Made by a program: the position numbers and the translations under genes. A stretch of DNA of 63,184 bases, the filler included, from Globobulimina sp. (lineage: Eukaryota): the NCBI GenBank assembly GCA_003354225.1. It is 17 parts of 17 records of this genome, joined end to end, with 100 filler letters (N's around TTAATTAATTAA, not from the genome) between each part and the next. Parts side by side here need not be neighbours in the genome. Positions count along the whole stretch, not along the records: positions 26,068 to 29,690 come from PIVH01002379.1; 16 more parts are not named here. One strand, given 5' to 3'. The notes below the pieces were generated by a model. It was not told the DNA's origin. It did not search any database and saw only the letters and a list, made by a program, of their open reading frames with translations. Below are positions 1 through 63,184 of the stretch, piece by piece (position 1 is the stretch's first letter; each line of letters opens with the position of its first letter).

Positions 1-338
1 CATTCAATATGATGATACTCTGCATTGGCTGCGTATTGCTCCGCATATATTTCCTTCGTAGCTGCTGTGACATAATCATACAAAGCTTGCACTGCTTTTG
101 TCCGTCGATATAACTTATTTTCGGGGATCAAGACTTTAGCTTTCATACTTTCGGAGGGTGAGCTTGCAACAATTTGTAACTGCTGCATGAGTTTAGCATA
201 GAGCTGGAGCACATTTTCAGAGAATATTATGTCTGTAGGGATCGATGGAGTTGTTGGTGTATCGGTTGCTGAATTTGTGGTTAGCACAAAGCTGTCGATG
301 CATAGATAAAATGCACAGAGCGTTAACAACAAACACAT
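1..338 (-). CDS. 5' part of a hypothetical, possibly secreted protein; runs off the contig edge
   Basis: Stop-free frame from ATG at 338 to the window start (MCLLLTLCAFYLCIDSFVLTTNSATDTPTT...); hydrophobic N-terminus. Absent from the ORF track because it has no stop codon. Confidence 0.5.
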   Translation of the reverse strand, partial: MCLLLTLCAFYLCIDSFVLTTNSATDTPTTPSIPTDIIFSENVLQLYAKLMQQLQIVASSPSESMKAKVLIPENKLYRRTKAVQALYDYVTAATKEIYAEQYAANAEYHHIE

Positions 339-1237
339 GAAATAATATATTGGTTTTGCAAGTGATACAACAAATTTTGAATTAGATAACTCCCCATTTT
401 TGTATTTTTGGATATTTCTTCTGATTTTATCAGTTTGGGTTGAAACGAACATTACAGTTTTTGAAATTGTTAGATCTATCTAAAATTAAAAGTTTTAAAA
501 CTTATAAAGAAAAAGCTAGCTATATAGCATGCCCATAAAGAGTACGTTTTAATATATTTGCATTTACATTTATTTCCCATCACGTACACTCAAAAAAGAA
601 CATCCTAAGAACACATCAAAAACAAAAAAGTAATAGAAACAAACGAACGGAATTAAAAAAAAAACAATAAAATAAGTAAAAAAAGCACTCAATAAACAAA
701 GCACATCAAAACAGATTGTTTTCAGAGTGAACAGGCAAAGCAGAAATATATCAAAATAATTATCAACAAACAAAAAGAAAATAAAAAAAAATTAACGCAT
801 CAATAGTAGCTCGAAAATATATTAAATTAAACACTTTATTTTTAATTCAACGCAAATAATTATTCATTCATTCAATAAATACAAATTTACTATTTATCAT
901 CATCTCTGATATGGATTTATTAAATTCTTCGTTTCTCACTGCGATCCTAAACATCTCCCTACGTACAATACACATAAAATTAACTAAAAAATATAAAAAA
1001 AATTATAACAAAACTTTAATTGTATAGAACGTGGTGATGACATATCATTTTTTCTTAAATTTCCATGAACAATGCGGCAAACGGCCTATATACAAGCGAG
1101 AAACTGTTATATTTACCAAAAAAATCTAAAAAGCACTCAACTTTAATGGCAGATTTCTTTGTTTCTTTGGTAGATTTACATAACATTTCTGTGTTATATT
1201 CATTTATTTGTATATGTATAGGATAAAAAATGCAAAT

Positions 1238-2240
1238 TTAACTCATAAAAACATTAAAATAAAGCGCTATGGCATTTAGTTGATATTTTCCAGTGCATAA
1301 TATATTATTGTCATTTTTGAATCTTTCATCGATATTAATTTCAAAGTAATTTGTGCTTTTATTATTTGCCGAATGTATATGTTTCATGCAGCCATCAAAG
1401 CAAATATTGATAAAATTCCATTCCGATTCTAATTGTTTGATTGTTGGCGCTTTCTTGCAACGGATATTGATGCCAATGATATCTTTGTTTCTTTCTGTAA
1501 ATAATTTGATGGATTTATGCTCATCAAAACCATCACCGATTGAGATTATTTCGCTACATTTTAAGTTGTATTTATTCTCATATTCACGCATAATCATTCC
1601 AAACGTGGTGTATTTATGCATAAATCGGTTATTTGGGCCATTGAATTTATGCTATATTATATTGTTGGCCTCGATTTCACCAAATTTATAACATAAATAT
1701 TGATATGCACTCTCTTCGGAGGATAATATTAAGATTTTATTCTCAGCAAAATATTGTGCTGTTTTTATAAAAGTGTGTGTGTTTTTGTTTTGTTTTATGG
1801 TTAATTTGGAAATTCAAAAACAGTGTACCTAAGATAGGGAATTTAGCATTTTTGGAAATTATCATTTCATGAATCCATAGCTTTGAGGCAGCGGATACAA
1901 CAACAAATTTAATGTCATGATTGCTAACATTTTGTTGAATCGTTTTTTTAATTTTTTGTATACATTTTATAACATCGGATTGCAGTTTTTTAGTGTTTAT
2001 GAAATTAAATAAATCAAAACCATAATTTCGACGAAGAGAGTTTCGAATCGTGGTTGGAATTAAAGTATCATCCAAATCTAAGTAAACCATGGTGAAAGTT
2101 TTACGTTTTGCTGCATATTTTTCATATTCGTATGGGAGTTAACGTAGTTAGTTGTTGTTATTGTGTTTGTATGTGTTATATGTTTAACTTAGTGGTTTAT
2201 TGATCGGTGGTGATGGCTGAATTTCTTGTTCGTATCCCAT
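1238..2240 (-). CDS. HAD-superfamily hydrolase-like protein, multi-exon (protist HAD-domain type)
   Basis: Motif I YLDLDDTLIPT, motif II VVVSAA, motif IV IISIGDGFDE across ORFs 1743..2090 and 1238..1621. First exon from ATG 2240 splices in frame via a GTTAAA...TGCAG intron. Further 3' exons towards ~890 are possible. Confidence 0.7.
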
Positions 2241-2365
2241 TTTTTAGATAATCACCTATTAAGAAAGGATGATGACTTGATGCTATACTAAAGAGATGTT
2301 TTTGATGTTAATTTGAACGAGAAACTTTTTCAGCTTCGTCACTTACATCAAATAGCAAACAAAAC

Positions 2366-3200
2366 ATGCAATCATTATTACTTACAATATATGCATTAAT
2401 TGTATTATTCTCCATTCAAACCAATGTTGCTAAATCACCGCGATTATTATTAGAAACCGACGGAAGAAGTGGTCGAAGAATAGGTGCATTATTACCGTTA
2501 GACTCTCAATTATTAGGAGCAAGACCAATTATTACACGTGTGTACAATATTAATTCCTTCCGTTCACAACTATGTTACAAAGATAACAATAATTTACATA
2601 TCAAAAGGTCCTCGAACTCCAGTACTTCGCCGTGACAGTACGTAATATTTATATAATATATATCATTGCTTTCGGATATTTTGCGATTTATATTTAATAT
2701 AACAACGTTTGCTATATATAGGAATTCCCTTCTTTGGCGTTATTATAACTCTTGAACAAAAATGTGACTTATATCGATGTGCTGAAGCATGCTGCATCGA
2801 TCAATTAGGTATTTGGTGCTGTACCTTAACTGAAGCGCCAATTGCAGGAATTACAGGCATTGGCATTGACGATGTCATTGGTTTGGGTGGTTTGTTATAT
2901 TTATATGTACAATATATTGGGAAACAATACATATTTTTTTTTATGTATACAGCAGTGGATATTTTGGATGATCCAACAGTAGCAATAGCTCCAGCATTGC
3001 CAACGTTGCCTATATCGGCGCCAGTTGTTGATGGAGCAGTTGTATTACCAGCGGTAGCAAGCGATATAGCACGTATTCCGTGTATAAGACATCATGATTG
3101 CTTTCGTGGCTTTGTATGTCGACGAGATGTGAGTTGCAGTACAAATGATATTATTTTGAATCAATGTCCAAGATTTTGTGTTATAAATAGCATTTTATAA
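2366..3200 (+). CDS. Secreted cysteine-containing hypothetical protein with introns
   Basis: Signal-peptide-like MQSLLLTIYALIVLFSIQT; Cys clusters (CDLYRCAEACC, CIRHHDCFRGFVC); AT-rich intron-like stretches ending TATATAG/TATACAG. Confidence 0.6.
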
Positions 3201-3625
3201 TGATAATAAACAATGAAAAAATGTGTTTTAAAATTTTAATAATTGTGATCATGCTCAATTTTCTAATTGATTGTGATTGTATGGGACATCAGTTTTGTGA
3301 TTGTTAAACGTGATGTGACTTTTAGTTTGTTATTGATGTTCCTTTGTTTTTTATAAGTATTAATATATTTAATTTAGTTTAAATTGATCGAATTTGATGC
3401 ATTTAGAGAATTGACAGTTTTTAAAGTTTTAGAGAAATTTGACTTTTTACGGTTTTGAAGCTTTTTGAGAAATCAAGATATTTACATTTTTACAAATTCA
3501 ACAAAAAAAAGGGTAGATGGTATCGAAAATGGTAATAAGTGTTTGTGCAATTATATTTGTGTCTTTTTTTGATTGTAACACACACGAAAATATTAGCACA
3601 CACAAACAACACAGAACAGTAATCA

Positions 3626-3725
3626 NNNNNNNNNNNNNNNNNNNNNNNNNNNNNNNNNNNNNNNNNNNNTTAATTAATTAANNNNNNNNNNNNNNNNNNN
3701 NNNNNNNNNNNNNNNNNNNNNNNNN
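3626..3725. other. Artificial contig linker (first of 16)
   Basis: N44-TTAATTAATTAA-N44, giving stops in all six frames. The others start at 7351, 11075, 14799, 18522, 22245, 25968, 29691, 33414, 37137, 40859, 44581, 48303, 52025, 55745 and 59465. Contig lengths fall from 3625 to 3620 bp. Confidence 0.99.
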
Positions 3726-3895
3726 AATTTGTTTTGTTTTTTTTTGAAATTTATGAATAAGAAAAACAATAATATCTGTGCAAGGATAGTCAGTTAAGAT
3801 CTGTGCAAGGATAAGAAATTTATGAATAAGTGCAAGGATAGTCAACAAAAATCAAACAAAATACAAACTTATCGAAAATAAAAAGAAACATCATT

Positions 3896-4843
3896 TTAAT
3901 CCTCTTTCGGCGGTACATAAATAGCGCCCTTCTGAAACACAACTTTTATTTTCGCAATGCCTTTGCCCAACACCTTCGGATCAGATACCCTCAAAATAGT
4001 GCCATCCTCAAATAACTCACTTATCGTCTTTTCAAAATTTTCCTTGTACAACACTCGAAGTGCTTTGCCAGCCATAAACACCTTATTATCACTGGCAGAA
4101 ACACTCGGGTTCTTTAACTTCAATGTGTTATCATTCAACAACTTCTTATAAAACATATCAAACGTGGTCGCTGCATCCAATTTATACACTATCGGCTCAC
4201 TGCCACACACCGGACACTGCGCATTCTTGGCATAATTAAAAGTCCGCGAATAGATCCATCTTGTCCCATATACATAAAATAGTTATTCAACCCAAACGAG
4301 GCCCAAGTCAGCACCTTCAACGCCTCCGCCACGCACAAGGCGCTGATCAGCGCATTGGTGCTGGCAATGGCGGGGATTATGTTCTTCACCACTTGCATGG
4401 TCAAATGGTACGTAACCCTCTCGATCTTAAACTGCTGCGCGCGATCCTGAGCCATGTTGAATATCCACGACATATGCTCCACATCGTCAGTATCCAAAGC
4501 CACGCCATTCGGATCCGCTATATTCTTATCTGCGATGGGCGCCATATCATAGACCGACGCTGTTTTCAATGATCTGAGTCGAGGCCATGGCATCTTATGT
4601 GAATACGCGATGCAGTGCTCAGGTCGGCGTGGAATGCTTGCAATGGTGCACGATTGGAACACTTTGGGCGGCGTCATAGTGCCCACAGAGCACTCAAAAC
4701 AAGCCGACATCATCGGTACGAATAAGCGACATTGGCCCAAAAAGCCCTCAGTGCCGCCGTCTATGCATGAATGGGATGATTGTGTCGGGGTCGACATTGC
4801 CATCGTCGTCCAACGAGACTAAGTCGCAAAGCATCGTGTTAAT
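3896..4843 (-). pseudogene. UBA3: NEDD8-activating E1 catalytic subunit, 3' half, with two frameshifts and 5' truncation
   Basis: INTMLCDLVSLDDDGNVDPDTIIPF / IDGGTEGFLGQ...CTIASIPRRPEHCI...VKNIIPAIASTNA...NNYFMYMGQDG / IYSRTFNYAKNAQCPVCG. There is a 4-nt insertion at 4765..4768 and a 1-nt deletion at 4255/4256. Homology stops at ~4843 with no splice acceptor. Confidence 0.85.
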
Positions 4844-5153
4844 ACAAATTTAAAATAGTGTCATTTACAAAAGTTAAATTTGTTAGAAATTTGTGAAGTT
4901 TTCGCGAAAAATCGTTAAATTTAGCCTAATTTTGACCATTAAAATGGCGTTAACTCAAACTCAATACCTCGTTGCCAAAGTTGACTTTAATCCCGAGCAG
5001 GTGAGCCAGTAAGCGTTGTCTGTGCCAAGTATCAGCTCTGAAAAATGTTTTGTCTTGGAGTTATTAAGTTTAAAACCTCGTGATATATATTATAGTATAT
5101 TACAAGAATAAAATTATACAGATGATAAATCTCTCACTCAGTGCGACCATGTG

Positions 5154-5784
5154 ATAGATCGACAGATCATGATCTCACTGTGATCTATATGCTGTATGAT
5201 CTGACTATGATCTGACTGTGACCTGACTATGATCTGTGATCGTACTGTGATCTCACTGTGATCTTACTATGATCCATATACGTGACGGCATTTGCTTTTA
5301 ATATTCTGAGCTTGCGTGTCATAGCAGAGGCTCGTGTTTATTTAATTAAATAATAATCCATATAATCCATATCCATGCCATCACCGTAGGATTCGAACCT
5401 ACATCCATTTGGTTTCCTTCGTAGATGCCACAAATTGGACCAAACCACCAAAAATCAACATCGCCTCATAAACGACTCAAGATGTCTCAATTTAAAAATC
5501 ACAACAACAGCAGCTCCACAAATAACAATAACAACAATAACAACAATAAAACCCCAACATCCTCCACTTTCCCCTTTAGCTCATGATGTGTGACCCCAAG
5601 CTGATGCAGATACATTAGTTAGATATGTATCTTTTTATTATTTAATAATATTATTTATAGTTAGATCACAGTAAGATCACAGTGCGATCACAGTACGATC
5701 ACAGATCATAGTCAGATCACAGTCAGATCATAGTCAGATCATAGAGCATATAGATCACAGTGAGATCATGATCTGTCGATCTAT
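5154..5784. mobile_element. Foldback/MITE-like element with ~120-bp modular terminal inverted repeats
   Basis: 5154..5274 is the near-perfect reverse complement of 5663..5784. The arms are built from ~11-bp GATC(T/G)(C/G/T)ACT(G/A)T units. TA flanks both ends; there is no ORF inside. Confidence 0.8.
5386..5402 (-). other. tRNA T-arm / Pol III B-box-like hairpin
   Basis: GTAGG-TTCGAAT-CCTAC on the minus strand is a perfect 5-bp stem with a canonical T-loop. I cannot fold a full cloverleaf around it. Confidence 0.4.
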
Positions 5785-6093
5785 GAATACAATTTGCATG
5801 GGCAAAATCTGATCCAAATAATGTGAGCACAAAATTCTAATGCAATATTGACAAGCATGAAATACCAATTTTGTGGCTATTAAATCATTGTTTGCACACA
5901 TAATTTCGTGATGTTTAGAATGTTACTAATTGCAATGTTGTTGCAGTTATAAACAAACGTGGATTAAGGCGCCAACAACAAAATTAATATATTTTGTTGG
6001 TACATAGATGTAAACGCTAGATTTAGAAAAAAAGAAAAAAAACTTTTCAATCATTTTATTTATTTGAAAAGTAAGTAGTTATTAATAGTTGGT

Positions 6094-6109
6094 GGTGTTG
6101 AAAAACACC
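6094..6109 (-). promoter_or_regulatory. Histone mRNA 3' stem-loop (H3)
   Basis: Sense strand TTACCA-GGTGTT-TTTC-AACACC-ACCAA, 70 nt after the H3 stop: 6-bp stem with GG/CC base, 4-nt loop and ACC tail. Confidence 0.85.
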
Positions 6110-6179
6110 TGGTAAAAAACAAAAAAGTATTTACAAAGATAAACAAGATCAAGATGTGATTTACAAAGATTTAATTTAA

Positions 6180-6584
6180 TTAGTTTCCTCTCAATCGTTT
6201 TGCCAAAGCAATATCTTTTCCCATAATGGTAACTCGTTTTGCATGAATAGCGGCCAAATTGGTATCCTCAAACATCGACACCATATATGCCTCGGTTGCT
6301 TCTTGTAATGCAATAATAGCGGTTGCTTGAAAGCGTAAATCGTTTTTAAAATCACCAGCAATCTCTCTCACCAACCTCTGAAATGGCAATTTCCTCAATA
6401 ATAATTCCGTCGATTTCTGATATCTGCGGATCTCTCTCAAAGCAACGGTTCCTGGTCGGAATCTATGTGTTTTCTTAACGCCTCCTGTTGCTGGCGCTGA
6501 TTTGCGCGCTGCTTTGGTTGCTAATTGTTTTCGTGGTGCTTTACCACCAGTTGATTTTCGCGCGGTTTGTTTGGTTCTGGCCAT
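6180..6584 (-). CDS. H3: Histone H3, intronless, divergent
   Basis: [38 protein letters not shown]...; complete histone fold. Confidence 0.99.
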
Positions 6585-7011
6585 TTTATTAAAAAGTAAT
6601 AAGAATTAATTAATTTTAATTAAAATAAAGTGTTTTTTATAGGATTTGGTGATAGTTTGATATTTTGTTGTTGTTTAAAAGCTAAAAAATCGATTCAGTT
6701 TTCTTTTTCACACAGATACGATCCATTAAAAATTATTGGCTATTCACGAATCACACGCTTCACAATAATATATGTTCAAAATTGCAATTCCATTCGATCT
6801 GACATGTGATCGATGAATATAAATTGGGATTAGCAGTGGCTTGACGTCGACTTAATTCAATTTTTGATTAGCACTAATGCCGTGATGTTTGATTGTTTCT
6901 GATGTTTGAAGTGTGACTTAAGTGAAAACCTAGAAACGTTAAATAAACAATTAATGCTTACTGCGCATGCCGCGGACAAAGAGAGGGATATATATTACAT
7001 GTTTAATTGGT

Positions 7012-7027
7012 GGTGTTGAGAAACACC
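7012..7027 (-). promoter_or_regulatory. Histone mRNA 3' stem-loop (H2B)
   Basis: Sense strand TTACCA-GGTGTT-TCTC-AACACC-ACCAA, 45 nt after the H2B stop. Identical to the H3 element except for one loop base. Confidence 0.85.
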
Positions 7028-7072
7028 TGGTAAAAAATAAAAATTAAATAAATAATTGATTGATTGATTGCT

Positions 7073-7350
7073 TTATTGTGCGTATTTATTGACTGCTTTG
7101 CTTGCCTCAGTTTCCGCATGTTTTGAGAGCTCGCCGGGTAGTACCAATTTGCAGGCACACTGAACTGCTCTGGCATCCATTGTGGCTTTCTTGTTATATT
7201 TGACGATGTTGGCGGCTTCGCCTGCGATCCGATCAAATGTGTCATGCACGAAGCCGTTCATCACATTCATGGCTCGTTTACTCATTCCAATGTCCGGATG
7301 CACTTGTTTTAAAACCTTGAAAATATAAATATTGAATGTCTCTTTTCTTT
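7073..7350 (-). CDS. H2B: Histone H2B, 5'-truncated by the contig end
   Basis: [46 protein letters not shown]...[24 protein letters not shown]. Confidence 0.97.
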
Positions 7351-7450
7351 NNNNNNNNNNNNNNNNNNNNNNNNNNNNNNNNNNNNNNNNNNNNTTAATT
7401 AATTAANNNNNNNNNNNNNNNNNNNNNNNNNNNNNNNNNNNNNNNNNNNN

Positions 7451-7569
7451 CCGTCGTCGCAAACTGCTTTGAAAATGCGCGGTGCCGCCACGAAGCACGA
7501 CGTGGCGGAGCTGAATGTGCTCGCATATATACCTGAAAAAAAGTGTACATATCATACAAAATAAATAGA
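7451..7569. repeat. Exact 119-bp terminal direct repeat of contig 7451..11074 (circular or tandem assembly signature)
   Basis: Identical to 10956..11074. Confidence 0.95.
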
Positions 7570-7720
7570 TCTCAGTGTATACTGCGTAGATGTACTGCAC
7601 TTAACCCATATCGACCAAGGGCCGCCACACCGAGATATCGCTCATTATCATATAATTCCAATACAGCCCCGTCCCAGCGATGTGCTCTCCGCTCGCGTCC
7701 AAAACCATACTAAATAGCAC
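7451..7720 (-). CDS. Upstream exon of the SLC12 gene, contiguous with 9431..11074 once the contig is circularised
   Basis: GLYWNYMIMSDISVWRPLVDM-G splices (GTTAAG...TTTTCAG) into IYASTFSSATSCFVAAPRIFKAVCDDG, an SLC12 transmembrane motif. Confidence 0.75.
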
Positions 7721-8022
7721 CGCTTCTTCAAATCGCCAGAGATATGACGGGAATGTACTCTTCAAATCCAAAATGTACACAATTTCATCTTCAAATCCAA
7801 CGATGTCTCATGTGTATAATAAAATAAATACAGTTAAACACTTTGCGACCAAATTGAATTCATAAAAAACAAACCGACTTTAATTAATTATTTGAGCTGA
7901 CATGCTGTGACATTTGGCATTCGCTAGTATTAAAGCTTAAAGTTTTTGGGAACAACACAAAACTGTGAAAAACAAAAAGAAAAAAAGGAAATATCAAGTA
8001 TTAGAATAATTTTATCATATTT

Positions 8023-8272
8023 TCGCGCTACTTGACAAGGTGAATAATTATTTATTATTTCAATTCAACACCATCCAAATTCCAACAAAGATTTGATATA
8101 TAAACACAAAATGACAGATCGAACTCAAAGATTATCTATAATTTCTCTTTGGATTATGTGGTGATTAAATAATAATTTAATTTCTCTTTATAGAATAATT
8201 ATATTTTGATTATCATTATTAATCAAAACAACCCGTTATGTTCTATGATGGGGTCCTTGTCAAGTAGCGCGA
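8023..8272. mobile_element. Putative small MITE with 18-bp inverted ends
   Basis: TCGCGCTACTTGACAAGG (8023..8040) and CCTTGTCAAGTAGCGCGA (8255..8272) enclose AT-rich non-coding DNA. No TSD seen. Confidence 0.55.
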
Positions 8273-8722
8273 GAACCGATGGAATGAGTTCATATATGAT
8301 ATGAGAGTGGAGATTGGCGATTGGTTATTATGGCTCTGTAATAAAAAGAGAAATTTGCAAACAAAGAAAGAAAAAAGAATATAAAATAATTTAACAGAAA
8401 ACTTAACATGTAATTAATATATCTTATAATTGAAACCATGTATAAATGATATGAACACAACAAAATATAAAACATGCAATGAAAATAATCCACATAAAAT
8501 AAAAGTTATCGAGGACACTCAGCCGAATTAAAACCGGTCAGCGCCGAGTTGTAAAGAAAAGAATAGGCATGACCCAAACTTCTAATCTAGTTGCGCCCTA
8601 TGATGATAACATTTTATTTCAACTATTTCCAATTACAATTTACTAAAATTTTTCATTATTTAAAAATGTATATAGTGACTAATCAATGAAATCATTGTCA
8701 AAAAAAGAAGATGAAGTTTTTT

Positions 8723-8867
8723 GATGACTAGCTTACTTCGTTAAAATCTTAAAATCACTGTTATCACCTCACAAACGACAAATGTTGGCAAGAAAACTAA
8801 AAATTTGTCGTTTGTGAGGTGATAACATTGATTTTAAGATTTTAACGAAGCTAGTAAGCTAGTCATC
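8723..8867. repeat. Long hairpin / palindromic MITE-like element
   Basis: Arms of ~61-65 bp (8723..8783 and 8803..8867), near-perfect apart from one mismatch and a 4-nt indel, with a 19-nt spacer. Confidence 0.8.
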
Positions 8868-9430
8868 GTTTTTTACCACACAGATTAAACATGCAGTCTG
8901 AATAAATATTTTTGTTATTTGCATGGCGTAGGATTAGAAAGAATAGCAATTTGTTCGCGACAGAATCGAATTACAATTTATAGAAAATGGTGGTCAATTG
9001 GTCCAATCTGGAATTCAATAATAATAATAATAATGAACCAAAAAGAAGGCAAAATCAGTATCATCACCACCGCGTGTATCAAAATCGAATTCGTCAACAC
9101 CAGAAAAGGACGACACTCGCTCCGCTCGCTCGCCCACTGACGAAAATGAAGAGAAATTGTATGTAAATATGAAGAAAAATCGGCGGATGTGCTTACATTT
9201 GCGAAATGTTTTAAAAGTAAATAATTGTGCCAAAGGTATGATTATTATTATTATTATTATAACAGGTTTTTTTTTTATTTTCGGGAGAAAGCCAAAACAA
9301 AACATAAGTCAGTTAGAAAAAGGAGAAAATTGTAAAAAAAAAAAGAAGAAGACGCCAATCCCCACAAACAAACAAAAGAAAGCTAACAAACTGAAATGAA
9401 CTGAAAGACAGAAATAATATGAATATATAA

Positions 9431-11074
9431 TTAAAAACAAAAAGTCAAGAGCTGATCCTGAGTGCCCCGGACGAAGACAGTCGGAATTCCATCCGGAGTG
9501 AGGTCCGAAATACACTGCGCATACTCGTACCATTTATACTTCTTCCTCGGATACGGCATTGTCAATAAACATAAGGCGGCGTCGCGAGAGTTTTCTTGAA
9601 TGGTTTGGCCCACTCGCTTGTATTTAATAATTTTGTCCTTTGCAAAATGCGACACTTTCCTCCTCCCTTTGCCCTCCGCATTGTTGTTGTTGTTATTATC
9701 ATCCTCCTTTTCTTCGTCTGCCACCACATTCGCATTGCAATTCTCATCCAATTCGTCGTCGTCCTCCACTCCGATATCAAATAATATTTCGTCCTGCACA
9801 GAGTGCACATGTTTGATCTCGGCGTCAATCCGCAATTTGGCCACCAACGAAACCATTTCAGTGTGATCCTCGAAGCCGATCTCAGACAGCGCCATGATGC
9901 GCAACTTGTAATTGCGAAATTGTTTGTGTTTGGTCAACAAATATCCCGTCAATATGGTCAGACCGCCGTCGTCGAACAGCCACCAAATGTCAATGGTGCC
10001 GCTCGAAGTGATGTCGTTGTCGATCAGAATGTTGGTCAAATTGAACTTATTCGGCACCACAATCACTCCCAAGCCGGACAGCAAGGCGTTGGTCAAATTG
10101 GTGAACCACAGAGGTTGCTGCGTGTCCATCGACAAGTGGTTGTTTTGGTGGTTGTTGATGGATTCGTCGATTTTGATCATAAACACGTTTGGCTGCATCC
10201 CGCCCATTCCCGCCAACTGGATCATGTTCGCGGTGCCAACCTCGTAATTCTCGGCGATGCAGCATTCCATTATGCATTGCTTGACGATGTCCGCCGACAA
10301 GTGATATTTGAGATAGTTTTTGCGTTTCAACACGTAATCCTCCGCGGTCTCGCCGTCCGACAGCGAGCCGAGCATAACGTGGCCGATCATAATCAAACCC
10401 TGTCCGTAATTGATGCATTTGGCGAAGTTGAACAGCGTCAACACGTCGTCCTGGTTGCTGCCATACAGCATCATCAGAAAAGTGGGCCGCGCGATCTTGG
10501 CATGCTCCGTGTTCATTTGCTGGTATTTGAGCGCGATTTTGCAGCCTTTCAAGTAGAGCGCAGACTCGACGGTGGTGCCCCAGTTCACGTCGGGATTGCG
10601 AGCCTCGATGTATTTGTAGCAGATGACGCCAATGATGACCGTGGCCAACGCCATGATCCAATCGATGAGGAACATCAGCACCACCGACTGGAAGGTGGCG
10701 AACAGCGACAAGTACGGCGAGTAATATTTGAAGGTCGGCCTCCAGCCCGGCGACTTGCTGATGTCCCAAGCAAACACGCTGTAATTCACCAAGGCGTACG
10801 TGATCAGGAAGAAGTTGGTCACCATCGGCGCGATGAAGTTGATGTCGCCGGTCAGCATTATCAGGAAACAGATCGCCATCACCAACACGTAGCAGCGCAC
10901 CGGCTCGTTGTCCTTGGCGCGCCCCACCGCGAAAAAGGAGAAAATGGGAAATAGGCCGTCGTCGCAAACTGCTTTGAAAATGCGCGGTGCCGCCACGAAG
11001 CACGACGTGGCGGAGCTGAATGTGCTCGCATATATACCTGAAAAAAAGTGTACATATCATACAAAATAAATAGA
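9431..11074 (-). CDS. SLC12 cation-chloride cotransporter (NKCC/KCC/CCC family), C-terminal half
   Basis: APRIFKAVCDD, NEPVRCY, NFFLITYALVN, SPGWRPTFKYY, PDVNWG, AGMGGMQPN, GTIDIWWLFDDGGLTIL, PTVFVRG. Confidence 0.93.
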
Positions 11075-11643
11075 NNNNNNNNNNNNNNNNNNNNNNNNNN
11101 NNNNNNNNNNNNNNNNNNTTAATTAATTAANNNNNNNNNNNNNNNNNNNNNNNNNNNNNNNNNNNNNNNNNNNNGCTTTTGTATCGTAGTGCTAAACCGC
11201 CATTGCCCACTCACGAAGAGCCTCGCTCTTTGACGCACGGTCAAGCGGCTGCGATATAATCGTATTCGATAAAATCGTCAATTTTATATTTAGAATTGCT
11301 GCAAAGAATAGAGTCAGATTGAAAATAAATGTTTTTACATGTCAAACCCAGAACAGATGGTGGGGAGAAATTGCAAACAATTTAAAATTCCGAAATTAAT
11401 TAACTTTCACAAACACAAATTTACTATTGTACTTACAATGAATTTAGCACATCAATATTTATACTATTTATTTTAAACAAAAAATAATTAAAAAAGAAAA
11501 TAAAAACTTATATAAATTTTTTTAAAACAGAAATGTTTTCGAAACAAACACAAAAAAAAATACCCGGATTTCCAAAATTAAACAAAATTCGAATACGCGT
11601 ATAAACAAAAAACCAGTTTGTTTCAAAAACACAACCTAAGCAC

Positions 11644-13933
11644 TTATTGAATAGTCATTAAAGGATCATCATTTAACCTCACATCCTCGTCACCATATTC
11701 ATCCTCATACTCATACTCATACTCATCACCCATCGCTGTCTGCATTCCACCCATAACCTCATCATCGGTATTATCCCCCTCCACATCATTCATGCCATCA
11801 CCGACTGTTATAACCACATCCAAACCATCCATATCGTCACCCACAACCACACCATTCTCAATATAATCAATCTCATCATGCTCCATTGGCCCACCTGCAG
11901 TAATTATCATATTATCATCACATTCATCACCCACATTATTATCAATCTCATCCACTTCGTCATAATCACCACCCATTGGTCCACCGACAGTCACAATACC
12001 ATCAGCATCGACACCTGCAGTCACTAAGTGATCATCATCCTCATCCTCGACGACAAAACTTCCACCACCACGCCCACGACTACCACCTTCAATATGCAGG
12101 TCATGCGCATGCAATTCAGCCATTTGTATCAATGGATTGTGATTCTGCGGCGGTGGAGGCGGCGGTAAACCATTTAATATCATATCTAATCCATTCGGCG
12201 TGCACATATCTTGTACAATATCGTCCATCAACACATTGGATGCAACCATGTTATTTGACAAATACGTACCAAATTGGTCCTCATTAAACATATGCATATC
12301 ATCGTCCTCTGCGCTGATCGCATGGGTACCGCCATTGTCATTGCCTTCATATTTCCGATTTTCTGTACTTGTGGAGTCTATTTGCGATACGGATTGCACT
12401 TTTTGTACATGTGGTGGTGCGACGTGTGCATCAGTTTGGGCATTAAAATGTACATTTTTTGCGGCTTTTATCTTTTTTTTTCGTCTCAATAAAGAACATA
12501 AAAATATCAATATGCAACATAATAATAAAGCGGATGCAATGGCTATGTATAACCACGCGTCGATTATTATAGATCCGCTACCTATTTATTTTTGAAATAT
12601 TGTATATTAATTTACATAAATATATACAAATAATTAACCTTTTGCTAATTCATCTTGTCCAGTTTCATAGAGATCGTCATCTTCTTCGTGATGATCACCA
12701 ACTTCACCCTCTGGTAAAGTAGGGGACGGTGTCGGATAAGCAGTTGGATCTGCGGTTGGATCTGTTGTTGGATCTACACTCGGATCGACAGTCGGATCTA
12801 CACTGGGATCTCTCGTGGGGTCCACAGTAGGATCCGCAGTCGGAGATGGACTTGGATGGACAGTGTCGACAGTTGGAGATGGACTTGGGAAGGTTGTGGG
12901 AGACTGACTTGGATTGGCGCTTGGAACAGGCGTAGGAGGTTGACTTGGATTAAAACTCGGAGATTTAGTAGGCGACGCACTGGGTAACTCACTAGGGGAA
13001 AGTGTAGGTGCTGGACTAGGATCATGTGTGGGATCAGTCGTTGGGTCTGCAGTTGGATCAGTCGTGGGATCTGTAGTTGGGATGCGATAATCTACACAAA
13101 TACTACCAGAATTTGAGCAAGAACTTGCAACATTGTTCAAGGCACAAGAATGGTCAACATTTGCTCCAAAATCACCGCAATGCATTACAGATGAACTTAT
13201 ACTGTGTGAACCGTAGGAATGTGTGACAGTGAAATCAAAAAATGATTCTTCTGCATAGACAGTGAGCGCGGAGATATCGTTTTCAATTTCTAAGGAACAG
13301 CGACCATCATTTTGTCCATCAATAGGTCCTCTGCCATTCTGTGGACAATTTATAGTCATTTCATTGCAGTTATCGCAGTTGGTGATGGATACTGTGGAAG
13401 CTTGCTGTGCGTTGACAGTTAGACCATGGCAACGATAGTTACAATCGATATTGCATGGATTGTTGACGGGGCAATTAACGGTCACGCCACAACAGCCACC
13501 ATCTGATGAGTTGCAGGACCATAATAAATTTCTGGAGCTGGATCTGGATCTGGCTGCGTATGGTTGCATGAATGGGCTCGAGTGTAATAAGCGTCGTCGG
13601 TCGCCGACATTGCACTGTTTGTTTAGGTGTGTTTGTGGCGTTGTTTGTTACGGATTGTTTGGTGTAAACATACTTTGACTGTGCAAGTGTTGGAAGCAAT
13701 GCAATTTATTATGTCATTCTGGCAGTTTTGACCTTCCTCTCCACCGTCACATACGATGTAGTTTGTGGCGAATGTTGCTGCGTAGACGTATGCTGTTTGT
13801 TGTGTTTGGGTGTGTTGATCACTTTTAGTTTTGTATCAGGTGATGGTATGTGGATGAATATACATGGTGCGGGGTTGGTGATTAATAGATAGATTGCTGT
13901 ATATATCATGAATCTTTTCAGTCTAGCAACCAT
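11644..13933 (-). CDS. Single-pass surface protein: signal peptide, Cys-rich domain, PT/PS-repeat stalk, TM helix, acidic cytoplasmic tail (3 introns)
   Basis: Exons join in frame through GT..AG introns (...CTVK|CNVGDRRRLLHS...; ...LAK G|SGSIIIDAWLYIAIASALLLCCILIFLC). PTTDPTADPT repeats follow. Confidence 0.85.
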
Positions 13934-14021
13934 TGTTTGGACTGAATTGTTGAAGATAAAGATTTTTGGATATTTGTATGTACACATAATAGCAATTATT
14001 CGAATAGCATTACAATATAAT

Positions 14022-14485
14022 ATGGATTTTAGTCATCCAGCTCATACATATGGTGGTATCAAGGAAGAAGAATATCTTAAGCAATCGCGACAATTTTCAA
14101 TCAGTATGATATTGTATTCATTCCAACATATAAATTTTGTCTGTTGCTTTTGTGTTTTTAAGAATCCGACATTATGTATTTATTGGATGAAATGTATTAC
14201 GATGAAGAATTTACGGATGACGATACATTTATGGGTTTACAACATGCCCTCGCAAAAAATGGATATCGTGAATGGGACAAAGTATTTGATAAAAAAATTA
14301 GTAAAGTGATTGCCGGACGTCATGTAAAAAGAATCCAAGCGGCAATATTAAAACGAAGAAAAAAACAAAATAAAGATGCAGATGCTCAAAAAAATGTTGT
14401 TAAACAAGAAGATAAAAAAAGCGACAAAAAAGGCGATAAAGAGAGTGAAAAAAAAGCAAAAGATGATTTAAAAGCAGATGAATAA
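14022..14485 (+). CDS. Small hypothetical protein with Lys/Asp-rich tail, 1 intron
   Basis: ATG 14022; GTATGA...TTTAAG intron gives in-frame FSI-K-SDIMYLLDEM. Confidence 0.65.
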
Positions 14486-14898
14486 TATGTGTTGATGGTA
14501 CGTATTGGTACCTTTATTGTATATGTTATTTATCATTACTTAAATATTATAATTAAATATTAAATCAGAAATGTAAATTAACTGTGTTTGTGGACGTATA
14601 TATTTGCGTGTTTCTGCTGTATTTGTCGATATTATAAATACATGACCATATTTCCAATTCGTTGCTCGATATGATGTTGAAAACTGTTGGGTTGAACACA
14701 ATAAACTACGATTACATATTATGTATTGATGAGCTAAAAATCTATTAATTCATATCCGCGCTGTTTTCTTTTCTGTTTTGAGTTTTCGACATCACTGCNN
14801 NNNNNNNNNNNNNNNNNNNNNNNNNNNNNNNNNNNNNNNNNNTTAATTAATTAANNNNNNNNNNNNNNNNNNNNNNNNNNNNNNNNNNNNNNNNNNNN

Positions 14899-15284
14899 CT
14901 GATGGTTTTAGTAAGCGATTTGGATTACATTTTGTGAATTATACAAATAATCTGACCAGATATCAAAAACAATCTGCACTGTGGTTTTCAAATTATATTA
15001 ATAAATATAACCCAAACACTCAATATAAGGGACCAACATTGCCACCGATTTCAATACCGAGTGCTTATGCAATGAGTGTGTGTCCAACACCATCGCCTAC
15101 ACTCAATCCAAATAGTAAAAATAGTAAAAAAGGAGGAATAACTGCAGTTTCTATGACTTTTATCATTATTGCTGTTTTAATTGTGATATTGTTATTAGCT
15201 TTTATTCCAAATAAATTTATTATAAAAGCTAAACTGAGTAAAAATCCGATTAATTATCAAAATATGGGAAGCATTAATGACTAG
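14899..15284 (+). CDS. C-terminus of a membrane-anchored glycoside hydrolase family 1 (beta-glucosidase-like)
   Basis: DGFSKRFGLHFVNY...LTRYQKQSALWF is the GH1 C-terminal motif, followed by a PT linker and a TM helix. Confidence 0.8.
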
Positions 15285-15612
15285 GTTTATATTTATTGTT
15301 TTTAGTTTTTTTATTTATTTATTTTATTAGAAGTGAATGCTTTTTATAATTTGTCACGGATTTGCTGTGATGAGACTAGTTCACTAAAAAGAAAATTCTG
15401 AAATCGATCGTTCAACGATATATTCAAAAAGATAACCACCCCAGTGACCCCACCCCCTGGTCTATAAGTTGTATACATTTTGTTCAATATAGAAACGGTT
15501 TGTTATAGATTTGTCTTGGGTTTGAAATTGAATTTTCGGTATACAAAGGAGGTGGGGTAATCTTTTGGAATATAGTTCAGATAAAAATATTTGCTGAGTA
15601 ATCAATAATTCG

Positions 15613-15769
15613 GAGCCTAGGTTTCCTAAATAGTTGCTAAATAGTAACTAAATAGTTGCCCATTTTCGTTTTTGGTCTGAAAAAGCAACTAAATAGTTGC
15701 TCATTTTCATTTTTAGATTGGAATAGCAACTAAATAGTTGCGCGGCAACTATTTAGGAAACCTAGGCTC
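15613..15769. mobile_element. 157-bp MITE with perfect 25-bp TIRs and 8-bp TSD
   Basis: TIR GAGCCTAGGTTTCCTAAATAGTTGC; TSD ATAATTCG at 15605..15612 and 15770..15777; internal GCAACTAAATAGTTGC repeats. Confidence 0.92.
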
Positions 15770-16016
15770 ATAATTCGCAACTAAAAAAGCAATAAATTGA
15801 AATAAAAAATAACAAAACAAACGTTAAACAATGCAAAATGTAAGAAAAAAAAATGTATATGTATATTATTCTGTACATGTATATTATTTGAAACTGCAAC
15901 ACAAAAAAATTAGAATAATAAAAAGTTATATAAAAACATTGGAATTTGAATCTGATTATAAATTATAATATTAAAAATTAAGTGAAAATAACAATGAAAA
16001 TTTATTTATATTCTAA

Positions 16017-17433
16017 CTATACAAAATTGCCAGCTTGTAAATTATTGAAAACTATGCCTTCCCACACCCCGTGGAATACTTTTTTCACATTGGATTTATT
16101 CGTAGCAACAGTAACATGAACCCGCATATTATTCCTAATCTGTACATCCTTAACCCTCGAGACATACTGCTCTCTTATAAAGTTGATCGCAGCCTCATAA
16201 CAGACATCAAATTCAGACTCATTCTCCCCGCCATAGTCAGCTCCGGTAAACTCATCACCAAAACACACTGTTAATGGAATCTGGTCCTCTTTCAATCGCT
16301 TGACAAATAAATCATTCTTATTCAAAAATAATATCCATTGCGTATTTAAAAACCATTGCGAATTTACCGTCTCTTCGAATAATTGCAAGGATTCTTGCAT
16401 CCCATTAACTGTTTCGTCCTCAAAGCAAACACAGCAATAATGATTCAGCGCAGCCACAAAAATCACCGCATTCACATTGTCGAATAATTGAATCCATTTC
16501 TTGCGCTCATTTCGCTGACCGCCGACATCAAACATATCGAACTGGACGTTTTGAATCACGTAGGTTTTCTCAATGATGCCGGTGGTTTTTACAGCGGCGT
16601 TGATGACATCTTCCATGGAGGGCATATAGCCATTTTCTTCGCTTTCATCCATTACTGCTCTTATTTTATCTGTGTGTATATATATTACCCCATTGAAGCT
16701 ACATAAATATAAATATATGGACAATACCTAAAAAATAATCAATATTTTCAGGTAAACTGAAATATTGTCGATGTTTAAAGGTTTCTTGGATGCCATCCAA
16801 CTGCCACAATAGTTCCATAATTTCGCCTATGTGCGGATGTATGTATATTTATATAGCGTTCAGGGACAAAATAGATGCAATATGAGACAGACCGGCAACA
16901 GCAATGTCGACACTATTCGCATTGCCTCCAAATTCAAAGATTTTCTTGAAACCCGGCAATAATATGATGGCATTTGCAATATTTGCATCTGTATAATCAA
17001 TAAGACATTGACTTTTATTAAATGGCGGCTCTGATAATATTTCACTTTGTGTTAATAATTTGATTAAGCCATTTATGCAAATTAATCGGATGAGGGCCGT
17101 GTGATCGGTTCGTGTCAACGTCTCATAATATTGGTCTTCGCCGTGAATACATTCGATTTGTTGGAATAAGGTCGATTTACCGCTACTTCCGGAACCTAAC
17201 AATAATAGCTTGATGATTTTGCTTTTTTTTTTTTCAACGTCTTTCATGTATTTAGTAATTTGTTTATTGATGTTTTTGTTGTTGCTGTTGCTGTTTGTGG
17301 CTTCGAGGTCTGTTTGGGTCATTGGACCGGCGCCATATGAGCTGGGGGTGCTGTTGTAGTCACTGCTTTGGCCGACTACCGCCTTTAAATGTTTTACGTT
17401 GACATCTGCGTCTTTTTGGAAACAAACTCCCAT
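16017..17433 (-). CDS. Heterotrimeric G protein alpha subunit, divergent, with introns
   Basis: MGVC lipidation start; KLLLLGSGSSGKST; VKTTGI; FDVGGQRNERKKW; LFLNKND; HVTVATN. Confidence 0.93.
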
Positions 17434-17595
17434 GTTATTGATGTTTTTTTTTTTAGTGTGTAGATTGTAGAAAAGTTTTTGAATAACTCACTTAATAACA
17501 TCAGCGGGAAAAGAGTATGGTGCCATTTTGCTACAACAAAGTTATTTGAATTCTGACAGTGCAGATTTATTCTAACTGCACTTGAAAGTATATAT

Positions 17596-18242
17596 CTATT
17601 TTTTGGTATAAGCAACAAAATACCAATAATACCATCCTTTAGCTCCACTTCCAGCTCCAATATGAACTGCTTGTGTCCATATTTGCTGCACTCGAATATT
17701 CTCATTGTTTTGCATCCAATCATTCATTTGTTTTAACGACGCAGTGCCGCTGCCAACGCCTCCACTCACAAACGATTCAACTGCGGTCTGTCCTGCTTTT
17801 AAATTCCATCCATTATTCGCATTATCTGTATACGCAATAAAATACCAATAATTCCAGCCATTGACACCTCCGCCAACATAAACTATTTGACTCCATATTT
17901 TTTGGATTCTTACATTTTGATTTTCAATCAGCCATTGATTCATTTTTTGCAATGGTTTTTTCCTGAACCAGAACCACTGCACACAAATTGTGCAACTTTT
18001 GTTTGAATTGCTATTGAATTCCATCCATTGTTATCATTCATGGTTTTATCTATTGAGACATGCGAATCATGAGATTCTTTTTTCTCATCATCATTTTGTC
18101 CGATTTCAACGGTACAATATTTACCATCAATTAACTTTGCCTGTTCATAATTTAAAGGTGGATTCAATTTAATTATAAATCCATCTTCTGTGTTGTGAAG
18201 TACTTTGACAGTGCCGTTCACACAAGTTTTTTTTTGTGCCAT
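17596..18242 (-). CDS. Hypothetical protein with two ~72-aa tandem repeats, split by a -1 frameshift
   Basis: ORFs 17940..18242 and 17596..18024 overlap. Repeat 1 is only reconstituted by a shift at GGA AAA AAC (17955..17961). Confidence 0.7.
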
Positions 18243-18621
18243 GACAAAATGACACTAGCTTACTCAGTGAAAACCTTAATTTCAGGGTTATGACTCCCAA
18301 ATAAAGGACAGTTATGACCCTGATAGTATTGATAGTGTAATTATAATTAAAAAGTTATATTTGTCTGTACTAAGCCTATAACAGATCAGGATATATGGGC
18401 TGTGTAAGAATTCCACAGACTCCCGCCTTGTCCGTATGATTCAATTCTTTCCCAATCAACACATAACCATTCATGCCCCAGCTCACACCCCAACTATTCT
18501 GACATTTCCAATATTTAACACNNNNNNNNNNNNNNNNNNNNNNNNNNNNNNNNNNNNNNNNNNNNTTAATTAATTAANNNNNNNNNNNNNNNNNNNNNNN
18601 NNNNNNNNNNNNNNNNNNNNN

Positions 18622-20827
18622 TTAATGCTTTCTTTGTAATGTAATCCAAAAAGGTTTCGCCATTTAAAGCTTTGGTAACCACAAAAAATGCATCGTCCGC
18701 TTTATCCGAGCCTTTGAATGGCAAAATACCGCGAATATCGCCTTTGGACTCATTTAATATCCGTAAATTTGTTATTTCCCTGTGAAATAAATCATTATTA
18801 AAAGTATCCATTCCCATTCTATCAATTACTTTGATTAAAACCTGTTTTTTTTTATTATATAAATCTTCAAAATCATGTCCTCGAATAATTCTACAGTCGA
18901 CAGAATGTGTTTTAATTTCTTCACCAAAACGATATTTTTCAACCACACCGTTTCCTTTATCCTTCGCCTCGGCATTTAATACCAAAAAACCAAATATTTG
19001 TTCCGTACATTTAACTTTAAAATCTCTCGTCTTTTCCACATCAAAATGTTGCTTAAATAATTGAATTATTTGCTCCATATATTCGCCATCTGCGTCATAT
19101 AATTTTTTAATAAGTTGTATGGCCGTATCACCGGTTAATATCAAATTATTGTCATCGTAGATATTCTGCATCACTTCCATACTGATGCCATATTTAAATG
19201 GCTTACACACTTTATAATTAACAGCAATATCGCCGGCAATGTCGCCGGGACAAAATATATCCTCTAAATCCTCAGCCAACTTATTACAGTCTTCCATTGA
19301 TTTTTTGGTATTAAAGTTAGTAATTTCCTGATATGTGCAACCATCATTTGTCTCAATATAAAATGTCAAAAAATAGGTAGGCACAGCGTCAGCTCCATGC
19401 AATATAATGTTGAAAAATTCTCTTCCAGCTAATGATTTTTTAATTATTCCTAATTTATGACTTTGCAAAATAGGATAAAGCAGTAATTCTAAGCCATATC
19501 CAATCCATCCGAGCAGCAAAAACACCAAAAACATAGGCGTTTCTTGTATATTTCGGTTTAAATCATCCGAACAAATTATAGTTATTCCCAATTGGCACTG
19601 GTAATTGGATAATATAAGAGATGACACTATGATTAGCAGTATGCCATTATCCAGACACCGAATTATACAAAAATGTGGTTCATAATCTAATATGACACCA
19701 ACTTCACATATAATGGTTGCTAATATTCTATACCAAAAAGCGCCTTTAATTCGGTTTCGAACCACCGCAAAATAATAAACAAAGCTAATTACGATATAAA
19801 CAATAAACCAAAAGCCACCAATGGAAACCCAGAGTAACGAAAATATTACAAATCGCACACATAAATCACTCCATCTCCACACCGAACGTACGATAAATTT
19901 CCAAGAAAAGGGGATTTTTTGGTTCTCCACTGGAAATCTATGCATTTTGCCACAAAATATTTCTCGCGCTGCTTGGACGCACGCTTGCTCGTCGAACCAC
20001 GAATATTTATTCGCAATGGATAATAAGGAGGCTATGATGGATAAAATAGTTAAGATCAAAGAGAAAAAATCACTTTCGCCCGCTATGCTATATCGCAATA
20101 AAAATACGGACTGCAGCACAACTTGCGGCATACCTAAGTCATACATTAATGGCAGTTATTATGTTGATAAAGTTATTAAAACGGAAACAGATAAATGCAT
20201 ACTTTCAAATAAGCTCTCACAAAGCTGCAAGGAGCGATGCGTTACGTTTGGTTTAGCTTCACCTTTCACGAATTCTTGGTATATTACTTTAACAAAATAC
20301 AGGTCAAATATTGCTAAAAAAATGTCAAATGAGGTTGAACGAAGGCTTTTTTTTTCAACATTGGAGCCACGGTAATGATATATTTGGGAGTCTTTTGTGG
20401 CTCTTCCTTCGCCAAAGAGGGCAAAACATACTGTAATAAACCGATACAAAAACATCACAAAAATACCCAAAATCAGGAAACTGAGCATGTTTATCCCTTC
20501 AACATTATCTCCATTTAATTCTCGCACAGTTAATCGACCCCAATTTACCTGCATTTGTATAATATAATATTATAATTAACTATTTATATGTGCTGGGCAA
20601 TAGGTTACAAATTACAATACCATTACAGCGAGATCTGTTGATTGGTCATAGATATGTACTATGACAGCTGTATATATTTCTCTTTGATAAACTAATTCTT
20701 CGCAGTATGTTATGTCTTTGTTAATTCTGTTTCGATACACGATAATCCCCAATGTAAGGACAATGACCGCATAAGAGGCAGCATAAATGATTAAAATAAT
20801 CATTGACCAGCTTAATGCAACTGCCAT
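18622..20827 (-). CDS. XK-related multi-TM protein with a C-terminal protein-kinase-like domain (2 introns, 3'-truncated)
   Basis: HIYDQSTDLAV; LQLCESLFE-S-MPQVVLQSVFLL across a GTATGC..CTTAG intron, resembling the XK E..PQ..LQ motif; several TM helices; then VLIKVIDR...FHREITNLRIL...FFVVTKALNGETFLDYI. Confidence 0.65.
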
Positions 20828-20877
20828 GTTCGATATTGAAAACTTGAGTAAAATCGCCTATTATAAAATCAATTAAA

Positions 20878-22244
20878 ATGGTTGTTTTTCCTTTTGTGCT
20901 ATTGGCATTGCTTCATGGTGTATTATCAGACTACGGTGCCACTTATTATGTTGCAACAACAGGCAATGATGCCAATGCAGGAACCCAGTCACAACCATTC
21001 AAAACATTGAATCACGCACGTGATATTATAAGAAATTATAAAGGTTCTTTACCTGACGGAGGCGTATTGGTTTATATTCGTGTTGGCACATACATTAATT
21101 CAGATTACTCGCAGTATAATGTGAGTTTATTAGACTTATCAAGCCAGGATGATTCAGGCGAGGCTGGGAAGCCCATAGTTTATGCAAGTTATCCGGGTGA
21201 AAAGGTTGAAATATTTGGTGGCTATCAAGTAGATTCAACAGCATTTGTTGAATCTACACAATATCCAGATTTATTAGTCGCTGATTTATCCAAATTAAAT
21301 GGTGCTTTATGGAACATTGTAGATTTTGGTTCCATTGGATCTGGCTCATTGGGACAATGTGCAAATTCACGAAGCGAATTATTTGTCAACGGACAACGAA
21401 TGGTTTTAGCCCGATGGCCAAATATATATTATGATCAACAATATGCCGGTGTTGACATTTGGAATTGGACACAAATAGTACATGTGACTGATGCCAACAG
21501 CTTTACGTATTCATTTAGTAAGCAACGAGCAACGCAATGGAGCAAAGAAACAGATGTTTGGGTGCATGGTTATTGGTCATTTGATTGGGCAGATTCGTAC
21601 ACAAAAATACAATCCATTGATACTGCAAAACAAACAATTCGTACGTATGCAAGCACGCCACCAGTTTATGGATATTTAGCAAAGGCAAGATATTATGCGA
21701 CAAATGTTTTATCGGAATTAGACACTATAAATGAATATTATATAGACACACAAAATAAATTAGTGTATATATCAAAGTTGCGTGCAAACACATTGTCCAC
21801 TGATAAATTTTATATTTCTGTGAATCCCATAGTGGTGAAATTAGCAGCAAGCACTCAATTTGTGTCAGTTGCAAATATTACCATTGGTTATGGAGTGCAG
21901 TCAGGTTTATCAGCCGCTGGTGTCTCAAATTGCAATTTTAATAATCTGGTTATATTTGGTATTGGTGAAGTTGGCTTAACCTCAACAGGCTATGACAATG
22001 TTGTGGCCAATAATAATATCACAGGTATAGGTTGTACGGGATTAGTTGCTTCCGGCGGCGATCAGAAATCTTTGACAAAGGGAAATAATATGATTAGAAA
22101 TAATTTCGTCAAATATTACGCTCAATGGCACAGAACTTATGTACCAGGCATTGCATTTGGTGGTGTCAGTAATTCGTATATTGGTAATTATGTTGGATAT
22201 GCGCCACATAATGGCTTTTTAGGTGGATCGAATGACTGCTTATT
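20878..22244 (+). CDS. Secreted right-handed parallel beta-helix protein (bacterial GH141-like type), 3'-truncated
   Basis: Signal peptide; YYVATTGNDANAGTQSQPFKT; ELFVNGQRMVLARWPN; HGYWSFDWADS; NVLSELD; GGDQKSLTKGNN; no introns. Confidence 0.75.
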
Positions 22245-22344
22245 NNNNNNNNNNNNNNNNNNNNNNNNNNNNNNNNNNNNNNNNNNNNTTAATTAATTAA
22301 NNNNNNNNNNNNNNNNNNNNNNNNNNNNNNNNNNNNNNNNNNNN

Positions 22345-22902
22345 TCATTAAAGTCGTCGAATGCGTCGGCATCAAACCCCTCCAAACGACTTCGGATATT
22401 CGTACCGGTGCCAGTGTCGGTACCGGTGTCCTGAGCGAGTGGCTGTACTTGCGGACAGTATGCGTTTATAACACATGGCGGGCCATTGTCATCGCATGAA
22501 TAGGAATCGGTTAATATTTGACCTGGACAACAAGCGTCTGCCCCACCGGGATAACCAGCGCCTTTCAGTAAAAGTATAACATTGGGGGTGTTTTCATGAC
22601 AGTCAGATGTAGATATCAAGAAATGTATAATACGGAAATTGGGTGGCGGTATATCATATCAGTTGTATCGTATAAAAAATATTAGTTGCAACTCTTATTT
22701 TTTCCCGTACATCTGGTATGTGTTTATGCTGTGAATATAACATACATTCATCTCCACCGCATGTGCCACATGACTTTTCGCAACAAATATTTCTGTATGA
22801 AATTCCTGTCGCACAACAAGGATCGGCTGGGTCGCGTATGACTGCTGATATGTTATGTAGGAGTATATTGAATAATAATATGACGAATGACAGACGACAC
22901 AT
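22345..22902 (-). CDS. Secreted Cys-rich protein, 1 intron, 3'-truncated
   Basis: MCRLSFVILLFNILL signal; CCEKSCGTCGGDE-C-AGYPGGADACC joined through a GTATGT...GAAAG intron. Confidence 0.65.
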
Positions 22903-23129
22903 TTTCTGTCTAGGCAAGGCTGGCTTGATTTGCTTCTTCCAATATACTATTTATTTGGCAATAAACGAATTGGTTCTTGTAATTGCTTTAAATTTCTATA
23001 TCGATAATTGCTAATCACGCACGGATGAAGCGAATTCAGAGTAGCGACTCAAGTGTTATATTATTACGATCGAGGGAAAAAACATAGTAAATGCACAATA
23101 AAAATAGCTAAAACAACAACATAGTTATA

Positions 23130-25967
23130 CTATAATTCTTGAACATTGGAGCCAAATGAATCACGCAATATGATAGCAATTATAAGATTAATAAGCGAAG
23201 CAAAACAACAAAATGCATATGCCCATCTATACTGATTTACAATATTTAACGAAGTACCAGAATAATCGATCACCAATACACTAAATATTAATATACACAA
23301 TCCTGAAAATATAAAATTCACACTGGAATTCACCCCGCTGATGAGACCATGAATATATTCAGGGGACGAAGATAACAACAATTCATATCCGCTTGCAAAT
23401 AAACACTCGGATCCTAAAATAAATATAATCACACAAATAATCGGCAACCAGGCAGAATTAACACCGGATATCCCCGTAAATGTAAACAAACCAAACACGA
23501 TTACATACAATACACAGCCGATAAACATCACAGTCCAGACCGAATTAACTTTACTTAGCACATGTCTCCGTAACCAATTACTGCCAAACAACGCACTCAA
23601 TGGAATCACACAAATTAATAAATTTGCGGTATAATCCGTATACATATATTGTTCTACGAGATTACTAATCGACAAAATTGTGAATGAAAACGAAATGCCA
23701 AAGTTTATAGATAAAAATATAATGGACAATATCACCGATTTATTCAAACCAATCAATCCCATATCATACCAATCCCCATACGACCAGTCTTCCGGTATTT
23801 GCATAGTGTTCGTCATCATTCTGTCCCCAGCATGTAACAACGGGGTTGATTCCGAATCATTATCCGACGTCGCATCATCCGCATCACTGATACGCTTGCT
23901 TTTGCTCTTAAGTCTCGAGGGCTGTCTTGCTATAACTGCGTCATCGTCATCATCCATGCTAAATGCGCGTATTCTGCGATAATTTGTATTATTTTTGCGA
24001 TCTCTGTAGGACGCATACACCATACCACACCAACTCAGTCCAGATAATATAACACCAAATAATAAGGGCACAAATAAATTTGTGTTGTCGCTAAAGGTAA
24101 AAAATATCAATGGTACCAACACTAATCTTGCCGAAATATGGCCAGATTCTTTCAAAAATAAACAATATGGTAATACACGTGCGGATAATTTATGTAAATA
24201 TTTCTTCTGTTTTTCATTTGGATTATTTGCCGATATTTTTGCATTGAATGCGTCATCACTGAACCACTCAAATACTAAATTATTCACTGAGGATTCATTA
24301 AATCCGATAGCAATACCCATTACAAATCGAGATATCACCAATATACTCCATAATAATACAGGTGGCGATTCATCACTGTCAATGGCATATTCATATAAAA
24401 ATATCATAGTGGCTATAAACTGGGTGATAAATATGATAAATATCGACCATTTGGCTACATTTTGGGACGAATTTATCCATTTTGCTTTGTTTAATAAATA
24501 GGATGAAAATAATAAACCAATTCCCACACCAATAAAATTAAAGGAATACATTAGACCAAATTCAAACAATTTTGCATTTAATGTGTTGACAATATCACTG
24601 ACAATGGCTGAAAATGAATATAAACAATGAAACGACGACATCCATACCATTCCAATGAGAAATATACCAAAATATGACGTTTTCCATGTTAATTCTGCGC
24701 GCAGTTTATCTTCCGCTATTTGCTCCATATCATATACATTACTACGTGATGTAGAATGTGATGAGGATGAATCTGTATCATTTGTATCACTTTTATGCTC
24801 AATCTCAATGTTATTCTCATCACTCTTACCATCATCTACATCATCGCTTGAATCGGTACCATCTACATCTACATCGCCCGCCTCATTATCTTGTCTCCGA
24901 ACACTTCCATCCTTATTAATCTCCACATACTTACTATCCACACCAACCTGTTTCACTTTCCATTTATCCACATTTGGTTCCAACGCTATAAACTCTCTCT
25001 CGCTCAATTTGTCCTCTTTATTCTCATCATGCATCACATTCTCTTTTTTATCATCATGGATGACATGTTCCTCTTTGTTTTCCTCTTTTTTATCATCATC
25101 AGACTTATAAACAATATCCTCACTGAATCTAACACTCTTCTTCGAGGATTGACTACTTTTTACGTCTTTTAATTCTGGCGGATCAACTTCTAATTCTTTA
25201 TCTTCATCCAAATCACGCATAACATCCACACTCTGTTTTACCGGTTTACTACTTAATTGGTGATGTATCCGCTGCAATGAATCGGGAATATCGTCATAAT
25301 AATCCGGCAAATCTAATTCCCATAAATGCGCACTTTTCTTAGCTGCATGATACAATCCAAGATTGGTAGGCATGCCGCTACCAACTGAACCAATCGACAT
25401 ACGTCTAACTATGAATGGCCCGCCACCCCAATCCATAGAAGCATGGGATGAGGATATGCCACTCGCTGTGCTGGTCTGTCGGTCATGTGTATGCATGTAT
25501 AAATTATCTTGAGTTAACTCTGATTGTTGTTTGTCGTCAGAGTCCGTATCACTTGAACTATATTTTATATTTGATTTTGAAATATCAGCATATAATGATT
25601 TACGTTGACTCTTTCTACGTGGTTTATTTTCACTTTTCTTCTCGTCTGGATCTATCGGCTCCGGTGATCCTATATATTCGGAAATGTTCGGAAATATTAA
25701 ACATATTACTATCACAAACGCGTTTCTATAACTTTTATTGTGTGATGATGAGTATGTACTCGATCTGCTCTGTTCATCATCGGAGTGATGAAATATTACC
25801 GAACCGGATGGTTTATGATGTGGTGAATGTGATGAATGCGATGAATGCGAAGAATGTGAATCAGTATTTAATAATAATAAGTGTGGGGTTTCTTGTGTTA
25901 ATAATTGTGGTGTTTCAATGTCTGTTGTTAATTGTTTTAAAGTTTTTTTTCCCTTTTTCTTTCTGAT
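23130..25967 (-). CDS. MFS-like transporter with long acidic/Ser-rich N-terminal extension, 5'-truncated
   Basis: About 12 hydrophobic segments in two halves with a central loop; ISRFVMGIAIG (MFS TM4-like). Confidence 0.75.
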   Translation of the reverse strand: MRKKKGKKTLKQLTTDIETPQLLTQETPHLLLLNTDSHSSHSSHSSHSPHHKPSGSVIFHHSDDEQSRSSTYSSSHNKSYRNAFVIVICLIFPNISEYIGSPEPIDPDEKKSENKPRRKSQRKSLYADISKSNIKYSSSDTDSDDKQQSELTQDNLYMHTHDRQTSTASGISSSHASMDWGGGPFIVRRMSIGSVGSGMPTNLGLYHAAKKSAHLWELDLPDYYDDIPDSLQRIHHQLSSKPVKQSVDVMRDLDEDKELEVDPPELKDVKSSQSSKKSVRFSEDIVYKSDDDKKEENKEEHVIHDDKKENVMHDENKEDKLSEREFIALEPNVDKWKVKQVGVDSKYVEINKDGSVRRQDNEAGDVDVDGTDSSDDVDDGKSDENNIEIEHKSDTNDTDSSSSHSTSRSNVYDMEQIAEDKLRAELTWKTSYFGIFLIGMVWMSSFHCLYSFSAIVSDIVNTLNAKLFEFGLMYSFNFIGVGIGLLFSSYLLNKAKWINSSQNVAKWSIFIIFITQFIATMIFLYEYAIDSDESPPVLLWSILVISRFVMGIAIGFNESSVNNLVFEWFSDDAFNAKISANNPNEKQKKYLHKLSARVLPYCLFLKESGHISARLVLVPLIFFTFSDNTNLFVPLLFGVILSGLSWCGMVYASYRDRKNNTNYRRIRAFSMDDDDDAVIARQPSRLKSKSKRISDADDATSDNDSESTPLLHAGDRMMTNTMQIPEDWSYGDWYDMGLIGLNKSVILSIIFLSINFGISFSFTILSISNLVEQYMYTDYTANLLICVIPLSALFGSNWLRRHVLSKVNSVWTVMFIGCVLYVIVFGLFTFTGISGVNSAWLPIICVIIFILGSECLFASGYELLLSSSPEYIHGLISGVNSSVNFIFSGLCILIFSVLVIDYSGTSLNIVNQYRWAYAFCCFASLINLIIAIILRDSFGSNVQEL

Positions 25968-26067
25968 NNNNNNNNNNNNNNNNNNNNNNNNNNNNNNNNN
26001 NNNNNNNNNNNTTAATTAATTAANNNNNNNNNNNNNNNNNNNNNNNNNNNNNNNNNNNNNNNNNNNN

Positions 26068-27999
26068 GAGTCACTTTGGGCAATTTCTGAATATTAATTT
26101 CAAAAACATCCTTACTCAGTTAGTAGCATGTCATCATGTCACGTACCTGATACGTTTGTCGAATTACTTTTAGTATCATCCATATCAATGATACTATCGT
26201 CATTATCAATATCGTCATCTTTGTCTTTGCAATACGACGCATTACATCTTGCCCATACTGTTTCAGCCACATTCTCATAATTTGAACAGTGATGCGGCCA
26301 GTGTCCGGTCCAAATATCATCCTTTGTCACTCCATCTAAACAAAATAACAATACGTTCGTTAGTTTTGCGCGGCATATATGATGCATCTCTCCTTCTTCC
26401 TCAATTGTTTCATAATCTCCTTTTAGTATCGGATATTGTTTGAAAAATGCTGCTCGTCCATCGGATGCTGTTTTTCGTGCAGATAACATTGCATTCGATG
26501 TAATTCCATCAGGATTCACATTTTGATACGGCTGAGTCAATTCAGCTCGACCGTCTGTATAAGATGCATGTACAAACAATATAATATGTATACAAACAAC
26601 ACAATAATTAACTTTTTATAATTACTTTACGATGATAACCTGTACCCCATCTAATCGCTTCCCAATTCGCCTCAGACACAGTTGATAAATATTTAGTTAT
26701 GGTTTGATGGATAATTGTTTCTTCCGCTGCCATTACTTTCTTTGTGTATATATTGCTCCAAACAACATGCAGGTCTTTGATTATTTGATTTTGTGCCAAT
26801 ACCTGAGCAATGTCACCAGATTTATCTGCTTTTGTCATATGCGATAATGTTTGGCCAATTTGTTTTATTTCATTGCAATGTAACGAGTGAATTAATTCAA
26901 TCGTTCGTTTCCTGATTCTATACTTATTCATTCTGCTCATTCCAGATGTCGGCTTTCTTACATTTATAGTTTGTTTTTGCGAATCTCTGTATTGTTGGTT
27001 TCGTTTTTGTAATGCAGATATTTTTTTATTTTGTGAACTAATTTTATATTGTTTACCAATGCACCGTTTCCGATATTTTTCCGCTGCATTTTTATTATTA
27101 TTGTTGTCATTTACTTTTGTTTTTAAAATGGCGATTTGTTTTTGTGCTTCTTGTAATTGGGCAGATATCCCACTGTTTTGCTGTGTCAATGTTAATATTT
27201 GCTCACTAAATTCACGGGTCACAGACGTCGGACTCACAGATGTCGGACCCACAGACTTTGGACTGTCACAATTTGTATCTAATGAAAATAAAGGCACTGT
27301 CTGTATTCTTTCTTGTTTATATAAAAATTTATTCATATTCTTGTCCGTTACTATAATTTTATCATATTTCTCGCATCCGATTGACACACATAATGCCTTG
27401 CCTTTTGAGTTGGTTTTTGATGATCTTCGTCTACGTCGTCCGGAAGCTATTGGTGTGATGGGGGTACACTCTCTCACAGAACAAGCAAATTGTTCGCCCA
27501 TATTCACATCAAACGAATCAGATTTCGATGTTGTTGTATTATTTAATATTGTTTGCACATGATTTAGTTCGAGTAATGATGACTTGTGATATGTTGAGTT
27601 GATGTAAAAATAATATAATTTCCGAATTAATTCCTTATATTTTAATATTTGTGTCGGTAATAAATTGTTGGGCGGATAAATAAGCGTTGCTGTTTTATCT
27701 GATAATTCTATAGAACCATCTTTCTCGCACAGCAACGTAAGCATACGCTCGAAATTAATTTTTAAAGCACTTACTCCAAAATAAGTCTTGAATGCATCGC
27801 ATAATGTCGTTGGTGATGGATATGTTCCTTTGCCGGGAGTGATTTTATAATTTGATTTTTTGGATCCGATGAATATCGATATTTTTTGTAATCCCGGAAT
27901 TGAGAATGTCGTCGGGTTTCCTTTCGAATATTTCTGATACGGTGTCAGTTTGGACTTTTGTGTTGACTTTGGAGGCTTTCTGATCGTTTTTTGAGCCAT
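26068..27999 (-). CDS. Candidate Transib/RAG1-like transposase, N-terminal portion (2 introns, 3'-truncated)
   Basis: Basic N-terminus and coiled coil, then RKPTSGMSRMNKYRIRKRT...LSHMTKADKSGDIAQVL...ITKYLSTVSEANWEAIR...CRAKLTNVLLFCLD, resembling in order the DNA-binding/pre-RNaseH motifs of Transib/RAG1. Introns ~26555..26612 and ~26087..26144. Coding status is well supported; the family assignment is by eye only. Confidence 0.4.
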
Positions 28000-28195
28000 T
28001 TTCAGATATTTCAGAAATTCAGATATTTCAGATATCGCAAAAAATCTTGAAAACTGTTTTTTATGGTGAAGAATGGCAAGGATCAATTTTTTATTACACG
28101 CAAAGGTATCACAAACATTAATTTAGTTTATTACAACAATATCGACGCTCAAAGTCGCAATTTGAAATTTGGCCATATTTCAGAAAATGTTCCAC

Positions 28196-28233
28196 TTTTT
28201 TTGTTACATTTCAAAATCTGACAACATATTGTG
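28196..28233 (-). mobile_element. RSS-like putative transposon end: CACAATA-22 nt-ACAAAAAAA
   Basis: Heptamer at 28233..28227 and nonamer-like at 28204..28196, pointing towards the candidate transposase about 200 nt downstream. Confidence 0.3.
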
Positions 28234-28262
28234 TCACATATGACACGTTTAACTACATTTCT

Positions 28263-28961
28263 TCATATTTGAAGAGCTTTATTGCTGACTGTCATACCTA
28301 ATGATAACGGCATGTTATATGCTTTTATGTTTCCATTTAAATCTAAGATGCTATAACGAACCCAGCTGTTTTCATAGTAAATAAAATTTGTCCACAATAT
28401 TAAATATGAGTTATCAAAGCATATTATATTTGTAAATGACTGTTGGAAGAAATATTCAGATGCTTTGAATGGAGGAGACCAGGTTTGAGATGATTTATTG
28501 TTATAAAATATATTGCATTGAATGCTGATATTATATTCGTTGTTTGATTGTGGCTCTTGATAACATGTTATAATATCCAATGTTTGTGGTGAAATACATG
28601 AGGCAGACGATTCTAAAAAACCATTGAAATATAAATTGGATGTTTCTTGATTTGGTAAAATGGAGGATAATGATGGATTGTTTGGGTTTTTGTATTGTTG
28701 GATTTTTGAGTCATATACGTTGGATCAGAAAGAATATGATGTATTGGAAGAAGATAACGGAAGAAATAAATAATTGTATGGTGTGATGGTTGCAGGCGTT
28801 GGATCAAAATATGTGGTAATGATACAAGGTTGTAAGATTCCTGATCCATACGATGCAAATTGTGAATTTAATTGCGTTACATCAGTTATATTGGTAATGA
28901 TGGATAGTCCAATGCAAGAGATGAGTGTTAACAGAGATAATGATAGCAAATAGTTTCTCAT
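28263..28961 (-). pseudogene. Secreted protein with a single in-frame TGA
   Basis: MRNYLLSLSLLTLISCIG signal; SYSF*SNVY at 28725..28727; the frame stays open to 28263. Confidence 0.6.
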
Positions 28962-28974
28962 GTTGGAAAAAAGA

Positions 28975-29690
28975 TTAATGTAAAAAAAATAAAAAAGGGT
29001 TTTTCGAGTTAATTTTGTCATTTGGAACAGTCGCTGTTATAGTATATTCTGCAGAACCTCTGTAATTTGAAGCAACCGGAACAATTGCATCGCATAAATA
29101 TTTCCATAAAACACCCAATGATTTATTATTATGATGCAATGCAACTTCTTTTCTATTTACATCTGCAACAAATTTAAAGATATCATTTTCTTTTAATGCT
29201 GTTGTTGTGACTCTGCCTTTTGTGCCATTGCAAACTTTCAATGATGTTGCATTAATAGATGGTCCAAATGTGAAATACTTTTTATCTGCTACATGACAAT
29301 TATAATTCATTTGATCAATTTCCTTTGCATCGACAAAGCCAATCCAAGAGTAATATGAACATTTATGCACTCGAACACTCCATTCAAATACATCATGATT
29401 TTGTTTTTTGACCACATAATCTGCAATACACGCTGCTGTCATTTGTTTTGAATATTTTATTCTTTGATTACTGACAAATGTTATTCCATTTCCATGATGT
29501 TTTCTATCCCAACACAGCAGTCTTTGTTTCCGCAACGTTAACGTTGCGACCCGTATCACATTGGAATATTGTGTAAAACCAATCTGTTGATAGCATGCTC
29601 GAGCACAGAAGTTATACTTTGAAGTTGGACGCAATCCTTTAACTACAACCTTATGATCACCATCATTCCCATCCAACTCTACTACTTTTG
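28975..29690 (-). CDS. FN3 + SPRY/B30.2 domain protein, 5'-truncated
   Basis: VKGLRPTSKYNFCARA...GFTQYSN (FN3); FEWSVRV...WIGFV...ENDIFKFVADVNRKEVALHHN (SPRY). Confidence 0.8.
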
Positions 29691-29790
29691 NNNNNNNNNN
29701 NNNNNNNNNNNNNNNNNNNNNNNNNNNNNNNNNNTTAATTAATTAANNNNNNNNNNNNNNNNNNNNNNNNNNNNNNNNNNNNNNNNNNNN

Positions 29791-30858
29791 AAATAGATTA
29801 TGCTCCTTCGAAGTACTCACACAATACACAGGCTTTGTTTGTAACTGAGCATATTTTTTCCATAACCAAGGTTGCATAAATTTTTCCATTTCATCATAAA
29901 CATGTTGTTCAATCATTGCATCTCTTTCAACATTATTTTTTGGCTGCTTTTCAATGTCAATATCCATTTTAACGATTGTATCAAAATAATCCTGTATCAC
30001 ATAATCGGGCAAATCTTGCAACGTATTCTCGAAAACACAATGCCAAAATACAGAATAATCCGGAATGGTTTCTGGTATTTCTCCGTTACATTCATTCGGA
30101 TCATAATATAGCACATCTTGCGGCAATATCTCTTCTTTCTCCTTTGCTTTTAAAATAACATCCATTGTGCCCATTTTTTCATGCAATTCTTCCAATTTGC
30201 TCCATGTCATTGCGTACGGATCGTCCTCTGCCGATAATATATGCACATAAAGATGGTGCCCGCTCGACAAACCATGCCGGATTATCAACGCTATCGACGG
30301 CGTATTTATTGCTAACGCCGTTAACAAGTTGTATATTTTGGCCTTATTTTCACTTTTTAAATCATTACGATGTATTAATGAATGATGGTGATCCAAATCA
30401 AAGAATGCATATTTTATATATGCGTCAGTTAATTGTTGTAAATCCCATCCTTTTTTGCGATACAATGGATTTAAATGACTGTATTGTAAATATTTATTAT
30501 TTGACTCTTTCTCTTTTAATATTTCCTGTGGATTATCAGTCAAATACGCATCAAATGGATATAAAATATCGCTCATATAATACCATGATTCTGTGGACAG
30601 TTTCATATTATCTCCGTTATATAATATGTTTTTTGTTTCTTCCTTTTCACACTCGGACTTATTGACACTTATATTATTATTATATTAGCATATATTATTC
30701 AGAAACAATAATAAAATTATTATTGTTTCTGAATAATATATGCATTCTCAACACATGCATTACCTCAATAACTCAAACATATTTTTATAAGAAATAAATC
30801 CATCTTTGTCAGTGTCTAAGTATTCAAATATTTCTTTGATTTTATTTGCATTGTCCAT
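29791..30858 (-). CDS. EF-hand-containing hypothetical protein (1 intron, 3'-truncated)
   Basis: Exon 1 MDNANKIKEIFEYLDTDKDGFISYKNMFELL (EF-hand loop) splices via intron 30668..30763 in frame into the ORF upstream of MKLSTES. Confidence 0.7.
30688..30743. repeat. Perfect 26-bp-arm palindrome inside a 96-nt intron
   Basis: GCATATATTATTCAGAAACAATAATA-AAAT-TATTATTGTTTCTGAATAATATATGC. Confidence 0.9.
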
Positions 30859-30945
30859 TGATATTGATATTGATTGACTGCCTATTTTGTTTTAAAAAAA
30901 CACAAGAATTTTCTATAAATTTCCCGTTGTAAATATGAAATTATT

Positions 30946-31515
30946 TTAACTGTTAGTATTAGCGTAGGATTCTTCGAATAATTTTAATCTGTTCACGATC
31001 CATTCCCTGCACTCATCTCTTTCTTCAATGCATTTTTCAGTATATTTATCATTCAATTTCTTACAGATTCGGTGGATTTTAGTGGCTACGACGTCTTGTT
31101 GTTGTTCGCCTAAACCAAAATAGTACCACATATCGCGTTGAATCAAGTACGGCAACGGATGAATGCGTTGACAATCTAAATTGGCTGAAAATATATCAAT
31201 TAAATCGAATCTGGACGGATGTTCCGGATGTTTTATTCCTTTCTCATAAAATTCTTCTTCAATGGCGATGGAACCTAATGTGGTGGGTCCGGTTCCCATT
31301 AATTTCATTCTCTCCTCGGCGGAGATAAAGGTATGTTGCCGGAAGGCTGCGCGCAAAAAATTTGTGTATTTTGTTCTTTCGGGTTCAAGGTATTTTCGGT
31401 GAACGACACGCAAAAAATCGCGATATAATGTCCCAGAATTCCATTTATGTGGATATTCCTTTGCTATTTCTTTTGCTGGATCGAATCCTTTGGCTCCCAG
31501 TCTTCCCAAGGACAT
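30946..31515 (-). CDS. Hypothetical protein, 189 aa
   Basis: Complete ORF with natural composition. LYRDFLR...LRAAFR weakly recalls LYR-motif proteins. Confidence 0.65.
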   Translation of the reverse strand: MSLGRLGAKGFDPAKEIAKEYPHKWNSGTLYRDFLRVVHRKYLEPERTKYTNFLRAAFRQHTFISAEERMKLMGTGPTTLGSIAIEEEFYEKGIKHPEHPSRFDLIDIFSANLDCQRIHPLPYLIQRDMWYYFGLGEQQQDVVATKIHRICKKLNDKYTEKCIEERDECREWIVNRLKLFEESYANTNS

Positions 31516-31568
31516 GATTGAAAACTAATGTTTTTCAGATACACTATCTTAGTGTTGCTGCAACATCC

Positions 31569-33227
31569 ATGTCACAACGTGGTATGATACAAACATCCAT
31601 GCAAACCGCTGAAGGTGGAGATGAATTAAAAGCTTTTTTATTTTTAAATGAGGACAAATTAAAATCAAAAGCAACGACACTCAAAATCCATAAAGCATTA
31701 ACAAGGAATATAATCGATAAGGATGATTTAATGAGTTTAAGTGAAATTGATTTGAGAGAAACCCTTCAATCATTGGAGTATGATGATAACGGCGATAAAT
31801 TAAAATCATTGGAAATTGGTCGATTAATAAATGTCATCAAAACAACACCAGATTCTGAAATATTTAAAGCAAATAATACAAAATCATCAACAGTCATTGT
31901 TGTGACCCAAACAGTTCAGGAACAACAAGCCATAAATAAAATTGATTCAAAAAAACAAGAAACCTTAAAAATATTAAAAAAAATAAACAATGATATTGCA
32001 GCACTAAATACCGACACTCAAAATGCCAAAAATATCATAAATAATAATTTTGATGACATAATAAAAAAATCGAATGAGCAAAGAAATAAATTATTAAACA
32101 ACATTGACAACGTTGCAAGCAGTAAATCATCAAAATTATTGACACGACAAAAAGAATTACAAAGCTATCATAATAAATTAATTGAGTCAAGAAAGTTGAT
32201 AACAAATTTATATGCAGATACATCTTATGATGCTGTTAAAAGGCAACATAAAATTATTGAAATTGCAGAAAAATCAATTGCTGTTCTACAATATGTTGAG
32301 ATGACAAAGTTTTGTCTAGATTTGGATATTAGAGATGTATTAAATTTATTAACCAAGACAGGATCGGTCAGCTTTGGTCTATCCTTCCCACCAAACATTC
32401 AAATTGGAGCAATAACCAGCTCTTCTGCGGATATTATATTGTCGAAAAATGAGAAAAATAACAGTTCAGCTTTAAAACCAAGTGGATATAAACATAAATA
32501 TGCAGAAATTACGGATAATTTTGATATAAAATCGGATGATGATGATTTGAAATTAGATTGGCAAAGAGGTGCAACTCATGCAGATGCAAAGAAATATACA
32601 ATGAAATGCCTTAAACCGGCAACAAAATATTTAGTGAAAGTGGCAACGCGCAATAAAAATGGATATGGAGCATATACAAGCGCACAATTTCAGACGACGA
32701 CAGGTCGGACAGGATTAACTTTTTCAATTTATAATAAAAAGTGGGTGTCAATGTTGAAAGGTAACACTGAATTTGTAGCGAAAAATAGTGGGATTGCAAA
32801 TAGAATAGCTACGTCTGCAGTTGGTTATAGCAAAGGTTATTATGAATGGAAAATTAAATGTATTCATGATTCTGGCTCATATCAGGCAATTGGTGTTATT
32901 TCTGACTTAAAGCAAGTTTCGCAGATGACAAATCGATGGTTTGGTAGCGGAAGCGGTTATCAATATTATTGGTATGGTTATCAGAATAAAAAAATATTTT
33001 CATACTTGAGTGACGTAAATCAAAATATAGTTGAACAAGTTGATGAACAATGGGGAACTGGTGATATTATAACAATAATGTTGGATTGCGATAATTCAAG
33101 AATGGGATTTAAAAAAAATGATAGATTTATTGGGAAAATGTTTGATATTCAATCGAATGTAACATATTATCCATGTTTAGCTTGTTGTGGTGCTCAAGAT
33201 CATTATATTACTGTTACTGATGTATAA
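31569..33227 (+). CDS. SAM-like + coiled-coil + FN3 + SPRY (TRIM-like architecture)
   Basis: DDLMSLSEIDLRETL; long coiled coil; LKPATKYLVKVATRNKNGYGAYT; GYYEWKIKC...IGVI...WGTGDIITIMLDCD...YYPCL. Confidence 0.85.
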   Translation: MSQRGMIQTSMQTAEGGDELKAFLFLNEDKLKSKATTLKIHKALTRNIIDKDDLMSLSEIDLRETLQSLEYDDNGDKLKSLEIGRLINVIKTTPDSEIFKANNTKSSTVIVVTQTVQEQQAINKIDSKKQETLKILKKINNDIAALNTDTQNAKNIINNNFDDIIKKSNEQRNKLLNNIDNVASSKSSKLLTRQKELQSYHNKLIESRKLITNLYADTSYDAVKRQHKIIEIAEKSIAVLQYVEMTKFCLDLDIRDVLNLLTKTGSVSFGLSFPPNIQIGAITSSSADIILSKNEKNNSSALKPSGYKHKYAEITDNFDIKSDDDDLKLDWQRGATHADAKKYTMKCLKPATKYLVKVATRNKNGYGAYTSAQFQTTTGRTGLTFSIYNKKWVSMLKGNTEFVAKNSGIANRIATSAVGYSKGYYEWKIKCIHDSGSYQAIGVISDLKQVSQMTNRWFGSGSGYQYYWYGYQNKKIFSYLSDVNQNIVEQVDEQWGTGDIITIMLDCDNSRMGFKKNDRFIGKMFDIQSNVTYYPCLACCGAQDHYITVTDV

Positions 33228-33554
33228 TAATAACGCATTTTTGAACACTTTTCTTTAATTCAGTTTTGTATAACTTTTCTACAAATTGTGTCATCTTCAC
33301 TTACTTCACTTACTAATAACACCTTGCCAAAATAAATCGGCAGCAAAATACACACAAAATCAATAAAACCTAGATAGTCACCACGGACGATCCAAGTAAT
33401 AATCTAAAACCGTNNNNNNNNNNNNNNNNNNNNNNNNNNNNNNNNNNNNNNNNNNNNTTAATTAATTAANNNNNNNNNNNNNNNNNNNNNNNNNNNNNNN
33501 NNNNNNNNNNNNNAAATAAAACATTATTATGGTACTAACAAAGCGGCGCATAAA

Positions 33555-34622
33555 ATGGTATTAATTTCACAATGTGGCAACGAACAAGAGATTGGAAGGA
33601 ATATTAAGAAAATGTCACTGACTCAATTTATAGCATTCAGACAAAAAACTGTCGAAAACACAACAGTTTTATTGGAAAGTACATTGTGCAGAAAACTCGG
33701 ATTGCACCGACGCATACTAAGCGGTAGAGACTGTGAACAGGTTTTTCTGATTGAAAGTTTATGCTGTTTGGAAAAATATGATGAAATTTCAAAAATGATT
33801 ATGACGAATAAATATCTATATAATCCCTATAATGTATATGGGTTATTGATAATATTATTGTCAATGAAGGATAAAATCCATTTATTAAATATGCAATGTA
33901 CACAAAAAATACTATCATATTTGTTACAGATATGTAAGCCGAACGAAAATATTAAACTGTTTATTATGTTGGTATTTTACTCAACAAACATTGCACAATG
34001 TTTTGCAGCACACCATGGCAGAGAATTATCCATTGATGGTCTCTATGAATACCACCAGAAAGCAATAAAAGAGCATGGACAAAAGTTTCTGACACAAATG
34101 GTGTTTGAGGAAGTGTTAAAATTAAGTACACGGAGTCAAGATACACATGCATTGCTAGTATATGATACTTGGTTATACGGTATCAATGAAACGATTGTAT
34201 TACATACAAGACAATATGGACAAATTATAGATAATTATACCGTATGTTTTCAACGTTCTGCTGTAACTTATATTCGTGTGTTATGTTTACGGGGATTGGC
34301 TGTTTTTTGTTATAAGAAAAGATTATATTTGATAGGAAGCAAAGTGTGGAAGTCAGCCTATGTTTTATCAAATGGTTATATGTATCCATCATTTGTGAAA
34401 GAAACATATCCAAAAATGAAACGGAAATTTGCTAAAAAAAGAAGAAAAAGCAAATGTGATAATTGTGGGGAATCAAAAACAAAACTGAAGGCATGTTGTG
34501 ATTGTATGAGGGCTGTTTACTGCAGCAGGAGATGTCAGAAAATTGCATGGAAATTACACAGAGATTTATGCGACAAAGTTTGGAGGAATCCATTGACTCG
34601 AATCAAATGTATGTTTGTTTAA
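33555..34622 (+). CDS. MYND zinc-finger protein
   Basis: C-terminal CDNC...KACCDCMRAVYCSRRCQKIAWKLHRDLC. Confidence 0.88.
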   Translation: MVLISQCGNEQEIGRNIKKMSLTQFIAFRQKTVENTTVLLESTLCRKLGLHRRILSGRDCEQVFLIESLCCLEKYDEISKMIMTNKYLYNPYNVYGLLIILLSMKDKIHLLNMQCTQKILSYLLQICKPNENIKLFIMLVFYSTNIAQCFAAHHGRELSIDGLYEYHQKAIKEHGQKFLTQMVFEEVLKLSTRSQDTHALLVYDTWLYGINETIVLHTRQYGQIIDNYTVCFQRSAVTYIRVLCLRGLAVFCYKKRLYLIGSKVWKSAYVLSNGYMYPSFVKETYPKMKRKFAKKRRKSKCDNCGESKTKLKACCDCMRAVYCSRRCQKIAWKLHRDLCDKVWRNPLTRIKCMFV

Positions 34623-34664
34623 ATTTAAATATTTGTTAAAAAACTCTAGCAACACAGTATCAAA

Positions 34665-35993
34665 ATGCATGTCGATTCTACAGAATTAGAGCGTGCCATG
34701 CTCAAAAAGAGTACCATTGATTCATTAACTGGACCATCGCGCGGAGCGCCCGGTTACACCGTCTATATCATAACATTAATTACAATGATTGCATGTGGCT
34801 CAAGTAATGATTTCCTCGGCAAGTTATTGTATCAAATGTATCCAGGCAGTGATGATGGATTGGAAGGATTCAAAAATAATTACTGGATTACCATCTTATT
34901 AACTGGTGGCTCATTTTTTATCTGTTCCTTTGCACTGATTTTTAAATCAGCCCGTCCATCATATAGAAAGTTGCGAGAATCTCCAGATTTACTGTATAAG
35001 ATCTGCGTTCCCTCAGCAATGGATTTCTTAGTTACAGGCGGAAGGTACATTGGTTTAATTTTTTTACCGGCCGCAGCCATATCCATTTTGAAGAATGGCG
35101 CTCAGTTATTATTCCTTGCTTTGATACGCCGTTTCATCCATGGCAAAAACATCAAATTATTCCAAAATGTCGGTATATTCATCACCGTGGTCGGTCTGGG
35201 AATTGTTTCATTGGAAAATGTGGTCTCCGCACAGACCGCCGAAGAGGAGGAAGGCGGAGATGAAGCCGACGAGGCTGAAGCTGTGGAATATACATTGATT
35301 GGTATTGGCATCATGCTCTTTGTGGGCTTATTGGGAGCGATTCGCAATGACATCGAGGAGATATTGTTGAAGCAGTATGATTTGGACGCAATGTTTGTAG
35401 TTGGTTTCGAATCGATTATTTCGCTGAGTGTGACGCTCATATTTAGTTTGATTATGTTCATAACAGATCCCTTTGACAACATTGATAAAGCAAACGTTTC
35501 CAGCAACATTTATGATGGCTTGTTGACTGAGCCATATATTATGTTGATATTCATCTTATTTTTAGTGGCCATATTTGGTAAAGATACCATGCAGATGGAA
35601 CTGACCAAGTTATCGAGTGCGTTGACGAGGAAATTGTACCAACAAATCTATCCATCGGGAACTTGGATCATTTCGATGACTGTTTATTACGTGACAGGTC
35701 AGGATGATTTAGGGGAGGGATGGAAGCCGTATTCGTATGTTCGAGTTTTTGGATTTCCCATTGTTCTATTTGGGAATTGGTTGTATATCAAAGGGAAAGG
35801 ACTGAGTGATTGGATTGGTCGGAAAGTAAGCACATTGATTACAGGAAAGAAAATGAGTCAGACAGAAAACATGAATTCGAATGGGGGTTTATTGACCCCG
35901 CAGAGCAAAGACAGTATGGAACCATCTGTCTCATTTTATCAGGCTGTTAGAGATGAACCATTCGATGCAAATGATGAATCTTTAAAAAATTAG
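34665..35993 (+). CDS. DMT/SLC35F-like membrane transporter
   Basis: About 10 TM helices; CVPSAMDF, ILKNGAQLLF, IEEILLK, VVGFES, TKLSSALTR. Confidence 0.8.
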   Translation: MHVDSTELERAMLKKSTIDSLTGPSRGAPGYTVYIITLITMIACGSSNDFLGKLLYQMYPGSDDGLEGFKNNYWITILLTGGSFFICSFALIFKSARPSYRKLRESPDLLYKICVPSAMDFLVTGGRYIGLIFLPAAAISILKNGAQLLFLALIRRFIHGKNIKLFQNVGIFITVVGLGIVSLENVVSAQTAEEEEGGDEADEAEAVEYTLIGIGIMLFVGLLGAIRNDIEEILLKQYDLDAMFVVGFESIISLSVTLIFSLIMFITDPFDNIDKANVSSNIYDGLLTEPYIMLIFILFLVAIFGKDTMQMELTKLSSALTRKLYQQIYPSGTWIISMTVYYVTGQDDLGEGWKPYSYVRVFGFPIVLFGNWLYIKGKGLSDWIGRKVSTLITGKKMSQTENMNSNGGLLTPQSKDSMEPSVSFYQAVRDEPFDANDESLKN

Positions 35994-36447
35994 GCTTTTA
36001 GCAATATGTAAAATATTTTAGATGACCTTTTGTATTATATTGTTATTATGTATATATAAATTAAATATGTATCTAAATATATAACGAAGAGAAATTCTTC
36101 ATCATCATCAGTGTTTTTTTGTCATTCTACTTTATAACGTGGCATAGATGGGGCCATTATGAGGCTATGGCGAGCAAATATAAGTGCCATGGACAAATAA
36201 TTACGAAGCAGATTTTTGAATTTTTGCTTCCTTCATGCTTTTTTTTCTCCCTTTAACACTCCCTTTGTCTATACCATTTCTCATAATCGGCATCATTCTA
36301 AAAATAGATTCTCATAATCGAGCAAAATTGCCATTATAAAGTATGCCATGCTGTTATTGTTAGTGATTGGTGATGATGTCAGCTATAAAAACGGTGTGAA
36401 AACTTACAATGTTAAACAAAATACATTACAAGAAAGAACTCTGCATA

Positions 36448-36646
36448 TTTATGGTGAGTTTATGGGCAATGTTTTAGTTAATTTATGGTGTATTTTATGA
36501 TGAGTTTATGGTGCATTTATAGAACATTTTATGGTGTATTTTGGTGAATTTTATGGTCATTTTTATGGCGATTTCTAGGCGTATTTTATGGTGAATTTTA
36601 GAAGCATTTTATGGTCAGTTTATGGTGAATATATGGTTGTTTTTAT
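36448..36646. repeat. Degenerate tandem repeat of TTTATGGTG-like units
   Basis: About 12 imperfect copies of TTT(A)TGGTG/TTTATGG at irregular 10-20 nt spacing. Confidence 0.7.
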
Positions 36647-36767
36647 GTTTGTTATATTTTGTGTTTTGTTTGTTTGCTATTTTGTGTTTTGAAGATAATT
36701 AAATTTTCATCTTGCAACCAACTTTTCAAAGTTTTTCATCTTTGAGACCACATTTTGATATGATTCT

Positions 36768-37136
36768 CATCAACACTGAAATGCATTGGGATAGGCATGA
36801 GATAGACATCGGGATAATCATCAACACTAAAATGCATCATCAACACTAAAATGCATCGGGATAATCATCAACACTAAAATACATCGGGGGTATGCATCGA
36901 GGTAGGCATCGGGATAGACATCGGGATAATTATCAACACTAAAATGCATCGGGATAGGCATCGTGATATGCATCACCACTAAAATGCATCGGGATAGACA
37001 TCGGGATATGCATCAACACTAAAATGCATCGGGATAATCATCAACACTAAAATACATCGGGATAGACATAGGAATAGACGTCGGGATATGCATCAACACT
37101 AAAATACATCGGGATAGACATCGGGATATGCATCAA
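36768..37136. repeat. Composite minisatellite running to the contig end
   Basis: Mosaic of CATCAACACTAAAAT(G/A) and CATCGGGATA(GA/TG/AT) modules, with a ~40-bp higher-order unit. Confidence 0.9.
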
Positions 37137-37278
37137 NNNNNNNNNNNNNNNNNNNNNNNNNNNNNNNNNNNNNNNNNNNNTTAATTAATTAANNNNNNNN
37201 NNNNNNNNNNNNNNNNNNNNNNNNNNNNNNNNNNNNTCAGTAAAAGTAATACCCACTTTGTTCTTGGCCAAACACGTA

Positions 37279-37594
37279 CCGGGTTTTTCCGTACAAACGT
37301 CCTCCCAAAAGAACACCCCGGGGGCGTTTATTAGGCATGACTTTCCGAATAAACGCCCAGGGCGATTATTCGGTCGGATACAAAATTATTTCAGTATAAA
37401 GCTCAAAAAACGCTTAAAACACGCTAAATTAAGCCTTTTAAGCATTATTTAGAGCAATTTGAACCAAAATTTCAGTCTTTCATTTTCGACTTTCCAAATA
37501 AACGCCCCGGGGCGTTTATTTGGTTTCAAACTGAGTCTGTCAAAAGGGCCAAAACCAAATAAACGCCCCGGGGCGTTTGTACGGAAAAACCCGG
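37279..37594. mobile_element. Tc1/mariner-superfamily (Tc2/pogo-type) MITE, TA target
   Basis: TA|CCGGGTTTTTCCGTACAAACG...CGTTTGTACGGAAAAACCCGG|TA; four internal AAACGCCCCGGGGCGTTT-like palindromes. Confidence 0.85.
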
Positions 37595-37601
37595 TACACA
37601 T

Positions 37602-37802
37602 ACCTCCCTTTCCATCTTCTGGTCTAAGATTGTCATCAACTGGTGGAGGTTTGATCATACATACTAACTGTTTTTCGGCCATCTCTTTCACGATAGCTTG
37701 TTGCTGACTATCAGTGAACGGATTTTTCACACCTTCAGCTACCAAAGCTTCTTGGAGAGCAGTTTGAGGGTTAACAACATCTTTAGGTTGTTGATCGGCC
37801 AT
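37602..37802 (-). CDS. First exon of a hypothetical gene, followed by the MITE
   Basis: MADQQPKDVVNPQTALQEALV...EDGKG then a GTATGT donor-like site immediately before the MITE. Confidence 0.45.
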
Positions 37803-40800
37803 TTTTCTATTCTTTGGGTCTATTCTTTTTCTCCACAGATCTATAATTTTCACTACATAATACACGATACATCAGTTACAACGCAGTTCATGTAAGTCAT
37901 TGAATCAATGGTCGTTCGTTCGATGCAGTAAAGCATCCTAAGCAAGCATTCTAATTTCCAAACAAAACAAATAACAATATAATTCTTAATCCCAAAAGAA
38001 GAGAAAGAGAAACAGCGCCCGCTGACGGTCGGTCGGCTGTAAAATAAAAAAATAATAAAAATATATTCAAAGTTAATTTTGGTGTGTTTCTTGTTGTTTG
38101 CTCACGGTAAATATTATATCATTTGAAAGACAATAGTACCCATGAACGAACACTGAGACTAACCGGGTTCAGTTATGGCACTTTCAGCACCATGAGTTTT
38201 ATAAATTCACCACAGCACACCATTCAAAAACGATGTTGACACAGTGGTTATGCTAACAGTTATTGACCAGTAGCTTAGCCACACGGTGGCGCACGATTAA
38301 CCCCGCCTAGGACAAAGATTTGCCCCACAATAACGTAGTGTTCGCCCCACAAATTAGCGGCCGTGTGCTACAACTGTACCGAGTTCAAGAGTTGAAATAG
38401 TTTTTTGTTTGAAAAATAACGTTGTACCATAGTAACAGCCTTTTACTGCGTATAACAAATTCAGGCAAGGAGGCAACACAGTTTTTATATACTTTAAATG
38501 ATACAATGACGTTATTATTTAATATGTGATCAACAGTAATAACGTTAAAGCTGTCCAACGATAAATGAATTTATTATTAAAAACAGACATAATTATATAC
38601 TATACCAAGATGAATATATCGACTACTATTTGAAAAACCGTAACATTCCCTAACAATCAAAACTTCTGCATGATCCAAAAACGGTGCTAACGATGCAAGT
38701 TGTAAATTTTGTATTCTTTTGAATAAGAATTGTTTAGCTTTCAATCGACTCAATAGGAATACAAAACGATCAGTTATTATTTGATAATTTTGATCAAGCA
38801 TAACCAATGCTTTATATAGTTAATAATTACATCAAATGAATAATATCAACATAATAATATATCATATACATAATAAATCACTCATCATGGCAATTGCTGA
38901 TCAGATCAAACACCAAATGAGTTACGCCAAAAATCCAAACATATTTCATATTCAACTTGTTGCTCATTCATTTTCGCTAGTATTCGACCCAACATATGAA
39001 TTGTTTCAGCAATTTTGATACAAAATGAAACATGGAATGAATCATCAGAACGGGTTGACAGATGACACTTTTTATTCAAAACCAACATGCATAATTATAA
39101 ACACACAAAATGTACAGAGTTCTGCAGTAAACCATACATCCAATGAATGTGTGAAAATAGTCCGTTTAAAAGCAAGTTGCCTAAATGTTAGACCCCCTTT
39201 AACTGTAACTTAGAACATTAGAGGTTTATTGTCGACTGATAACACATACAATGCAATCAATATTGATTATATATAATACTTATATTAAATAATAAGTTGA
39301 AATTTGCGATTATTACTATAAAACGACACTTTTCGCTCCTCCGCAACTTTATTCTGTTCTTTTTAATGCACTGTCGACCGTGTGGGATGTCTCGTCGCCC
39401 TCACTAGCTCCTGCATAAGCCTTGGCCATTATGTTACACGCTTTTATCGATTCAAAATATTCACGACGTTCATCCCTGAAAAATTACATACATAACTGTA
39501 AATAAACACTGTTTGTGTTACCAACTTGCACATTTGCGCAAACAAATGCACAAACATACATACTTATGTATTTGATAGTGATTGCGGAATTGGTCCTTCA
39601 ACTGTTGCATTTTGTGAGTATCGCCAAATGGTGTATTGTCTGCCTGATGCTTGAGTGTGGAACACAAGTCACAATCAGAGTTGAATATGTTCTTCTAGAA
39701 CGAGAAAATGTAAAAACTATAGATTACAGTAATACATACAGATAAAATAGCGCCATTACCGTAATCACATCAAAATAGCGCCATTACCGTAATCACATCA
39801 AAATACCTCAACATAATGATTTCTGGCATGCAACTCCGTTTGGTCTTCCAAAAATTTTGTAGTATTAGGAGGACTGCTCCATTCTTCACGACTCATATAT
39901 TTTGTTTCTTCGGTTCGAAGATAATAATAATGTCTTCGACTCTTTGGCAATGCCTAAAATGAAACTTTGTAAGGGCTATACTCTACCGACATTTAATACT
40001 ACAGACATGCATGTACATGTATGTAGGTACATCTGCATATGTACATACATACATACAGTAGGTGCTGAAGCTCGACGGGGCTGCCCTCCGGATCGGCCTA
40101 GCCCCCCCTTCAGCCTTGGTGGCAGACTTTTAGACTTACTACAACTATGTACACTTTATACTTGGAAAGGATACGGTAGGACCCTTGGTCCACGAACTAC
40201 TGTACGAGCGCGTGAAGAATGCGTAACGGGAAACTTACATCCCACCATGTAGCAATTTGTGATTTTGGCAAACCAAAAGTAAGGCACCAAAAATAGCCAA
40301 CATCACGTCCAGACCCAGCCATATAACTTTCCATCACGAATGTGTATATAGTATTTTTCTTAACCCTTCTTCTTGTATGTTTCAAGGGTCATACAACGGG
40401 AGGGAGGATAGCCAAGTCCAAGTGTGGTGGGAGGGGACACCGTTTCTTTCTGCATGCGCCCAATATCAACAAAACAACATACAACGTGTGTCGTCGATTT
40501 CATTTAGTCTGTATGAAGATACTGTATTTTTCTAGCACTAAAATGGAATGTAAATAAAAAGCCTCGTAGCAGGAACATTTAAGATTGTACCTGCGTAAAG
40601 TATTCTTGACACATACAAATATGCATTTTAAAGCCGGTAACGTAACATCCTTTCGAGTTTGGTTTCCCATACGAGTCTATGTTTTCTCAATTTTAGGCAC
40701 TGTATAATTTAGTATTTTTTGCGGAAACTCCTAAAACGAGGACTGCTATTTTTATAATATTGCTCAGGGCAGGACTTTTAAAAAAATATTTTGAAAAGGC

Positions 40801-40958
40801 CCGGCAGCTATGTTTATTAAAATTGTTCCTTACTTTGACCAAGTATAAACCCATGGAANNNNNNNNNNNNNNNNNNNNNNNNNNNNNNNNNNNNNNNNNN
40901 NNTTAATTAATTAANNNNNNNNNNNNNNNNNNNNNNNNNNNNNNNNNNNNNNNNNNNN

Positions 40959-43275
40959 GTAACAACAAATATACAGAATCATAAATAGCAAAATATAAAA
41001 CTTTAATAAATGATTCAAAATATTCCATCCTTCAATAAAAGAAAAAAAAATAAACACAAACCAGGTAATTGATTGCGTTCTTTGCTTATAATGTCTCGAT
41101 TGCGCTCCCTTTCGTCCCTGTTCTCATCCACTTTGCGCCGTTTCCGCGCATTCCTATAGGTCTCGATTGTGGATTCCTCCACGCCTTCCAAGTCTACATT
41201 GTTGCTGGTCACATATCTCTTAACCAACAACGACTGCGGCAAGTAATACAAACAGACATATTTACTCACACCGCCTGCAATCAGTAACTTGCCATTGGGC
41301 GAATAATTAATAGTGGTGAAATGGTTAGTTTTCGCCCTCTTTCTCGATCCGTTCCTACCACCCATCACATCCATGCCTATGTCGATGCTGTTCAAGTGTT
41401 TGCCAGTCACAACCTCATAAATCTGCAACTGTCCGCCCAGAGTACACAGACATATTTCTTTCCCATCAAACCGATAATCAACATCTAATATCTCCGAATT
41501 GCACTCAATAATCTCGCGCGACGCCGACGAGTATAAATCCCAAAAACGCAGCGTTTTATCCCACGAACCCGACACCAAAATGTTGGTCTTGGACGAGAAT
41601 GTCAAACATGAGACGGGTCCTTCGTGGCCATACAAGACATCCAAACATTTGCCAGTACGCAGGGACCACACATAAATCTCAAACGGCTCCTCGCAGCCAG
41701 CCATTATAACCTCCCCCGAATCGTCCACTGCTAAGCAGATAAACCTCGCGGTTTGCTGCGGCGCGCCGGAATGCAACTTATTTTCGAGCATTTTCTTCCT
41801 ACGCTTAGCACCGTCGGAGGGATCGCCACCACCATCAGCATCAGCAGCAGTGGTCATATCACTGACCAAATCCGACAAAAAACGTTTATAATCGGCGTCA
41901 TTCGGCGGCGTCAATGTCCTGAAGTTTATATAACGCAGCAAGTCGTAAACGCGCACCGTTCCGTCCAACGACGCCGTCATGATCAGCACATTGTTCTTTT
42001 TCGCAAAGGTTATCTGCGTAATCGGCGCAGTGTGGTCATGAAAGGTGATAAAGCAAAATCCGTTGCTGGCGTTCCATATTTTCAATTTTCCGTCATGCCC
42101 TCCAGTCGCAATCAAGTTGCCGTCCAAGCTGAAAGCCATACAGTTGACGTCGTAGAAATGTCCCTGTTGCTTCAAAATATAAGTTTCAGAGCGCCATTCC
42201 CAGACAAATAACTGGCCCAACTCTCCCGAGGAGAACCCAATCCAATCGCCAATATTGTTGATGACGCAGGAAGTGATATTGCTGTTGGAGATGGTGAGCG
42301 AGTGAATCAACTCGAAATTCGGCATCTTATACAAATGGAACCGGCCACTCGACATTCCCACCACTAATAAATCGCAGCTTTTGCCCAGGAAAAAGGACGC
42401 ACAGTTTATTATGTAGTCTTTTTTCCAGCCCGTTCCATGTCTGATGCCCAACTTATAATATCCATTGGGAGTATATTGCGCGTACATTAATAATGGCTGC
42501 GTCTCTTTGTATTCCGCGTGAACTGCCCGTTGGGCGCCGGCAATGTATTGGTATACATAGCCAGTGCGGGTCACTACGTATAGCTGATAGTAGGTTTATT
42601 GTGTTTTTATTATGATTAATCATCAGAATTACAAAAACGAAATAGAATAATTGTGAATTTAACTTTGTAATCGGAACCAAAGAAAGCTTCGATCACTTGA
42701 CCTCTATGGGACGGCAATCTCTGCGATCTGAAGGGCTTTTGTTTATGCAATGCATGGATTTTCACAGTCTTATCTTTGGAGCCAGACACAAAAAATTGCG
42801 AGTCTGGCGACCATGAAATGCACGTAATATCTCCCTGATGGCCACGGTATTTGCCGTATAGGTACATTGCCCTCCATTCGATGATTAAGGAAGGCGACTT
42901 CCAAACAGATATCCAATTCCCGTGGGCGACACATAAATATTTGCTGTCAGGCGAAAATTTCAACACTGTGACGCTGGATCCTTTGTGACTGAAATTCATG
43001 GTCGCTAACACGATTTGCTTTTGGAAGTTAAGGATGGCGCCAAAACCTAGGGAGTCGACGGTGACTAATAGTTTATTGTCGGGTGAGAGCGCTATGCATG
43101 TGATGTTGTGTTGCATCTGGAAGCGTAACGTTTGTGAGGAGTGGTTAACGAGATCGAATACGGCTATTCTGTTTGCGACGGGGGAGACCATGGAGCTGCC
43201 ATCTGCCGTGAATAAGATGTTCCCTTCGCGATAGGCACAACCACAAATGTTTGTGAATTGGTAATTGAGTCGCAT
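40959..43275 (-). CDS. PWP2: Periodic tryptophan protein 2 / Utp1 (SSU processome WD40 protein), 3'-truncated
   Basis: MRLNYQFTNICGCAYREGNILFT...SPVANRIAVFDL; LGQLFVWEWRSETYILKQQGH; GFCFITFHDHTAP; ASLDGTVRVYDLLRYINFRT; GHEGPVS. Confidence 0.95.
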
Positions 43276-43349
43276 GATTGGAAGAGTTGAAACCTAGCCT
43301 TGAAGTTTTAATTTTAAGTAGGAATATAAAGAAAGCATCATCACACAGC

Positions 43350-44309
43350 ATGTCGTCGAAGAAGAATAGATATACACAGTTTGACTATGGTAACTCTGAT
43401 CGAGTCAATGCTGACGATGAATCAGCCTCAAATGATGAAGATAAAAATGGATTATCGAGTATTAATGCATTTGAAATGGTGGATGGAACAGATATTGAAG
43501 CAACTCATATGCATGCACCAAATGCATCGATTGGAGAGCCTGAACGTTTAATACATAATTGGTTGAGAGTAATGTTGATTTGTTTATATTTGGTGTTGTC
43601 CATTGGCGCTGTTTATATGATGGCAGACAATGAGATATCGAACGGTAAGACGTATGCAGCGATATTTGTTACAATTATAATGCCAACAATATTAATAATG
43701 ATTATATTTATAAATCCAAAATGTATGCCCTTTCTATCATTTATTTTATTAATAATTGTGATTATCTTACGAACCATTCAATGGATTGTAGCGATAATCT
43801 ATGCCATCAATGTAAAGACACAGGTCTTTGGTTATTTATTTGCTATTTTAGGAGCTTTGCTAAATGAATGTGGCTTTTTAAGCATTGTATTGATGGATTT
43901 TTATGTATTTTATATTAAAAAGGATTTTGATAATGCAATTTTTTCCGTGCATTATAATCCACAAAAAACAGTGCGATTAACGAGCTGTTTATTATTTATT
44001 TCATCTGTTTTGTGGTTTATTTATTGTTTTGGAACATTGGGAGAACAGACACAATTTATTGATACATGGTTTTATTTAGTTTTGGGAATGGCGACTGGAA
44101 TGTTTCTTGTTTTTGAATATGTGGTGGCTCCAAAATGGGGAAATAAAATAGGATTTATTTTATGCTGTATTGTAATGCTATTAATCTTATTCATATGGGG
44201 CGACGATCAATTGCTGTCATTTAGTGATCTCGCTACTGCTGCAATTTTACCTCAATTAATGTGTCTGTCTTTTGCGTATTTTAAAAAGTTTGCCGCTGAA
44301 TGCATGTAA
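43350..44309 (+). CDS. Hypothetical multi-pass membrane protein (~8 TM)
   Basis: Acidic N-terminus followed by repeated hydrophobic segments; family not recognised. Confidence 0.75.
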   Translation: MSSKKNRYTQFDYGNSDRVNADDESASNDEDKNGLSSINAFEMVDGTDIEATHMHAPNASIGEPERLIHNWLRVMLICLYLVLSIGAVYMMADNEISNGKTYAAIFVTIIMPTILIMIIFINPKCMPFLSFILLIIVIILRTIQWIVAIIYAINVKTQVFGYLFAILGALLNECGFLSIVLMDFYVFYIKKDFDNAIFSVHYNPQKTVRLTSCLLFISSVLWFIYCFGTLGEQTQFIDTWFYLVLGMATGMFLVFEYVVAPKWGNKIGFILCCIVMLLILFIWGDDQLLSFSDLATAAILPQLMCLSFAYFKKFAAECM

Positions 44310-44680
44310 CGTGACATGTTTTAATTAATTTTCGTTGCATGAGGATTAAATAAAAAATTTGTGAATTGTTTTTGTTGTTGGTTCAACTTCAACGCACAGT
44401 TTAAGGAAATTTGTAAAAATTTGTGAATATATTTTGTGTCGGATTTTCAGACAGTTTAAGGAAATAAGCGTACAAAATATATTTGGTTTTTGTTTTTTTA
44501 TGGTATTGACAATAATTCCGATGACTACGTTTCCAATCCAATTTCTGATGAGTTCTACAACAATAATAAACCGATTTGCANNNNNNNNNNNNNNNNNNNN
44601 NNNNNNNNNNNNNNNNNNNNNNNNTTAATTAATTAANNNNNNNNNNNNNNNNNNNNNNNNNNNNNNNNNNNNNNNNNNNN

Positions 44681-44799
44681 GCCCACAGTAAACAAACTCA
44701 TCTCTTTTTTTTGTATCTTTTAAGCAATAATAATATAGCACATAGGCGCCCATCTCCATTTACAGGCGTATAATAAAAAAAAAAAGAATCAAACTGAAT
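44681..44799. repeat. Exact 119-bp terminal direct repeat of contig 44681..48302
   Basis: Identical to 48184..48302. Confidence 0.95.
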
Positions 44800-45613
44800 A
44801 ATTTATTTTCTCGAAGCAATTGATACTGAAAAATTGACCATAGCCAGCTGTTTTCCAAGGTTCATATAACCCCAGACCTTCAGATATTATAATATTATCA
44901 TCTTCTTTTGCAATATTAGATTCAGGTATGCCTCGCGGCTCGCATTCTTCCCCCCATCCAATAGACCAATCACAATTTTCAAAACCACGCAGTGTGGCAT
45001 ATTCTCTGCCGCTAAGATGTTCACCAACTAAATAAAATGATTTACTGTTACCGTTTGATATTGATATTGGAGTACAATTTTCTGCTGTCAAATCAAACGT
45101 GTTTCTCCATGAATAACCATTTGACTGTAAGGTTGTTCGTTGACAGCATATTTCTTGCCATTGTGTTTGTGACTGATAAGCATTACCATGGTTATTCACA
45201 AATGAACCTTCCCTTGAATATAAACAATACTCCTTACCAGGTTGGGCATTATCAGGGGTGGTCACTCCGGGTTGAAACACAGGTCGACGTCCAGAATATA
45301 CAAAACTTGTAATCTTGATGTTGTTTTTCGCTGTAACTTTAGTCATAAATCCTCCTGAAACAGCGTCGTTGGCTATGCCAATGTCTGCTGTAATTTGTAT
45401 ACTGGTATCCTGTGAATAGGCGGGTGGTGTGGTTGGTGGTGGTGTGGTTGGTGCCCAGTTTCTTCGTGCCCATTTTCTTAGTGCCCATGCTGATCTAAAT
45501 GCTTCAAAATAAATAATAAAATATTTGGATAACAGAATAAATAACAACAACAAAGGATTTATTGACTTAACATTTAAATTCTGGTAGAGTTCTTTTTGTT
45601 CCTTTTTTTCCAA
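44789..45613 (-). CDS. Probable secreted hypothetical protein; start uncertain
   Basis: Hydrophobic LLLLFILLSKYFII, a PT linker, then a beta-rich Cys-containing domain (GGFMTKVTAKNNIKITSF). The nearest ATG before the signal peptide is out of frame. Confidence 0.6.
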   Translation of the reverse strand: MEKKEQKELYQNLNVKSINPLLLLFILLSKYFIIYFEAFRSAWALRKWARRNWAPTTPPPTTPPAYSQDTSIQITADIGIANDAVSGGFMTKVTAKNNIKITSFVYSGRRPVFQPGVTTPDNAQPGKEYCLYSREGSFVNNHGNAYQSQTQWQEICCQRTTLQSNGYSWRNTFDLTAENCTPISISNGNSKSFYLVGEHLSGREYATLRGFENCDWSIGWGEECEPRGIPESNIAKEDDNIIISEGLGLYEPWKTAGYGQFFSINCFEKINYSV

Positions 45614-45851
45614 GGAGGGCGTGAGTAAACAGTAGATAAATTAAAAGCACACTATACATTTACAACCTAAATTCTTTGTTTTTTACTGTTGTGTGGTTTG
45701 ATCAAATAGTACGCTAATTAATGTTTATTTTTAGCTAATTATTTTGGTTAATTATGTAATTATGTAATTATGGTATACAGCCGCAATTTTACAACCGTTC
45801 AATTGAAACTGAAGCATATCATATTCCATATCCATCGTATGTTTGGAAGCA

Positions 45852-47714
45852 ATGCAGAAAATATTCGTAGGGATATGTAATACCAATGAAATTGTCAAAG
45901 AAATCGACAGAAATTCATCGGGTTGGCGAGATTTAATGAAATATCATCGTCATCATTGTAAAAAACAATATTTTGCATTATTCAGTGAGTGGGAACATCA
46001 TTTTAACATTGCTGAGAAATATCAATTAATTTATGACTTTCATGACAACGCTGCGTGGAAAATCGACATGAAAAACGATATTGAAACTGTTATACATTCA
46101 AAACAGTGGTTTATTTTATTTGATTTAAGAAATATTATTTTATTGCAAAATCAAACAATAAAGTCAATTGATGCTGGCTCTGTAATTAAAGATGATAATA
46201 AAATAATTGTATTAAAATATTTTGATATCCGCCAACAAAAAATATATATTTCACAAATTATTATGGTCGATGCCAATGTCACAGCACGGCGAATTTTAGA
46301 ATACATTGAACATCAATTTAAACAAACAAATAATTGGCATCATTCATTAAAATCAATTTTGAATGGAATGTTATATGATGGGAATCATGAAAAATTGGCC
46401 ATGTATGTAAATAGGACACTTGTCAATGATATTGATTGTAAAATGGGCGCAGTCCATTTAAAACAAGCTGTGGCATTTGTTACATTCCAATTAAATGCGC
46501 AACATTCATATTTTAATGATGATAAAATGAATGAAATGAAAAAAGAATATGAGACTAAACACCTATTGACATGGCATAATAATATACGTGGATTTGAAAC
46601 AGATAATGATAATATCATTGAATTAACCATTAATTATATTAATGGCGCACAAGTATTACGGACAAATATGGAAAGTTATTTACGTTCAAAAGCAACAATA
46701 CATATTAATAAAGATGCAATTTTGCACAATGCTGGAATGGAAATGAAAATATTTGTTAAAAAACATGTAAAATATGAGTCAATTAAAGTAAAAATCGCGC
46801 ACTATTTATTTGGTATTGTTCCAGCAACAAATATTGAAATATATGATGCAAATTCCTTTTCGAATGAATCAAATGATAAAACAATTATTTATTCAGAATC
46901 CATTCTATTTGATTTTGTTGGATATGATACATTTTTAGATCCCAGCAAGAAATTAATTGCTCGCATATTTACACCCAAACAATGTCCGTATCCTATCTAT
47001 CATACAAAGGACATACAAACAGCAATAACATTTAAATATGATTCAAAAAATGACAATAAAAAATTAAATATTAAACAAGATATTGTGAATAAAATATTTA
47101 ATGAAAGTATGATAAATCCGGTTTGCGGCAAACAATTTAATAAAATTATAAAACTACACAAATCGGGCCATATTATATATGTTATTCGAGTCGCTGATAA
47201 TTGGGGCCGTTGGTCAGTTTGTTATGGCATCAATCAAGAAATGGTGATACGGTCATATATTTCATATCGATTTATTGATATTTTTTTGCTCAATAATCAT
47301 AATTATCTTTTTTTGCTGAAAAAAAAAGAAAATAAATGTCTTTTATTAATTAAATTTGCAACAAAAAAAGCGAAAATTACGTCGAAATTAAAACCGTCAG
47401 ATTTAAAAGATTCAATGTTTGTGGGTCTCCCATTAATAATACCCATCGCAAGAAAACATTCATTGGCTGATATTATAAATAAATATATTTTGCAGTTTAA
47501 ACAATACATTGATTGTACCTATAAAATTGATAAAACAAATTTAAAAATTGCTGTTATTAAAAAAAATGTCAGGGATCAATACTTTCCATATGGAGAATTT
47601 ACAAATAATTATAATAATGAAAATTATATGATATTTTCATTTAAAAATATTGATCGAAATGATATGAAGCTTCAACAATTTACTGGCAAAATAATTCAAT
47701 CTTTATCCCTATGA
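45852..47714 (+). CDS. Hypothetical 620-aa protein with segments recalling USP7-type ubiquitin-like domains
   Basis: Long intronless ORF; IIVLKYFDIRQQKIYI and FVGLPLIIPI weakly resemble USP7 C-terminal UBL regions. Confidence 0.6.
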   Translation: MQKIFVGICNTNEIVKEIDRNSSGWRDLMKYHRHHCKKQYFALFSEWEHHFNIAEKYQLIYDFHDNAAWKIDMKNDIETVIHSKQWFILFDLRNIILLQNQTIKSIDAGSVIKDDNKIIVLKYFDIRQQKIYISQIIMVDANVTARRILEYIEHQFKQTNNWHHSLKSILNGMLYDGNHEKLAMYVNRTLVNDIDCKMGAVHLKQAVAFVTFQLNAQHSYFNDDKMNEMKKEYETKHLLTWHNNIRGFETDNDNIIELTINYINGAQVLRTNMESYLRSKATIHINKDAILHNAGMEMKIFVKKHVKYESIKVKIAHYLFGIVPATNIEIYDANSFSNESNDKTIIYSESILFDFVGYDTFLDPSKKLIARIFTPKQCPYPIYHTKDIQTAITFKYDSKNDNKKLNIKQDIVNKIFNESMINPVCGKQFNKIIKLHKSGHIIYVIRVADNWGRWSVCYGINQEMVIRSYISYRFIDIFLLNNHNYLFLLKKKENKCLLLIKFATKKAKITSKLKPSDLKDSMFVGLPLIIPIARKHSLADIINKYILQFKQYIDCTYKIDKTNLKIAVIKKNVRDQYFPYGEFTNNYNNENYMIFSFKNIDRNDMKLQQFTGKIIQSLSL

Positions 47715-48402
47715 TTTGTATGTTTGTGTGTTTATTCTTGTAAAATCTTGCGACGACATAAGCTTAGCTGTACGTATTGTAATTTTGCATTATCCATAAA
47801 TAGACTACCTAATCCGTGTAACTTTGTGTACACATCACGCAAAAATGCGGCAAAATGTCGCAACCTATAATGTATCAAGTTAAATCAAGTTAAACCTTAT
47901 CCTTATCATTGAAATCACTCAGACCTATAATTGTTTAATAAAACAATGTACCAGATTTTAAAGTATTGCATATTCCCATACAAATATTGAATACATTTGA
48001 AATTAAATGGTAAAGGGACAGTGATAGATACTAATATTGATATTATGGCGATATGAGATATTGACATTTGCAAAACAAAATCGATAATGAGAAGAGAGAC
48101 AATAAGAATGTTTTTTTTGCATTGCAAGATACAATAAATAACAATACACACTACATTCTATTATCCCTGACAAACTTTCTTGAGCCCACAGTAAACAAAC
48201 TCATCTCTTTTTTTTGTATCTTTTAAGCAATAATAATATAGCACATAGGCGCCCATCTCCATTTACAGGCGTATAATAAAAAAAAAAAGAATCAAACTGA
48301 ATNNNNNNNNNNNNNNNNNNNNNNNNNNNNNNNNNNNNNNNNNNNNTTAATTAATTAANNNNNNNNNNNNNNNNNNNNNNNNNNNNNNNNNNNNNNNNNN
48401 NN

Positions 48403-51400
48403 AAAAATGAGATAACTTGGAAGAAAAATAATAAAGTTTTACTCAGATACGTCATAAAAGGGTTCGGTACCGACCTCTCATTATGACCCGTCCAATAAAA
48501 GAAATAAATGGCGGCGAGGCCACCAAAAAAAACAAAAACAACTAACCATTCGTGCGATTCCTCGCATGCTGAACATACACCGGTTGCACTTAAGGTCTCT
48601 GAATAGCCCTCTTTGCAGGCACCGCATAGCACAACTTTTGGATCACGGTTTGGCGCACATAACGTAGCTGTATCATTAAACAAACAGCCTTCTGGAACAT
48701 TGCAGCAATATCCTGTACACAAACACACAAACATTTAATATATTCATCACCAATATACATATTTATATAACATATACCTGGCGGGCAAAGTGCAGTGTTT
48801 ACGTAAGAGCCCGGATCCTCAAAAACAGTGTCATCGTCTGTTTGCAATCTGCGTCGTGTCACATTACTGGTGACATTGCTATAATTACCGTCGAATGCAG
48901 ATTCGCCTTGTTTTGCGTACCAATTCTGATCCACTTTAATTTCATTGCCACCGTAACAAAATAATCCCTGTTCACATGTTCTACATTTATCTGTTTTCAA
49001 TGTATACTTATCACTGTCGCACAATTCGCACGAAAATAAATTCGGATCAATTTCATTTGGATGTTGATAGTATCCCGGATCGCATTCTTTCACTCGTAAC
49101 ACAATATTAATAGTCTCAGCCACACCGTTTTGATCCTCCAATACAATGGTACCGAGGGCATTTTTTTTACCAATACTTATTACTAACGGCACCAAATAAT
49201 ATTCGCCATTGGCAGAAGGTGTGCCTTCCGGTGTAATCACAGTGGCTTTATCTGCTATTACATATATATTATATTCCGTTGTATTCAACGGATTTTCAAA
49301 TGCATCCCATCCAAATACATAAAATGTGACGGAGGCACCTGGAATATCACCAACCTCTACATCCGGTATATAATCATCCACAATCGAGCAATCTTCACAC
49401 GTTTCATAATCTGGATTCCCTGTCGGCAAATTGGAATATTTTTTACATTCAGCTACGATCATCGAGGCACAGAAATTATTTAAGGTAGAACCAGCGGTCA
49501 CACATTCCTGCCCTTCGCATACCACACTAAATGGCGCGTCGCCTTCTAATATCTTATGATGTCCGTCCGTTACATATAAATACACCGACGGCCCTTCCCC
49601 TTCTTCCACTGAATTGTTGACAAAATTCACATCAAATACCTTGACACAACTTTGCCGCGATTCTGCAGCGGCATCCACACCACTTCCATGCAAGCGTACA
49701 AAGGCTCCGCCGCCATCATACTCAGCGGAATTTTGTAGCAAATTGGTATAATACATAGAGAGACATAAATCATACTGCGGGAAGGTTGTAGACTCCGTGG
49801 CTTTCATACCACCGCCATCATGCGATGCTGTACACTGTCGAACCTGCGTATTATGCAGAGTTAAAGCTGTATCTTTTAACCATATACAGCCTCCATCCCA
49901 GGCATAACCATGTGCTATATCAGAATTGCCGATGTATATATTTGTCCCATGCAGATAGATACCACCACCAAAACCATCCGATGGAGTGCCAAATGTTTGA
50001 TTAGTGTTATTACTCATTGTCAGATCAAATGTCCCTGCGGTTGTAGTAGTGTGCAGTGTCATATTTGTGATCGATATCGCATTTCGAAATATCAATCCAT
50101 CATTTTGCGACCACAGCAGTTCAGTCATTATGGAGCCACCTTTTGTATTTTGTGCAATGTTGTGGTACATTTGAATATTTGTCATTTGTAAGATACTCAT
50201 TTGAATGGAATCTGAAGAATATCCGGTTTGAGCCATTCCTCTGTAGATAGCGCCACCGCCTCCAACAGCATAATTCATATCAAATATTGTATTCGTTATG
50301 GAAATGGACACAAATTCATAGACATTCTCATCCGTTTCTATTGTAATCGCACCACCTTTCCCTTGACTGATGGCATTGTTTATAAAATACGAGTTTGTGA
50401 TGGTTACAAAGGGCGGTGTCCACTCAAATAATTGCTTAATCCGCAAATTATATTGCTTTCCAGATTGCGCTTTATTTGTATAGATCGCAATACAATATGT
50501 GCCACGCTGCTGTCTGCCTATATTTGTTCTAAAAACACCAAAATCTAATAAAGTCGAAGCACATCCGTTTCCTGTATCAGTTGGTGGTGTCGCAGTAGTG
50601 CTTGTCCATAACATCGAAGCGACGTCATCTGCCCGACTCCAGCCAGTAATCATTGTGTTCGAATCATCATTCAACTCCACACAAATGGAATTAAACGCAT
50701 TGAACACAGTATCCACAGTTACAAACGATACGTACTCTTTGCTAAAAACGCTACCGAGCTCATCTGGTGGGAAGCCACATAAATGTTGATAAACGTTAAT
50801 GAAATGATCAATGGGAAGATCTGGGAATGAGACACCCATCGATAATCGGGTTGCATTGTTACGATCAAATGCAAATATTACAAATTCATCAGTTATATCC
50901 TCTTCGCTTTCGCCAATTGGAGCGGATGAGGGCGAAACAGTTGGCGCATTTGTTGGCGCAGCGGTTGGCGCATTCGTATCACATAAAAAAGCGATACTTA
51001 GTTGGCCATCGTAGTCAGATGCGACTTGGGTTAAGCTGACCGCATCAGATAAGGTTACCAATTCAACTTGAGAATCAACCTCTGGGTTATTTGAAGAATC
51101 AACATTGATAAGTAAACGTTGATTGTCACCCGATAACTTAATACTGCTAGGTTGCTTGCCTTGGGTAAGAACAGTTGATGAAACTGCTTGTTGATCATTA
51201 TAAATATCTAAGAAAAAATCAAAAGAAATAGTGGGATCAATTCTTAAATAATTTGGTTGACTAGCATTATTTTTTTCTAAAAATAATGTTACAACATTTT
51301 CATTTGCCTCTAACAAACCATTATCACTAAAAGTTTCGCCATTAAAACTAAGCCACTCACTCGTTTCACTAATTGCATAAATATTTGCCTCGTCACTTGT

Positions 51401-52024
51401 TACAATAAAGTCATTAATGACCTTCCCTTCATCCAATAATTCAGGATGATATTCATGAGTAAGTGTCGTTGTAATTTGGTCATCACCAAAGTCATTTACT
51501 TGTGGGGTATAACGCTTGAAACTTGCAGTACTATTATCTAAAGCAAAAAGTGTATTGGCTTGTGAAGCAATATCAACTTCACTGGTAAAATAAGCGTTTG
51601 GACCATCCCAAAATTGTCGTATAAGATTTTCATCGGCAAACTCCAACGTTTGTGTTACAACAAAGTAGCGACCAAATAAACGCACGATGTCTGTTGGCTC
51701 AAATGAAATATCAAAGTCGAGAATTTCAATAAAAGTATTATCGATAAGATTAATTTTATATCGATGAGGCACTTCAGTTGCTGTTTTTACTGCTTTAGCT
51801 AATAAATAATCACCGCTGGGGTGTATTAGCAACTGTTCTAAAACGGTATTTTCAGGCGAAACCACTAAGGTTGATTCAACCTCACCCGTATATTGATGAT
51901 AAGTAATCAGTTGATTTCCTACTCCAACATAAAACACAGGCTTTAAAGGTGAAACGACCATTTCTTTGTTATTAATTTCTAATGGGGTAAGTACTTTGTT
52001 TTCAACAACTAAGTCAGTGTTATA
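48403..52024 (-). CDS. Large surface protein: bacterial-like beta-propeller region, PT linker, GGA/GGG beta-helix repeats, Cys-rich region, TM; truncated at both ends
   Basis: NNAISQGKGGAI, NYAVGGGGAI, GFGGGIY, DGGCI, DGGGM repeats; CDPGYY...CELC...CYGGN; GTATAT..TACAG intron near 48716..48777 into GYCC...VLCGACKEGYS and a TM helix. Confidence 0.75.
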
Positions 52025-52527
52025 NNNNNNNNNNNNNNNNNNNNNNNNNNNNNNNNNNNNNNNNNNNNTTAATTAATTAANNNNNNNNNNNNNNNNNNNN
52101 NNNNNNNNNNNNNNNNNNNNNNNNTTCTGTTTCATTGAATATTGACTGGATTGTACCTGCCCCAGCTTTGCTGCTTGTGCTTGCTGTGCAGAATTTGAAT
52201 TTGAATTTGTTGCTGTATTTAACGCAGCGGTTAAGTTTCCATGGCATTGTGAAAATGCTCTGCAACATTTTCAAAAAGAGTCACCAATTCCAGAAAAGTC
52301 AACGTAATTTAACAACTCAACTTTGTCAGTTTTAAATTATTCCAACCATAAAGATTTTTGAAAAAACTAGAACCTACTTCGACTTGACAATTCACAAACA
52401 ATCACTTTGCAATTCTAGTCCTCACTTTGCGAATTGATCTGGTTTGCAATCAATACCACTGAGAAACCCAAACCAAACCAAAACAAAAACAAAACAAAAG
52501 CTAAACAATCCATTATAGAATCCAAGA

Positions 52528-55500
52528 ATGTCAGCCGTTGGTCAAGACCAATATTTACCCGACGATATGAACGAAACAGTTACTACATATATACATACAA
52601 AAAAAATGTGCTTTACTCACCCCAAATGTGCTTTGTCTGTGCTATGCCAGATGGGCTTTGGCCAATCACCCGGAGGTGACGCCGACAGCAATCAAATGAA
52701 TGGCTACCAATCGCAACAAAAGCCCACCTCCGGCGGCGTGGTCATGTCTGACAGCACCGAGTTGAACGAGACTCAGAAGTTGCAATTAGCAGAGCGGGCC
52801 AATGAAATCTATCGCCAGCAATTGAAATACATGCAAGACCATTTGGCCTCTCTTCGTTCGCTGATCCAGGACAAGGAGAACATTATAGAGAACTTGATGT
52901 TGCGCTACGACTTAGGAATCATTACGCAAGACTCGAAGCGGCAAGGCGGCAACTTGGGGCCCGACGAGATCGAGATGGAAGAGTTGCGGCGGAAGGCCGA
53001 GGCCCTCGCTCAGCGCACCATTTTGGAGAACTTCGAGTTGCGAGAGATGGTCAACGAATTAAGGGACGAGAACTTCCATCTTCGCAACGAAATCTATGAG
53101 CTTGTATGTCAACAGCCGCAACCACACAAACATACCTATATCGCATGCCGTGTCTGCGCAAAATCGCATATATGTGTTGACTGTGTATATATAGCAAGAC
53201 AAGATTAACCGGCAAGTGCTACAAATCAATAAGTTGGAGAAAGCGGCGCAAGCCAACGTGCTGAGCAATAGCATGATGAATCAGATGGGCGGCGGGATGG
53301 ACGCAGACATGAATGCGTATGACGATGATAATGACGACGATAACGACATTTATGGCGATGTGGAGGAGGATGAGAATATGGACGATGAGTATGAGGAGGC
53401 GCCGCAATCCAATGTTTAGTGATCTATATCTTTGCTGTGTGTTGTGTGTATAATGCGGTTGTATACATATAACAGACTCATGATCGCGGTCAGTCCATAA
53501 CGGGCGCGGACTGGCTCAACAATGACGCCTCAGTGAGTTTGTTGTGTTTGTTTGCGTACTGTTGTTAGCATAGCGCCATTGTGTGTAATGTATATAGGAC
53601 GAAATACGCGGCCACGGCCGACGCGAGTCGCGCACTGTGGACCACCCCGCCAATTCTGAGGAAGTTGAGTGCTTTTCATGTGCAGTGCCTTACTGTGCGA
53701 TTATGCGTGTGTTTGATCTGTGTATAGGCCGTAGCAAAACGTGTGGAGCGTCAGGCCAAGCATCAACGCAAAGAGTCTGCCAAACCGCCAGACTTATTTG
53801 GAGACCCTGAGGACGAGGACGATTCTGACGACTTTATGGACGATGCGGCAAAGGCAAAGCGCGCAGACAGGGCCAATAAGGCCAGGAAGGAAAGCATAGC
53901 CACGCCGGATATCTATGGCGATGCGCAGGGAGAGTCTGAGGAGGATGGGGGGAGTGAGGAGAGCGAGGAGGACGACGATAACAAAAGTTCGCCGCAAACG
54001 GGGACTAAGCGCAGAGGCTCGCAAATCTATATGAATGAGGAAGCGATGGCGAAGCGACAGGAACGCTCCGATAAAGGACATCGAAGAGATTCGTCGGTGG
54101 CTACGCCGGATATATGGCGCACTAATTATGATCCAGAAAAGGTATTTTTTGTGCATTGTTATTGTGTGCCGTTTGTACGCATTTTCGCAATGACAGGTTG
54201 CGAGGGATAAGGCGAAGAAATTCTCGCCGGAGGCGGAGGAAAAACGGAAGAGGAGAAAGGCCAAAAAAGTGGGCGCCGCCGCGGTGAAACACGTAAAATC
54301 GCACCGAAGGAAGGAGTCGTTGGCCGAGAAATTGTTGCTTGGCCCCATGGAGGTCGACGACATGGACCTTAAAAGCGCGGATGTATGTGCTTTGTGTGTC
54401 TGATGTGTGTGATATGTATGTATAATGAGATACAATTTGTGATACAAAGCCTGAGCAACGAAAAGAACTTCAGGCCAAAGCACGCAAAGAACAACGGAGG
54501 AAATCGCGGCAATTAATCAAATCGCAAGTTGGCGCAAAGGAGCATTTCTCTGACGACGACGTCGAATTTCAAGAGGACAAACCGCAGCGATCCGGGCTCA
54601 AAGCGAGGAAGAAGGTATTTTTTATACATTTGTGTGTGCGGTGTGTTTGTCGATCTGTATAATTTAAGTTAAAATTGTTTGTAATGAGATGAAGTCAGCA
54701 CAGCGACAGAACAAACAAGCGGAGAACGTGGAAGATTTCGATATGGACAAACAAATGGCGAGCTATCAGGCGTCGAGCAACAACAAAAAACGCGACTCCA
54801 TCAAAGCGGACCCGATCGTCACTGCCATGGACGACGATGGAAAGGTATTTCTTTGCCTTTGTATTGCATTTTGTTATGGTGGTTTCTGTGCAAATCGATA
54901 TTTATATCAATAAAAGTCACAAAAACAACGTATAGTATCTAATACAGACAGACCCCATTCCATTGAATAAAAAGTGTGCCCATATTGTCAATTATCGCTC
55001 GCATTATAACCCATTCCTTCTGACATTGTCTATATTGCTTTTATTCATTAAATATTATGCCAGGAACCTCCAACACTGACTTACAACCCTTAAACATGCA
55101 CATTTCTATTCAGTTGATCCACTTTCAAGGCAATACCTGGGCATTGACTGATGAGGATGCGGGGAGTGAAGATTCCGAACAAGTATGTCAGTGTTGGTTG
55201 TAATCGATTATCCATTCCACATCCCCTATATACGTAGTATGAGCACGTCCGCCTAAAATCTGTCCATGAGCGCAAAGCCACGCCCCATAACATTCTGACC
55301 CCCAACGGCGACGAGTCTAAGGAGGAGGCCAACGCATTCACGGAGGCTGCCACTCGGCTCTCTATGCACAACAACACCATGGAAAATGCCATCGAAAACA
55401 TCACGCCTTACAGCGAGCGCGACGACGTTGGCGTCGAGTTTCTAGACACCCAGACGCCGCCGGCTGCGGCCAGCCAGAAAAGAAGAGGCAAATCCAAGCA

Positions 55501-55744
55501 TAGAGTGCGAGTCAGCATCACCAATATGGACGAATTGCTGAACCAAGACTTGCAGCAAGAAGAGTATTTGGACGATTCTGACGATAATATCATCAAGAAA
55601 TTGCGGCAGAAATCCGTCAATGACGCGCACGATCGGCTGCAGATACAGCGAGACGACGGGCATAGTCGCGGCGTGTCGTGGGGCACCGTGACGCGCATTG
55701 CATTGGACTATGTCATCGAATCCGTGACGGCGCAAAACACCAAC
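52528..55744 (+). CDS. Multi-intron coiled-coil/acidic protein with repeated R(R/K)(E/D)S modules, 3'-truncated
   Basis: GC-richer exons separated by many short GT..AG introns rich in TG/TA; coiled coil ELRRKAEALAQRTILENFELREMVNEL. Confidence 0.7.
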
Positions 55745-55844
55745 NNNNNNNNNNNNNNNNNNNNNNNNNNNNNNNNNNNNNNNNNNNNTTAATTAATTAA
55801 NNNNNNNNNNNNNNNNNNNNNNNNNNNNNNNNNNNNNNNNNNNN

Positions 55845-57004
55845 TGGACAGTGTTGAAAGAAAAAGAAAAATATTATCACAAACTCAGATATTATTTGCT
55901 GAAAAGTTGGAATTAAATCTAGTAACAAATGATAAAATTGCTGTTTATTTTGTTGTTAATGATTTACAGAGTTTGTTATCACAAATTGGTATTATTACAG
56001 ATGGAAAAAATATTGCATTGCCCCCATTCGTTACCGTGACAAAAGTTACGTGTAATTCGGCAAAAATAACAATAAGAACAAATCCAAACAGTTTGTGATA
56101 TTTTTGATAACTTTTTTCAACATAAAAAAATTAATAATATAATTTTATATGCATTATATGCAATAAATAGAAATGTCACAAACTGTTTAAATTTTATCTA
56201 AAAGGCGATGGAAAAGAATGTGTTGGATATAAAATAGAATATGTTGAAAGTACTGATGATATAAAAGATGATGAAAAGTTGGATTGGAAATCTGTCAATG
56301 TACCGAGCAATAACAATGAATATAATATTAAATCATTACGGAGAAACACAACATATTCACTTCGCGCAAAATCACAAAATAAAAATGGATTTGGAATATA
56401 TTCAAAATGCATTTCATTTAAGACAGAAAAAGCAGATTTAAACGCTTTATTTGTAAACCAAATGATATTTGATCGCGAAGTATGTCCTCCGAAACTTCGA
56501 GTTATTAATGACTTTGAAGTGAGAGCCATTGCAAAAGATTGTCATCGTAACAGCATAAAATTAAAATGCGCGATGCCAACCAAAGCAAACAACGAATATA
56601 ACTTTTCATTTATTTCATGGACTATGAATATTAAAGCAAGTGCATGGGGGTCAAATTATCTTTTTTTAGTTGGTGTGGTATCGAATAGAACCATCAATTT
56701 TGCACAAGGGTTACATAGTGGATTAATTGATGGATATGGAATATCAGGACATAATACATATGTGTATCGTGGTGATGCAACTGACGTAGTTGATAACAGT
56801 TATAAAGTGCCTGCAAAAGATGTACCAATTACGATTGATTACGATATCACAAATGCAAAATTAATATTTTTTCAAGAACCTAAGAAGCGTCAATTTTATT
56901 CAATGTCATTGCCAAAAGATAATAATATTACCCATTGGTATCCGTGTGTTGTGTTGCGGTCTCTTAATGACAGTTGTATTGTCTCCAATGTGTCTGTGAG
57001 GTGA
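55845..57004 (+). CDS. Coiled-coil + FN3 + SPRY-like protein, 5'-truncated
   Basis: IKSLRRNTTYSLRAKSQNKNGFGIYS; FLVGVVSNR; HWYPCVVL. Confidence 0.8.
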
Positions 57005-57262
57005 TTTGAATGATCATCGCGTGGTACCATCAATTTTTGAACTAGTTGTGGGCATCGCCACGATGCTCAATGTACATGGCTGTAAATTCAAGGAACTTTG
57101 AGATTTTCCAAAAAAAATTTTTGTAACTAAAACATCTCTATATTGGATTGCATTTTATCTAGTTTAATTTTTTCTGCGATACACATAAAGTCAAAATCAT
57201 GATGAAAAAAAATCCAATGATCATTGCCAAAATAAACTCGATTTGAACAGCTAGTTCAAAAG

Positions 57263-57631
57263 TTGATGGTACCACGCGATGTTAACAATGGACAGATTGT
57301 TAACGTTGGAAATGGTCATAACCAAATTGGAAATAATATTAATGCTAATTTGTTGCGACAATTTGGTATCAATATTGGAAACAATGCAGTGGAAGGCCTA
57401 GGTGTAGCGAGTAATAATGAGGCGATACCGGAAACAGTTCCATTTTCGGAAATAGTGAATAATGCGGCCAGAGTAAGTGTGTTGAGATTGGACCCGGATG
57501 GGAATATGGTCACTGATAATGCAAATAATGCAAATAATATTCACTTAGCACAGTTGTTTGGGAATATAAATAATATTAACTTAGCACAATTGTTTGGGAA
57601 TAGAAAAAAGAAAAATAAACCAAAGCCATAA
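57263..57631 (+). CDS. Asn/Gly-rich hypothetical ORF or terminal exon
   Basis: Low-complexity ORF with duplicated NNI(H/N)LAQLFGN. Confidence 0.35.
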   Translation: MMVPRDVNNGQIVNVGNGHNQIGNNINANLLRQFGINIGNNAVEGLGVASNNEAIPETVPFSEIVNNAARVSVLRLDPDGNMVTDNANNANNIHLAQLFGNINNINLAQLFGNRKKKNKPKP

Positions 57632-57939
57632 ATTTGATATTATTCTGTTGCATTAATATTTTTTTACACGTCAACTAAAGTCATATTTACTGGCAACGAG
57701 AGCAAGATTACAAGTCCGAACAACCCCGCTGTGGGATTTGACATTGATTAAACTGTTACAGTTTCATTTTTCCACTGTTACATATTAGATATCATCTGAA
57801 AGACTGAGACCAATGGAAAAGTGAAAAAATGAAAGTGTGGCAGTTTAAAAGAATCCAATTATAATAATTAATTAATTAGTAAACTTATTTATAATATAAC
57901 ACGTACAATATAACTATAACTAATATTTTACATTATACT

Positions 57940-58970
57940 TTATGGCTTTTTTTGATATTTTTTGCCATCCTCAAACGATCCAAACCAAGAATCAAATGGA
58001 ACCATTGGTGATCCATAATTGCTATATATTCAATACTAGACATATTATAATTATACAATGAGTATTAAGACAGCAACATACCATTCAAAATGCGCATGAT
58101 GTAAATAATGAAAATACGAGGCACCGCCTGGTTTATCAAAGCCATCATGGTTTGGTAACGGCGATAAGATATTAAAAAATTTATTAAATAAAATATGAAT
58201 TGGATGCTGCCTAAAATAGAAAAATATGATAGGTAGGAATATGCCATTTAAATCTAACATAGCTTCGATTGGATGCATATTCAACGAGGACCATGGCCCC
58301 ATATTTACATCAATGTGATGATGTTTATGCACATATTTATAAATATAATGTCCTGGATCAAACACGGCAAAACCAAATAATTTCCAATTCCACGCATGTT
58401 GTATGATATATAGGGTATGATATATAACCAAAATATATGCCATATAAACTATGGACAATACAGTTTTTATCAGCACTCCAAAAGAAATATTTATATAATA
58501 TCCAGTTATTTGTTTTAATAATATAAATAACTGCAATTTCATTGCAAGACATTATAAAACATGTAACAAATGACCAAAATCTTGATTTCTTCCATTGTGA
58601 CTGTGGTGGATATTCTTTATTATATTTTAATGATTTTAATTTAGCGGACCACGGCGAATCATATAATATACAATGCCATAAATAATAAAAGAAGGCAACA
58701 ACACATACATCGCGACTACAAACAATAAGTGACCATTTTAACATAAAATGTGTACGTCAAATAGTCATCTTTTTTCATAAATTCATCATAAGACGGAAAT
58801 GAAGAAACCATTACCAAATATGCTACAATCCAATATGTGGATAATCTGAGATTTCTAGCAATTAATTCTGATATATAACCATAGGCAGTGCTTTGACTGC
58901 TTTCATTCTTGGTTTCCTGAAAATTAATAATATTTATAATGTTAAAAATTGGCCAAATGCTTGGTAGCAT
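57940..58970 (-). pseudogene. Sterol desaturase / fatty acid hydroxylase family, frameshifted
   Basis: YKYVHKHHH, GPWSSLNMHPIE, NHDGF, FHYLHHAHFE-C-NYGSPMVPFDSWFGSF. The N-terminal half is spread over three frames and the first His box is missing. Confidence 0.75.
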
Positions 58971-59221
58971 GTTGCTTTGTTCACAATTCCACGCTTAAGT
59001 TTTAATAAAACACTGTACACAATCGGCTTTCCGATATGTACTGAAAATGTCATGATAAGTAAAGTGATGATAAAATCATGATATTTTTCTATCATAAATT
59101 TGAAAAAAAGATCAAAAAAAAAGTATCATTCGCTTATGATGGCTTATCACAATTAACAATGTTAAATAATACGATACACTTTGCTTAAAATAGCTTTTCT
59201 ATTTATTGTATATATTCGTTT

Positions 59222-59464
59222 TTACATCGGATCATCAATTTCCTCCTCATCATTATTTCTGCGTCTTTCCCGCGAATGTGACCTTGATCTTGAATGCGAA
59301 TGTGACGATTTCCTATTTCTTGAACCAGATCTCGAACGTGATCGAGACATTGATTTCTTTCTCAATTTCTTCTCTCTATTATCCCGATCCCGATCTCTTT
59401 CCCTTTCCGACGATCCAGATCTATTCCTATCATTCTTCTTACTTATTTTCTTTGTTTTTTTCTT
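59222..59464 (-). CDS. RS/RD-rich C-terminus of an SR-like protein, 5'-truncated
   Basis: Minus frame ...ERERDRDRD...SRSRSRSGSRNRKSSHSHSRSRSHSRERRR...DDPM*. Confidence 0.7.
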   Translation of the reverse strand, partial: KKKTKKISKKNDRNRSGSSERERDRDRDNREKKLRKKSMSRSRSRSGSRNRKSSHSHSRSRSHSRERRRNNDEEEIDDPM

Positions 59465-59564
59465 NNNNNNNNNNNNNNNNNNNNNNNNNNNNNNNNNNNN
59501 NNNNNNNNTTAATTAATTAANNNNNNNNNNNNNNNNNNNNNNNNNNNNNNNNNNNNNNNNNNNN

Positions 59565-60077
59565 ATCACATTCAAACCGTACAACGCAGAAATTAAAAAT
59601 GTATTAAATCAACATATTGATGATACCAATCAATATACACATCCATGGATTGTAGGAATTGGTGAAAATGCTCAAGAAATTTGGTATTTAGTACCACAAT
59701 ATAAATCTGGATTATTTTTATGTTCCCCATGCAATACTGATTTGGATGAAGCCTGCGATGCGCAACCAACTGATTTTGAGATCGCATTGGCAGTGGATCG
59801 CATAGAAACGTATACAAAATGTAAAATTAATAAAATTGAAGCTAAATGGGCGGGATTGCGGTGTCATTCAAAGGATTACAATTTTATCATTGGTGCAGAT
59901 GTGAATAATAATTCATTTTTTTGGTGTGCAGCTCTTGCTGGGCAAGGTATTCAATCTGCCCCTTCATACTCGCAACTTTTAGCAAATATTATTGTTGGTA
60001 AAGTTATTCCACCGCATATTGCTGATTTGGGATTCTGTATTGATGATGTATTGCCAAACAGATTTATAAGTGTATAA
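59565..60077 (+). CDS. FAD-dependent oxidoreductase (DAO family, D-arginine dehydrogenase DauA-like), C-terminal part
   Basis: Open from the contig start: WYLVP...LFLCSPC...ACDAQP...IALAVDRIE...KWAGLR...FFWCAALAGQGIQSAP. Confidence 0.8.
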   Translation: MTFKPYNAEIKNVLNQHIDDTNQYTHPWIVGIGENAQEIWYLVPQYKSGLFLCSPCNTDLDEACDAQPTDFEIALAVDRIETYTKCKINKIEAKWAGLRCHSKDYNFIIGADVNNNSFFWCAALAGQGIQSAPSYSQLLANIIVGKVIPPHIADLGFCIDDVLPNRFISV

Positions 60078-60214
60078 GTGAAATAAAGTAAATATTGTCG
60101 TATATTATTTGAATTGTAAGATAAAAACTGGATGAAGTCCGTCATGAAAACTATAAGATCTAAAAACAACAACAAAAACAAAGTCAAAACAAAAATAGAA
60201 ATCGAACATATCAT

Positions 60215-63184
60215 TCAACGAATTGCATTTGTAATGAATTGTGTGGGTAATTGCGGTGCTTGTGAGTTGTGACCAGGCGATAAATTATCATATTCATATT
60301 CATCAATATTTTCATCATTGACAGTATTTATCATATCATGTTTTTTAACCATAACAAAAGTCTCGATATTCTTATAAAACCATTCCGTTAGAAATTGATG
60401 GTGTTCCTTAAAATATTGTTTATCGATATCATCATCCTCCAATATATCATATAGCCAATCAACACTCGCTTTATATTGTTGTTGCTCATAAAATGGTTTT
60501 TGTTCATTTTCAGATTTAAATATATAATTTCTTGTTACACGAAACGGTGTTAAATTAAACTCACAATCCATTATAAATTGAATAAACTCATCTTCCACTT
60601 GATGATGATGTATTGTGTTAATTGTTAAAGATTTACATAATTTTACCATACAAATAAATTTTTCGCGTTTACTATTAAATTGAACACACCATCGCTTTGA
60701 GTCAATATTCCATAATTTCTGTAAATTATCCTTCGATACAAATGGATTTGCTTTAAATTGTTGCATTTCGATATGTGTGTTTACAGCAGAAAGATAAAGA
60801 GAATGTGTATTATCATTTCCAACCAAATCGTTTTTAAATTCACCTCTAATGTCATCATATTTAGATTTTCGAATTCGAAACAACATAATCAATGCACCCA
60901 AACCCATCACAACTGGTAACAATCCCAAATGCAATATCATTTTTTGAAAATCATTTATTGAATCAGAAATAACAAAAAATGTAAAAAAATCGGTCCATAA
61001 AACACCAAAATTAAAAGCACACGATGTAATATTTTGCGTTCGAAAATAAAACGGTGGTTTTAATAATAATGTTATGCACAAAATGAGTGAAGCAATGAAT
61101 AATATTATCGTAAATATATATGAATACGTTAATATTTTAATATTTGTGCTTGATTCTGGCTCAGCAATTAAATAAACAGTGACTGCGACCATAATAATTT
61201 TGATAGTATGATCAACAAATGCCAAGTCCGCAGTTCTTGCACTTCCTGAATGTACTCTTCGTGTATCCGCGGCATCACCGCTCCATTTCCGCCATGAATA
61301 TACATCACAACATAATATATCCCCTTCTAAGCGAGCAAACCGATACGACAATGTAATGAATACTGACAAAGTGATTGCTGTTATTGCCATGTATATTAAA
61401 TGCAAATTTGATTCAAAATAACACTTATTTGGAACAATTAAAAAGTTTTGCAAATCTGCTTTATTGCATGTAAATGACCTTAATAAAATACGAAATATTG
61501 GAATGAAGGCAATGGTGCTTGCAATCCATATCAATGTAGCTGTGATTGAACGCAATCTGTCACTGCATTTAGTGACTCCCCATTTCAATTTATACTGAAT
61601 ACAAAATGAAAAAATAAATATCCAAATAAATACGACCACACTTATCCAAATAAAGGAGATGTCGATATTTGATGATGGCAAATTAAAATTAATATTCAGC
61701 GCAGAAGCATCAAATTGGAATTGGAAAAGTGCTGATGTTAAATCAAATGGATTGTATGTTGCATTGCTCTCTCCCCAATCAATCATATCAATGCTAAATG
61801 TAAAAGTACACAATTGGAAGAATTCGATAATTAAACTGATCCAACCAATAAGTATGTCTTTTTTTGGTTGGGTTATTGTGTTTCTTTTACATTCTTTATT
61901 ACCAAAACAGTGCAATGCTTTCCCAGTGTTAATATTCCATGATATTACTAAGCCGCATCTGTCCGCTGTGAAAACAATATCATTTTCATTATCAATCATG
62001 ATTTTATTTAAATAATCTTCATGTCGCTGAAATGCCCATATTAATTTGTAATTATTTGCTCTGTCGTAACATCGAATCATTTCATCTTTACCTCCGGTTA
62101 TAATAAATCTGTGATTTGCGTCTATTCCACGCACTGAACCTTCATTGTCATGAATGGAAAATAATATTTCCCCGTTTGGGATTGAATAACACCGAGTATA
62201 TTCATCACGGCTTGCAGTGCATAACACCGAGTAAGAAGAGCCAGTTAAACACATATAATTTATGGCATCTTTATGCGGAATAAATTCTATACTTTTATAA
62301 TTTGGCGCTGATAAATCCCAACAATGTATACAGCCACAATCATCACCAGATAATAAATGAATATTTTTATTATTATTTGCATATGAAACTCTTAACTCAT
62401 TTACGGATTTATTTGCTTTATGTCCTTTTAACTCAATCCTTGCAATATTTGCTATGGTTCGTTTTTTACTGTGATCAATGTCAATATTTAAATCCCATGA
62501 ATAAATCATACCGTTTGATCCTCCGACAAATATTTTATTTAACTCTGCTATAAATACGACATTATTTAATATACACTTTTTAGATCTATCCACATATAGA
62601 AAATTACCATTAAATAACGAGCCTATTCTGAATGTTTCATCATCGCTCACAGTAAATATTAATTTTCTATCCTTATCAATTGCAAAATCCCTGATTTGTT
62701 TGTCATGTTTAAATATAAACTGCGGCGAATTCATAATCTTTGGTAGTTTATATTTATTACTTTCAATCTGTTTGGTAGTTGGATAGAGGCAATATTTTGC
62801 ATCACAAATATCTGTCAACCAAACACAACATTTTCCATCAGCACTGCAGGAGACCAAATACGTACTTTCATCCTTCTCATCCATCAATATTTCCTTTATA
62901 TTAAACACTTGATTGTTATGCTCACAAAACACACCCAAACCATATCCGGTCATTATATCCCAAACTCGAACGGTTCCATCATCACTCCCTGTAAATAAAT
63001 ACTTGCTATCTACTGACAAACACATTGACCGCACTGCGCCCGAATGTTGATATACATTTGCAATTTTTTGCAATGAATTGACATTATTATATGCCCGAAT
63101 TGAGGCTATCAAACTGTTGAATAATTTCGTCACATTTTTAAACTCTTCAAAATCTTCAAAACTCGTCACTTCCATAACCGTCAC
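60215..63184 (-). CDS. WD40 repeat protein with a C-terminal multi-TM domain, probably 5'-truncated
   Basis: About 8 WD repeats (LFTGSDDGTVRVWD, IITGGKDEMIRCYD) then 7-8 TM helices beginning LIIEFFQLCTFTF. Confidence 0.85.
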   Translation of the reverse strand: MTVMEVTSFEDFEEFKNVTKLFNSLIASIRAYNNVNSLQKIANVYQHSGAVRSMCLSVDSKYLFTGSDDGTVRVWDIMTGYGLGVFCEHNNQVFNIKEILMDEKDESTYLVSCSADGKCCVWLTDICDAKYCLYPTTKQIESNKYKLPKIMNSPQFIFKHDKQIRDFAIDKDRKLIFTVSDDETFRIGSLFNGNFLYVDRSKKCILNNVVFIAELNKIFVGGSNGMIYSWDLNIDIDHSKKRTIANIARIELKGHKANKSVNELRVSYANNNKNIHLLSGDDCGCIHCWDLSAPNYKSIEFIPHKDAINYMCLTGSSYSVLCTASRDEYTRCYSIPNGEILFSIHDNEGSVRGIDANHRFIITGGKDEMIRCYDRANNYKLIWAFQRHEDYLNKIMIDNENDIVFTADRCGLVISWNINTGKALHCFGNKECKRNTITQPKKDILIGWISLIIEFFQLCTFTFSIDMIDWGESNATYNPFDLTSALFQFQFDASALNINFNLPSSNIDISFIWISVVVFIWIFIFSFCIQYKLKWGVTKCSDRLRSITATLIWIASTIAFIPIFRILLRSFTCNKADLQNFLIVPNKCYFESNLHLIYMAITAITLSVFITLSYRFARLEGDILCCDVYSWRKWSGDAADTRRVHSGSARTADLAFVDHTIKIIMVAVTVYLIAEPESSTNIKILTYSYIFTIILFIASLILCITLLLKPPFYFRTQNITSCAFNFGVLWTDFFTFFVISDSINDFQKMILHLGLLPVVMGLGALIMLFRIRKSKYDDIRGEFKNDLVGNDNTHSLYLSAVNTHIEMQQFKANPFVSKDNLQKLWNIDSKRWCVQFNSKREKFICMVKLCKSLTINTIHHHQVEDEFIQFIMDCEFNLTPFRVTRNYIFKSENEQKPFYEQQQYKASVDWLYDILEDDDIDKQYFKEHHQFLTEWFYKNIETFVMVKKHDMINTVNDENIDEYEYDNLSPGHNSQAPQLPTQFITNAIR

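Follow-up and report, generated by a model that had tools for sequence, protein, structure and literature searches.

The histone H3 and H2B genes in a stretch of DNA from Globobulimina sp. (GenBank assembly GCA_003354225.1) are each followed by a short RNA hairpin with the common core GGUGUU-U(U/C)UC-AACACC-ACCA. To judge from their sequence, both hairpins are very probably histone mRNA stem-loops of the type that stem-loop binding protein (SLBP) recognises. The whole stretch, here called the window, is 63,184 nucleotides long with filler included and has a G+C content of about 33%. The sequence, structure, position and strand of the element are directly observed, as are its confinement in the window to histone genes and its conservation behind five histone classes in related metagenome loci. 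As an explanation of the data as a whole, we favour, on balance, histone 3′ stem-loops that bind SLBP, with a foraminifer as the probable source of the genome.

Both histone genes lie on the minus strand and are arranged head to tail, with H2B upstream of H3 (Table 1). The H2B frame runs into the N runs that flank the TTAATTAATTAA linker, and it is thus the assembly that cuts this gene short. Linkers of this type within N runs are, as we assume, marks of scaffold joins; the segment may thus be an assembly join, and the DNA to its right may not be the true genomic neighbour of H2B. Besides these two, no further histone gene was found in the 63 kb by tblastn with the H2A, H2B, H3, H4 and H1 proteins of related contigs. 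The remaining genes recognised with Pfam encode a cation-chloride cotransporter, a ThiF-family fragment, an fn3-SPRY protein and two WD40 proteins.

Table 1. Features of the window discussed in the text (positions count along the whole window).
Feature	Position	Strand	Description
Histone H3 gene	6180..6584	-	Intronless, single open frame, 134 aa; Pfam Histone E 2.4e-42, profile 2-122/122
Histone H2B gene	7073..7350	-	C-terminal 92 residues readable; Pfam Histone E 1.8e-12
N runs with TTAATTAATTAA linker	7351..7451		Cut off the 5′ part of the H2B gene
Conserved 37-nt block, H3 3′ UTR	6089..6125	-	U-run, ACCA, stem-loop (stem 6094-6109, loop UUUC), ACCAA
Conserved 37-nt block, H2B 3′ UTR	7007..7043	-	U-run, ACCA, stem-loop (stem 7012-7027, loop UCUC), ACCAA
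Two overlapping AATAAA hexamers	6055..6064	-	About 30 nt past the H3 stem; putative poly(A) signal
ATTAAA hexamer	7002..7007	-	Right after the ACCA of the H2B stem-loop; putative poly(A) signal
SLC12 cation-chloride cotransporter	9431-11056		Pfam
ThiF-family fragment	4189-4818		Pfam
fn3-SPRY	31518-33227		Pfam
WD40	41015-42595		Pfam
WD40	60215-63184		Pfam

The closest database matches of the H3 protein are unnamed metagenome H3s, also of 134 aa, with 96% identity, which are uninformative about the placement of the organism. The H2B fragment is 91% identical to the H2B proteins of the foraminifera Bolivina argentea and Nonionella stella in EukProt. The SLC12 transporter frame shares 59% identity with a protein from Ammonia sp., a genus that a taxonomy lookup places in Foraminifera, with two unnamed proteins ranking higher (62–63%). 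By these protein matches, the window belongs in Foraminifera or very close to that group. Both histones are of unusual form. The H3 has a length of 134 aa and ends in ...AKRLRGN, and the H2B, unusual in sequence, is also present in two foraminiferal transcriptomes; the two forms recur in many unnamed metagenome proteins, with 90–99% identity. The H3 hairpin is followed, some 300 nt downstream, by a foldback element of 631 bp (5154–5784), whose terminal inverted repeats of 121 nt are 97% complementary and made of short GATCACAGT-like units; it looks like a MITE-type insertion.

When the 3′ regions of H3 and H2B are aligned, they share a single block of 37 columns, 35 of which are identical, with the sequence TTTTT(G/A)TTTTTTACCA-GGTGTT-T(T/C)TC-AACACC-ACCAA. 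Read as RNA, the hairpin with its 3′ flank is GGUGUU-UUUC-AACACC-ACCAAC behind H3 and GGUGUU-UCUC-AACACC-ACCAAU behind H2B, and the first G of the stem follows the stop codon after 70 nt and 45 nt, respectively. The sequences around the blocks give no meaningful alignment between the two UTRs. A preliminary description of this DNA had reported the same block behind both genes, 45–70 nt after the stop and in otherwise unrelated UTRs, all of which agrees with these measurements. It had also given one loop base as the only difference, and here the alignment corrects it, as there are two, one at loop position 2 and one in the T run. Loop position 2 is variable in animals too.

The element is rare in the window outside of these two positions. 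GGTGTTNNNNAACACC, with at most one mismatch allowed, occurs twice against 0.08 occurrences expected, and none of 100 shuffles reached two. A generic hairpin scan of both strands, defined by a 6-bp stem on a GG/CC base, uridines in loop positions 1 and 3 and an AC flank, returned exactly two sites, which are the H3 and H2B hairpins. Combined with the tblastn search, this gives two of two histone genes with a hairpin and no other site in the 63 kb, and none of the other genes (SLC12, ThiF, fn3-SPRY and both WD40) has it behind its end. Each of the two sites folds as a 6-bp stem with a 4-nt loop, ((((((....)))))), at a minimum free energy of -6.7 kcal/mol, in agreement with the cmscan structure. 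The folding z-scores of -1.7 and -2.6 are weak taken alone, as is expected for so small a hairpin.

A hint in the same direction comes from public sequencing runs, seven of which share words with the region, none recorded as RNA; the contigs of four of them, of unknown kind, were compared with the window. Pieces identical to the window end at 6118 and 7034, at the edges of the conserved blocks, and many contigs match the block and then diverge, with loose ends at 6079–6131 and 7051–7056. Breaks and branches at the block edges are what would be expected for a block common to several loci, although they give no count of such loci. The depth over the block is likewise a sum and does not stand for a copy number.

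In its details, the hairpin has much in common with the animal histone stem-loop (Rfam Histone3, RF00032). Shared with it are the 6-bp stem, the 4-nt loop, the GG/CC base, the U-A top pair, the uridines at loop positions 1 and 3 and the ACC(A) flank, and the UUUC loop of H3 is the animal consensus loop. As in animals, the element is found on the sense strand, tens of nucleotides after the stop codon of intronless, clustered histone genes. The differences lie in the stem core, which is UGUU/AACA here and a pyrimidine run in animals, as the preliminary description had already recognised, and in the 5′ flank, which is U-rich with ACCA here and A-rich in animals. Moreover, stem pair 4 is a G-C whose purine lies in the 5′ strand of the stem, where the animal consensus differs, and a purine-rich histone downstream element (HDE) is not seen.

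The loop uridine at position 1, the ACC 3′ flank and the U-A top pair matter for SLBP, and both window hairpins have them, with the flank extended to ACCA. Both hairpins also keep the G-C at stem pair 2 and the U at loop position 3, two positions that the text of a recent survey calls diagnostic (Zhao, Bond and Ni Leathlobhair, bioRxiv 10.64898/2026.10.14.759114, October 2026). According to the same text, the median distance between stop codon and hairpin is 30 nt in animals, compared with the 45–70 nt of the window (Zhao et al., 2026).

With Rfam at gathering cut-offs, no match was obtained in the whole window, the cut-off for Histone3 being 34 bits. A permissive Histone3 scan of positions 5900–7300 scores the H2B site with 30.4 bits (E 2.4e-6) and the H3 site with 29.7 bits (E 4.1e-6), and the alignments of both sites span all 46 positions of the model. 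Recourse to this model, which the preliminary description had envisaged, thus brings out both hairpins but neither of them at the cut-off, from which they remain about 4 bits away, a deficit that arises in the stem core and in the flanks. The related loci that were fetched contain 32 hairpins (E ≤0.01) with Rfam scores of 23.8–34.8 bits, and one of the 32 reaches 34. As the window sites stay below 34 bits and a single one of the 32 relatives passes, we class the element as a divergent relative of RF00032 that would function as the family does, and not as a member by threshold. These sub-cut-off scores, together with the 5′ flank that is not A-rich and the identity of stem pair 4, count against the SLBP-type reading.

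The related loci come from a search of metagenome contigs with the 22-nt core CCAGGTGTTTNTCAACACCACC as an exact motif, which resulted in 33 sites on 28 contigs. For each site, the longest frame of at least 50 aa that ends no more than 400 nt upstream in the orientation of the hairpin was compared with Pfam. Such a frame was present at 30 sites and encodes a histone at 21 of them, namely H2A (5), H2B (7), H3 (4), H4 (2) and linker histone H1 (3); the two H4 calls combine weak Pfam scores with a clearly H4-like C-terminus. All 21 histone frames are in sense and end 33–153 nt before the stem, with a median of 58 nt. Of the three sites with short flanks, two show the C-termini of H2A and H2B, and the third has no flank. 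This places the hairpin behind histone genes at 23 of the 32 evaluable sites, always in sense, and elsewhere at 9. On several contigs (L004, L014, L022, and L016 with L018), the hairpin is repeated behind each of two or three histone genes. The occurrence behind H2A, H2B, H3, H4 and H1, along with the full 46-position alignment to Histone3, sustains the earlier assignment of the window elements to histone-type 3′ stem-loops.

The relatives differ considerably in the histones that they encode. The H2B of L014 is 89% identical to the window H2B and belongs to the same unusual type, and L007 encodes an ordinary H2B with 58% identity. Since the identical core stands behind H2B types that are this far apart, the variant is not limited to one narrow lineage. 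The system had at first been described as lineage-specific, a term that is too narrow for a 22-nt core found unchanged behind H2A and H2B genes of the other type and in virus-like contigs. As the relatives were gathered by the exact motif, covariation in the stem cannot show in this set; the sole variant stem in the fetched loci, GGTGTC-TTTC-GACACC in L025, has a two-sided (compensatory) change of the top pair. Two of the histone loci also contain RNA genes, a U2 snRNA gene (97.8 bits) that adjoins the H3 gene of L027 at 75–247, and a tRNA gene inside the H3-H4-H2B cluster of L016 at 578–650.

At 9 of the 30 sites with an upstream frame, the frame is not a histone, which counts against a strict histone specificity everywhere. 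One motif site, on L019, lies in GC-rich DNA next to where a eukaryotic LSU rRNA gene has its 3′ end (locus 1310–1850) and may be due to chance. The other non-histone sites are found in AT-rich, gene-dense DNA, with the hairpin 22–67 nt behind ORFs (L001/L005, L008, L012, L024, L025, L026). This position was considered as proof of a 3′-UTR role and rejected, as converging ORFs on the opposite strand end equally near at about five of the nine sites. L025 contains two hairpins behind non-histone ORFs, and the second of them is the variant GGTGTC...GACACC. Searches of the non-histone ORFs against PHROGs and Pfam returned no families, with the exception of L024, a soil contig related to the virus-like ones described below, in which the ORF matches phage endonuclease VII/HNH families.

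Sites of this kind are what a generic hairpin terminator, or a small DNA repeat that happens to lie near histone genes and is unrelated to SLBP, would lead one to expect. Such an origin would also agree with the modest folding scores and with a virus-like contig in which the hairpin ends five consecutive genes. It is nevertheless very improbable, given that within the window the two histone genes have the block and all other genes are without it, and that it keeps the sense orientation and a UTR distance throughout, for all five histone classes. In addition, the end-to-end match to Histone3 includes unpaired loop and flank positions that a terminator would not need.

Beyond the hairpin, little is shared among the histone genes. 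No AAAGAG-like or purine-rich element was seen after either of the two window hairpins, and the flank of H2B is pyrimidine-rich; the absence of a purine-rich downstream element, which had been noted before for the window as the lack of an AAAGAG-like HDE, extends to the 23 related flanks. Among 25 histone-linked hairpins, conservation stops at ACCA(A), and the purine fraction is 0.37–0.52 in every 5-nt bin from +1 to +70. None of the 5-mers or 6-mers in the 23 flanks of at least 35 nt is common above the level of shuffled flanks, and the best 6-mer, CCAACA, is present in 4 of 23, which equals the median maximum of the null. Nor do gene pairs from the same contig (L004, L014, L016, L022 and the window) have any downstream sequence in common beyond ACCA(A). 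Purine runs of at least 6 nt occur in 8 of the 23 flanks, such as AAAGAAGAGG at +23 in L011.

The preliminary description had suggested a system that might be independent of U7 or combined with polyadenylation. These results do not establish that U7 is absent, because a downstream element need only pair with the U7 of the organism itself. In a canonical system of SLBP and U7 snRNP, the element could escape both the eye and k-mer statistics if it is very short, strongly divergent or specific to single genes, and the purine runs just mentioned would be candidates for it. LSM10 and LSM11 are moreover widespread outside animals, although the examples given in the text of the survey do not include Rhizaria (Zhao et al., 2026). 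A hidden U7 guide is nonetheless doubtful in view of the flat purine profile, the k-mer counts that do not exceed those of shuffled flanks and the same-contig pairs. The U7 model (RF00066) also has no match in the window at its gathering score, an observation of little weight for a whole genome. With no animal-type downstream element, guidance by a recognisable U7/HDE pair is rated no likelier than the SLBP-bound hairpin acting alone or with later polyadenylation.

In the SLBP-type reading, which we prefer, the hairpin would be transcribed within the pre-mRNA of the histone gene and read by a stem-loop binding protein through the second stem pair (G-C), the uridines of the loop and the ACCA flank. 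Once bound, the hairpin would mark histone messages for coordinated 3′-end formation, translation and turnover, and the 3′ end would be cut a few bases past the stem, within or just beyond ACCA. SLBP binding, cleavage at ACCA and the machinery that would guide it are what we infer from the sequence. That histone mRNAs actually end at the hairpin, cut at ACCA or directly behind it, seems likely, if by no means assured.

Alternatively, the SLBP-type hairpin could lie inside a 3′ UTR of mature mRNAs that are polyadenylated further downstream, so that it would act in the control of stability or translation and not as a cleavage signal. An arrangement of this kind has been suggested for Physarum, for Dictyostelium and for early-diverging fungi. 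Hexamers that could serve as poly(A) signals follow both hairpins (Table 1), and no HDE-like guide for U7 is seen. Precedents are available as well, since the histone genes of Physarum bear both signals and give poly(A)+ transcripts, as stated in a study of this organism (PMC8600027), and states with a stem-loop plus a poly(A) signal are described for early fungi in the text of the survey (Zhao et al., 2026). Against this, AWTAAA occurs 418 times in the 63-kb window, or roughly once in every 300 nt of each strand, and is commoner in AT-rich spacers, so that two matches prove little and may themselves be chance. The tight conservation of ACCA after the stem also fits a role in cleavage or end protection. 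Downstream polyadenylation is a possible outcome, but one that we do not expect. The readings overlap, as binding of SLBP is common to the versions with end-marking, with polyadenylation and with a cryptic U7.

In 2008, Davila Lopez and Samuelsson reportedly described histone genes of Physarum and Dictyostelium that combine a stem-loop with a poly(A) signal. In the histone genes of Physarum polycephalum and Dictyostelium, the stem-loop is located 30–50 nt or more past the stop codon with poly(A)-like hexamers nearby (PMC8600027), which resembles the arrangement in the window. The authors' search for U7 in Physarum was unsuccessful (PMC8600027). Physarum differs in belonging to another eukaryotic supergroup, and its flanks were scored with a purine-rich, HDE-like stretch (PMC8600027) that is unseen here.

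On a broader scale, a survey of 310 protist species found histone genes with a downstream stem-loop in 214 of them, and the text of this survey describes for Rhizaria both SLBP and stem-loops in which the diagnostic positions are retained (Zhao et al., 2026). The hairpins of the window resemble those of the surveyed protists in keeping these positions, and their metagenome relatives span all core histone classes. Rhizarian stem-loops are said there to be near the stop codon (Zhao et al., 2026), whereas the distance is 45–70 nt in the window and has a median of 58 nt in 21 related genes. The main text of the survey names no foraminifer (Foraminifera, Reticulomyxa and Retaria have 0 occurrences), although its supplementary tables may list some (Zhao et al., 2026). 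A literature search on histone stem-loops in foraminifera or Reticulomyxa returned nothing specific. The kind of element is thus already known, Rhizaria included, and what is added here is a foraminiferal case, an invariant variant of the hairpin and the lack of a downstream element.

The most unusual observation of the analysis lies outside the window, in two virus contigs of IMG/VR (33,105 nt and 30,282 nt) that contain the same motif behind non-histone genes. The larger one (record G001, the source of L031), which is rated complete, has six sites of the stem pattern compared with none in a reversed control. Within a frame of 2152 aa lies a protein-primed family B DNA polymerase, and neither a histone fold nor an SLBP domain was found in this contig. 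An NCLDV capsid model was unmatched as well, which is uninformative, as the model matched no control genome either. In the first 5,267 nt of the 30,282-nt contig (L032–L034), all five same-strand ORFs of at least 100 aa are followed after 52–93 nt by a composite element, in which a hairpin of variable sequence, (C)ACCA, the histone-type GGUGUU hairpin and ACCA succeed one another. No report of virus-like elements that end their genes with a histone hairpin was found in the literature.

It is conceivable, though unlikely, that in this protist lineage GGUGUU-UYUC-AACACC-ACCA is a self-sufficient, portable 3′-end signal that is read by SLBP without U7 or an HDE, and that virus-like linear elements tap the histone mRNA pathway of their hosts through it. 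A portable signal would explain why nothing is conserved downstream and why the hairpin, after a variable second hairpin, stands behind the non-histone genes of the virus-like elements. If this were confirmed, it would exemplify a mobile element that borrows the histone mRNA pathway.

The occurrence of histone stem-loops beyond animals is relevant to the time at which the SLBP/U7 pathway originated and to the manner of its loss or rebuilding. The window offers a clean foraminiferal example, with a hairpin variant that is unusually invariant across histone classes in environmental relatives. With the Rfam cut-off passing one of the 32 related matches, automated surveys would under-count this lineage. 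As its histone genes have no common downstream element, they provide a practical setting in which to ask whether SLBP-dependent 3′-end formation works without U7.

Follow-up and report, generated by a model that had tools for sequence, protein, structure and literature searches.

The window analysed here is a stretch of 63,184 nucleotides from Globobulimina sp. in which 17 unrelated contigs of 3,620-3,625 bases each are chained through N44-TTAATTAATTAA-N44 linkers. The contig with the candidate element occupies positions 26068-29690. Immediately to its left lie one such artificial linker (25968-26067) and then an unrelated contig, so that the DDE core, which a sequence-only reading of this DNA had placed beyond the contig, would literally lie there. 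Elsewhere in the window the contigs encode ordinary eukaryotic proteins (G-alpha, an SLC12 transporter, WD40, fn3-SPRY and an MFS transporter), and the fn3-SPRY genes, present on three contigs, form a multi-copy gene family. No transposase family was found in 22 long ORFs on these contigs and no second copy of the element was found on the other 16, although these amount to only 60 kb and carry little weight. Rfam and tRNA scans of contig 26068-29690 were empty. The features of this contig are as follows.

26068..26086, minus strand: start of exon 3, of which 19 bases lie before the contig end
26087..26146, minus strand: predicted intron 2, 60 nt, GTACGT..TCAG, with the reading frame open through it
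26147..26554, minus strand: exon 2, with a conserved block ..KLTNVLLFCLDGVTKDDIWTGHWPHH.. and, after it, a low-complexity acidic tail
26555..26612, minus strand: intron 1, 58 nt, GTTAAT..ACAG, phase 1, with colinearity to the related protein P0001 over the junction
26613..27999, minus strand: exon 1, 462 complete codons and one base of a codon split by intron 1
28000..28035, no strand assigned: subterminal tandem repeat TTTCAGATA, 9 nt, 4.1 copies, directly upstream of the ATG at 27999
28077..28234, no strand assigned: terminal block, a separate 158-159-nt assembly piece in runs X3 and X4
28196..28233, minus strand: outer 38 bases of the element, with the C at 28233 as terminus, CACAATA at 28233-28227, a 22-nt spacer and ACAAAAAAA at 28204-28196
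28231..28246, no strand assigned: palindrome GTGTCA/TATG/TGACAC (6-4-6) across the junction of element and flank
28263..29036, minus strand: flanking host gene outside the element, encoding a protein with a hydrophobic N-terminus; a pair of ORFs that form one gene

The central feature is a minus-strand gene that starts with an ATG at 27999, is interrupted by two short introns, continues for 604 codons without a stop and is still open at the contig end. A spliced reading frame from this position, carrying five peptide motifs, had been proposed in the sequence-only reading. The gene is real and all five motifs are present in the minus-strand ORFs 26608-28122 and 26139-26615, but the first intron had to be corrected. 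P0001 is unbroken across the intron site, which fixes the splice as 26612-26555: the junction codon is AAC (Asn) and the spliced product reads ..RKVIIK-N-GRAELTQPY, matching ..RKVIIKNGQAQLTEPY in P0001. The ATG at 27999 is probably the true start, because P0005, another related protein, begins with MA.. as the window protein does. The predicted protein consists of an N-terminal domain (residues ~1-250), a coiled-coil stretch, a conserved helical domain, the exon 2 block and the acidic tail. The helical domain in exon 1 contains a basic RK..S...YR.R motif, and its invariant positions in the family alignment are R, R.R, H, S, D, N, N, I..Q...K..S..S and HR.V.I.

Comparison of exon 1 with 1.84 billion representative proteins using HMMER returned seven matches at E <= 0.001, six of which are real relatives. 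The seventh, P0007, was rejected as a relative, being a repetitive protein of 888 aa that aligned through 11 short stretches. P0001 and P0005 are transcriptome-derived proteins of the foraminifer Bolivina argentea, P0006 and P0008, which share a cluster, are from Nonionella stella, and P0002-P0004 are from environmental contigs of 1-3 kb. P0005, P0006 and P0008 match the N-terminal part of the protein and P0001-P0004 the C-terminal part of exon 1, with identities of 29-48% over the matched parts; P0001 is 48% identical on exon 1 and 56% on exon 2. The ORFs of P0002-P0004 stop exactly at the position of intron 1, as would be expected if an intron sits at the same site. Judged from this alignment, the motifs picked out earlier are conserved positions of a small family. 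Six real relatives among 1.84 billion representatives are few for a mobile family, though the lineage is poorly sampled. Word-indexed protein searches found no match for exon 1 at near lengths, only P0001 itself for P0001 at near lengths, and no match for exon 2 joined with P0001 at 582-2000 aa. In the ESM Atlas, exon 1 had no usable match and the matches of exon 2 scored 0.83, below the threshold for a lead. No related loci were found in metagenome, viral or prokaryote genome contigs.

The proposal that this protein resembles RAG1 or Transib received no support from the Pfam searches or from the PDB searches with single sequences and profiles. Pfam returned no RAG1 or transposase family, either for the window exons at E <= 1 or for the six members of family alignment A2 at E <= 10. 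The PDB sequence set, which presumably includes the structures of RAG1, amphioxus RAG1-like and Helicoverpa Transib proteins, gave no RAG1, RAG1-like or Transib chain at E <= 10 for two single sequences and three family profiles. Its matches were a coiled-coil protein alone for exon 1 and S100 proteins at E ~0.1 for exon 2. Profiles A2 and A4 matched coiled-coil proteins and further alpha-helical proteins without relation to RAG1, and nothing else (E >= 0.0095), and profile A3 had no match. Two AlphaFold2 models built on shallow family alignments reached pLDDT values of 44.2 and 51.5, too poor for fold comparison; a Foldseek search with the first of these poor models (pLDDT 44.2) gave nothing at E <= 0.001. 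That no transposase domain was found in the 604 residues counts against a transposon.

The most informative evidence comes from the comparison of contig 26068-29690 with Logan contigs from four public runs (X1-X4), which represent two samples and two studies. X1, X3 and X4 are from one organism, and X2 is from a second, closely related organism (flank contig 98.8% identical). At least five contigs, three from X1 and one each from X2 and X3, align as far as 28233/28234, beyond which no fewer than four distinct sequences follow, and the flanks of these five copies diverge without a common target. A sharp end of homology at the CAC had been suggested earlier as a test of the element end, and its outcome is positive, with the same boundary and different flanks in three runs. 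In X3, record 18 (1071 nt) aligns with 28077-28234 and its onward sequence is unlike the window, and in X4, record 25 (159 nt) aligns with this terminal block alone. Position 28233 is a genuine end of a multi-copy element, and its CAC is the one singled out in the sequence-only reading.

Read depth changes across the same region. In X1 it is 22-46 over 26068-28245 compared to 3.1-4.3 over 28246-28729. Depth is about 7-10-fold higher on the gene side than in the outer flank, a ratio of contig-mean depths that is not a copy number. In X2 the depth in the bin 28125-28245 is 79.2 compared to 27.1 for the X2 flank contig. High depth is also seen at 29093-29690.

The copies are not all alike. The sole X1 contig over 26495-27752 among the matches listed (depth 29) has four substitutions and a 19-nt deletion at 27618 that is a frameshift in exon 1. 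The window version is colinear with P0005 around this position, so the frameshift lies in the abundant X1 variant. Contigs of X1, X2 and X3 depart from the window sequence at an internal breakpoint at 27845, and a diverged subfamily (7 differences in 90 positions, 8 in 127) therefore has only the terminal 389 nt, 27845-28233, in common with it. Among the X1 pieces, 18 of 34 are less than 99% alike. One X1 contig (record 1) ends at 26068, as does the window contig, and no X1 contig among the matches listed bridges 28213-28280, so that this junction rests on the assembly. An apparent X1 joint from 28019 to 28202, whose shorter side has 22 letters, is a probable mis-lay on the repeated ATATTTCAGAAA motif. 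The X2 flank contig was considered as an empty site and rejected, because its matching stops at 28297 and not at 28234.

Taken together, the sharp boundary, the different flanks, the several near-identical copies and the deleted or broken derivatives point to a transposable element, and 26068-28233 very probably belongs to some mobile element.

The gene next to the element had been described as apparently disabled and as ending 30 nt outside it. It does adjoin the element, but its stop codon lies at 29 nt. The supposed damage is owed to one base: the in-frame TGA at 28727-28725 is TCA in the Logan contigs of all three runs that cover it, X1, X2 and X3 (plus strand 28726 C>G), and the gene at 28263-29036 is probably intact.

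Other details near the end fared variously. The subterminal repeats were confirmed as TTTCAGATA in 4.1 copies, with the start shifted by one base from the 28001..28036 given earlier, and an additional copy, ATATTTCAGAAA, lies at 28175-28186. The repeats are candidate protein-binding sites or 5'UTR/promoter motifs. The hairpin that had been placed at the outer edge of the element is present at 28246-28231, but it straddles the junction of element and flank and thus belongs to one insertion, other copies having other flanks. It is also of a common type, with 39 perfect 6-4-6 hairpins in the window.

The end itself, CACAATA, a 22-nt spacer and ACAAAAAAA, is present as it had been described. The published consensus for Transib ends is CACAATG, a spacer and AAAAAAATC, 38 bp in total, and CAC and nonamer positions 5-6 are given as essential (PMC1131882, in extract). 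The heptamer at 28233 shares 6 of 7 bases with this consensus and is followed by a spacer of 22 nt and an A-rich nonamer, ACAAAAAAA, which has A at positions 5 and 6. Taken on its own, the RSS-like motif is ordinary: when such motifs were required to have CAC, no more than two additional mismatches in the heptamer, a spacer of 11-13 or 22-24 nt and up to two mismatches in the nonamer, the window held 10 of equal or better quality compared to 9.0 +/- 3.2 in 200 Markov simulations. What sets it apart is solely that its CAC stands at an independently mapped repeat boundary. Since the terminus is fixed by independent data, the relevant background is how often CAC sites show the layout. Of the CAC sites in the window, 8.4% have a heptamer with no more than one mismatch and 3.1% have a nonamer-like word after a spacer of 22 or 23 nt. 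The two coincide at 3 of the 1493 CAC sites (0.2%), which fit the Transib layout as well as the element end does. The 38-bp layout favours a Transib-type end to a real but modest degree, modest because A-rich ends are frequent among other CA(C) elements too.

We consider it likely that 26068-28233 comprises one of the ends, together with the 5' portion, of a multi-copy, CA(C)-ended DNA transposon, most likely of the cut-and-paste kind. Such an element would have inserted 29 nt downstream of the host gene, bringing its own intron-bearing, inward-pointing gene with the ATG 234 nt inside the end and at least 604 codons. The window protein, or else a neighbour or a downstream portion of it, would serve as the transposase, with the CAC end and perhaps also the subterminal repeats of 9 nt as its recognition sites, and would move full-length copies as well as deleted derivatives.

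Other classes of element were considered and set aside. A retrotransposon (LTR or LINE) was rejected on the two spliceosomal-type introns, which, one of them being confirmed by colinearity with P0001, argue against a retroelement, on an end that is CA and not TG, and on the lack of any reverse transcriptase or gag family in Pfam searches of the window exons. Retroelements have an intron-less coding region, and LTRs begin with TG and end with CA. A hAT element is excluded because the third terminal base is C; the third base of hAT ends is G, of the YARNG type (PMC1131882, Figure S7 legend).

Could the repeated block be something other than a transposon? A non-mobile multi-copy host gene family or a recent segmental duplication, with 28233 as the edge of the block and the CAC layout due to chance, would account for a protein without a transposase signature and for relatives that are expressed in two foraminifera, and the window has other multi-copy families (fn3-SPRY on three contigs) and high depth at 29093-29690. 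It is nevertheless improbable: across two samples, no fewer than four different flanks adjoin the same boundary base, the X1 variant of greatest abundance carries a frameshift, there are copies that share only the terminal 389 nt (27845-28233), and the boundary falls on a rare Transib-like 38-mer. Improbable to a much greater degree is a chimeric contig or chance artefact without any biological end at 28233. The stretch 28213-28280 is indeed unbridged by X1 contigs among the matches listed and several differences separate the window copy from the main X1 contigs, yet three runs from two studies place the boundary at the same base and the gene is conserved and intact.

Within the transposon interpretation, the question is whether the element could be a Transib/RAG1-like transposon with a long N-terminal extension and a DDE core just beyond the contig, as the sequence-only reading had proposed in describing a RAG-like left end and 5' half. 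The true end and the intron-bearing inward gene were borne out, but membership of RAG1/Transib is unproven and we regard it as rather unlikely. The CAC terminus is a real element end, the heptamer agrees at 6 of 7 positions with a 22-nt spacer and A at the essential nonamer positions 5 and 6 (a fit reached at 3 of 1493 CAC sites), and the gene lies near the end and points inward. In addition, the basic motif and LS..S..W..IR lie about 92 residues apart, close to the span of the RAG1 nonamer-binding region. The family motifs may also resemble the RAG1 N-core motifs at the residue level, which we treat as a lead only. The nonamer-binding region itself spans 387-480, with conserved motifs at both ends (PMC1131882, in extract).

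Against this stand the searches, in which no RAG1 was found in Pfam (E <= 1 and <= 10) or in the PDB set (E <= 10). The LDGV motif is a poor candidate for the first catalytic Asp, as P0001 has LDAV at the same place and what follows is a helix-like block and an acidic low-complexity stretch of ~50 residues, not further conserved blocks. Short subterminal repeats, moreover, recall CACTA elements more than Transib. Transib transposases are ~700 aa in length (PMC1131882, in extract), yet here 604 residues have passed without a core, and CAC ends are common to the whole CMCT group. The broader form of the proposal, a young and possibly still active transposon of RAG1/Transib type in a foraminifer-like rhizarian, or else the founder of a new CA(C)-ended superfamily, is similarly doubtful. 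The RAG1/Transib variant would imply RSS-like 38-bp ends and a transposase with an N-terminal region of ~600 residues without an assigned fold; the new-superfamily variant would imply a protein without detectable kin outside its lineage.

The preferred reading, a CA(C)-ended DNA transposon, would be of interest in its own right. To our knowledge, hardly any mobile elements have been described from foraminifera and related organisms, and a near-identical multi-copy family with an intact copy would provide a handle on genome dynamics in this group. Among the literature matches listed, none dealt with Transib or with the window family in foraminifera or other Rhizaria; the sole co-mention of Transib with foraminifera or Rhizaria among them concerns Merlin elements. 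If the missing half of the gene proved to be RAG1-like, a rhizarian branch would be added to the history of RAG/Transib recombinases, the family from which antibody gene rearrangement arose. If it proved unlike any known transposase, it would represent a new superfamily with RSS-like ends, and the layout would then not be diagnostic of RAG ancestry.

A position far outside animals, which the sequence-only reading had found striking, is less so in light of the published cases. The available text of one paper reports a RAG-like transposon in the pelagophyte alga Aureococcus and Transib-like proteins in bacteria, fungi and plants (PMC9435367). Even if the element were RAG-like, it would not be the first such element outside animals.

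Among the closest known systems are the foraminiferal and environmental proteins P0001-P0006 and P0008, which have the same domain order as the window protein but are fragments of 193-335 aa. Among described transposons, the CMCT lineages have 5'-CA..TG-3' ends and comprise EnSpm/CACTA, Mirage, Chapaev, Transib, Plavaka and their allies, and Kyakuja elements also carry 5'-CA(C) ends (PMC12730594, in extract). The element shares with this group a 5'-CA(C) terminus (CAC at 28233, one end only being on the contig), a large protein and a gene with introns, and differs from it in having no match to the group's Pfam transposase families; the target site duplication of 2-5 bp and the C(2)C and H(3-4)H motifs that characterise the group would lie beyond the contig end. 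With Transib and RAG-like elements it has in common the CAC end, the heptamer-22-nonamer layout (CACAATA-22-ACAAAAAAA at 28233-28196, again at the one end on the contig), an inward gene with introns and deleted copies of non-autonomous appearance. It differs from them in its 604 residues without sequence or profile likeness to RAG1 or Transib, and in the ~600 aa that precede any possible core compared to the ~700 aa of a whole Transib transposase (PMC1131882, in extract). The RAG1 core has an RNase H fold with a DDE triad and zinc-binding CC/HH motifs, and here its second D and its E would fall past 26068. Also off the contig would be the inverted second end, the 5-bp target site duplication of Transib elements and the adjacent RAG2-like kelch gene of RAG-like ones. 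On comparison of the terminal motifs, the end fits the CMCT group, and within that group the 38-bp layout fits Transib best.

The window (positions 1-63184) consists of 17 contigs with no relation to one another, each of 3620-3625 bases, strung together longest first with linkers of the form N44-TTAATTAATTAA-N44 between them. Adjacency within it is uninformative about either neighbour. The features discussed here are as follows.

27219-27264: 15-nt tandem repeat, 3.1 copies, within exon 1 of the element gene
28978-29688, 31518-33224 and 56171-57001: fn3 (plus SPRY) ORFs, on three separate contigs
48593-52024, minus strand: uninterrupted 1144-codon ORF spanning nearly its entire contig

At the element end, one Logan contig from the public sequencing run X3 stops matching the window at 28202 and has the terminal 32 nt (28202-28233) in common with it; beyond approximately 10 added bases, a window-like stretch resumes (AAAATGTTCCA..). 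This contig could represent either a subfamily or the opposite end of the element with altered spacing. Within exon 1, the tandem repeat codes for a repeated PTSV-like pentapeptide, and this region of the protein is a non-conserved linker.

The flanking host gene (28263-29036, minus strand) has an in-frame TGA at 28725-28727, where Logan contigs from three runs have TCA (Ser) instead. A difference in assembly or between alleles probably accounts for this discrepancy, and reading the gene as a pseudogene is disfavoured.

On another contig, the 1144-codon ORF matched no Pfam family at E <= 0.001. The fn3 (plus SPRY) ORFs look like members of a large multi-copy gene family. Depth is very high across 29093-29690 in runs X2-X4, and variant pieces are numerous there.
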